Assembly (NCBI RefSeq): GCF_009557235.1
Contig: NZ_CP045650.1
Span: 210,001-242,000, forward strand
Reading direction: 5' to 3'
Origin: Acinetobacter wanghuae
Lineage (GTDB): Bacteria > Pseudomonadota > Gammaproteobacteria > Pseudomonadales > Moraxellaceae
Length of the DNA stretch: 32,000 nucleotides
Numbering within the stretch: the stretch's first letter is position 1; each line of letters begins with the position of its first letter. The notes under the pieces are model-generated. The model did not search any database and was not told the DNA's origin. It was given only the letters and a program-made list of their open reading frames with translations. This document shows, one piece after another, positions 1-32,000 of this stretch. A program made the translations under genes and the position numbers.

Positions 1-1
1 C

Positions 2-1711
2 CTTGAGTCAATCAAGACCCAGTATAAAACTGCCGTACCAAAGCAGTTTGAGCAAAACTTTAATAATTACTTCGAACAGCATTCTTATCAAAGTGCATCG
101 AAGTATTTGCCGATCGCGCAGAAATCAGAACAACAACAGGCAATTGTCCAACTTAAGGACATGAAAGAAAATTATTTAAAGAACCCGAATGCTTCCGAAC
201 AAGAAGTTTGGAATGGTTTAGCTACATATGGACAATCTAAGAGCCTACCTTTGGCCCATGTTAAAGATGCTTATAACGAATATAAAAATAATCGCTCCAG
301 CAATGATGTGGCTGCATTCTATTTAGGAAATAAGTCGGACAATGAAAAGCTTACTGAACTAACGACTCCTGAAGCTGTAATAGCAAAACATCCCAATTTA
401 ACCCAAGAACAGGCTGTCTACTGGAGTGGTCGTGCACTCACCCAAATGGATCAGAATAAACGTGCGGCTGCCTTGCAGCAAAAGCAGTTAGAAGATGATG
501 CCAAGGATGCTGTTAATGAGATGAAGGCAGACATTGAGACATTACTAATTCCAAGTGAAGCGGTGCTTAAATCCCGTTTAGCGCGTGTTAAAGGGACTGA
601 AAAAGAATCTGAATTTGTCCAGTACAGTGGTGCCTTGGTTGAAGTCCAGCAGTTCATGAAGCTAGGGGCAGATGAACGTGAAGCCTATCTTAGTAAAAGA
701 CGCTCTGAGGCTCAAAATACGGCGCAAGACAATGCTAAAGATGTGAGTTGGAGGTTAAATCTTCTCTCTAAAACGCATGATAATATGCTTGGTTATGAGA
801 AAAATAACTCAGCTTTGGCTTACTCAATTAAGACCGGCCAAGATCTGACGGTAGTACCCACCAATGCAATTTTAAGTGGTAGCCCTGAAGCGATTGCAGC
901 TCTATCCAAAAATATTAAATCTATTCACGCCAACAATATATTAGATGGGACTGTAGGGTCCTTAAATCCTTTCTCTACCCAACAACAATCTGAATTAAAG
1001 CAGTTCTGGGAAAAAGCTAAACCTGGTGACAAGTTAGGTTTACTAACCAGTATTTATAAATCTAGTGCAGGCAATGCCAATGCATCCAGAGACATGATTA
1101 ATAGCATTGCAGGCGAAAGCGGTTCATATCGTTTATCTGCATCACTGAATAACCGTGGCCTGCAAGATATTGCCGGTCAGATCGTTACCGGCCAGGATCT
1201 GATTGAGAAGGGATTAGTCAAAGTAGATGAGAGCGGCTTAACAAAACATACAGAAACGTATTTAGCCGGCATTACTTCACCAGGTAAACCTGACTTTCAA
1301 ATCTATCTGGATTCAATCAAAGCCAACTATGCTTATTTGGTTCAAAAATCTGAAAAGGTCACTGATACAAAGGGCAATATTTTAAATAAAACCATTGATG
1401 AAGAGCTATTTAATAGAGCTGCTAAGAATGTCACAGGCGGTAAATTTACCTCAGGTGGATTCTTTGGGAGTAAGTCGGTAGTACTGCGGCCTCATACTGT
1501 TGGTGAGAAATCATTTCGTGAGCAGCTGGAGACGTTTAACTCTCGTAATGCACGTAACTATGGTGGATCTGATAAAGACTTCTTCTTGGATTTACCTTTG
1601 GAACAAGATCCAAAAAATCCATATGTCTATTACTTCAAGAATGGTACCAAGTACATCATGGATGCCACCGATAAGAAGCGTCAAACACGCTTAACTTTTA
1701 AAGTGAGATGA
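2..1711 (+). CDS. Large phage structural or ejection protein, 5'-truncated by the window edge
   Basis: The reading frame is open from position 2 with no stop upstream of the listed TTG at 107 and no SD there. It ends 8 nt before the next gene. No domain recognised. Confidence 0.7.
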   Translation, partial: LESIKTQYKTAVPKQFEQNFNNYFEQHSYQSASKYLPIAQKSEQQQAIVQLKDMKENYLKNPNASEQEVWNGLATYGQSKSLPLAHVKDAYNEYKNNRSSNDVAAFYLGNKSDNEKLTELTTPEAVIAKHPNLTQEQAVYWSGRALTQMDQNKRAAALQQKQLEDDAKDAVNEMKADIETLLIPSEAVLKSRLARVKGTEKESEFVQYSGALVEVQQFMKLGADEREAYLSKRRSEAQNTAQDNAKDVSWRLNLLSKTHDNMLGYEKNNSALAYSIKTGQDLTVVPTNAILSGSPEAIAALSKNIKSIHANNILDGTVGSLNPFSTQQQSELKQFWEKAKPGDKLGLLTSIYKSSAGNANASRDMINSIAGESGSYRLSASLNNRGLQDIAGQIVTGQDLIEKGLVKVDESGLTKHTETYLAGITSPGKPDFQIYLDSIKANYAYLVQKSEKVTDTKGNILNKTIDEELFNRAAKNVTGGKFTSGGFFGSKSVVLRPHTVGEKSFREQLETFNSRNARNYGGSDKDFFLDLPLEQDPKNPYVYYFKNGTKYIMDATDKKRQTRLTFKVR

Positions 1712-1718
1712 GGTAGAG

Positions 1719-4349
1719 ATGGATTTTTTAGCAGATGATGAATTAACGTTAAATCAGGACGACCCTCGCTTTAAACCTAAAAGTGAGCGCGGTGGACTTG
1801 CTGACGGCGTATTAGGTACTGTTTCCGGTGTTGCTATGGGTACCATTGAGGCAGCTACCGCCCCAGATGCCTTAGTACGTGGTGACAAGAAAGCAGCAGC
1901 TCTAAGAGCGCAAAACCTCGAGATTTTTAAGCCTGATGATTTAGGTGGCATAGGTGAGTTTACCTATGGCCTGACCAAAGACTTTACACGTATTGGCTGG
2001 AACGCCGTCACTACACTAGGTACAGGCGGTGTACCTGGTTTGGCATTGAATTCTGGATTATTCGGGTACCAGACCTTTGAAGCAGAGAAATCAGACTTAC
2101 TTAACAAAGGGGCGGATATAAAAACGGCTCGCACCGGTGGGGCTATTAAAGGGGTTACAGATGCTCTGGGCTTTGCTATTCCTACCCATGGTGTTGCTAA
2201 ATCTGTAGTGGCTGATGCTGTGGCTACTACTGCGCTGGCTACTGGAGCTGGCGTAGCTGGTGATTATCTTGAAGGTTCATTTCTTGAAAACAATGAAAAT
2301 AAGAAAGTCGCTCAATACGGTGAAGCATTAAAGGAAAATGCATTGAGTCCGTCCACATTGGCAGCAAACGGCGGGATGGCCTTGCTACTCAACTTGTGGG
2401 CGAACAAAGGGCGTTTACGGCCAGAGCAGATCAAAGACCATAGTAATGTAGATACCATGAATGATGCGGCTCATATTCAGGCCAACATCGAGCATGCAGA
2501 GGGTACAAATCCATTTAGCCCAACTAATGCTAAAGAAGCCAATTCACACTTTGATGCATTGGATAGTGCAATGGAGAGCGCACTGAATGATGAGCTGGTC
2601 AGCTTAAAAGCACCAGTGAGCGGAACACCTAAAGCAGTCGTAACCAGTACACCAGTGGTACCAATAACAGGTACACCGAAAGCTATCGTAAGACCAGACG
2701 CTATCAATACTGATGAACATAAAGCACCAGTAATAGCGGAGCTTTTGACTAACCCTGTATTTGATAAAAAACCTTGGACAAAAACGATTGTTCAGGAAGC
2801 CTCTAAACGAGGTATTAATCCAGTGGATGCCTTGATCATTTCCCATCTGGAAACTGGTGGTACCTTCAGTACTTCAATCCAGCCAAAAGACAGAAATGGG
2901 GAGTTACTTTCATCGGCCACCGGCTTATTTCAGACTTTGGATAGCACCTTTGCCCGTATGGGAGGTAAGAACAAGTTTGATGGTAATGATCAAATTAAAG
3001 CGGGCTTGAACTACTACGAGCACAATGCCAAGGTTTTCCGCAGCCACTTTAATCGAGATCCGAATGGCCTAGAACTTTACTATCTGCATTTCTTTGGTGA
3101 GGGTGGTGGACCAGTCTTTTTGAAAGCCAAAGATAATGAGCTTTTTGTTGATGTGGCCACACGCTGGAGTAAAGGAAACCAGAAGAAGACTGCAAGACAG
3201 ATTGCAGAAGGCATTACCTCAAGCCACCAATTCAATGGTATGACTGTTGGGCAGGTAAAGGCCAAATACGAAAAGCGCTGGAACGATATAGCTAAACTTT
3301 ATGGTGATGTCGGTTCACAAAATGCAGCACATCCTACCGAAGTCCGAGGGAGCGAATCAGAGTTCCCACAGTTTGAGTCTGATATAACTGCACCACCTGC
3401 TTACAAGTCCCAATCTGATGCTGAAGTTGAAGCAATGCCTTTTGTACTCAGTGCAGATGAGCATAGTGTGAAGTCACTCCAGGAAGAGTTTGAAGCCCTA
3501 TCTTCTCCATTGACTAAAGAGGATCTGGAATACCTCAAGGCTACGGCGCATTATCAGTATTCTGAAGGTGGTGCTTATCGAACGCCGTATGTTGAACCTC
3601 AGGTCGATTTATCTGGCCCTGGTAATAGTGCCAGTCGTAATTTGGATACATTGGACTCTGATCTTTACCAGCTTGAGCCAGAACAACAACGCGTTATTCT
3701 TCCAGATCCAGAATCGAACACTTTAGATATCAATACCAGAACATCAGGTTCAAATATTCCGCAAAACTCAATTGTTGATGGTGTAGACAATTGGACCCCG
3801 ACCAGATCGCAAAACTACCTTAAACGAGAGCGGTCAATGGATGATGGGGGGATTATTCAAGAACTACACAATAGTACTTCTAATACGACCTTCCAGCGCC
3901 AGATTAATCAGGATGGCACCATTAGCCCGGTAAAGGCTACACGTAATGGAAATGATCTATTTGCCCATCCTGCTAATGGTAAAGCCGATAGTCCTGAATT
4001 AACTGCAGTACAGCATAAAGCTACCCAGGCATTAGAACGGGAGTTCTGGAAACCTAGCAAGTCCAAGGTTGATGGTGCACCGGACTTAACCAAGTCTAGC
4101 AAAGGTGAATACGGTGCATTCACTGACACGGCAGACGGTAGGGAAGCGGTTTCAATTCTGGAAGCAGATCCCGATATGGAAGTGACTTTTACGCGCCTGG
4201 ATGAAAACGGGAATGAAGAAATTGTGACGATGTCATCCCGAGATCTATTGGACTATGTCAAAGAGCAAGAAGAAATCGCAAAAGATGAAATTCAGGCAGT
4301 GAAAGCATTGGCAAGCTGCGCATTAAGATTTGGGAGTGAAGCAGCATGA
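1719..4349 (+). CDS. Internal virion or ejection protein with a central lytic transglycosylase (SLT) domain
   Basis: GAGG RBS before the ATG. Residues about 355-445 (nt about 2781-3053) read ...ISHLETGG...ATGLFQ...YY..., the SLT pattern, with the candidate catalytic Glu at 2850-2852. Confidence 0.8.
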   Translation: MDFLADDELTLNQDDPRFKPKSERGGLADGVLGTVSGVAMGTIEAATAPDALVRGDKKAAALRAQNLEIFKPDDLGGIGEFTYGLTKDFTRIGWNAVTTLGTGGVPGLALNSGLFGYQTFEAEKSDLLNKGADIKTARTGGAIKGVTDALGFAIPTHGVAKSVVADAVATTALATGAGVAGDYLEGSFLENNENKKVAQYGEALKENALSPSTLAANGGMALLLNLWANKGRLRPEQIKDHSNVDTMNDAAHIQANIEHAEGTNPFSPTNAKEANSHFDALDSAMESALNDELVSLKAPVSGTPKAVVTSTPVVPITGTPKAIVRPDAINTDEHKAPVIAELLTNPVFDKKPWTKTIVQEASKRGINPVDALIISHLETGGTFSTSIQPKDRNGELLSSATGLFQTLDSTFARMGGKNKFDGNDQIKAGLNYYEHNAKVFRSHFNRDPNGLELYYLHFFGEGGGPVFLKAKDNELFVDVATRWSKGNQKKTARQIAEGITSSHQFNGMTVGQVKAKYEKRWNDIAKLYGDVGSQNAAHPTEVRGSESEFPQFESDITAPPAYKSQSDAEVEAMPFVLSADEHSVKSLQEEFEALSSPLTKEDLEYLKATAHYQYSEGGAYRTPYVEPQVDLSGPGNSASRNLDTLDSDLYQLEPEQQRVILPDPESNTLDINTRTSGSNIPQNSIVDGVDNWTPTRSQNYLKRERSMDDGGIIQELHNSTSNTTFQRQINQDGTISPVKATRNGNDLFAHPANGKADSPELTAVQHKATQALEREFWKPSKSKVDGAPDLTKSSKGEYGAFTDTADGREAVSILEADPDMEVTFTRLDENGNEEIVTMSSRDLLDYVKEQEEIAKDEIQAVKALASCALRFGSEAA

Positions 4350-6874
4350 GAGCTGAATGTAGAGAACAAGTTGCAAAGGCATTAGGTAAAAGAAAATTAA
4401 GTGCAGCTGATAGTAATCGTATTTCATCACTGTATATCCGGGCACAAAATACTCTAGCCAGAACAGATCCTGATTGGATGTTTAAAAGTCCTGCTGAACG
4501 TGCTGAAGCGATTGCGCAGAAAACTGCTACGGATCTCGCCGTCCAGATCGCTAAGAACAATCAGAACATTGCCCGGGATGCGATTCTCAAAGCCCAACTG
4601 CAGAACGAAATCTATAACCATCCTAAATTAAATCCGGTCCAAGCTTTAATGCGGAAGATTGCATACTTCTCGGATCAGAGTGGTATCCAGTCCATAGAGA
4701 AACAATCTCAAGCATTGCATAGCCGCTGGATGTCATTGGTTGCAGATGTGTTTACCAAGACACAAGAGCGCTTTGGTATGTCAGTGAACAAGGCAATGAC
4801 TGACGACATTATCCGGGTCATGTTTGGTGGCAAATCTGATAATCCAGAAATTACTGCGATGGCCAAGGAAGTAAGTGCAGCCCTGGAGGAAATACGTTTA
4901 GCCTTCAACCGGGCTGGTGGGAATATCAAGAAGCTCGATAACTTTGGCTTTATGACATCGCATGACCAAAAGAAGGTAGCTTTAACGGATCAAGCGGAAT
5001 GGGTAAATGATACTTTAAAAGGAGTAGATAGAAACCAGTACGTTAAAGAGACTGGTGAGTTGATGGATGAGCTGGAGCTTAAATCCATGCTCGAGGAGAT
5101 TTATAAAACGATTTCAACCAACGGCGCCAACAAAGACTTACTGATACTGAATAAACAGGCCAAAGCAGGTACATCACCTGTAGGTGGTCGTTCAAAGATG
5201 GCAAATCGCCACCAGGAATCACGTGCTTTGCATTTCAAGGATGGTGATGCATGGCTGGCATATCAAAAGAAATATGGAACTTATGATGAAGCAGGGTTTC
5301 ATGAGATTCTGAAAAACCATACTCACCGCATGAGTACAGAAGTGGCCATGATGCAGAACCTTGGGTCCAATCCTCGTCATACCTTTGAGTCGTTATTGGA
5401 TGAAGCCAAGATCAAACTGAAAGCAGATCCACAGAATGGTATGAAACATGGTGAGATTGATAAGCAGGCGCACAGGGCCATGTCGATGTATAACACCCTA
5501 GATGCTAATACCAGAGCGATTGATTCAACCTTAGGTAACGTTATGGGTGGCCTACGTGCCTTAATGGTTGCATCTAAATTGGGTGGTACCACGCTGACGA
5601 CCTTTGGCGACCATGCCAGCATGAAGAAAGTGGCTAATATGTTGGGCCTGTCTTATACCAAATCGATCCTCCCTGAATACATGAAGCAATTGAAACAGGG
5701 TGCCACACGTGATGAAGCATTGCGGTTTGGCCTTGGCATTAACGAAATGGCCGGTTCAATGACTCGTTTTGGTGATGCTGATATTGTCAGCAGTGCTACC
5801 AAGTCAGGCCGCTTTAATGCACGTATGCAGGCTTTTGCTGCAACGACTATGAAACTATCAGGACTGAACGCCGTCACTGCAGGAGCGAAACGAGCGCTTA
5901 ATCTGGTGCATATGAATAAGCTTGCTGAAATGACCCGTAAAACGGATTGGAAGGATCTTGGTGCAGATGATCTTAAGATCTTACAGGGGAATGGTATTAC
6001 CGAGCGTGACTGGCAGTTATGGCAGCAGCTGGAGCCAAGTAAACGTGAAGATGGGACGGCGGTACTGACTCAGAATGATTTCTTTAATGCACCAGATGAT
6101 GTGATTAAGCAGTTCTTGCCACTGGACAAGCAGGACAATGCTAATGCACTGGCTGACTTCCGGTATAAAGCTGCTATGAAATACCAGACTCATCTATTTA
6201 ACGAGGAGTCAGTCGCTATTATTGAAGCAGGTGTACGTGAACGTAGCATCATTAACTTAGGCGAAGCTGGAACCATCCAAGGGGAATTAGGCCGAACCTT
6301 ATTCCAGTTCAAAGGCTTCCCATTGGCTTATATGTTCCGTATTGGTCATCGTGCCTTTGCCCAGGGAGATATTAAGAGTCGGGTGACGTTCCTAGCTTCG
6401 CTACTGGCTTATCAAACTTTAGCAGGTGCATTGATCGTTCAGACTCAGAACTTGGCCAATGGTAAGAATCCAGAGCCGGTATTTACGATTGATTTCTTTG
6501 GTAAGTCACTTCTTAAAGGTGGCGGGCTTTCCTTCCTGGGGGACATCATGTCTGCACTTTCAGATCCAACTGGTCGAAGTGCATCAGACTTTATCAGTGG
6601 CCCATTATTAGGCCAAAGCATGAAGCTGGGTATGCTGCTAACTGGTATGGGTAACAACATCATCGAGGGGAAAGAATCTACCCGGATGATGGAAGTGGCC
6701 AATACCCTGAAGAGTAATATTCCATTGCAGAATCTTTGGTACAGTAAGCTGGTCGTAGATCGAATGCTGTATTCCAAAATGCAGAATATGATTGATCCTG
6801 ATTATTTACCGAGAACACAGCAGCGCCTGGAGAACTTAGGTAATAGTTACTGGTGGGATTTATCAGAAGAATAA
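4346..6874 (+). CDS. Large phage protein (842 aa), putative internal virion or DNA-ejection protein with a hydrophobic C-terminal part
   Basis: ATGA start/stop overlap with the upstream gene and a GGGAG RBS. Followed by an intrinsic terminator. No domain recognised. Confidence 0.7.
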   Translation: MRAECREQVAKALGKRKLSAADSNRISSLYIRAQNTLARTDPDWMFKSPAERAEAIAQKTATDLAVQIAKNNQNIARDAILKAQLQNEIYNHPKLNPVQALMRKIAYFSDQSGIQSIEKQSQALHSRWMSLVADVFTKTQERFGMSVNKAMTDDIIRVMFGGKSDNPEITAMAKEVSAALEEIRLAFNRAGGNIKKLDNFGFMTSHDQKKVALTDQAEWVNDTLKGVDRNQYVKETGELMDELELKSMLEEIYKTISTNGANKDLLILNKQAKAGTSPVGGRSKMANRHQESRALHFKDGDAWLAYQKKYGTYDEAGFHEILKNHTHRMSTEVAMMQNLGSNPRHTFESLLDEAKIKLKADPQNGMKHGEIDKQAHRAMSMYNTLDANTRAIDSTLGNVMGGLRALMVASKLGGTTLTTFGDHASMKKVANMLGLSYTKSILPEYMKQLKQGATRDEALRFGLGINEMAGSMTRFGDADIVSSATKSGRFNARMQAFAATTMKLSGLNAVTAGAKRALNLVHMNKLAEMTRKTDWKDLGADDLKILQGNGITERDWQLWQQLEPSKREDGTAVLTQNDFFNAPDDVIKQFLPLDKQDNANALADFRYKAAMKYQTHLFNEESVAIIEAGVRERSIINLGEAGTIQGELGRTLFQFKGFPLAYMFRIGHRAFAQGDIKSRVTFLASLLAYQTLAGALIVQTQNLANGKNPEPVFTIDFFGKSLLKGGGLSFLGDIMSALSDPTGRSASDFISGPLLGQSMKLGMLLTGMGNNIIEGKESTRMMEVANTLKSNIPLQNLWYSKLVVDRMLYSKMQNMIDPDYLPRTQQRLENLGNSYWWDLSEE

Positions 6875-6879
6875 AATTA

Positions 6880-6899
6880 GGAGCTTCGGCTCCTTTTTT
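6880..6899 (+). terminator. Rho-independent terminator of the late operon
   Basis: GGAGC-TTCG-GCTCC followed by TTTTTT, starting 6 nt after the stop codon at 6872-6874. Confidence 0.8.
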
Positions 6900-6986
6900 A
6901 ATTTTTAGATTACTATGTTGTATTGATATTTATAAATAGCCAAAATTCAACATCAAATGATGTGATGAGACAATTAAGGGGGAAAT

Positions 6987-7451
6987 ATGATTGGTAGAGT
7001 TTTACCCATATTACTTTTAGGGTATTCAACAGTAGCTTTAGCAGAAAATGGATTTGATCGCTCGTTAATCAATGCCAAGATAATCAATGAGAAATATGAA
7101 ATTATTGATATTGATAGCTTTAACGATCTTACTCGTCAAATCACCAATGAAGTAGTTTCGACGTTACCTAGAAAAGTTGATGCTGATACAGAGCTATTAA
7201 CCATGGTGTTAAGCAGACCTTTAATTTCTCAGACTTATGCGCTAAGAGATATTGAAACTAAAAAGGATTTATCGGAAAAAATAGATTTGGAAAAGTTTAG
7301 TCAATTAATTAGAAATTACGCTTGTTCCTCAGCTATTGGCACTTCTCAAGTTTATAGGGTAAATGGCACTCATTTTTCCTTTAAAGTGATTAATAGTGAT
7401 TTTATGGAACTTTACAGCTATACATTCCCACTAAGAACATGTGAAGAATGA
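6987..7451 (+). CDS. Secreted hypothetical protein (cargo or moron)
   Basis: AAGGGGGA RBS. N-terminal signal peptide MIGRVLPILLLGYSTVALA/EN. Two Cys. AT-rich. Confidence 0.65.
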   Translation: MIGRVLPILLLGYSTVALAENGFDRSLINAKIINEKYEIIDIDSFNDLTRQITNEVVSTLPRKVDADTELLTMVLSRPLISQTYALRDIETKKDLSEKIDLEKFSQLIRNYACSSAIGTSQVYRVNGTHFSFKVINSDFMELYSYTFPLRTCEE

Positions 7452-7526
7452 ATGTGAAATACAATTCAAAGTTGCAGTTATTGCTGAATAGCTTGATTAG
7501 TATGACTACACTTTGAGGAATAATTG

Positions 7527-7748
7527 ATGACCTTATATATCTCAACACCTGAGTTATTAAAGCGCTATGGAATTACTAAAGGTACTTTGATCAGCTGGCG
7601 AAATAAAAAGAACTTTCCTGAACCAGTGATTAAAGCGCATGGACGTTCCAGTAGTCGTTACGGGATCAAAGCTGTCGATACCTGGGAAAGAGAAAGTGGC
7701 TTGCTTGACTCACTTGAAATACAGCCTCTGATAACATCGCATACATAA
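7527..7748 (+). CDS. AlpA/excisionase-family HTH DNA-binding protein
   Basis: GAGGA RBS 7 nt before the ATG at 7527 (the track starts at the TTG at 7524). The pattern ...YGITKGTLISWRNKKNFPEPV...V..W matches the AlpA-type HTH. Confidence 0.65.
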   Translation: MTLYISTPELLKRYGITKGTLISWRNKKNFPEPVIKAHGRSSSRYGIKAVDTWERESGLLDSLEIQPLITSHT

Positions 7749-7775
7749 TCTTAGTAGAAAAAGGAATTTCACATC

Positions 7776-8207
7776 ATGAAGAAGATAATAGCTTTCTCTC
7801 TAATGAGTCTTATAAGCTCAGTGGCTTTGGCTACCCCAATTACACTTCAGCATTCTAAGACCAGCTATGTGAACTCAGGGATCTGTTCCGCCGTGGTGGA
7901 TGTGACTATCCATGATTTTCTTGGGACCTATGACAAACTGTATTTAGACCTGGTGGCAAAGGACAAATCCGGCAGAGTGCAAGGGACTTCTGAGAATGTA
8001 ATAACCTACGGCGATATACAAAACCTTCAAGGTAAAGCATTTGGAAATATTTTTCTTGAATCGGAAACGATGTGCGGAGCGGATCGCACCTGGACAGTTC
8101 AGGTTAAGCGCGCCGTCTTGGTCGTAGATGGTAAAAGAGAAGATCTACTGAAGGCCAAGAAAGTTCATATTGATGATTTTCAGCCTATGAGAATAGTAGC
8201 TAAATAA
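7776..8207 (+). CDS. Secreted hypothetical protein (cargo or moron)
   Basis: AAGGAA RBS. Signal peptide MKKIIAFSLMSLISSVALA/TP with no lipobox Cys. Two Cys in the mature part. Confidence 0.65.
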   Translation: MKKIIAFSLMSLISSVALATPITLQHSKTSYVNSGICSAVVDVTIHDFLGTYDKLYLDLVAKDKSGRVQGTSENVITYGDIQNLQGKAFGNIFLESETMCGADRTWTVQVKRAVLVVDGKREDLLKAKKVHIDDFQPMRIVAK

Positions 8208-8278
8208 CAGACTGATTAATAATTCTTGAATACATAGATTAAATTTTACTCATGTCTACCGTTACACAGCCGGAAACT

Positions 8279-8344
8279 GTGCGTTTCTGACATTTTTACC
8301 GTCCGTTTCTGACATTTTTACTGTGCGTTTCATACTTTTTCTAA
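8279..8344 (+). repeat. Three tandem 22-bp direct repeats
   Basis: GTGCGTTTCTGACATTTTTACC / GTCCGTTTCTGACATTTTTACT / GTGCGTTTCATACTTTTTCTAA at 8279, 8301 and 8323. Confidence 0.9.
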
Positions 8345-8403
8345 AAGCGTTACTGAGCAAAATCTAAAATATTTTGCATGAAGCAGTAGTGCTAGATTTG
8401 TTT

Positions 8404-8514
8404 TACCTTGATGTACCTTGATGAAATGGGATTTCCTTAAAATAGAGGTAAATCTTACTGTATATAGCTTTGAAGCTGTTTTGATGGTCTCTCTACTGGT
8501 GGCTTATCAAGGTA
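8404..8514 (+). repeat. TACCTTGATG x2 in tandem, plus one inverted copy
   Basis: Direct copies at 8404-8413 and 8414-8423. ATCAAGGTA, the reverse complement of TACCTTGAT, lies at 8506-8514. Confidence 0.85.
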
Positions 8515-8548
8515 ATTCAATTAAACGCCGTAGAGAATAATTTAAGGC

Positions 8549-8594
8549 CGTTTTGCTGTACGTACTGATACGGATTTTGCTAGACGTACCTAGA
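8549..8594 (+). repeat. Two imperfect tandem units of about 23 bp (..TTTTGCT..ACGTAC..)
   Basis: CGTTTTGCTGTACGTACTGATA followed by CGGATTTTGCTAGACGTACCTAGA. The second unit also contains CTAGAC-GTAC-CTAGAC. Confidence 0.7.
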
Positions 8595-8602
8595 CAGAAT
8601 AG

Positions 8603-8631
8603 GGGGTGTAATCACCCCATTTATCCTTTTT
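8603..8631 (+). terminator. Possible + strand terminator (GC hairpin with a T-rich tail)
   Basis: GGGGTG-TAAT-CACCCC followed by ATTTATCCTTTTT. It is the first such structure downstream of the gene ending at 8207. Confidence 0.4.
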
Positions 8632-8681
8632 GCGAAACAAACCCTATGAAAGAGGTGTTTTTGCCTAATTAGACTGCACCG

Positions 8682-8700
8682 ATCTAAAGCAATCTAAAGC
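8682..8700 (+). repeat. ATCTAAAGC x2 direct repeat
   Basis: ATCTAAAGC-A-ATCTAAAGC. Confidence 0.85.
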
Positions 8701-8873
8701 TGTTTATTCTATTGTCATGATTTCCGTGATAGTTGAATCTGCATGGTTATCTTGACCATTCAGCTACTGGGTTGGTGTTGGCCAGGTGGTATTCCTTTTC
8801 ACTACACTTAAAGTGTGGTTAGCGTTCCAAGAGTTTTCGGATCGGGACCACTTCCCCCACTGGGGGATATGAG

Positions 8874-9263
8874 CAAAATTGCGTTGGTTAATGAACTACG
8901 AAACTTTCGTAGTAGGACGGCGCAAAATTGCGTCCACCTACACGCGCGCGTAGTTGTTCCGAAACCTGAGTTTTCCGTAATAGACCAGCGAAAAATTGCG
9001 TTGGTTAATGAACTACGAAACTTTCGTAGTAGGACGGCGCAAAATTGCGTCCACCTACACGCGCGCGTAGTTGTTCCGAAACCTGAGTTTTCCGTAATAG
9101 ACCAGCGAAAAATTGCGTTGGTTAATGAACTACGAAACTTTCGTAGTAGGACGGCGCAAAATTGCGTCCACCTACACGCGCGCGTAGTTGTTCCGAAACC
9201 TGAGTTTTCCGTAATAGACCAGCGAAAAATTGCGTTGGTTAATGAGCTACGAAACTTTCGTAC
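8874..9263. repeat. Perfect 117-bp tandem array, about 3.3 copies, with a further orphan motif at 9340-9356
   Basis: GCGTTGG recurs at 8881, 8998, 9115 and 9232, a period of exactly 117. Each unit carries the 17-nt palindrome CTACGAAACTTTCGTAG, the 10-nt palindrome ACGCGCGCGT and two copies of AAAATTGCGT. Confidence 0.95.
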
Positions 9264-9280
9264 AGTCACCAGTATGGGTA

Positions 9281-9520
9281 TGGTCAAAATGACCACTCCA
9301 TAAAAGCGATGCTCAAAAGTGAGCAACGGTATTCACTGAGCGAAAAATTGCGTTGAGTGGGTGTGTCCAAATATGGACAGACCTCAAAATTGAGTTTTGC
9401 ACGTGACTATCAGGTACTCACAAAGATAACCCCAACTTTGGGGGGCATCTCTTAACTTTCACCACTGATTAGAGTTTAAAACAATGGTTATCCTCAAATT
9501 TGAGGGCATCCCTTAACATC
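9281..9520. other. Cluster of six short inverted repeats or hairpins with A/T-rich centres, including two related modules of about 30 nt
   Basis: TGGTCA-AAA-TGACCA (9281-9295), GCTCA-AAAG-TGAGC (9311-9324), TGTCCA-AATA-TGGACA (9364-9379), CTCAA-AA-TTGAG (9383-9394), CCCCAA-CT-TTGGGG (9430-9443) and CCTCAAATTTGAGG (9492-9505). The last two are each followed by GCATC(T/C)CTTAAC. Confidence 0.85.
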
Positions 9521-9651
9521 ACTGTTTTCAATAGTTTGGGCTGTATTTTTAAGGTTTTGAGCACCACCCCTTATTACTGGATCTTTTGCTAGTTTCACAG
9601 TCTAACTCTCGATCCAACTAATCAATGATCCGATCACATAGGTCGCCATTT

Positions 9652-10026
9652 TCAAAGAAGATCCAACTGTCCAATCTTATATTGATAAGTTCCCCATTCA
9701 CCTTCACGAGGAACGCGTTCAACGCCAGTTTCAGATTGCCATAGTTGAATTAATGCCTCGCCATTTTCATAATTTGGAATTCCACCACGTGACCATTCGG
9801 AGACAGTTGAAGCGCCACTGACAGGTAAAACAAAGGAGATCTTTTGATGTGTCCATCCGATCTTACTTAAATCCAAGATCATACGATTGAAGTCAGGACG
9901 TTTATAGCTACGGCGTTTGGCGAAAAACTCTTTTACCTTTTTTTGGGTCTTTAAGTTTTTAAATCTTTCAGCTAGTGATTTTCCAAAAATTTCTGTATCT
10001 ACAGAGCCATCATCGGTGAACATCAT
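9652..10026 (-). CDS. Hypothetical phage protein (124 aa), last gene of the early operon
   Basis: Its ATG overlaps the dnaB-like stop (ATGATG/TGA at 10021-10026). No domain recognised. Confidence 0.7.
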   Translation of the reverse strand: MMFTDDGSVDTEIFGKSLAERFKNLKTQKKVKEFFAKRRSYKRPDFNRMILDLSKIGWTHQKISFVLPVSGASTVSEWSRGGIPNYENGEALIQLWQSETGVERVPREGEWGTYQYKIGQLDLL

Positions 10027-11390
10027 ATTGTAATCCCCTGAATTTGATTAAGTGCATCATGATCTAGGTTGGTGAATTGGCAGTACTTCAGTTGAGCATG
10101 CATGTAGGCTGTACCAGCTTCGCCGTGGCGATTCTTTCCAACGATGGCTTCAGCAATGCCTCTGTATTGAGACTCTTTGTTATAGACCTCATCACGGTAT
10201 AAAAAAATAATTTGGTCAGCATCTTGCTCAATCGCGCCTGATTCTCGTAGATCTGACATCATTGGACGTTTGTTAGGACGTTTTTCTAGCTCTCGGTTAA
10301 GCTGAGATAAAAGCACTATGACGCAATCAAACTCCTTAGCCATGGCTTTAAGTTCACCAGTGAAATAGGCAATCTTTAAGTCTTCCCGGGCGAACTGCTT
10401 TGTTGTCTTCATGATCTGCAGGTAGTCGACCAACACGACACCGATAAAACCATACTGATGTTTTACTTTACGAATAGATTCTCGGATATTTGAAATAGAT
10501 GGGCGTGAGGTGTCATTGATCTGCATTGGTACTTTTTGAAGCATTACTACGGCGTTTGTATACGCTGTAAATTCCTCTTTGGGTAGGAGGTGAGGGGAAT
10601 TGCGTACGATTCCAATATCTGCAGGTGCAATCGCGCAACAGAGGCGCATAGCGATTTGCTCCTTCGGCATTTCTCCCGACATGATTAGACTGGGTTTGTT
10701 CTGTACAACTGCTACATTATTCGCAATGAGCTGGAGCATAGTAGTTTTACCCATTGCTGGTCGCGCAGCCACTACCATTAGACAACCAGGTTCAACATCA
10801 CCTAACTTTTTATCCAAGTCATAGATACCAGTTTGAATCCCTTTAATCATAGTTTCGCCAGCAAGTGCGGCTTCAATCTTACGGTGCATCTCAAGAAATG
10901 TGTTGGAGGCGGCATCATGAATATGAAAAAGACTTGTACTGCCTTGCTCAGTACTTATATCTGTAAAAGCTGTCTGAGCATTCAAAACCAAATCACCACG
11001 GCTTGTGGTCAAGCTACGTGCGTTCTGAATTACTTTCAGTGCTTCTGCTTCAACCTTTCGACAGGTTGTGAGGTCCTTTAACTTTTCTGTATAAGGGATC
11101 AAGTTGTAAAAGCTAGAAGGTGCATCACCCAAAATCTGCATGATGTAGCGCTCACCACCAGCCGCGTCGGAGTAGTTGTGCATTTCTAGCCATTGGTTGA
11201 CCAATACAGCATCGTATGGTGAATTCTTTGCATCTAAATCAACAATTGCCTGAAAAATTAATTTATGACGTGTAGCATGAAAATCTTCTTCAGAAATCAG
11301 ATTCTCAACTTGAGCATATGAGTTTGCAACGGTCATTAATGCTGCAAGAACAGCTTGCTCAATTTGTAAGTTATGGATCGTTGTATTCAT
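10023..11390 (-). CDS. dnaB: Replicative DNA helicase, DnaB family
   Basis: Typical DnaB N-terminus NLQIEQAVLAALM, Walker A ARPAMGKTT, and C-terminal RecA-like motifs (SGAIEQDAD, KNRHG). The start was moved to the ATG at 11390, which makes a TAATG overlap with the upstream gene. Confidence 0.9.
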   Translation of the reverse strand: MNTTIHNLQIEQAVLAALMTVANSYAQVENLISEEDFHATRHKLIFQAIVDLDAKNSPYDAVLVNQWLEMHNYSDAAGGERYIMQILGDAPSSFYNLIPYTEKLKDLTTCRKVEAEALKVIQNARSLTTSRGDLVLNAQTAFTDISTEQGSTSLFHIHDAASNTFLEMHRKIEAALAGETMIKGIQTGIYDLDKKLGDVEPGCLMVVAARPAMGKTTMLQLIANNVAVVQNKPSLIMSGEMPKEQIAMRLCCAIAPADIGIVRNSPHLLPKEEFTAYTNAVVMLQKVPMQINDTSRPSISNIRESIRKVKHQYGFIGVVLVDYLQIMKTTKQFAREDLKIAYFTGELKAMAKEFDCVIVLLSQLNRELEKRPNKRPMMSDLRESGAIEQDADQIIFLYRDEVYNKESQYRGIAEAIVGKNRHGEAGTAYMHAQLKYCQFTNLDHDALNQIQGITI

Positions 11391-12208
11391 TAGGGACTTC
11401 CCAAAAGGCTTTTTGGTTTTGTCGGTAAATTGATAAATGGCTGAGTACAAATAGTTTGCTGTTCAATCGGTGCTTGAATGCCATATTCAGGATTCTGCTT
11501 TTTATAACGATCAAACTTATCTATGATCCAAGCCGTGAACTTATGCAGTTTTTTATTTTCAGATAAACCGCTGTTATCGAAATAAGAGTTGAATGCACTT
11601 AATTCAAATTCGAAACTAGGCAAACCTAAGATCATCTCTATATCACTTTCATGACCTGTCATTTTTATCTTAGTTACTAACTGATCTAAACTAGGAATCC
11701 AGTCGTGTTCTTGAGAGAGATTCATTGATAGATTCATTGATAGATTCTGCGACCCGTTTTTGGGTTCATTCAAAGTACCGTTTTTGGGTTGATTACTATC
11801 CAAAATTGGGTTCATTTGCTGCATAGAATCATCCCGCTTTAGGGTTTCTTTAACAGTACCGTTTTTGGGTTTATTATCATCTTTAATAGACCCATTTTTG
11901 GGTTTATTTAAATCGTACCAATTTTGGGTTTGTTCTCTTGAATGGACACCAGCTAACGCCAAGACCCTAACTCTTCCCGTAGGACCCATTCTCTTACCCG
12001 TATCGATTACAAGACCTAGAGAAATCAGCTCGTTCACTACTTTTTTTACTGTCTTCAAATTTAAAACAGTATCAGCTGCTAAGCGTTCCATGCTCGGCCA
12101 TGCTGTATGTTCCTCACCAGCACGATCTGACAAAGAAAGTAGAACAAGACGTTGTGAAGAAGTATTCACTGGAGCAGTCCAAGCCCAGCGCGTTGCATCA
12201 ATGCTCAT
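11390..12208 (-). CDS. Replication initiator, lambda-O-like, with an N-terminal winged HTH and an iteron-encoded linker
   Basis: AGGAGG RBS. The N-terminus RWAW...QRLVLLSLSDRAG...WPSMERLA...VKKVVNELISLGL is the HTH_36/O-like pattern. The central (K/Q)PKNG(T/S) peptide repeats are encoded by DNA iterons. It sits directly upstream of dnaB. Confidence 0.75.
   Translation of the reverse strand: MSIDATRWAWTAPVNTSSQRLVLLSLSDRAGEEHTAWPSMERLAADTVLNLKTVKKVVNELISLGLVIDTGKRMGPTGRVRVLALAGVHSREQTQNWYDLNKPKNGSIKDDNKPKNGTVKETLKRDDSMQQMNPILDSNQPKNGTLNEPKNGSQNLSMNLSMNLSQEHDWIPSLDQLVTKIKMTGHESDIEMILGLPSFEFELSAFNSYFDNSGLSENKKLHKFTAWIIDKFDRYKKQNPEYGIQAPIEQQTICTQPFINLPTKPKSLLGSP
11719..11747. repeat. 12-bp tandem repeat GATTCATTGATA x2.4
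   Basis: Copies at 11719-11730 and 11731-11742, with a partial copy at 11743-11747. It encodes NLSMNLSMNLS in the O-like protein and flanks the iterons. Confidence 0.85.
11754..11940. repeat. Six iterons CC(G/A)(T/A)TTTTGGGTT, the putative phage replication origin inside the O-like gene
   Basis: Copies start at 11754, 11778, 11800, 11869, 11892 and 11928. The extended consensus is GTACCGTTTTTGGGTT(Y)ATT. The layout parallels lambda ori, which lies within gene O. Confidence 0.7.
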
Positions 12209-12362
12209 CAGATCCTCCTTGCTGATAGTTTTTCAGTACAGCCGTTATTAGACGCTCTGAAGTAATGCGTACAGATTCAACATACTCAGTTGGCGTTGTC
12301 ATATTTGAAGGGTTTGACTCTAATGGCGAAGTGTCTTTTGCGCTCTCAGAAGGCTTATCCAT
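12198..12362 (-). CDS. Small hypothetical protein (54 aa)
   Basis: Its ATG overlaps the stop of the 180-aa gene by 8 nt, and its stop overlaps the O-like start by 11 nt. I chose the internal Met of the 82-aa track ORF. Confidence 0.45.
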   Translation of the reverse strand: MDKPSESAKDTSPLESNPSNMTTPTEYVESVRITSERLITAVLKNYQQGGSDEH

Positions 12363-12897
12363 TTTTAGTAGCCTCCCATTCCGCTTCGTACTTCTCGCAT
12401 TCAATATTGAAGGTATTGCTATGGCTTTCTGCCAAATATTCAGCAATATGGATTAAACGCTCAAGTGTTGAAAAGACTGAAAAATGGATCTTGGTTTGAG
12501 TGGCTTCTTTGACTTCCCTCATCTCACTATTTAATTGAAAGCATAGTGTGTCTAACCAAGTAGCTCCCTCACGAGCAAGGGCATAAGCATCTAGCAAATC
12601 ACCCGCGTCATACTCATCAGATGCATCCTTATCATTCTTTAATCCGTTATAACGATCAATTTGGGTGTCAGCCAATTGAACTGCAAGGATAGTTAAGTTT
12701 TCCATTTCAGTAAAAACGGTGCTATCAGCACGGTATTCTTCAGCATGAGCTTTAACAAATGATATTGATTTTATTATTTGATTAAAGAGTGTACGTAGCT
12801 GTACTGATGATTCTGATGCAAGGGTATAAGCACTAATTATGTCTTTAGTACTATAAAAAGGAATCAATTGTTCTGAAGATTTAACTTTAGCGTTCAT
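12355..12897 (-). CDS. Hypothetical phage protein (180 aa), acidic and predicted helical
   Basis: AGGAG RBS 10 nt upstream. ATGA overlap with the upstream ORF. No domain recognised. Confidence 0.7.
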   Translation of the reverse strand: MNAKVKSSEQLIPFYSTKDIISAYTLASESSVQLRTLFNQIIKSISFVKAHAEEYRADSTVFTEMENLTILAVQLADTQIDRYNGLKNDKDASDEYDAGDLLDAYALAREGATWLDTLCFQLNSEMREVKEATQTKIHFSVFSTLERLIHIAEYLAESHSNTFNIECEKYEAEWEATKNG

Positions 12898-13208
12898 GAT
12901 GAATGCGCTCCTATGTATTTTGGAGCTTCGTCAATCACGACCAAATGATTTGGGTGACGAAGCTGAAAAGGGTTGGTCGGCAGGTAACATAGGGAACCTG
13001 CACACATCATAGATGTGTCCCTCTCCAGCTCCGCCATAACATGCGAACGCATAGAGATTTTACGCACAAAAAAAGCCCGAAGAGCGGACTGTGCGCCTAT
13101 GTTACTTTTGCAGCCGACCAAAGCTGATTCGATGATTTTGCACCGAACAAATTCAATATAGCCGAATAATATTGATTTGAGAAGACATAACCAAAAAATA
13201 AATTTCAT
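12894..13208 (-). CDS. Hypothetical Cys-rich small protein (104 aa) with a hydrophobic N-terminus. The DNA is unusually structured.
   Basis: The ORF exactly bridges its neighbours with ATGA overlaps at both ends (13205-13208 and 12894-12897). Its composition is odd, and it contains nested inverted repeats and a terminator-like hairpin. Confidence 0.5.
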   Translation of the reverse strand: MKFIFWLCLLKSILFGYIEFVRCKIIESALVGCKSNIGAQSALRAFFVRKISMRSHVMAELERDTSMMCAGSLCYLPTNPFQLRHPNHLVVIDEAPKYIGAHSS

Positions 13209-13759
13209 TTGTCTTCCTCATCAAATAATAGGGGCTGTAGCTGGCGTTCAAGCTCTGCCATTTTTTCAGCTGCATGAGGTTTGATTTTTCGACCGAACAA
13301 AACTAAGTTGCGCCCAGCTTCACTAGCGGCATCAGATGCGCGTTCATATTGCAGAACAGCTTTGTTAAATTCAGAAATAAGAGTCAGATTTTGAGATTTG
13401 ATGAAGTCGGACATTTCATCAAAAGCCGCGATATAGCTTTCTTTAAACATCGCGGCTTGTTTGCCAGTGAAGCTCATAATAAGAAAAACGAAACCGTTCT
13501 TGGTCATCTCGTACATTGGTCGGGGCTTCCCCTGAGTATCGATGTATTCCGTGAGCGCAAAATTGCGCCCGCTAAAATCAGCAGAACATTCCAGCTCTCT
13601 CAGTGCACGAAGAACATCACGATGATTTCGTTGAAAGTACTTTGCTACTTTTAACGATGTTGTTGTGGCTTCAGCTTGGTGATCGCTATTGTGAAAGCGA
13701 CTACTGATTTCAATTAGTTGTTCTTGGAATTTGGGAGGGAAATTAAGAGGCTTATTCAT
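13205..13759 (-). CDS. Rha-family phage regulatory protein
   Basis: GGAGG RBS. TSLKVAKYFQRNHRDVLRALREL...GKPRPMYEMTKNGFVFLIMSFTGKQAAMFKESYIAAF matches the Phage_pRha pattern. Confidence 0.8.
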   Translation of the reverse strand: MNKPLNFPPKFQEQLIEISSRFHNSDHQAEATTTSLKVAKYFQRNHRDVLRALRELECSADFSGRNFALTEYIDTQGKPRPMYEMTKNGFVFLIMSFTGKQAAMFKESYIAAFDEMSDFIKSQNLTLISEFNKAVLQYERASDAASEAGRNLVLFGRKIKPHAAEKMAELERQLQPLLFDEEDK

Positions 13760-14049
13760 TGAGAAACCTCCAATCCTTTAGAAGCCATCCATGCTTGAAC
13801 TTCAGAAAGACGCCATACAGTTACACTTGGGCTTAGCTTGACTGGGGCAGGGAATTCCCCACGCTTTACCCACGTCCAGATAGTTTTGTCTGAAACACCG
13901 ATCAGCCCTTTTGAAGCTGGGCGTGAGTTTAGAGTTTTAACTTGACCCTTGTTAATGCCGCTTTTATAAATATGCTGAGTGGCAGGTTTAGCTGGATAAT
14001 TGGCAAGATCTTTGATACGTAAAAAACGGTCTTGATTCATTGAAGCCAT
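13756..14049 (-). CDS. alpA: AlpA-family HTH protein, a putative excisionase or activator
   Basis: C-terminal GVSDKTIWTWVKRGEFPAPVKLSPSVTVWRLSEVQAWM is the AlpA pattern. ATGA overlap with the Rha gene. The start at 14049 (MASMNQ) is uncertain. Confidence 0.7.
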   Translation of the reverse strand: MASMNQDRFLRIKDLANYPAKPATQHIYKSGINKGQVKTLNSRPASKGLIGVSDKTIWTWVKRGEFPAPVKLSPSVTVWRLSEVQAWMASKGLEVSQ

Positions 14050-14160
14050 GTTTGTAACTATCCTATTTATCTGAAATAGATAGCAATTGCATTTCATTGC
14101 AACGCCTTGATAGCTATATATAAGCATGCACTTCTAGGGGGATGGGAAGCGGTCACCCTT

Positions 14161-14188
14161 AAATTAAAGGATACCCCTTTAAGGGGTA
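14161..14188 (-). terminator. Possible terminator overlapping the stop codon of the 416-aa gene
   Basis: The 17-nt palindrome TACCCCTTTAAGGGGTA (14172-14188) is followed on the minus strand by TCCTTTAATTT. Confidence 0.4.
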
Positions 14189-15429
14189 CCCTTTGAATTT
14201 TTACTTAGTGGATGGCCATGATTTTTTTGATTTTCTTTGAAAACATTCCAATCTTTAGGTTTGAGGCGGAGTGGAGTGGTGATGGATTTTAGGCGATCCT
14301 TGAACTTCTCTGTCAATGGAATATGTTCGAAATTCATAGAGTTAAATAACTCATTAATTGCTTGTTCATGAGAGTACTTTTGAGGGAATCTTTTATTAAT
14401 ATATATTTCTTTCCAGATGAAATTAGCTAACGATAGTTCGATAGGGAAATCAGGATTGTCACCACTGAATGGTAAGCAATTTTCTTTAATCTCTTCTTGT
14501 TGGTATGAGTGCACTTTCTGTAGTTCTTGAATTTCAAGTTCCAAATTTTTCTTTTCTTCACGAAGTTGGATTCTTTCTTTTCTTAGCTCATAAAGCTCTT
14601 CTTCTAAGGCTATTTGATTAATATTTTCGTTAAATCCAGCAATAAAAATATCTTTATTAGCAAGTAGCTGTTTAAGCTCGTACGACATGAAGACGGGTGA
14701 ATCCATCTCCTTCAAATTACTTGTATGGTAGATTGATAGTATAAAATTATGAGCCTCAACAAAACGTGGGTATTGGTTTGAGAAATTCTTTTCATCCCAT
14801 GCATTATTTATAGTTACTGGATTTTCATTAGCAATAAGGCACGCGGCTTCTATTAAGGTGAAGAATTCATTTTTATAAAAAATAGGAATAGCAGATTTCG
14901 TTTCAATTGTAGACTGACGTTGTGAAAGTAATTTATCTACTTGAGAGTGATGGAAAAGAATATTTTTTGCATAAAATGGGTTGCCTTCAAAATCCTTCGC
15001 CTCTAATAGCCATCTTATATTTTTAATATCATCATCTATCATTCTTGGAAATGCTTTCAAATATTCATTATCTGCAAGATTAAAAAGAGATGTATCTGAG
15101 ATCGCGTGAGAAATAGACTGAATGATTTTATCTACATTATAAAAAACACCTGAATCTAAGGTGTGACTAGCATCTAAATAGTCAACTAATTGTGAAAAGT
15201 AGATATATCCTTCAAATATAGTAGACCATTTTACTTCTTCAATATGAGCTACAGGTCCACTCTTACAAGCGCTATCTTGGAGTTTTTCGTCACTTATGCA
15301 GACAAGGTTACCTTGAAAATATATACAAGGATTTAATTCTCCGATTCTGCAGTAGTATTTAATGTCATTAACTGAAAGATTATTTTCTGAAGATAGAATA
15401 ACTTCTTCTAATGAATAAAATGATTTCAT
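14179..15429 (-). CDS. Orphan hypothetical protein (416 aa) with a coiled-coil segment, a candidate accessory or defence gene
   Basis: GGGAGG RBS before the ATG at 15429 (MKSFYSLEEV). Visibly AT-rich compared with its neighbours. The coiled coil reads EEELYELRKERIQLREEKKNLELEIQELQK. It has its own flanking intergenic regions. Confidence 0.7.
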   Translation of the reverse strand: MKSFYSLEEVILSSENNLSVNDIKYYCRIGELNPCIYFQGNLVCISDEKLQDSACKSGPVAHIEEVKWSTIFEGYIYFSQLVDYLDASHTLDSGVFYNVDKIIQSISHAISDTSLFNLADNEYLKAFPRMIDDDIKNIRWLLEAKDFEGNPFYAKNILFHHSQVDKLLSQRQSTIETKSAIPIFYKNEFFTLIEAACLIANENPVTINNAWDEKNFSNQYPRFVEAHNFILSIYHTSNLKEMDSPVFMSYELKQLLANKDIFIAGFNENINQIALEEELYELRKERIQLREEKKNLELEIQELQKVHSYQQEEIKENCLPFSGDNPDFPIELSLANFIWKEIYINKRFPQKYSHEQAINELFNSMNFEHIPLTEKFKDRLKSITTPLRLKPKDWNVFKENQKNHGHPLSKNSKGTP

Positions 15430-15573
15430 ATGCCTCCCACGGCATTCCCAAAATAGAACCAAGTCAATCGGATTGGGTATCCGACTTTCACCCCGTCGGG
15501 CTAGACTTAGCAAACTGAATATAACAAATAACTACGTTATGGCTAGTAGAATTACTTAACTCATTTCCTAAAC

Positions 15574-16779
15574 TTAGGCACGTTTGCCTTTAGGGAATGG
15601 AACAACATTATTTCTAAGGCTATCTATAAAGTCTGACCACTCCTGCATCATATTAGTTCTGTACTGTAAATGCTGGGCATGATTGTAGGCTTGAGAGACG
15701 GCGTTACCAGTTTTGTGAGCTAACTGAACTTCAATAGCATCATGCATATATCCTTGTTCATGAAGGGTAGTAGATGCTAAACCTCTAAAGCCATGACCTG
15801 TCATCTTGCCTGTATAGCCCATTGTTCGAATGGCACTTAATAGCGCATTATTGCTTAAGGGTTTCGCCGTACTATGGTTGTAAAATACAAATTGCTTATT
15901 TCCAGTAAGAGGTTTTAAGCTTTCTATTAGTGCTATAGCTTGCTTTGATAGTGGAACTATATGTATTAAAGCCATTTTCATTTTGTGCGGCGGGATACGC
16001 CATTCTTGACTATCAAAGTTAATCTCATCCCATTCCATGTTGATGAGTTCAGACGTTCTTACAAAGGTTAGAGTCATCAGTTGCAATGCTGTTTTTACCA
16101 AAATATTGCCATGATACCGATCCATGCGATGTAAGAATGCAGGAAACTCGGATATATCTAATCGAGCCATATTTTTAATTTTTCTTGGTTTTAGAGCTTC
16201 GCTAAGATGTGGGGTAGGATCATGCTCTATTAACCCTTTACGGATTGCATATCTAAAGACACGCCCTGTCAAAGGAATAGAGCGCTTTGCCATCTCTTGA
16301 GCGCCACGACTTTCGATACGTTTGGCGCACTCTAGAATATCTTTCCCTTTAATTTGATCGATAGGTAATTTACCAATGTATGGAAACAGATCTTTCTCAA
16401 ATACAGAAAGGTCTCTAAGGTAGGTCCCTTCCTTGAGAATAGCTTTTCGATCATCCAGCCATTCTAGAGCCAAATTTTGGAATAAAGTGCTTTGATCTAC
16501 TTCAGCTTTACGTTCTTTCTTCTTTTCAGCAGGATCCAATCCACTACTCAAGCATTCCCTAGCTTCTAGGTGCTTTGCTCTAGCTTGGGCAAGACTCATA
16601 AACTCGTAAGAGCCCAAAGTTAAATTTTTCTGTTTCCCATTGAAACGATATGCATAGATCCAAGTCATACGACCAGTGCTGAATACATGGAGCTGAAGAC
16701 CGTTCCCATCACTATATTTATCAGGCGTCTTTTTATCAGGTGTCGGCTTTAAGCGCTTAATCTTGGTATCTGTGAGCAT
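15574..16779 (-). CDS. int: Tyrosine recombinase, P4-type integrase
   Basis: The N-terminus MLTDTKIKRLKP...GLQLHV...G...W.YRF is the DUF4102 arm-binding pattern. The C-terminus has HGFR...LAHK...AYNH catalytic motifs. It lies next to a tRNA. The start was trimmed to the ATG at 16779. Confidence 0.9.
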   Translation of the reverse strand: MLTDTKIKRLKPTPDKKTPDKYSDGNGLQLHVFSTGRMTWIYAYRFNGKQKNLTLGSYEFMSLAQARAKHLEARECLSSGLDPAEKKKERKAEVDQSTLFQNLALEWLDDRKAILKEGTYLRDLSVFEKDLFPYIGKLPIDQIKGKDILECAKRIESRGAQEMAKRSIPLTGRVFRYAIRKGLIEHDPTPHLSEALKPRKIKNMARLDISEFPAFLHRMDRYHGNILVKTALQLMTLTFVRTSELINMEWDEINFDSQEWRIPPHKMKMALIHIVPLSKQAIALIESLKPLTGNKQFVFYNHSTAKPLSNNALLSAIRTMGYTGKMTGHGFRGLASTTLHEQGYMHDAIEVQLAHKTGNAVSQAYNHAQHLQYRTNMMQEWSDFIDSLRNNVVPFPKGKRA

Positions 16780-16780
16780 G

Positions 16781-16860
16781 CTGGTATACCTCAATGTTGG
16801 TATAAACATGTTGGTATCACTGCTATACCAACCCTTATACCAACAATATACCAACGATTG
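16781..16860. promoter_or_regulatory. Cluster of five 8-bp GTTGGTAT/ATACCAAC sites, putative integrase arm-type sites overlapping the int promoter region
   Basis: GTTGGTAT at 16796 and 16810. The inverted form ATACCAAC at 16825, 16837 and 16848. The palindrome GGTATACC lies at 16783-16790. Confidence 0.6.
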
Positions 16861-16891
16861 CAGAAGATTGCACTTCTTTGCTATAGACAAT

Positions 16892-16924
16892 AAAAAAGGC
16901 TTAATCCCTTTAGAATTAAGCCTT
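16892..16924 (-). terminator. Rho-independent terminator downstream of tRNA-Ser, within element DNA
   Basis: On the minus strand: AAGGCTTAAT-TCTAAAGGG-ATTAAGCCTT followed by TTTTATT. Confidence 0.7.
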
Positions 16925-16958
16925 TCTTCACTGCGTTGGATTGCAGTTCTTTCGAATT

Positions 16959-17049
16959 TGGCGGTGAAAGAGGGATTCGAACCCTCGAAACGCTATAAAC
17001 GTTTACACACTTTCCAGGCGTGCTCCTTCAGCCACTCGGACACTTCACC
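16959..17049 (-). tRNA. tRNA-Ser (anticodon GGA), the integration target
   Basis: The reverse complement GGTGAAGTGTCCGAGTGGCTGAAGGAGCACGCCTGGAAAGTGTG...GAGGGTTCGAATCCCTCTTTCACCGCCA folds as a class II tRNA with a long variable arm, anticodon loop CUGGAAA and an encoded CCA. Confidence 0.9.
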
Positions 17050-17167
17050 ATGGCGATGGATGATATAGAAAAAACATAATCCTGCCAAGCTGAAACAATT
17101 GATTTGAAGAAAAACTTTTGGTGTGGTGCTATGATCTGCAAAAATCCGTTTAAAACGAAGACAATAT

Positions 17168-19048
17168 ATGCAAAACACCGCACAAAAGGCAGCTCTCCCA
17201 GTGATTACACTTGCTGCGCTTGGTGTCGTTTTTGGAGACATTGGCACCAGTCCTTTATATGCGCTGCGGCAATGTTTTCTCACCGCACATTTAGCCATTA
17301 GTGAAGCTTCAGTGTTGGGGATTCTGTCACTCATTTTTTGGTGCATTATGCTGACGGTCAGCTTTAAATACGTCACCATTATTATGCGTGCAGACAACAA
17401 TGGTGAAGGCGGGATCATGTCATTGTTAGCACTGAATTTGCGTACCACCCGTATTTCAGATGACAAAAAAATCTTTTTAATTGCCCTCGGCTTTGTGGGA
17501 GCATCATTATTTTTTGGTGATGGGATCATTACGCCTGCCATTTCAGTGCTTTCTGCCATTGAAGGGTTAAGCATTGCCACACCTATTTTTAATCAATGGT
17601 TAGAACCGATATCTATCGGGATTTTGGCAGGTCTGTTTTTAGTTCAGCGCCATGGCACAGGTACGATGGGTAAGCTATTTGGACCTTTGACTTTGGTGTG
17701 GTTCTTGTCCATTGGCTGTCTTGGCTTATGGAGCATTCTGCAAACGCCTGATGTACTCGCCATGATCAATCCCTATTGGGCCTTCCATTTTGTGGTCGAT
17801 CAGCCCTATGTCGCGTTTTTAACCATGGGTGCAGTCATTCTCACCATGACAGGGGGTGAGGCGATCTACGCAGATATGGGGCATTTTGGTCGCTTACCGA
17901 TTCGCTTGGCATGGTTCATTATTGTGCTGCCGTGTTTATTGCTCAATTATGCAGGGCAAGGAGCGCTGTTACTACGTGACTCAGCAGCACTCGCAAATCC
18001 ATTTTATATGCTAATTCCCGAATGGGCATTGTTCCCGATGATTGGACTTGCCACGGCGGCCGCGGTCATTGCTTCACAAGCGGTCATTACCGGCGTATTC
18101 TCAATGGTCAATCAAGCCATTCAACTGCGTTATTTACCGCGTCTCACTGTCAAACATACCTCTGAAGTTGAGCGTGGACAAATTTATTTGCCGTTCATTA
18201 ACTGGATGTTATTTATCTCTGTCGTCATCCTGATTTTATTGTTTAAAAATAGTGCCAACCTTGCCAGTGCTTATGGGGTTGCTGTGACCATGACCATGCT
18301 CTGCGGCACGATTTTAATTTCTATTTTGGCCTATGGTTTTTGGCGTTGGCCGATTTGGAAAGTACTGCTGTTTGCCACACCATTTTTAATCTTAGATTTA
18401 ATTTTTGTGGCATCTACCTCACTCAAAATTGCCTCGGGTGGTTGGGTGCCGATTATGCTAGGCGCAGTATTATTTACGATTTTAATGACATGGAAAGATG
18501 GACGTGCTTTGGTGCTTAAACGCATGGAACAAGATGCATTGCCGATTGATCTGTTTATTAAAAGTGTCTCAATGGGCAGTGAAACTAAATTTGTTCCAGG
18601 TGATGCGATTTTCCTTACAGGGACACCGAATATTGTGCCGCATGCGATGCTGCATAATATTAAGCACAATAAAGTCTTACACGAACGTAATATTTTAGTG
18701 ACAGTCGTAACGCGTGACATTCCCTTTGTTGCAGACGAAGAACGCGTTCAAGTTGAAAAATTAGATCGGCATTTTTATCGTATTACCATGTATTTTGGTT
18801 TTAAAGATCAGCCCAATATTCCTGAAGCGGTGCAAAAGGCCTATGAAGTATGGGATTTTGAATACGATTTAATGCAAATCAGTTTCTTTATTTCGCGTGA
18901 TCGTATTATTCATAGCGTAGGTGACGGTATGGCACCTTGGCGTGAAAAATTATTTATTTCGATGCAGCGTAATACCAGTCCCGTCAGTGACTTCTATCAT
19001 ATTCCGACCAATCGGGTGGTAGAACTCGGTAGTCAGATCGAAATTTAA
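17168..19048 (+). CDS. kup: KUP-family potassium transporter
   Basis: The N-terminal [10 protein letters not shown] signature, a polytopic membrane body and a soluble C-terminal domain of typical length (626 aa). Confidence 0.93.
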
Positions 19049-19062
19049 GAAAGAAGGATTTA

Positions 19063-19091
19063 GAAAACCAGAGCTCGTCTCTGGTTTTTTA
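19063..19091 (+). terminator. Rho-independent terminator of kup
   Basis: ACCAGAG-CTCGT-CTCTGGT followed by TTTTTT. Confidence 0.8.
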
Positions 19092-19311
19092 TTGCGAGAA
19101 ATATAATGTTTTATTAGCTATGAAATGAAATACATTTAATGGAAGTACATGACTTGAACAACAGATAAACAATAAATTTGGCTTTAAACGACATAGAATG
19201 ACGTTGGATTGTTTATTTATTCAGCGAATGAAGACTGCACGATATACTTCATATACAGGGCTTGTTAAGCTCATGACAATCGCTGTAGATGTATGAAAGT
19301 AGCTGTAAAAC

Positions 19312-20442
19312 ATGGCAAAGAAGCAACGTAATTCTAAAAATTCAGTTTTTAAATTTTTAAATGAAAATACGGTAAAAATCATTCTTGGTGTGGTGGCATC
19401 AGGGAGTTTTGCCATTGCTTTTGGGCAGGAAAAAATTAGCCAATTGGTTTCAATTGGTTCATCCACTCATTCAAATTGTTTATCACAATTTTATCGTGAT
19501 GTTCCGCCTGTGCTCATGAAAGACAGTCTGAAGAAAGACAGTTATTCATTGTGTTTCAATGGGTTTAATGTGGGCTATTCAGGTGTTTCAAAAACTCCAC
19601 TTTGGGTGGCTGAACTGTTAACGCCGTCTCGTTTAAGTCAAAAAATTCCGCGTGAAGATAACTTTCATGAAGAGCAGCAAGTTCGTGCAGCACATCGTGC
19701 CACTTTAAGTGACTATAAAGCATCAGGTTATGACCGTGGTCACATGGCACCCAATGCGGATATGCCGACTAAAGCTGCCCAATTTGATAGTTTTTCTTTA
19801 GCGAACATGGTGCCACAAGCACCGAAAAATAATCAGCAAGTATGGCGTGAACTCGAAGAAGCAACACGTGCGATTGTGACCAAACAAAAACAAGACGTTT
19901 ATGTGGTGACAGGTCCTGTCTTTGCTTCTAAGAAATTAAAAACCATTGGTAAAGGTGTGATTGTTCCGACCGCAACCTATAAAGCCATTTATCTACCTAA
20001 AACTGGGGCGGCAGGGGTGTATTACGCGGACAATAGCTTAAAAGATACCGCACCTAAAGTTCAGCTGATGAGTATTTGTGCTTTAGAAGATTTAATTAAT
20101 ATTAATGTCTTCCCGCAACTGACAGAGGAACAAAAACGCAATACCTATAAATTGCCTTTAAAAGCCAGTGAAGTAAAAGCCAATCAGAAGATTGCGTATG
20201 CAAGTTGGGATGCAGAAAGCCAGTGTGCAGAAGATGTCTCTAAAGAAACCTTACAAGCCTTACAAAGTGAGTTTAAGCCATCAGCTAGTAGCGTCGCTGC
20301 CGATGCCGCTCCTCAGGTCAGTACCAAGACTGAAAATAGTGAATCAATCGATACAGCACCTGCAGATTCTTCAGCTCAAAATGCCATCATTAAACAATTG
20401 TTAGATGCGCTGTTGCAGTATATTTTGCAGCTGTTTAAATAG
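19312..20442 (+). CDS. DNA/RNA non-specific endonuclease (Serratia NucA/EndoG family) with an N-terminal membrane anchor or signal and a low-complexity C-terminal tail
   Basis: The SGYDRGHMAPNAD active-site motif (DRGH) and downstream N..VPQ...N residues. The hydrophobic segment is VKIILGVVASGSFAIAFG. Confidence 0.88.
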   Translation: MAKKQRNSKNSVFKFLNENTVKIILGVVASGSFAIAFGQEKISQLVSIGSSTHSNCLSQFYRDVPPVLMKDSLKKDSYSLCFNGFNVGYSGVSKTPLWVAELLTPSRLSQKIPREDNFHEEQQVRAAHRATLSDYKASGYDRGHMAPNADMPTKAAQFDSFSLANMVPQAPKNNQQVWRELEEATRAIVTKQKQDVYVVTGPVFASKKLKTIGKGVIVPTATYKAIYLPKTGAAGVYYADNSLKDTAPKVQLMSICALEDLININVFPQLTEEQKRNTYKLPLKASEVKANQKIAYASWDAESQCAEDVSKETLQALQSEFKPSASSVAADAAPQVSTKTENSESIDTAPADSSAQNAIIKQLLDALLQYILQLFK

Positions 20443-20454
20443 ACTTGTTGCATG

Positions 20455-20485
20455 GGATCACCTTCATGTAGGATGAAGGTGATCC
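20455..20485. repeat. Perfect 13-bp inverted repeat immediately after the nuclease gene
   Basis: GGATCACCTTCAT-GTAGG-ATGAAGGTGATCC, with no T-tract after it. Confidence 0.85.
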
Positions 20486-20505
20486 GCTTATCTAAAACAA
20501 TAAAT

Positions 20506-20763
20506 ATGAGTATCAGACCGATGTTTAAAGCTTTTGAAAATGGTACAGAATCACATTCAATTCACGATTTAACCCTTGAGAACGACGTAGATCGCATCAA
20601 TATTTATGGCAATTTACAAATTACCAAAGACAAGATCGGTTTAGCTGCCGCAAAAGCCTTACAAGCGGCTTTGAATGATATTGTGCAACAGTTAGAAGCC
20701 AGTGAATTACAAGAAAAGTTAGAGCGTGAGGATGCGGACGAAATTGAAAATCCATTTCTATAA
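20506..20763 (+). CDS. Small acidic hypothetical protein (85 aa)
   Basis: The start was moved to the ATG at 20506, because the track start at 20452 would translate through both arms of the hairpin. No clear SD. A strong terminator follows. Confidence 0.55.
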   Translation: MSIRPMFKAFENGTESHSIHDLTLENDVDRINIYGNLQITKDKIGLAAAKALQAALNDIVQQLEASELQEKLEREDADEIENPFL

Positions 20764-20790
20764 AAGCGCTAAAAGAATGCTCTAAATTAT

Positions 20791-20820
20791 AAAAAAGCTC
20801 ACATTATGGTGAGCTTTTTT
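20791..20820. terminator. Bidirectional rho-independent terminator between convergent genes
   Basis: AAAAAAGCTCAC-ATTATG-GTGAGCTTTTTT. Confidence 0.8.
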
Positions 20821-20873
20821 GATGGTGTTTTAAATACGTTTGGTCATTAGTAATTTTTTAATTTTAAATCGTC

Positions 20874-21881
20874 TTAAGATACGGGACCTTTTTCATTTTT
20901 CCACTGCTGAGGTGTCATTTTGGTCCATTGCTTAAAAGCACGCTGAAATGCACTTTGCTCTGAATAGCCCAGTAATAAGGCAATCTCTTGTAAGCTTAAA
21001 TGCGGATCTTTCAAGTATTCGGTGGCCATCATACAGCGGATTTCTTGCATCCGTTGTTGATAGGTTTTACCTTGCTGCTGTAAATGCCGCTGTAACTGAC
21101 GTACCGACATATTCATTTTTTGCGCCACGTGTTCGATTTGAAAACTATTGTTTTGTAGCCCAGCTAAAATGGTTTGTTGTAAACGATAGTCAGCGGGATT
21201 GGTATTGGGTAATTTTTCTAGCAGGGCTTCAGCTTGTTGCTTGAGGATGTGCTGTAAGGTTTGATCGCCTTTTTTTAAAGGTCGATTCAGTTCCGATACG
21301 GCCATTAAAACTTGTGTTTTTGCCTGACCAAAACGGACTTTACAGCGAAAATACTGCTCATATAGCATCACATTCTTGGTGACTGAATGCTCAAAATGCA
21401 CTTCATGCAGGCGAATATTTTCAATATCTAAAATCGATTTTAAAAACTCCATCATGAGGGCAATCGCGATTTCATCCGTAATTTGTGCACCTAGGTTATA
21501 AGGGACTTTATCCCATGCGATCGATAATAATTCACCATCAACGTTAATCTGTAGCGGTATACCGTCATAGACTAAACGATGATAATCATGATATCGCCTG
21601 AGTGCATCAGCAAGCGTTTCACAAGACAATACCAAATAAGCCAAAATGCCCAAATGTTTGGGTTCAACCAATGCGGCAATCTCAAGCCCTAGAGCAGGAC
21701 GTTGTAATTGTTGATGAAGACTCGTCAGTAACTCCCGCCAAATCATAAAATCAAAGCGTTCAAGATCTTGAATATCTAATAATTTTTGAGGAGGAACTAA
21801 ATTTTGATGCTGATAATAGGTCAGTAATAATTGTCCTAAACCACCATAAATAGAACCGACATGGTCATTGCTCACGTACAT
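20874..21881 (-). CDS. AraC-family transcriptional regulator
   Basis: A C-terminal double HTH (...LLGYSEQSAFQRAFKQWTKMTPQQW) with an N-terminal ligand-type domain. Divergent from the gene at 21990. Confidence 0.88.
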   Translation of the reverse strand: MYVSNDHVGSIYGGLGQLLLTYYQHQNLVPPQKLLDIQDLERFDFMIWRELLTSLHQQLQRPALGLEIAALVEPKHLGILAYLVLSCETLADALRRYHDYHRLVYDGIPLQINVDGELLSIAWDKVPYNLGAQITDEIAIALMMEFLKSILDIENIRLHEVHFEHSVTKNVMLYEQYFRCKVRFGQAKTQVLMAVSELNRPLKKGDQTLQHILKQQAEALLEKLPNTNPADYRLQQTILAGLQNNSFQIEHVAQKMNMSVRQLQRHLQQQGKTYQQRMQEIRCMMATEYLKDPHLSLQEIALLLGYSEQSAFQRAFKQWTKMTPQQWKNEKGPVS

Positions 21882-21989
21882 TTATGATTCTTTTATTTTG
21901 TCGTATTTTGTCAATCATATTGATTTTTTTGGTCAAGATCTAGTCTTGTGCATTGCTTATAGTGAAATAAGTCATGAAAGGATCAATCC

Positions 21990-22607
21990 ATGTTAAAGGG
22001 TTTTATTGCAGGGCTTATTGTTGCCAACGGTTTTGAATGGTTTGCACATAAATATGTGTTACATGGTGTGCATCGTCAGGGGAAAACACGGTTTAGTCCT
22101 GTGCCGACCAGTATGCGTTCACATTGGGAACATCATCGTATTGTCCGAAAAGTAGGGTTTTCTGATCATGGGTATGTAGAAGGGATCAAGAATTGGCGAA
22201 CGCGGAATGAAATTGGCTCGCTTGTAGTTGTTGCGACAGTGTTTGGAGTTGGCTTTTATCCTATTTCAAAGGGTATGACTTTAGCCACACTTTATAGTGC
22301 TTGTAACTATTATTATATCCATCGTCGGGCGCATTTAGAGCCAGAATGGGCAATGAAAAAAATCCCATGGCATTATGATCATCATATGAATAGTCATCAG
22401 GATGCTAATTGGTGCGTGACTAAACCGTGGTTTGATTATGTATTGGGGACACGCATTATTTCCTCTCCAGCCTTACAAGAATCGAATCCTTTGGGCATAG
22501 CTTTACCACAAGCGTTATCAACCCGTTTAACACGCTGGGCGGATCAGATTTTCCCTGCAAAATGGATCAATGACGATACTAAAAAGCTTTCTAAAATAGA
22601 CATATAA
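21990..22607 (+). CDS. Fatty-acid hydroxylase / sterol desaturase superfamily membrane protein
   Basis: Histidine boxes HWEHH, HRRAH and HYDHH in a hydrophobic protein. AGGA RBS. Confidence 0.7.
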   Translation: MLKGFIAGLIVANGFEWFAHKYVLHGVHRQGKTRFSPVPTSMRSHWEHHRIVRKVGFSDHGYVEGIKNWRTRNEIGSLVVVATVFGVGFYPISKGMTLATLYSACNYYYIHRRAHLEPEWAMKKIPWHYDHHMNSHQDANWCVTKPWFDYVLGTRIISSPALQESNPLGIALPQALSTRLTRWADQIFPAKWINDDTKKLSKIDI

Positions 22608-22790
22608 ACGCAGCTTAAAGTCACTTTGTCGTGATTTGTCAAAGAAATACGGATTATTGTCAATATTATGGTTATTTTTTATCCTATATTGCATAGGTCG
22701 TGAATATTTAGTCATTTCTCGATTGTAGTCATCACAGGGTTTAAAAGCTATTGCATACCAAGCGCTGTTATTTTTTCTTGGTTTTGATAG

Positions 22791-22814
22791 GGAGTCGAAA
22801 GACTCCTTTTTTTT
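22791..22814 (+). terminator. Rho-independent terminator
   Basis: GGAGTC-GAAA-GACTCC followed by TTTTTTTT. Confidence 0.75.
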
Positions 22815-22830
22815 ATCCTTAATTTTTGCA

Positions 22831-22860
22831 AAAAAAAGAGTGCCAAAGCACTCTCTTTTG
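22831..22860 (-). terminator. Rho-independent terminator of hisF
   Basis: On the minus strand: AGAGTGC-TTTG-GCACTCT followed by TTTTTTT. Confidence 0.8.
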
Positions 22861-22874
22861 AAAACGGTCTTTAA

Positions 22875-23633
22875 TTAAAGACGCATTTCAATACCTTGTT
22901 CGGCTAAGTATTTTTTCGCTTCTGGAATGGTATGCTGACCAAAGTGGAAGATTGATGCAGCCAACACCGCATCTGCACCACCTTGTATAATCCCATCTGC
23001 TAAGTGTTGTAAGTTACCTACACCACCTGAAGCAATCGTTGGAATGGTCACGCGGTCATTGATGGCACGCATCAGCGCTAGGTCATAACCTGCTTTGGTA
23101 CCATCGGCATCCATCGAAGTGACAAGCAATTCACCTGCACCGAAGTCTGCCATTTTGACTGCCCACTCAATCGCATCAATACCTGTTTCTTTACGACCGC
23201 CGTGGGTGAAAATTTCCCATTTATTCTCACCGGTTTTTTTGGCATCAATCGCAACCACGATACACTGCGCACCAAAACGTTGCGACGCTTCTTGCACGAA
23301 TTCAGGGTTATAAATGGCAGCCGAGTTAATCGAAACTTTGTCTGCACCGGCGTTTAAAAGTAGGCGAATATCCTCAACTTTACGGACACCACCACCGACT
23401 GTTAACGGTACGAAGACTGATTCAGCCATACGCTCTACAGTGCGGTAAGTCGTGTCGCGTCCATGATGTGTAGCGGTAATATCAAGGAACGTAATTTCAT
23501 CGGCACCTTGTTCGTTATAACGACGTGCAACCTCAACCGGGTCACCTGCATCACGAATATCAAGGAATTGAACACCCTTCACCACACGACCATTGTCAAC
23601 GTCGAGGCAAGGAATAATACGTTTAGCTAGCAT
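22875..23633 (-). CDS. hisF: Imidazole glycerol phosphate synthase, cyclase subunit
   Basis: [23 protein letters not shown]... is the canonical HisF N-terminus. The start is taken at the ATG at 23633 rather than the upstream TTG. Confidence 0.95.
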
Positions 23634-23746
23634 AAATTTTTCCAATTATTACAGCCGATTATGAAACTCACCCACGCAAGCGCTACACCTTGGCAGATGG
23701 AAACGGTATTCTAGCAAAATTATGTAAGTTTTTTCGCAGGTTTTCT

Positions 23747-24694
23747 ATGTCGGTTTATACCACTTTGTCTTTAAAGGAAGTTCAGGATTTTGCAGCGCCC
23801 TATGGTTTAAAGGCGATTGATCTGATTCCCATTCAAGGCGGTATTCAAAATACCAACTACTTTTTAGTCTGTGAAGATGCACAATATGTCCTGACTGTTT
23901 TTGAAGATATGGACGAGCAAGCCGCAGGGGAACTCGTCCCTGTGCTAGAGCGTTTAGGTGAGGCAGGCGTGGCTGTGCCTGTACCTTTGTCACATTCAGG
24001 TAAAGCCATTCACAGTATTAAAAATAAGCCTGCGCAAATCGCACCGCGCATGATGGGAGACCATCCCATGCCATCGACCCTAGCGCAAGCTGAAGCAATT
24101 GCCGTGGCACAAGCAAAAATGCATGTCGCATTACAGGACTTTAAACTTGAACGTAATTTCGTACGTGACCATGCTTATTGGTATGGCGTGGCGCAAGAAA
24201 TTAAACCAAGTTTGAACGATGCTGATAAAGCTCTGCTCAGCAAATTATTGGGCTTATATGAAGCATTAACGGCTGTTTATCATGATCGTCCTCGTGGTTT
24301 TATCCATTCCGATTTATTCCGTGACAATACCTTATTTGATGGTGATCAACTCAATGGCATTCTCGATTTTTATGAGATGAACCATGATGAATTGTTATTT
24401 GATATTGCCATTACCTTAAATGACTTCTGCACCGAATATCCTGATGTCACTTTAAATGAGCAAAAGGCTGTTGCCTTCCTTAATGCCTATGAAACTGTAC
24501 GTCCTTTAACTGCGGACGAAAAATCATGCCTAGAGTTATATTTGGCGATGGCAGCAGGGCGTTTTTGGATGATGCGTTTACAAGTGGCACAGCGTAATGC
24601 TCAATTGGGTCGTACGGGCGATGATATTTTGCAAAAAAATCCAATCGAGATGCGTAATATGTTGATTGAGCGTTTAAAATTCGTCACAGCTTAA
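23747..24694 (+). CDS. thrB: Homoserine kinase, Pseudomonas-type (APH-fold ThrB)
   Basis: MSVYTTLSLKEVQDFAAPYGL...GIQNTNYF...HSDLFRDN is the type II ThrB pattern, about 315 aa from the ATG at 23747. Confidence 0.85.
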   Translation: MSVYTTLSLKEVQDFAAPYGLKAIDLIPIQGGIQNTNYFLVCEDAQYVLTVFEDMDEQAAGELVPVLERLGEAGVAVPVPLSHSGKAIHSIKNKPAQIAPRMMGDHPMPSTLAQAEAIAVAQAKMHVALQDFKLERNFVRDHAYWYGVAQEIKPSLNDADKALLSKLLGLYEALTAVYHDRPRGFIHSDLFRDNTLFDGDQLNGILDFYEMNHDELLFDIAITLNDFCTEYPDVTLNEQKAVAFLNAYETVRPLTADEKSCLELYLAMAAGRFWMMRLQVAQRNAQLGRTGDDILQKNPIEMRNMLIERLKFVTA

Positions 24695-24728
24695 TCAATT
24701 CAATTTTAAAAATATAAGGATAGGGAAG

Positions 24729-25352
24729 ATGCGCGATCAGGGACGTTTGGTGGAATGGTTTGATGACAAAGGCTATGGCTTTATTCAACCGAATGATCAG
24801 GCGAAAGATCGCGTATTTCTGCATATTAAGGACTTTGCAAAGCAAGGTCCGCGTCCAATTGTAGGCTGTGCCTTAGATTACACCGTGATTTTAGATGAAC
24901 GTGGTCGTTATAAAGCACAGCAGGTGATGTATCTGAAAGCATCACAAACCAAAACAGCGCACAAAAAGAAACCGAGCTATGCGCAGCAAAAAGCCAAGCT
25001 ACAACCGATGCAAATACTCTGTGTGGTGTATATCCTGTTCTTAGCGGCATTTACCTTAGGCGGTTTACTGAATGGTATGGTGTTACTGTTCATCAGTATT
25101 ATGAATGCCATGAGTTATTGGTTTTATGCCCAAGATAAAGAGGCTGCACAACTCGGTAACCGCCGTGTGCCAGAAAACACCTTACATCTATTATCGTTTT
25201 TAGGTGGTTGGCCTGCGGCATGGTTGGCTCAGCAAAAACTGCGACATAAAACACAAAAACAACCGTTCCGTCAGATATATTTTTGTACTATAGCCTTTAA
25301 TATCATACTTATTATAGGGTTAATTTCACCTTTAAACCCTTTTCAATTTTAA
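24729..25352 (+). CDS. Cold-shock-domain / DUF1294-type membrane protein
   Basis: The N-terminus GRLVEWFDDKGYGFIQP is a CSD-like motif. The C-terminal hydrophobic half resembles DUF1294. Confidence 0.75.
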   Translation: MRDQGRLVEWFDDKGYGFIQPNDQAKDRVFLHIKDFAKQGPRPIVGCALDYTVILDERGRYKAQQVMYLKASQTKTAHKKKPSYAQQKAKLQPMQILCVVYILFLAAFTLGGLLNGMVLLFISIMNAMSYWFYAQDKEAAQLGNRRVPENTLHLLSFLGGWPAAWLAQQKLRHKTQKQPFRQIYFCTIAFNIILIIGLISPLNPFQF

Positions 25353-25373
25353 GGTGAACTAATAGGAGCGTAC

Positions 25374-25769
25374 ATGAATTATTCTATTGATAAAGACCCC
25401 AATCGCACCTTAACTTTAATTTTATATGTGCTTTATATCATCGCGATTTTTACTGGTGGCTTGCTTGCCGTCATTGCATTGGTTATTAACTACATTAAAC
25501 GCAGCGATGTGCATGGCTCTATTTTTGAAAGTCATTTTACGTGGCAAATTCGCACCTTTTGGTGGTATCTGATTTGGAACATCATCGCATTTTTACCATT
25601 CCTATTTTTATTCTTTACGGGCCAAAATCCTGACCTCTTTGCGGGTGTGGCATTGGGTGCTTCAGTCTTCTGTATTGCGGTGATTTTTGTGGCGTGGGTA
25701 TGGATTGTTTATCGTGCCATTAAAGGCATTATGCGCTTAAATGATAACTTGCCGATGTATAGCAATTGA
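25374..25769 (+). CDS. Small integral membrane protein
   Basis: AGGAG RBS. Several predicted TM segments. Confidence 0.7.
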   Translation: MNYSIDKDPNRTLTLILYVLYIIAIFTGGLLAVIALVINYIKRSDVHGSIFESHFTWQIRTFWWYLIWNIIAFLPFLFLFFTGQNPDLFAGVALGASVFCIAVIFVAWVWIVYRAIKGIMRLNDNLPMYSN

Positions 25770-25815
25770 TTTTGAATCCCCCTATCTCCCCCCTTTTTCA
25801 AAGGGAGAGTAAAAG

Positions 25816-25840
25816 CCTCCCTTTGTTAAAGGGAGGTTTG
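25816..25840. terminator. Hairpin between convergent genes, a possible bidirectional terminator
   Basis: CCTCCCTTT-GTT-AAAGGGAGG with short T runs on both strands. Confidence 0.5.
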
Positions 25841-25848
25841 GAGGGATT

Positions 25849-26772
25849 TTATTCAGCCACCTTATCTTCAGTTTTTCGCTTTAAAAACTTCGGTTTCCAC
25901 TCACTGACAATTACACCCAATACCACCATCAAACCACCGAGCAAAGCCAATGCAGGTAAGCGCTCACCGGCAAGACGACCAAACAGACTCGCCCAAATCG
26001 GTTCACCGGCATAAATGATTGCGGCTTGAGAAGGATCGACCATTTCCTGTGCCCAGTTCATCACCAATTGAATACCAGCACTTGCCACGCCTAAACCGAG
26101 CAAAATCATAAGAAGATGCGGATGAAAATCGGGTAAATGAGTTTCCCCAAGGATCGGTGCCATACAAAAACAAAAGATGGATGCAAAGATCAATTGCAGT
26201 ACCGTCACCCGTCGCGTATTGACCTTTGGTGCAAAATAACTGATGAAAATAATCTCAAGCGCAATCGCAATCGAACCTAAAATCGTTAACATTTGTCCAA
26301 AGTTCAGTTGAATCGCACCAAAACCATTACCTGTTAAAAATACCAACCCCATAAAGGCAAATGCTGCGCCAATCCAAGTCATCACATGCGGTTTTTTACG
26401 GAACAATAGCCATAGCAGAATGGGCACAAGCGGTACATATAAGGCGGTTAGGAATGCAGATTCACTGCTGCTAATGGTTTGAATACCCACTGTTTGTGTG
26501 CCATAGCCTAATGCAATGACGGCACCAATGGCTGCACCTGCAAGCACCTCCTTTAAGGTCATACCTGTTAAGTGTTGATATGAAATTAAGCTGACCGCAA
26601 TCGCTGCCATCGCAAACCGCATCGCGACAAACAAAATTGGACTGCTAAAACTTAAGCCATATTTGACAATAATAAAGGTCGTTCCCCAAATGAGGGTAAT
26701 CAGGATTAAGGAAAGCTGCGGTAATTTTTGCTTAAACCAAGAGGGAGATGTACTCGTGAATTGAGCAGACAT
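25849..26772 (-). CDS. DMT-superfamily (EamA-like) transporter
   Basis: About ten TM segments with a duplicated EamA-like architecture. The start is taken at the ATG at 26772 (MSAQFTS). Confidence 0.8.
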   Translation of the reverse strand: MSAQFTSTSPSWFKQKLPQLSLILITLIWGTTFIIVKYGLSFSSPILFVAMRFAMAAIAVSLISYQHLTGMTLKEVLAGAAIGAVIALGYGTQTVGIQTISSSESAFLTALYVPLVPILLWLLFRKKPHVMTWIGAAFAFMGLVFLTGNGFGAIQLNFGQMLTILGSIAIALEIIFISYFAPKVNTRRVTVLQLIFASIFCFCMAPILGETHLPDFHPHLLMILLGLGVASAGIQLVMNWAQEMVDPSQAAIIYAGEPIWASLFGRLAGERLPALALLGGLMVVLGVIVSEWKPKFLKRKTEDKVAE

Positions 26773-26804
26773 GGGAGAAAAAAACCTAATCAAAAAATCA
26801 GAAA

Positions 26805-26831
26805 ACAAAAAGAGGTCCGAAGACCTCTTTT
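26805..26831 (-). terminator. Rho-independent terminator of hisA
   Basis: On the minus strand: AGAGGTC-TTCG-GACCTCT followed by TTTTGTTTT. Confidence 0.75.
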
Positions 26832-26853
26832 AACGCAAAAACAGCAGCTTAGA

Positions 26854-27576
26854 TTATGCGTCTAAGATGGCTTGTGCTTCACGAAGGTTTAAAGTGCCTT
26901 CGTAGATTGCACGACCGGTAATCGCACCTAAAATGCCCGGTTGACCTTTTAAGCCATGCACGTCATCGATGTTGGTGACACCACCTGATGCAATCACAGG
27001 CAAACCTGAATAGGTTGCAAGGTTCACGGTTTGTTCAATGTTGACACCTTGCATCATGCCGTCACGTGCGATGTCTGTGTAGACAATGCTTGATACGCCC
27101 GCGTCAGCAAAACGTTTTGCCAGTTCAGTCGCTTTCACGTCAGTCACATTCGCCCAACCATCCGTTGCCACCATGCCATTCATGGCATCAATACCGACAA
27201 TGATATGACCTGCGAATTGCTTACATGCTTCTTCAACAAACTCAGGATTCTGTACAGCTTTGGTACCAATAATCACATAAGACACACCCGCATCTAAATA
27301 ATGCTGAATTGTCTCAAGTGAACGAATACCACCACCGATTTGAATTGGAAGATTCGGCTGAGCTTTGGCAATGGCTTCAACCACAGGCTTATGAATAGGC
27401 GTACCTGCGAAAGCACCGTTTAAGTCGACCAGATGTAAACGACGTGCGCCTTCATTGACCCAATGCTGTGCAGTTGCGACTGGATCGTCTGAAAATACAG
27501 TATCGTCTTCCATACGACCTTGTTTTAAACGTACACATTTGCCGTCTTTCAGGTCAATTGCAGGGATGATCAGCAT
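26854..27576 (-). CDS. hisA: ProFAR isomerase
   Basis: [20 protein letters not shown]... is the canonical HisA N-terminus, with (beta/alpha)8 glycine-rich motifs. Confidence 0.95.
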
Positions 27577-27675
27577 GCTTTCGCTCCTGGCCTAATCGTT
27601 GAATGAATTTGAATGAGCATCATCTTAACAAATAAACCACTATTTTCTAAATCTAAATACTGAATCATTCATATG

Positions 27676-27700
27676 AAAAAAACCTGTCATAAGACAGGTT
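27676..27700 (-). terminator. Rho-independent terminator of the acidic repeat protein gene
   Basis: On the minus strand: AACCTGTC-TTAT-GACAGGTT followed by TTTTTT. Confidence 0.8.
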
Positions 27701-27764
27701 GGAGTGAGTGCGAGACAATTTATTGTTTTTATAGATGCTTCAATCGTGTTGAATTTTTTGAAAT

Positions 27765-28535
27765 TTAACCATAAAGGGAAATATTCAGGTCAAGATCAAG
27801 CGGTTTAACTTGAGTCAATTGTGAACCTAGATCATAAAGACCATCATTCACAGCGCCTACAGTTGAACCAACAGTGCTGACCACACCACCTACCAATGGT
27901 AATGCTGCGGCTGTATCTGTGATTGGGGCCAGATCATCTAACAGAGCGTCAAGTGTGCCAGATACGTCTTGTACCACACCGCCCACACTTGCGACTGGGT
28001 TATTCAGTAAATCACCCACTAAATCAAGCGGTTGAATGCCTGCTACATAATCTCCAGTTTCAGCAACCAAGCCACTTAAGTTAGAGGCTGTTTGTCCAAC
28101 GGCATCAATGACATCACCTAAGACTGGCAATTGGGTCAATGGTGTTGTGAGCGGGGCAGTGGTCGTTAAGACACTGTCTAAAATATCAGATACACCGTTT
28201 AAGGTGCTGCCGACTAAATCTGTTGTGCCATTCAATGCTGTATCTACACCACCGAGTAAGTCACCTGCGATGAGCTTGTCTGAAATGGCATGTACACCTT
28301 GGCTGACATCTCCAAGCAGGTCGGTTGTCACATCGAGTACGGTCGAAATAGTATCACCCAATACCGGCAAAGCTGTGAGTTTTTCGGTCAAAGGTGCGGT
28401 GAGTTCCGACACGGTTTCAACCACTTCATCGACGACAGTAATGACGGCTTTAGTAATTAAGCCGACGACTTTACTGATGCCCTGTGCGATCAGCGTGAAT
28501 ACGCCACTTATTTTTCCGCTAAATAGACTAAACAT
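27765..28535 (-). CDS. Acidic repeat protein rich in L/V/D/T/G, function unknown
   Basis: A three-fold internal repeat APLTxxLTxLPVLGDxIxxV. Almost no basic residues after residue 52 (Lys87 and Lys244 are the exceptions). Hydrophobic N-terminus. Has its own terminator and a long AT-rich upstream region. Confidence 0.7.
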   Translation of the reverse strand: MFSLFSGKISGVFTLIAQGISKVVGLITKAVITVVDEVVETVSELTAPLTEKLTALPVLGDTISTVLDVTTDLLGDVSQGVHAISDKLIAGDLLGGVDTALNGTTDLVGSTLNGVSDILDSVLTTTAPLTTPLTQLPVLGDVIDAVGQTASNLSGLVAETGDYVAGIQPLDLVGDLLNNPVASVGGVVQDVSGTLDALLDDLAPITDTAAALPLVGGVVSTVGSTVGAVNDGLYDLGSQLTQVKPLDLDLNISLYG

Positions 28536-28998
28536 GAGATGAATCCTCTTTATTTTGACATCAGTGATCTGATGCGTGCTTGTTATGCTGTGTATGTTGT
28601 TTTAGCAGAATATTTAAAAATATACAGATGTAGAAAAACGAAGATAAAGCATGAATAGTGCTAAAAATTTAAGAAACTATTTGAATATTATGAGTTTAAT
28701 TTGGGAAATAATAAATGTTAAAAAATGTATATAAAAACAATAAGATAATTATATCATTTTGGTGCTTTTTAGATTTTTTGGCACGCTCTTTGGGCAATCA
28801 AGCAATGAAAATCATCATAAATTCGGATTTTCTTTCTAAAACGTTAAGTCACTAACGCGAAATGCGCATTTTCGGGAGATATTTAAGCTAGATTTTAGCG
28901 CATATTTCGTTTACCTAAAGTTACATAAATGTTGTGATGAAATCGTCAATGTTTCAAAAAATTGCAATCAGGTTTAAATTTTTTGCGCCAAGTTTAGT

Positions 28999-29670
28999 TT
29001 ATTGTGCAATCTGCTTAAGTACATGCTCAGGCAATAGATTCAAGCGTGATAATTCATTAAAAATTAAGACACAGGCATACGCATCTGCCGCGGCATATTC
29101 AATTTGTGCTCGGCTTAAATTCTTAGCTGCCCAATTTGAGGTACTGATTTTTTTAGACTTAGGGAAATGTTGTTGAAATAACAGCGCAATGGCATTTTTG
29201 ACGCCCATGGTGTGTTTTATACCAAAGCTGCTAAAACATTTAGACAGTTCAATGACGCCGTTAAGTTCAATGCCTTTCTTACGAAATAAATGTGCATCAT
29301 TTTTTAAGCCAAAGCCTGCTTTTAGTTGCTGAGGATTGGCAAGAAGAGGGGTTAAAAAACGCCATGTTTCAGCGTTCATTTGAAATAGATAAGCATTTGT
29401 TACTGTTGCCAATTGAATGAGATGTGGACCGGTTTGTATTTCACCTTTGCTAAAAGTGGGTTTAGATTCTGAGTCAAAACCCAATAGTGTGGCTTGTTTG
29501 AGCGCCGTTTCAATAGCTTTGCACTCTGCAAGATTTTGGATGACGATAATCTTGTCTAAATTTAAGTTTTGAAAGGCAGGCAATAGCGCAATTTGTTCTT
29601 TGCTCGGTAGTAGGGTATTCGGTAATGCATCCATCATTCTTTTAGGTCTCGCTTCGCTCAATGTCATCAT
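28999..29670 (-). CDS. DEDDy-type 3'-5' exonuclease domain protein (RNase D / DnaQ-like)
   Basis: Motifs LLGFDSESKP, FGLKNDAHLF and QIEYAAADAYA. The start is uncertain (ATG at 29670 or 29667, or GTG at 29682). Confidence 0.8.
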   Translation of the reverse strand: MMTLSEARPKRMMDALPNTLLPSKEQIALLPAFQNLNLDKIIVIQNLAECKAIETALKQATLLGFDSESKPTFSKGEIQTGPHLIQLATVTNAYLFQMNAETWRFLTPLLANPQQLKAGFGLKNDAHLFRKKGIELNGVIELSKCFSSFGIKHTMGVKNAIALLFQQHFPKSKKISTSNWAAKNLSRAQIEYAAADAYACVLIFNELSRLNLLPEHVLKQIAQ

Positions 29671-29708
29671 AAAGCGTTCCACAGAGAAAATCTGTGGAAA
29701 TCACCTAT

Positions 29709-29738
29709 AAAAAAAGCCCGCATATCGCGAGCTTTTTT
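29709..29738. terminator. Terminator downstream of hisH, possibly bidirectional
   Basis: A run of As, then AGCCCGC-ATAT(C)-GCGAGCT (one mismatch), then TTTTTT. Confidence 0.65.
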
Positions 29739-29770
29739 GAAACTTTGAAAATGCTGATCTAAAATGAAAA

Positions 29771-30388
29771 TTAGATTTTCCATTCCACAAAGTTTTTAAG
29801 CAGTTGTAGACCCGCTGTATGACTTTTTTCTGGGTGGAACTGCGTTGCGAACAAATTTTCTTTATGAATCGCAGTACAGAACTCTAAACCATAGTCACAG
29901 GTTGCAGCCACAATGCTTGGATCTTTTGGTTCAACATAGAAGCTATGCACGAAGTAGAAACGTGCATCTTGTTCAATATTGTTCCACATTGGGTGGCTGA
30001 GGTCAGCTTGACGTACTTGATTCCAGCCCATATGCGGTACTTTCAAACCATCCATATCTGGGAAGCGTTTCACTGCACCTTCAAAAATACCCAGTGCATC
30101 TGCACCGCCATTTTCTTCAGAATGTTGCATTAACGCTTGCATACCCACACAAATGGCAAGTACAGGCTTATTAAACACTGCGTTACGCACAACATCATCG
30201 ATGCCTGCTTCATGCATGCCTTGCATACAGTCACGCATTGCACCAACGCCTGGAAACACAATTTTATCTGCTTGCGCAATTAACTTTGGATCATTGGTCA
30301 CATCAACGGTTGCACCGACATGTTCGAGTGCTTTTGCTGCTGAGTGAAGATTTCCCATGCCATAGTCAAGAAGGGCAATACGGGTCAT
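29771..30388 (-). CDS. hisH: Imidazole glycerol phosphate synthase, glutamine amidotransferase subunit
   Basis: [13 protein letters not shown]...ICVGMQ...HSF...QFHPEKS are class I GATase motifs. TAATG overlap with hisB. Confidence 0.95.
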
Positions 30389-30981
30389 TACAATGTTCCT
30401 TTGGTTGAAGCGACAGTATTCGCAGCACGTGGATCAATTTCACATGCCATACGAAGCGCGCGCGCAAATGCTTTAAACACGCTTTCGATTTGGTGATGGC
30501 TATTTTTGCCTTTCAAGTTGTCAATGTGAAGCGTCATCAGTGAATGGTTCACAAAGCCTTGGAAAAATTCAGAGAATAAATCCACATCAAAGCGACCAAT
30601 CATAGAACGAGTAAATGGAATATCCATAAACAAGCCCGGACGACCAGAGAGATCCACCACAACACGGCTTAAAGACTCATCTAAAGGTGCATAGAAATGA
30701 CCATAGCGTTTTAAGCCTTTTTTATCGCCAAGCGCTTGCGCAAATGCCTGTCCGAGTGTGATCCCGCAGTCTTCTACGGTATGATGATCGTCAATTTCCA
30801 AATCGCCATCACAATGAATATCAATATCAAACAGACCATGTCGCTTGATTTGATCAATCATATGATCTAAAAATGGAACACCAGTGTTTAAAGTGCCTTG
30901 ACCAGAACCATCGAGGTTCAAACGAACTCGAATTTTGGTTTCGTTGGTATTTCTTACCACTTCACTGATACGATCTGTCAT
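30388..30981 (-). CDS. hisB: Imidazoleglycerol-phosphate dehydratase (monofunctional)
   Basis: [17 protein letters not shown]...FLDHM...DDHHTVED...HH..ES are IGPD motifs. The start is taken at the ATG at 30981. Confidence 0.95.
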
Positions 30982-31077
30982 AGACACGTTCCTCAAATAC
31001 GTCAAAATGATTGATGTAGAAAATATTTTCGCCGTGACGACGTCACCGCATATTAGATTGCTCAGGAGGGTTTATCA

Positions 31078-31455
31078 ATGCCTATCACCGTACATGCCTA
31101 TACTTCCCTAGAAAATGAAGAAGTGCGCAGCCAGCTTGAGCGACTGTATGACACCAGCCCTGAATTTAGTGATGGGACAGATGCCATTGAACAACTAGAG
31201 CAAAACTTAGCACAGTATACCTCACTTTATACCGCCGAATTTAATACTAAAGTCATTGGTGCAATCTGGAGCAGTGGTCAGGGCGAAAGCCGCCTACTGC
31301 AAAATATTGTGGTGCATCCTGCCAATCGTGGGCGCGGGGTTGCCGACCGACTGGTGAGTGAAGTCTGCCGTATGGAAGAAGAAAAAGGGGTGAAGCATTT
31401 TGAACCGGGCTGTGGCGCAATTCACCGTTGCTTGGCACATCTTGAGAAAATTTAA
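31078..31455 (+). CDS. Small GNAT-like acetyltransferase-fold protein
   Basis: VHPANRGRGVADRLV matches the acetyl-CoA-binding Q/RxxGxG/A motif. 125 aa. Confidence 0.6.
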   Translation: MPITVHAYTSLENEEVRSQLERLYDTSPEFSDGTDAIEQLEQNLAQYTSLYTAEFNTKVIGAIWSSGQGESRLLQNIVVHPANRGRGVADRLVSEVCRMEEEKGVKHFEPGCGAIHRCLAHLEKI

Positions 31456-31609
31456 GTCTTCGTTGGAAACAAAGCAGCGTATTCGCTTCTTTTTTCATAT
31501 TTAAATGCGCTGCAGCCCAAATAAAGCCACTGTTTTTGCTAAAAAATGTGCAAATAAGCCAAGATGTGTTTGAAAATTAAACATTTGAAATAAATTATAC
31601 TTTTCACGC

Positions 31610-31638
31610 TTGACGGCATAGGGCGGAGATTGTTTAAT
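31610..31638 (+). promoter_or_regulatory. Sigma70-type promoter of the first tRNA-Phe
   Basis: TTGACG, a 17-nt spacer, then TTTAAT, ending 10 nt before the tRNA 5' end. Confidence 0.6.
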
Positions 31639-31648
31639 ACGCGACATC

Positions 31649-31724
31649 GGCGTGATAGCTCAGTAGGTAGAGCAACGGATTGAAAATCCGTGTGTCCCCA
31701 GTTCGACCCTGGGTCTCGCCACCA
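31649..31724 (+). tRNA. tRNA-Phe (anticodon GAA), copy 1
   Basis: GGCGTGATAGCTCAGTAGGTAGAGCAACGGATTGAAAATCCGT...GGTCTCGCCACCA. Cloverleaf with anticodon loop UUGAAAA, a TPsiC GTTCGA motif and an encoded CCA. There is one U-U mismatch in the acceptor stem. Confidence 0.9.
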
Positions 31725-31749
31725 TATTTAAAACTGATTTAAAGTTTCG

Positions 31750-31777
31750 ATCCCTGATCCCATCAGGGATTTTTTTT
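31750..31777 (+). terminator. Rho-independent terminator after tRNA-Phe copy 1
   Basis: ATCCCTGAT-CCC-ATCAGGGAT followed by TTTTTTT. Confidence 0.8.
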
Positions 31778-31860
31778 GGTCTAGCGATTGACCAAACACA
31801 GTATGAAATTCATATTTCGACTAAAATTTACGCACTCAAATCTTTTTTTTATATTTTTGA

Positions 31861-31889
31861 TTGACTAATGTGTCGAGATACGGCTTAAT
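31861..31889 (+). promoter_or_regulatory. Sigma70-type promoter of the second tRNA-Phe
   Basis: TTGACT, a 17-nt spacer, then CTTAAT, ending 10 nt before the tRNA 5' end. The geometry matches copy 1. Confidence 0.6.
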
Positions 31890-31899
31890 ACACCGCATC

Positions 31900-31975
31900 G
31901 GCGTGATAGCTCAGTAGGTAGAGCAACGGATTGAAAATCCGTGTGTCCCCAGTTCGACCCTGGGTCTCGCCACCA
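31900..31975 (+). tRNA. tRNA-Phe (anticodon GAA), copy 2
   Basis: Its 76 nt are identical to copy 1. Confidence 0.9.
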
Positions 31976-32000
31976 TATTCAAAAAAATCCTCAAGCATGA

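Follow-up and report, generated by a model that had tools for sequence, protein, structure and literature searches.

A 1.4-kb prophage stretch of Acinetobacter wanghuae as a mosaic of shared modules with a conserved small ORF and a probable RNA fold-back

Related systems and the setting of the island

Control of hok-type toxin mRNAs is exerted through a start codon that is hidden or exposed by alternative pairing, and in the immI antisense system of phages P1 and P7 the C4 RNA is accompanied by the target repeats a1/b1 and a2/b2. BIME/REP sequences are mosaic palindromic elements of enterobacteria, crr of P4 is a cis replication region made of two 120-bp direct repeats with alpha-protein iterons, and phage PhiTE is known for its pseudo-ToxI repeat expansion, type III antitoxin arrays being composed of 34-43-nt repeats together with an endoribonuclease toxin gene. 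The general features of type I toxin-antitoxin loci (hok/sok, ldr/rdl, ibs/sib, zorO/orzO) were given by Fozo et al. 2010 (PMC2887945), with hokW-sokW as a prophage example (PMC8621323), and C4 biology is summarised in PMC5320573. Small RNAs of A. baumannii designated 'group 1 / C4-like' have been dealt with by Weiss et al. (PMC5320573) and Kroeger et al. (PMC6182133).

The window, that is, the whole stretch of 32,000 nucleotides that was analysed, carries a true prophage with podovirus-type virion proteins, as seen with Pfam, PADLOC and PHROGs on the flanking proteins, among which no candidate binder of the island was found. The 1.4-kb gap described in an earlier note on this DNA is real (8208-9651) and extends from the stop of a + strand gene (7776-8207) to the stop of a - strand gene (9652-10026); its repeats and palindromes are real as well, at nearly the coordinates given then. 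Internal virion proteins and small accessory genes lie to the left of the island and the terminase genes are far upstream of the window. A true C4 RNA is located elsewhere in the phage (12950-13041), and the iterons placed by that note inside the O-like gene were recovered there, the origin iteron CCGTTTTTGGGTT being present six times at 11754-11930 with zero copies in the island. A copy of the tRNA-Ser att core in the island would have meant two tandem elements; none lies inside it and this candidate was rejected.

As had been stated before, no convincing sigma70 promoter stands in the island, which has just three weak sigma70-like sites against 5.1 expected. Over five loci such sites are below chance (10 against about 29 expected), and no conserved sigma70 promoter was seen within the modules described below, a -10-like TAAAAT being situated merely 14 nt from the doublet. 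Terminator-like sites are enriched three- to fivefold on both strands and bracket the region as previously described (8603-8618, +; 9325-9310, -). A weak terminator-like site made of the hairpin(s) CACAGCCGGAAACTGTG and a T-rich tail directly follows the last late-strand gene (8265-8289, +), and a strong terminator is found upstream of the modules in three relatives (L008, L011 and L028). On the right, the island closes with a unique spacer assigned to no strand (9518-9651), which ends at the stop of the 124-aa - strand gene.

No Rfam family was recognised in the island at gathering or at E <= 10, 8100-9750 giving only chance-level matches with E of 1 or more, and the homologous regions of 16 related loci matched no family at gathering (C4, GOLLD and ROOL included). 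Blastn against 50,697 phage records gave no match to the island, the tRNA/tmRNA scan of the island returned nothing and a full-text literature search for the module sequences brought no relevant paper. Two further candidates were set aside: integron attC-like core sites, to whose consensus GCATCyCTTAAC, compared by eye only, is near yet does not fit, and the A. baumannii sRNAs named above, as the modules fail the C4 model and have no match in the supplements (PMC5320573, PMC6182133).

The left module, its 39-codon ORF and its fold-back

The left part of the island (about 8343-8631, +) is a module of about 190 nt, 33 copies of which were detected in 13 loci by nhmmer. Upstream of it, the 22-bp direct repeat ACTGTGCGTTTCTGACATTTTT is present three times as reported earlier (8276-8341, +), its copy number being variable (6.5 in the 95%-identical L012). 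The last 22-bp units contain a sigma70-like site (-35 CTGACA at 8309, -10 CATACT ending at 8336, +), the only one on the + strand upstream of the small gene. Other repeats listed in the earlier note were also retrieved, namely the two copies of TACCTTGATG (8404-8423) and their inverted counterpart (8506-8515), the pair of 24-nt units (8551-8598) and the doublet of ATCTAAAGC (8682-8700). Their description as unrelated families does not hold, however, the doublets obeying one grammar, xxxxxAC-GTA-xxxxxAC with a 10-bp period, in which other words are used in relatives. Those at 8551-8598 (+), GCTGTAC-GTA-CTGATAC and GCTAGAC-GTA-CCTAGAC, follow the 10-bp period and have no inverted partner. Exact 7-mer doublets with a period of 9-12 bp number 47 against about 2.8 expected, and their density is 4.07 per kb, that of the remaining window being 0.55 per kb. 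The ATCTAAAGC pair overlaps a promoter-like site on the - strand (8682-8718; -35 ATGACA at 8718, -10 TAGATT ending at 8691), and from this weak site (8718-8691) an RNA running towards the small gene might be transcribed.

The claim that the island has no credible ORF stands above 60 aa but fails below that size, where a conserved ORF of 39 codons with a coding signature, MKWDFLKIEVNLTVYSFEAVLMVSLLVAYQGNSIKRRRE, occupies 8421-8540 (+). Its product consists of one hydrophobic helix, the stretch VNLTVYSFEAVLMVSLLVAY, followed by the basic tail QGNSIKRRRE. The ORF is intact in all family-A copies and conserved in 11 distinct DNA copies, with conservative substitutions in three database homologues and 12 profile matches (E <= 0.001). 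Over the hydrophobic core, 215, 203 and 354 differences fall on the three codon positions, with a pN/pS of 0.55 compared with 0.79 and 1.10 in the other frames, where 10 of 11 sequences have stops; when the entire ORF is taken, the signal for coding is weak (pN/pS 0.58; 183, 192 and 202 differences at the three positions). By these sequence comparisons, the ORF is conserved and its coding signature moderate. The same core is reached from the ATG of the first doublet copy in P0010 and P0014, and in other module subfamilies the start codon is often missing. No Shine-Dalgarno was seen for the window's copy of the ORF, relatives having a G-run 7-10 nt 5' of an ATG. Translation of the small ORF is considered moderately probable. 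Pfam and NCBIfam searches with the peptide gave no match but a sub-threshold one to DUF5964 (E = 0.007), and we infer that the peptide may act on the membrane, with an addiction, exclusion or defence function.

The 5' arm TTACCTTGAT (8403-8412, +) is followed with a 10-bp period by a tandem copy (8414-8423), the ATG at 8421 being part of copy 2, and the 3' arm ATCAAGGTAA (8506-8515, +), an inverted copy of the 5' arm, overlaps the ORF codons Y-Q-G-N. Over 22 modules, the arms at 8403-8412 and 8506-8515 form a covarying 10-bp fold-back helix (alignment columns 30-39 and 135-144) that is 88.7% paired, as against 36-51% in slid controls. Double-sided changes were found in 8 of its 10 pairs, the observed score was matched by none of 500 shuffles, and seven word pairs occur across the modules, e.g. 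GTTTGAC/GTCAAAC and GTGATAC/GTATCAC. Column pair 30/144 is U.A nine times, U.G six times and C.G twice, the U.G pairs of this long-range helix working only on the + strand. An alternative pairing that engages the second arm copy, which holds the ATG, is 77.6% paired. At its end the module carries an intrinsic terminator (8603-8631, +), GGGGTG-TAAT-CACCCC followed by ATTTATCCTTTTT, the stem of which is kept in relatives via G.U pairs functional on the + strand only. With good confidence, the left module is regarded as an RNA fold-back; the structured non-coding RNA named as second choice in the earlier note fits this left part, with its covarying helix, its + strand U.G pairs and the + strand terminator kept through G.U.

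The segment 8343-8631 would then be a small + strand unit, with a weak promoter in the 22-bp repeats, the 39-codon gene and the terminator, and would be transcribed as such. The mRNA is predicted to fold back through pairing of the 10-nt 5' arm with the inverted copy near the end of the ORF, and the single 3' arm could pair alternately with copy 1 or copy 2, the start codon being hidden or exposed as a result. It is such a start-codon switch that we infer from the two alternative pairings.

The unit resembles a type I toxin mRNA in that its peptide is small (<60 aa), hydrophobic, of membrane type and charged at the C-terminus, and in that a predicted long-range 5'-3' fold-back of the mRNA (the 10-bp covarying helix) touches the start region and would sequester the translation start. 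An upstream overlapping reading frame is mok-like, divergent tandem copies stand in stretches without genes, and the location is a prophage. The type I loci differ in that no conserved antisense RNA gene, which would supply the antitoxin, was recognised at the module, the weak - strand site at 8718-8691 being the sole candidate, that the module peptide has no sequence match to any known toxin family, that the module has no evident promoters and that its tandem duplication of the 5' arm is not described for them. A toxin-like function is proposed only tentatively, and the peptide would be toxic by analogy with these loci. The likeness to immI resides in the module word, present as two direct copies and one complementary copy that co-vary between variants, as would be expected if specificity were determined by base pairing, and in the true C4 RNA of this same phage. 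Unlike immI/C4, on the other hand, the modules go unrecognised by the C4 model of Rfam, their direct copies are adjacent, 10 nt apart, and the complementary copy is within the coding region.

Hairpin blocks and the 117-bp array

Block A (8733-8880, +) is a conserved hairpin module, 89-93% identical in five relatives (L008, L011, L012, L020 and L028). Its ORF (8743-8811) was considered as a second peptide gene and rejected for want of a coding signature. Block B (9247-9517, +) strings together hairpin modules whose stems vary, whose loops are A-rich and whose flanks, GATAT ... GCATCyCTTAAC, recur. The GC hairpins (8603-8618 and 8853-8867) and the hairpin series (9248-9505) reported in the earlier note are present. 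Stems vary and loops and flanks are conserved, the flanks being directional with constant orientation, and by our own tally the hairpin block is co-directional with the upstream gene in 11 of 12 contexts. Folding of 8800-9530 gave z = -7.4 (+) and -6.8 (-), and across related regions there are 38 hairpins of 9 or more stem positions, shuffles giving 8.3. Mismatches in local hairpins have no strand bias (11 of G.U type, 11 of A.C type), for which reason the hairpin part could conceivably act at the DNA level. With L005, a capsid-encoding RepM plasmid-like element, block B shares the 81 nt at 9247-9327 at 100% identity, and most related regions have a conserved GC-rich palindromic block close to their right end. 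Orthologous copies of the hairpin part hold too little variation for covariation tests, and the host part of the window (17-32 kb) yielded no module copy. Blocks A and B are directional hairpin modules, probably transcribed with the upstream genes.

The 117-bp tandem array noted earlier (8875-9262, +) is real, with 3.3 copies that are 99% identical, each unit having 4-5 hairpins and the GC palindrome ACGCGCGCGT. As a conserved feature it could not be upheld, since relatives have the unit once (L016 and L017) or, the closest ones included, not at all (L011, L012, L008 and L028), the array being found in one genome only. Block A joins window position 9301 directly in L011, and cargo genes take the place of the array in L012. 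The array junctions are inside hairpins of the same family. The 117-nt unit folds with z = -2.4 (+) vs -1.3 (-), and its single copy in L016 with z = -2.3 (+) vs -0.3 (-). Both long ORFs that span the array arise as artefacts of its periodicity, and their Pfam matches are sub-threshold and at chance level. An exact-pattern scan for the unit in viral and metagenome collections found none, the pattern being one base off the single-copy versions. The array is most probably a recent local amplification, which may have arisen as an in-place triplication of a hairpin stretch through recombination between similar hairpins, and it has no demonstrated function of its own.

Like P4 crr, the array has a repeat length of about 120 bp, is arranged in tandem close to where a replication operon ends and belongs to an element that carries int, alpA and a C4-type RNA, but the origin iteron is missing from the island and the array is not conserved in relatives. 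As with the repeats of PhiTE, a noncoding phage segment that is single in relatives has been tandemly amplified in one genome. The unit, however, measures 117 nt and not 34-43 nt, no endoribonuclease gene adjoins the array and there is no sign of selection for its amplification. The test for a type III antitoxin (ToxI-like) array failed on this 117-bp unit and on the lack of a following gene on either strand in the island.

Mosaic make-up and competing readings

The comparison with relatives by blastn that the earlier note had asked for gave partial matches exclusively in Acinetobacter. Among the related loci (L001-L032), modules occur at prophage ends, in tmRNA-int-C4-DUF3987 islands and in RepM/capsid plasmid-like elements, the carriers of the hairpin region being temperate phages, tmRNA-integrated P4-like islands and capsid-encoding RepM plasmids. 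None of the window proteins recurs beside modules elsewhere, except in L012, and distant tblastn matches (30-34%) were obtained for the integrase alone, in L009 and L010. The initiators of the carriers are unrelated (Rep_3, DUF3987, HTH_36 with DnaB), and the modules are co-oriented in the window, L008 and L011 and divergent in L010, L016 and L026. The hairpin region stands downstream of the replication module in the satellites and in the window, and abuts the att arms in L008, L010, L016 and L028. Two relatives, L010 and L012, have cargo inserted at the borders of modules: at the island position L012 carries an AAA ATPase cluster and L010 a 242-aa ORF. A SIR2-domain gene is found in the variable slot of L030. 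It can be held with high confidence that the island is a mosaic of shared Acinetobacter-specific modules reshuffled among unrelated elements; these would be exchanged horizontally and would not constitute one cis-acting site. The island would be the accessory region of the phage, a variable slot for morons and other cargo where the late and early-left operons converge; this reading as a whole, with the small + strand unit, the hairpin modules and the triplicated array, is given about even odds.

The preference of the earlier note for a DNA-level role found little support, as the array is strain-specific, the modules are in unrelated elements and the iterons are elsewhere, and a packaging or centromere role for the island is not supported. 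A DNA cis site in the island or in its hairpin/array part, whether for packaging or a terminus, centromere-like, for titration or for single-strand priming, is rather improbable. It would agree with the terminator-like hairpins that bracket a region with few promoter-like sites, with the unbiased hairpin mismatches, with the conserved palindromic block near the right end and with the strict 10-bp doublet period, which is one helical turn and a trait of DNA-binding sites, not RNA. The position after the replication module and beside att arms, and the 81 nt identical between a phage and a capsid-encoding element, would fit as well, a DNA site being common to phages and satellites if both are handled by the same machinery. 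Yet the carriers differ in initiators and structural genes and their integrases are only distantly related, module order and orientation vary, more than 10 doublet words would require equally many binding specificities, origin iterons are missing and the long-range helix covaries with U.G pairs that suit one strand. For cos or pac in particular, the left-hand neighbours are internal virion and small accessory genes with the terminase far upstream, the site would be triplicated, relatives do not conserve the array, and cos would be harmed by cleavage at three points spaced 117 bp. Decay of a protein-coding gene would agree with the genes that L012 and L010 carry at the same position, the kind of finding that the earlier note would have taken as the mark of a pseudogene. 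These are unrelated insertions between conserved noncoding modules, however, the long array ORFs are artefacts and the block A ORF has no coding signature; this origin is very improbable.

Blocks A and B with the array might instead form a long structured or hairpin-array RNA, a decoy or sponge for an RNA-binding factor of host or helper, in which the 117-nt amplification would, by analogy with the pseudo-ToxI expansion in PhiTE, have been selected for dosage. The strong folding of 8800-9530, the better + strand folding of the unit both here and in L016, the directional flanks with their co-directional contexts and the variable stems beside conserved loops point that way. No promoter was found, however, the hairpins have no G.U excess, Rfam gave no match, the array is in a single genome and orthologous copies are too alike for covariation tests; GGA counts are at or below expectation, and a CsrA/RsmA sponge was thus rejected. 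This RNA is held to be unlikely, and to the same degree so is a hairpin part that is BIME/REP-like selfish or structural filler at 3' ends and between convergent operons, whose sole roles would be those of a terminator, insulator or mRNA-stabiliser zone and of a recombination substrate for cargo exchange. With BIME/REP the island shares palindromic units and linkers at 3' ends and convergent genes, a variable copy number and the lack of promoters. The mosaic copies (the 22-bp repeat 3 vs 6.5 times in L012, the 117-bp unit 3.3 vs 1 in relatives), the enriched terminator-like sites, the cargo at module borders and the array junctions within similar hairpins are consistent with filler. Against it, unrelated elements share blocks of 80-300 nt at 90-100% identity, a hint of constraint or of very recent exchange; in addition, the modules keep a consistent orientation towards the gene upstream, U tracts are missing from most hairpins and the host part of the window has no copies. 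Unlike BIME/REP, moreover, stems differ from unit to unit, the modules are on mobile elements and not scattered over the chromosome, and no RAYT transposase was seen with them.

Beyond the mosaic, a wider proposal is that the modules of about 190 nt are new 'word-programmable' RNA cassettes, a conserved scaffold in which a 7-nt word present three times (two tandem, one inverted) would be swapped between copies, and that the hairpin region is a new large ncRNA or a satellite-helper cis signal; this is doubtful at present. If it is true, each cassette would be self-recognising, e.g. as a privately controlled toxin mRNA or an immunity or exclusion determinant, and the hairpin region, with up to 100% identity, would link satellites to helper phages in Acinetobacter.

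Taken together, a false lead is removed, the striking 117-bp array being in all probability a recent duplication and not a conserved device. The small gene occupies a slot that has defence-like cargo in relatives (the L012 AAA ATPase cluster and the L030 SIR2-domain gene) and, if it is a type I toxin, would represent, as far as could be found, an undescribed family in Acinetobacter. Annotation pipelines leave such stretches of 1-2 kb in Acinetobacter prophages and satellites empty, although these blanks would contain a recurrent membrane-peptide gene in a covarying RNA fold and a hairpin region traded among the phages, satellites and plasmids of a priority pathogen genus.

The convergent gap and its prophage

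The 1,444-bp gap that the earlier note had described at the convergence of the late and early operons was recovered between the ends of 7776-8207 (+) and 9652-10026 (-). Its statement that no credible ORF lies there held for frames above 60 aa, only two of which were found, both spanning the 117-bp array and, with chance-level Pfam matches, artefacts as proposed, but a small hydrophobic-peptide frame at 8421-8540 had been missed. TRF gave the array 3.3 copies (8875-9262, 99% matches) and also detected the 22-bp repeat and two 10-bp doublets, and the remaining repeat families and palindromes were retrieved with a repeat finder. Promoter-like sites are scarce, as noted (3 sigma70-like sites vs 5.1 expected), and the claimed terminators, 8603-8618 (+) and 9325-9310 (-), are among 6 terminator-like sites vs 2.3 expected; in five loci, promoter-like sites are likewise depleted and terminator-like sites enriched. 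The observation as a whole was largely confirmed. Genes for a 74-aa HTH protein (excisionase-like) and a 143-aa secreted protein (7524-8207) lie upstream of the 22-bp repeat.

The window DNA is that of Acinetobacter, and the element is integrated at a tRNA-Ser (16959-17049), with its - strand genes in the order integrase, int-alpA RNA, AlpA, Rha, C4 antisense RNA, HTH_36 O-like initiator, DnaB and a 124-aa gene. Since the + strand genes at 107-6874 encode head and internal-virion proteins, the element is a real prophage, the other end of which lies beyond position 1. The origin was rightly placed inside the O-like gene (11390-12208, -), because all six iterons CCGTTTTTGGGTT are there (11754-11930 in + coordinates) and none was found within the island; with its iterons in the gene of the HTH_36 O-like initiator, this origin is of lambda type. 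The C4 antisense RNA (RF01695, 58 bits) lies at 12950-13041 (-) within the mechanical ORF 12894-13208, which is therefore probably not a gene, and the repeats upstream of it (TTGTTCGGT.CAAAA) are candidates for its a1/b1-type targets. Two tRNA-Phe (GAA) genes, 251 bp apart, lie in the host DNA of the window (31649-31724 and 31900-31975).

A fold-back module with a small open frame

Alignment of homologues brought out, in the left part of the island (~8343-8631, +), a ~190-nt module made of a direct doublet with a 10-bp period (xxxxxAC-GTA-xxxxxAC), a conserved scaffold and an inverted copy of the word ~95 nt downstream. Such doublets are far above chance (47 vs ~2.8 expected), and nhmmer found 33 modules across 13 loci, 22 of which formed the alignment for the helix test. 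The helix joins the first doublet copy and its CTT flank (arm 8403-8412) to the inverted copy and AAG (arm 8506-8515). In the covariation check suggested earlier it is 88.7% paired and covaries, with both sides changed in 8 of 10 pairs and seven distinct word pairs, a score reached by none of 500 shuffles, while slid controls are 36-51% paired and the second doublet copy as alternative partner gives 77.6%. The outermost pair is U.A nine times, U.G six times and C.G twice, a combination that works on the + strand only, and the stem of the terminator at 8603-8631 is likewise kept in relatives via G.U pairs on the + strand. Elsewhere, at L016 1080-1380 and L022 800-1100, a second doublet grammar was seen, in which a 6-7-nt word is repeated after TTTT (GTGAGGTTTTGTGAGGT, ACTAAGTTTTACTAAGT) with ~10 different words consecutively inside 300 bp.

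An open frame encoding a hydrophobic peptide is kept in every family-A module; the window version reads MKWDFLKIEVNLTVYSFEAVLMVSLLVAYQGNSIKRRRE (8421-8540, +). Three close homologues were found in protein databases, and a profile search gave 12 matches at E <= 0.001 with conservative substitutions; no known protein family was matched. Among 11 distinct copies of the hydrophobic core, differences per codon position are 215, 203 and 354, pN/pS is 0.55 (other frames: 0.79 and 1.10), and the other frames are interrupted by stops in 10 of the 11 copies; across the entire ORF the coding signal is weak. The start codon lies within the second arm copy (8414-8423), and the Y-Q-G-N codons overlap the 3' arm; the protein variants P0010 and P0014 start at the ATG in doublet copy 1 and run into the same core, and in other module subfamilies the start codon is often absent. 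A Shine-Dalgarno sequence is lacking in the window copy, and no antisense partner was found for the ORF. With its hydrophobic peptide, start codon in an arm and 3' arm over the ORF, the layout is reminiscent of type I toxin mRNAs, the general features of which are reviewed in PMC2887945. By this analogy, the left part would be a hok-like small-gene module, new but of known kind.

The hairpin region and the 117-bp array

Folding of 8800-9530 was much stronger than that of shuffles, with z of -7.4 and -6.8 on the two strands. Stems vary among the hairpins, the loops are A-rich, and the recurring, asymmetric flanks keep a single orientation throughout; across related regions, hairpins whose stems reach 9 or more positions show a 4.6-fold enrichment. 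Three candidate readings were weighed for this right part: a hairpin-array RNA, a terminator/insulator zone of the BIME kind, and a DNA-level site. Of 12 contexts tallied, 11 have the block in the orientation of the gene upstream; G.U-type and A.C-type mismatches are equal in number, no Rfam family is matched and no GGA enrichment was seen in the hairpin region. The ORF in block A (8733-8880) was rejected as a coding gene. A GC-rich palindromic block (ACGCGCGCG..GAGGGA) is conserved near the right end of shared regions (L008 1833-1847; L015, L016, L018, L019, L022, L024; window 8942-8951, +117, +234); it reads as an intrinsic terminator on the opposite strand, and the 117-bp unit of the window carries it inverted.

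The DNA-level role that had been favoured is unsupported for the array, as a recent triplication, and for the left part, as a covarying + strand fold-back. The 117-bp unit is single-copy in L016 and L017; in L011 block A directly abuts sequence matching window 9301-9457, and this array-less junction is kept, in inverted orientation, in L007 and L010. The array junctions fall within hairpins of the same family (left, GAGCAAAA|TTGCGTTGG; right, the CTACGAAACTTTCGTA hairpin). Since relatives hold the unit once or lack it and the junctions lie within same-family hairpins, it is concluded from these comparisons that the array is a recent in-place triplication.

Settings of the shared blocks

The suggested search with the island gave no match in the phage collection and partial matches, in Acinetobacter only, in the plasmid collection; 32 related loci were gathered by pattern scans and protein look-ups. 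The closest, L012 (A. lwoffii), is 95% identical across 5021-8564 and has extra left-type modules; between these phages the 22-bp repeat goes from 3 copies (8276-8341) to 6.5 (L012 3266-3410). After block A, L012 carries an AAA-ATPase gene cluster (4670-6200) replacing the array and block B, and in L030 a module adjoins a SIR2_2-domain gene; from these two cases, the slot appears to be a hotspot for cargo of the defence type.

The blocks occur at the ends of prophages with differing structural genes (L008, L011; L028, tape-measure protein), upstream of integrases (L010, L016) and in islands ordered tmRNA, int, int-alpA RNA, C4, DUF3987 primase (L019, L024); the latter (L019 5274-13357) are P4-like and integrated at tmRNA, with the shared hairpins at their distal end. 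They also occur in ~10-kb RepM plasmid-like elements (L002-L006, L014, L027), each with RepM (Rep_3), four 22-bp iterons and capsid, protease, portal, HNH and TerL genes, which have the appearance of capsid-forming, satellite-like Acinetobacter plasmids; one RepM/capsid element sits inside the 132-kb A. schindleri plasmid pHZE33-1-1. The shared region between two host-like genes, FGGY kinase and PAP2, in L022 (807-1781) is probably a prophage remnant; its right junction is that of the L028 prophage (7080-7300), with GGGAGGTTAAAT twice, arm-site-like.

By tblastn, no window proteins were found beside the blocks in related loci except those of L012 and distant integrase matches (30-34%) in L009 and L010. 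L005 matches window 9247-9327 at 100% identity, and modules differ in order and relative orientation from locus to locus. The blocks are not tied to neighbouring proteins. Taken together, the island is an accessory region of mosaic make-up, which also holds an undescribed shared hairpin region and a recent tandem duplication.

Follow-up and report, generated by a model that had tools for sequence, protein, structure and literature searches.

How did a 117-bp sequence come to be repeated head to tail in gene-free DNA of an Acinetobacter wanghuae prophage, and does the resulting array bind a protein, give rise to an RNA or serve no purpose? We studied these questions in a 32-kb stretch of contig NZ_CP045650.1 (the window). 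Tandem Repeats Finder (TRF) placed the array at 8875-9262 with a period of 117, 3.3 copies, 99% matches and a score of 769. TRF and the pattern positions exactly reproduced what a sequence-only reading had described, namely 3.3 copies of 117 bp, eight copies of AAAATTGCGT and a single A-to-G change.

The array and its genomic setting

The array consists of non-coding DNA and lies in a gap between two convergent operons of a tRNA-Ser prophage: the podovirus virion operon and the replication operon of O-like/DnaB type (int-AlpA-Rha-O-DnaB). The features of the gap are as follows.

8208-9651: gene-free gap of 1.44 kb, flanked by the 143-aa (+) and 124-aa (-) genes, which converge on it (ORF list)
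8276-8341: three 22-bp direct repeats ACTGTGCGTTTCTGACATTTTT beside AT-rich DNA (TRF and repeat search)
8807-8877: module Z, left flank, TTAAAGTGT...GGATCGGGA...CCCCCACTGGGGGATATGAGCAAAATTG, homologous to L001 6180-6239, L003, L005, L006 and L129
8871-8883: GAGCAAAATTGCG, a form of the GCGCAAAATTGCG-type palindrome
8875-9262, no strand: tandem array, 3.3 x 117 bp, A-(B-A)x3 (TRF, repeat search and identity check)
8875-8991, 8992-9108, 9109-9225: full units; 9226-9262: partial unit
8875-8911, 8992-9028, 9109-9145: module A, 37 bp, AAAATTGCGTTGGTTAATGAACTACGAAACTTTCGTA
9226-9262: A2, the distal A variant (GAGC)
8912-8991, 9029-9108, 9146-9225: module B, 80 bp, with GGACGGCGCAAAATTGCGTCC and ACGCGCGCGT
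8895-8913, 9012-9030, 9129-9147: perfect 19-bp palindrome ACTACGAAACTTTCGTAGT; 9248-9262: its 15-bp remnant
8920-8932, 9037-9049, 9154-9166: iteron-type palindrome GCGCAAAATTGCG
8988-9000, 9105-9117, 9222-9234, 9340-9352: variant GCGAAAAATTGCG of the GCGCAAAATTGCG palindrome
8942-8951, 9059-9068, 9176-9185: GC palindrome ACGCGCGCGT
9243-9327: module X, right flank, 91-100% identical to L001 and L003-L006, with palindromes TGGTCAAAATGACCA (9281-9295) and TGCTCAAAAGTGAGCA (9310-9325)
9338-9520: modules W' and Y, with the further iteron-type palindromes TGTCCAAATATGGACA (9364-9379), CTCAAAATTGAG (9383-9394), CCCCAACTTTGGGG (9430-9443) and CCTCAAATTTGAGG (9492-9505)

Copies 1-3 of the unit are identical, and the 37-nt partial fourth copy carries one base change, AATGAACTACG to AATGAGCTACG. 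Each unit is composed of two diverged sub-repeats of 49 and 68 bp, and the sites within the array are spaced by 49/68 bp; by modules it consists of A (37 bp) and B (80 bp), and the order in the window is Z-A-(B-A)x3-X. The limits of module A were drawn by comparison with Z-A-X loci (L129-131), B-A-X loci (L126, L132, L138, L140) and an A-B'-A locus (L144). The motif AAAATTGCGT is one half of the palindrome GCGCAAAATTGCG, whose core 12-mer is CGCAAAATTGCG. Exact copies start at 8875, 8924, 8992, 9041, 9109, 9158, 9226 and 9344, and the 32-kb window contains no others; all eight positions had been given correctly before, but the eighth belongs to a flanking module and lies outside the array. GCGTTGG starts at 8881, 8998, 9115 and 9232, CTACGAAACTTTCGTAG at 8896, 9013 and 9130, and ACGCGCGCGT at 8942, 9059 and 9176. 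A 17-nt palindrome noticed earlier was also present, although its full extent is the 19 nt of ACTACGAAACTTTCGTAGT. CATCYCTTAAC follows two of the four W'/Y palindromes.

The same 143-aa and 124-aa genes are only about 320 bp apart in related prophages (L145, L146, L147, L151), where tandem series of ACTGTGCGTTACACAGC-type repeats occupy the position of the 8276-8341 repeats. tRNA-Ser, C4 and int-alpA RNAs were also detected in the genomic context of the array. Since the same virion and replication genes directly adjoin each other in four related contigs, the window element is best read as a single prophage whose left end lies beyond the window. The gap was also considered as the distal end of a tRNA-Ser satellite beside att, and this was rejected, as no repeat of a tRNA-Ser fragment was identified in the window. 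Decayed genes were rejected as well: a tblastn search of six mosaic regions with O-like, Rha and neighbouring protein queries returned only matches with E>0.3.

A shared mosaic and the route to the array

The unit is part of a larger mosaic of palindromic modules shared with satellites, a context absent from the sequence-only reading. We found this mosaic in the window prophage, in P4-like satellites and in 10-kb Rep_3 elements with capsid genes. The satellites encode a TerS-like gene and carry the mosaic at their distal end, adjoining att, while the 10-kb elements encode capsid, portal, HNH and TerL. Elements with unrelated genes share modules X, Y and B-A at 90-100% identity, and the module order is permuted or rearranged from locus to locus. 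The palindromes have a common N3-5-CA-A-rich-TG-N3-5 build, GGTCAAAATGACC among them, and remain perfectly symmetric although their arms differ; such symmetric arm changes would also suit a hairpin or cruciform function. Relative to its neighbouring genes, the region is oriented differently in the window than in the satellites and Rep_3 elements. Wherever the gene context was sufficient for a judgement, the locus was a phage, satellite or plasmid element, and the A-X junction had one match among 185,579 species genomes. Within a single lineage, Rha and the mosaic co-occur in the window and in L143, and relatives with KilA-N/ANT in place of Rha are without the mosaic. DNA searches with the sequence of the gap detected no such array in phage and plasmid records, only short flank matches, which pointed to pHZE33-1-1 and the mosaic. 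A literature search for the motif strings returned nothing relevant, and this gene-free mosaic of origin-type palindromes, with 90-100% identity in a prophage, P4-like satellites and Rep_3 elements, is apparently undescribed.

None of the relatives examined carries a tandem repeat of the unit. B-A is single-copy in P4-like satellites and metagenome contigs, where B is 94-97% identical; B is absent (Z-A-X) in three contigs, L129-131; and the related prophage contig L144 has A-B'-A, with a rearranged and shorter B' that is without the (CG)n palindrome. The (CG)n tract at ACGCGCGCGT is length-variable in L138, the unit of which has a 2-bp deletion, and in L139 and L141 B switches to a different module at this tract. 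The array itself is an ordinary recent duplication, and comparison with these relatives (no B, single B-A or A-B'-A) indicates a recent, strain-specific triplication of a conserved non-coding A+B module. Copy number thus varies head to tail as in a minisatellite (VNTR), with three full units plus a partial one in the window and none or a single one elsewhere. The duplication probably arose when two 37-bp A repeats, which originally lay on either side of one B, underwent unequal homologous recombination or replication slippage. The G of the distal A is also found in the distal A copy of L144, indicating that A-to-G is an ancestral feature of the distal A rather than a new mutation within the array.

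These comparisons bear on the two explanations previously offered for the identity of the copies. Recent expansion accounts for it, whereas ongoing homogenisation was not borne out, as relatives without B or with a single B-A indicate a simple recent duplication. It had also been argued that an array confined to this strain, with no related sequence in homologous prophages, would point to a fortuitous duplication; the array is indeed confined to it, but the unit is conserved in several other mobile elements.

Palindromes of the array in initiator and Rha-like genes

We then compared the palindromes with viral contigs. Close pairs or triplets of the core 12-mer CGCAAAATTGCG were found in 33 of them, and close repeats of GGTCAAAATGACC within ORFs in 63, six of which were tested and identified as replication initiators. 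Such initiator genes hold 2-6 close repeats of one or the other sequence. Nearly all repeats of both kinds lie within ORFs of 200-370 aa, and for 24-26 specified bases about zero would be expected by chance. Gene identities cover the tested ORFs, a subset of the 33 and 63 contigs, all of which fit one of two types: initiators (HTH_36, 'replication initiation O-like' or DnaD-like; L171, L184, L199, L194, L209, L223, L192, L211) and pRha/Rha-like proteins (L158, L160, L163). Three CGCAAAATTGCG sites with 23-bp spacing are located in the HTH_36 genes of L171 and L184, and six GGTCAAAATGACC sites with 21-bp spacing in that of L199; overall the in-gene repeats are spaced by 21-24, 34 or 45 bp, and two such sites lie within Rha-like genes of other phages. 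The contigs with three sites in an initiator gene are probably not from Acinetobacter. The earlier naming of 'iteron-type sites' thus fits the tested ORFs, in which the palindrome halved in the array recurs as close pairs or triplets in HTH_36 or Rha-like genes. The 17-nt palindrome had more than 119 matches in viral contigs, mostly single sites, and most of them encode the conserved Y(Y/H)E(T/S)FVV motif of an unrelated phage protein family; these matches were set aside as irrelevant.

The prophage has its own initiator and Rha genes, located as follows.

11390-12208 (-): O-like replication initiator, HTH_36 (Pfam, PHROGs)
about 11745-11930: seven iterons AACCCAAAAAYGGKWC within the O-like gene
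13205-13759 (-): Rha gene
13554-13567: perfect palindrome GCGCAAAATTGCGC inside the Rha gene (repeat search)

Judged by sequence, the seven AACCCAAAAAYGGKWC copies form the prophage's own lambda-type origin, with the same palindrome architecture and other arms (ACCCAAAAATGGGT-type). The candidate origin iterons had already been taken to be different and located elsewhere, and this agrees with the iterons in the O-like gene and with the 22-bp repeats at 8276-8341. No initiator gene with GCGCAAAATTGCG iterons was identified in the window or among 8 Acinetobacter O-like genes. Apart from one site inside rha, the 32-kb window holds no further copies of the motif; around GCGCAAAATTGCGC, 21 of 24 bases match 9329-9352.

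Iterons of lambda and Stx phages are imperfect inverted repeats with an A-rich centre, e.g. CATCCCTCAAAACGAGGGA, and the minimal O-binding repeat is 19 bp (PMC7466680). The array sites resemble these lambdoid iterons (ori-lambda ITN1-4 and the O-like, HTH_36 and DnaD-like in-gene repeats) in that they are 12-19-bp inverted repeats with an A-rich centre, a build found in GCGCAAAATTGCG and its neighbours. Close repeats of the same sequence inside an initiator gene, however, were seen only in other phages. Working origins of this type lie inside the cognate initiator gene, with 3-6 copies about 20-24 bp apart and an AT-rich element. In contrast, the array sites are intergenic, spaced by 49/68 bp rather than about 21-24 bp, have no adjacent AT-rich region, are unlike the phage's own iterons and are set in a 117-bp higher-order repeat.

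Candidate functions of the array

Given that the motif is half of the origin-repeat palindrome of other phages, binding of a phage protein is the most likely role of the array, ahead of coding for an RNA or a protein. We tentatively favour the reading that it is an ectopic, amplified platform of initiator- or regulator-binding DNA, acting as a competitor or decoy origin; this inferred function has a somewhat less than even chance of being right. The array would act as double-stranded DNA, offering eight sites of one iteron/operator type and three 19-bp dyads, and the absence of hairpin strand asymmetry is consistent with dyads that work at the DNA level. Its ligand would be a dimeric phage DNA-binding protein supplied in trans, the candidates being Rha of the element itself and an O-like initiator encoded by a different phage or satellite. 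Sequestration, either as a competitor/decoy origin or by titration of a regulator, would be likelier than origin firing, because the sites lie outside any initiator gene, have no adjacent AT-rich unwinding element and are unlike the prophage's own iterons. Amplification from 2-3 sites to eight would raise the dose. Titration of a DNA-binding protein, one of the roles proposed earlier, remains the most plausible putative function.

There is a precedent for such a mode in iteron titration and competitor origins (the ori-lambda 'inhibition phenotype', plasmid incompatibility and handcuffing). Plasmid-borne ori-lambda iterons inhibit rep-lambda phages, with O titration proposed as the cause, and replication can be blocked when additional initiator-binding repeats, placed at a distance from the functional origin, sequester the initiator (PMC3349717). 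The ori-lambda system is laboratory-built and uses cognate lambda iterons plus oop, whereas the array is natural, lies in a prophage and has a non-self initiator or Rha as its putative target. If the sites do bind initiators or Rha-like regulators in trans, they may mediate DNA-only competition or hitch-hiking between phages and satellites.

Several observations count against a binding platform. The 49/68-bp spacing differs from the 21-24, 34 or 45 bp of real in-gene repeats; the array occurs in one strain lineage, and its perfect identity would equally fit a neutral, very recent duplication; the mosaic has many different palindrome arms, not all of which could be bound by one protein; and neither the window nor the examined Acinetobacter O genes yielded an initiator with GCGCAAAATTGCG iterons. 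A broader version of the idea, which we consider unlikely, is that the whole mosaic is a natural 'iteron sponge', a gene-free set of origin palindromes copied from the O-type initiator genes of other phages that soaks up the initiators of helpers or competitors or Rha-type regulators. In that case, the carriers would be Acinetobacter satellites, small Rep_3 elements with capsid genes and the window prophage, the triplication would be an adaptive increase in dose against one particular specificity, and the interference or superinfection exclusion between phages would be protein-free and DNA-only.

The main rival to the binding platform, possible but less probable, is a neutral minisatellite: A-B-A is prone to unequal crossing-over or slippage, the triplication is very recent and selectively irrelevant, and the mosaic is relic or selfish DNA, a BIME-like patchwork of recombination scars spreading between mobile elements. 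The copies are perfectly identical and confined to one strain lineage, the relatives show no B, single B-A or A-B'-A, module order is rearranged with B breaking off at (CG)n in L139/L141, close relatives of the prophage lack the whole mosaic, and the unit has no unusual stability, all of which fit this account. It sits less well with the 90-100% identity of X, Y and B-A across elements with unrelated genes, with the perfect symmetry retained by palindromes whose arms differ, and with the coincidence of these palindromes with repeats in the initiator and Rha-like genes of other phages. Moreover, although BIME-2/REP elements likewise combine short palindromic units in extragenic mosaics where genes converge, with tandem expansion of a composite unit, the mosaic is not dispersed over chromosomes (the single match in 185,579 species genomes), is restricted to phage-related mobile elements and was seen with no RAYT transposase.

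A true auxiliary origin is quite unlikely. Here the element and the module-bearing satellites would be replicated in trans by the O-type initiator of another phage, a hitch-hiking replication analogous to that of P4 with its ori and crr. In P4, crr comprises two direct repeats of roughly 120 bp with initiator sites; these contain the octamer of P4 ori, and the alpha primase binds them. The array resembles it in having direct repeats of about 120 bp, each with several short and here putatively protein-binding repeats, and a satellite context; P4-like Acinetobacter satellites carry the B-A module at their end, with the mosaic next to att, and the palindromes are iteron-type. Unlike crr, the motif occurs only in the mosaic in L126 and in the window; no matching second cluster, and hence no ori-crr pair, was identified in L126. 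The window element has O/DnaB and no alpha-type primase, and the carriers already bring a replication module of their own, be it O/DnaB, P4-like primase or Rep_3. The spacing is also unlike that of real origins, and no AT-rich unwinding region adjoins the array, across which GC is 0.40-0.55.

A packaging or partition signal (cos/pac or centromere) common to a helper phage and its satellites, another role suggested before, is very unlikely. It would suit the presence of the mosaic in a prophage, in satellites bearing a TerS-like gene and in 10-kb elements with capsid, portal, HNH and TerL, as well as the GC-rich tracts and the position at a convergent junction, where the P2 cos site also lies. 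We found no evidence for it: the mosaic is entirely absent from prophages whose 143-aa gene is identical and whose virion module is homologous, no sequenced phage of the phage collection carries it, no partition gene is nearby, and the repeats in initiator and Rha genes are a better-supported motif match.

Less likely again is a structured or processed non-coding RNA of repeat units (a ToxI-like antitoxin, a protein sponge or a large phage RNA). The region can form many small hairpins with A-rich loops, the aligned Y-Z block shows some compensatory stem changes, and phages are known to adapt by expanding a pseudo-ToxI repeat. The consensus fold of the Y-Z block, however, consists of local hairpins with few compensatory changes, which in six related sequences leaves DNA versus RNA undecided. 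No Rfam match supported an RNA even at E<=5, and over 8150-9700 the best Rfam 15 hit had E=0.96, with every match far below the gathering score. The earlier proposal of a processed repeat RNA is further weakened by a search that found no promoter-like site on either strand of the array, by G.T and A.C mismatches that are symmetric (13 versus 16), by fold z-scores of -1.0 to -1.2 for the unit, and by an orientation to neighbouring genes that is not constant between the window and the satellites or Rep_3 elements. ToxI-like type III systems have tandem repeats of about 36 nt immediately before a toxN-like endoribonuclease gene with which they are co-transcribed, whereas the unit here is 117 bp with no toxin-like gene adjacent; PADLOC gave no matches for the 143-aa and 124-aa neighbours that converge on the gap. 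CRISPR arrays have short repeats and unique spacers, whereas this array is a whole 117-bp unit head to tail without unique spacers. The array is non-coding, and its previous description as none of a CRISPR, DGR or ToxI array was supported. A nut-like boxB-boxA (hairpin plus CATCTCTTAAC) was rejected because its orientation to transcription is not conserved and strand asymmetry is absent. Xer/dif, IHF, LacI/PurR-type operators and protelomerase telomeres, compared by eye with consensus sequences, did not fit.

The chance of a protein-coding repeat is negligible: ORFs of 162 aa (8815-9303, +) and 172 aa (8808-9326, -) stay open through the array because 117 is 39 codons, and gene callers have annotated similar ORFs in other assemblies, but both strands are open, as expected for a period divisible by 3, Pfam yields sub-threshold noise only, the homologous 'proteins' are translations of the same DNA with different flanks, and the unit has a 2-bp deletion in L138, with a rearranged, shorter B' in L144. 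In practice, gene callers make spurious 'proteins' from the array, and short-read assemblies of the prophage break at it, as the draft assembly GCA_009601085.1 does within the array.

Structure, neighbourhood and origin of the array

Tandem Repeats Finder placed a 117-bp period with 3.3 copies at 8875-9262 (99% matches, score 769), and comparison of the copies showed that the three full ones were identical and that the 37-nt fourth copy differed at one base, which confirmed the near-perfect array described in the sequence-only reading. The positions reported for GCGTTGG, CTACGAAACTTTCGTAG and ACGCGCGCGT were also correct, as were all eight coordinates of AAAATTGCGT, which did not occur again in the 32-kb window. 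However, the eighth of these sites (9344) lies outside the array, and the palindrome described as 17 nt long measures 19 nt.

The array is located in a gene-free gap of 1,444 bp (8208-9651). On the left, podovirus virion genes, including PHROG head and internal-virion proteins, lie on the + strand; one virion protein shares 81% identity with an Acinetobacter phage 4316 protein. After them come two small + strand genes, of which the last, a 143-aa gene, ends at 8207. On the right, every gene is on the - strand.

8875-9262, no strand, 117-bp tandem array (Tandem Repeats Finder)
First right of the gap, - strand, 124-aa gene
After the 124-aa gene, - strand, DnaB helicase
11390-12208, - strand, HTH_36 'replication initiation O-like' protein
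Between the O-like gene and Rha, - strand, two small genes overlapping C4 antisense RNA
13205-13759, - strand, Rha
Right of Rha, - strand, AlpA
Right of AlpA, - strand, 444-aa gene
Between the 444-aa gene and the integrase, - strand, int-alpA RNA
Between int-alpA RNA and tRNA-Ser, - strand, tyrosine integrase
End of the right-hand series, - strand, tRNA-Ser

The C4 antisense RNA (12950-13041, -, 58 bits), which overlaps the small gene beside Rha, and the int-alpA motif (15443-15511, -, 43.5 bits), which neighbours the integrase, both scored above their Rfam gathering thresholds. A pair of tRNA-Phe(GAA) genes, each scoring 65.8 bits in Rfam, lies at 31649-31724 and 31900-31975, 251 bp apart. 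In four related contigs, found by exact-protein look-ups, the same 143-aa and 124-aa genes converge across only ~320 bp of 22-bp direct repeats and AT-rich DNA. On this basis the window's element is best read as probably one prophage, whose convergent junction would have gained ~1.1 kb of non-coding DNA and whose left end would lie beyond the window. The draft assembly GCA_009601085.1 carries the identical sequence, split into two contigs within the array.

Relatives of the array were sought among contigs with spurious ORFs, matched in the protein database by the translated spurious array ORF. The unit consists of module A (37 bp) and module B (80 bp), and the window's order is Z-A-(B-A)x3-X, Z and X being flanking modules. 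A single B-A-X, at 94-97% identity, was found in several metagenome contigs and in one P4-like satellite, which has int, AlpA, primase and TerS-like genes and the att repeat TTCTGTATTGGAAAGTAATTT; three contigs had Z-A-X without B. Contig L144, which has the same 124-aa gene as the window, carries Z-A-B'-A-X, with B' shorter than B and with the G variant of the window's distal A in its own distal A. A metagenome scan returned four single copies of the unit and no tandem array; 185,579 species genomes held no tandem array and one divergent copy, in A. bouvetii; the viral contigs gave no match to a B 20-mer. These results identify the array as a recent, lineage-specific A+B duplication, probably mediated by the flanking A repeats; its near-identical copies had already implied a recent expansion. 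Whether the unit is unique thus has a divided answer: the array is lineage-specific, but the unit recurs elsewhere as a single copy. Within the unit, two sub-repeats of 49 and 68 bp record an older duplication, so the locus has been duplicated repeatedly.

Palindromes of the gap, initiator genes and rha genes

Perfect palindromes that share the build N3-5-CA-(A-rich, 2-6 nt)-TG-N3-5 crowd the gap.

TGGTCAAAATGACCA, gap palindrome
TGCTCAAAAGTGAGCA, gap palindrome
TGTCCAAATATGGACA, gap palindrome
CTCAAAATTGAG, gap palindrome
CCCCAACTTTGGGG, gap palindrome
CCTCAAATTTGAGG, gap palindrome
GCGCAAAATTGCG, array palindrome, whose right half is AAAATTGCGT

Lambda-type origin iterons have this build. 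Those of lambda and Stx, for example CATCCCTCAAAACGAGGGA, are inverted repeats with imperfect symmetry, and the minimal repeat for O binding is given as 19 bp (PMC7466680). The phage's own candidate iterons differ from the array motif, as had been claimed: the O-like gene contains seven AACCCAAAAAYGGKWC repeats (~11745-11930, -), a lambda-type origin of the classic in-gene form. The in-gene repeats of related prophages (L145-147) are of the CCCAAAAACGG type, like those of the window's O-like gene. At 8276-8341, next to AT-rich DNA and immediately following the 143-aa gene, are three direct repeats of 22 bp, ACTGTGCGTTTCTGACATTTTT, which make up a second iteron-like set, separate from that of the O gene; at the same place, related prophages carry ACTGTGCGTTACACAGC-type repeats in tandem (L145 6530-6630).

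Pairs of CGCAAAATTGCG spaced by 5-35 nt were found in 33 viral contigs and pairs of GGTCAAAATGACC in 63, nearly all of them within ORFs of 200-370 aa. The ORFs tested were either initiator-type (HTH_36, 'replication initiation O-like' or DnaD-like) or pRha/Rha-like. Among the former, L171 and L184 have three sites 23 bp apart, L199 has six sites 21 bp apart, and the other five have two to five each. In the Rha-like ORFs L158, L160 and L163 the two sites are separated by 34 or 41 bp and fall in differing reading frames; such pairs, seen in three or more of the viral contigs tested, suggest a cis element inside rha genes. The window's Rha gene has one perfect GCGCAAAATTGCGC palindrome just after the HRDVLRA helix, where L158 and L160 also have their sites, and the 24 bases around it (13544-13567) match 9329-9352 at 21/24. 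Relatives without the mosaic described below carry KilA-N/ANT where the window has Rha. In two DnaD-like O-like genes of Obolenskvirus (L252, L253), palindromes TACGTTCTAACGTA and TACGTTGAAACGTA lie 22 bp apart (gene positions 455-490) and share TACG/CGTA arm ends with the array's ACTACGAAACTTTCGTAGT dyad. Altogether, our comparisons show the array to be an ectopic cluster of eight sites, of an iteron/operator type used by O-like initiator and Rha-like genes, produced by a recent A+B triplication.

A mosaic shared with satellites and Rep_3 elements

The array belongs to a mosaic that other elements share: its flanking modules Z, X, W and Y, 79-100% identical but rearranged in order, are found again at loci of three kinds. 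The first is A. schindleri plasmid pHZE33-1-1, where the mosaic lies between a Rep_3 replication module and a capsid block (major capsid, protease, portal, HNH and TerL genes), together with four ~10-kb viral contigs with Rep_3-type 22-bp iterons. The plasmid locus (L001, 38.6-50.7 kb) has Rep_3/RepM with four perfect 22-bp iterons, a prohead protease and a head-tail connector gene, and shares iterons and mosaic with the four contigs (L003-L006); this module looks like a plasmid-borne, capsid-forming satellite-like element in Acinetobacter. The second is the distal ends of integrated satellites, with att coming next; beyond att, L137 and L138 run straight into a second island's integrase. The third is a 2-kb gene-free stretch of A. 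baumannii VB1190 that ends at a tRNA-end fragment. The island ends finish in a tRNA 3'-end fragment (L137 3320-3342, L138 2380-2400, L002 5575-5592), and the long non-coding mosaic is always found just inside this att fragment; in L137 and L138 the fragment adjoins the second island's integrase, giving tandem island arrays.

Mosaic regions are ~0.6 to 2.1 kb long, with no detectable coding remnants and no Rfam match; nothing for them came from literature searches with sequence strings or from the Rfam, Pfam, PHROG and PADLOC libraries. A gene-free, multi-specificity set of origin-type palindromes that recurs in a prophage, in satellites and in small Rep_3 elements carrying capsid genes seems to be undescribed. 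A (CG)n tract followed by AGGGA recurs in satellites (L139 2650-2700, L141 2560-2610, L126 10225-10250, L138 1895-1925); in L139 and L141 the start of B is fused, at B's own (CG)n tract, to this other module, and the tract thus appears to serve as a recombination joint. There are also dozens of duplications with a 10-bp period, each of two tandem copies (window 8404-8423 with 8505-8513, and 8552-8601; L002 3690-4800; L137 4230-4700; L138 1050-1370). Their word, for example GTCCAAGTACGTCCAAG or TCAGGTTTTGTCAGGTT, is constant within a pair and varies between pairs, in the forms W-TAC-W and W-TTT-W, and a single complementary word often lies ~90-130 nt away.

Possible roles of the array

With slightly less than even confidence, we propose that the array functions as double-stranded DNA: a dimeric phage protein provided in trans would bind to it and probably be sequestered, the array being a competitor or decoy origin or titrating a regulator. 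The sites are unlike the phage's own iterons, lie outside any initiator gene, have an atypical 49/68-bp spacing and lack an AT-rich neighbour, all of which points from a working origin to sequestration. The array is closest in kind to known iteron clusters and to iteron titration. The proposed sequestration has a laboratory precedent: rep-lambda phages are blocked by ori-lambda iterons carried on a plasmid, with O titration as the proposed cause (PMC3349717).

Neutral duplication in functionless mosaic DNA is a somewhat less likely account of these sites. Tandem duplication of a non-coding module is in itself an ordinary event. A hitch-hiking origin is improbable, and a packaging or partition signal, an RNA or a coding repeat is less probable still. 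A protein-coding repeat was rejected: both strands are open merely because 117 is divisible by 3, and the array ORFs gave only noise-level Pfam matches. A 2-bp deletion in the L138 unit and the rearranged, shorter B' of L144 also count against coding. For the processed repeat RNA suggested earlier, nothing was found: no promoter-like site was detected in the array, on either strand the folding energy of the unit departs from that of shuffled controls by no more than ~1 standard deviation, and the satellites and Rep_3 elements carry the region in a different orientation, relative to the operons next to it, from that in the window. The 92 distinct hairpins of 12 mosaic regions had G.T mismatches as often as A.C mismatches (13 versus 16). 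Local hairpins of the Y-Z block show a few compensatory changes, which would be equally expected from dyad-symmetric protein sites or cruciforms.
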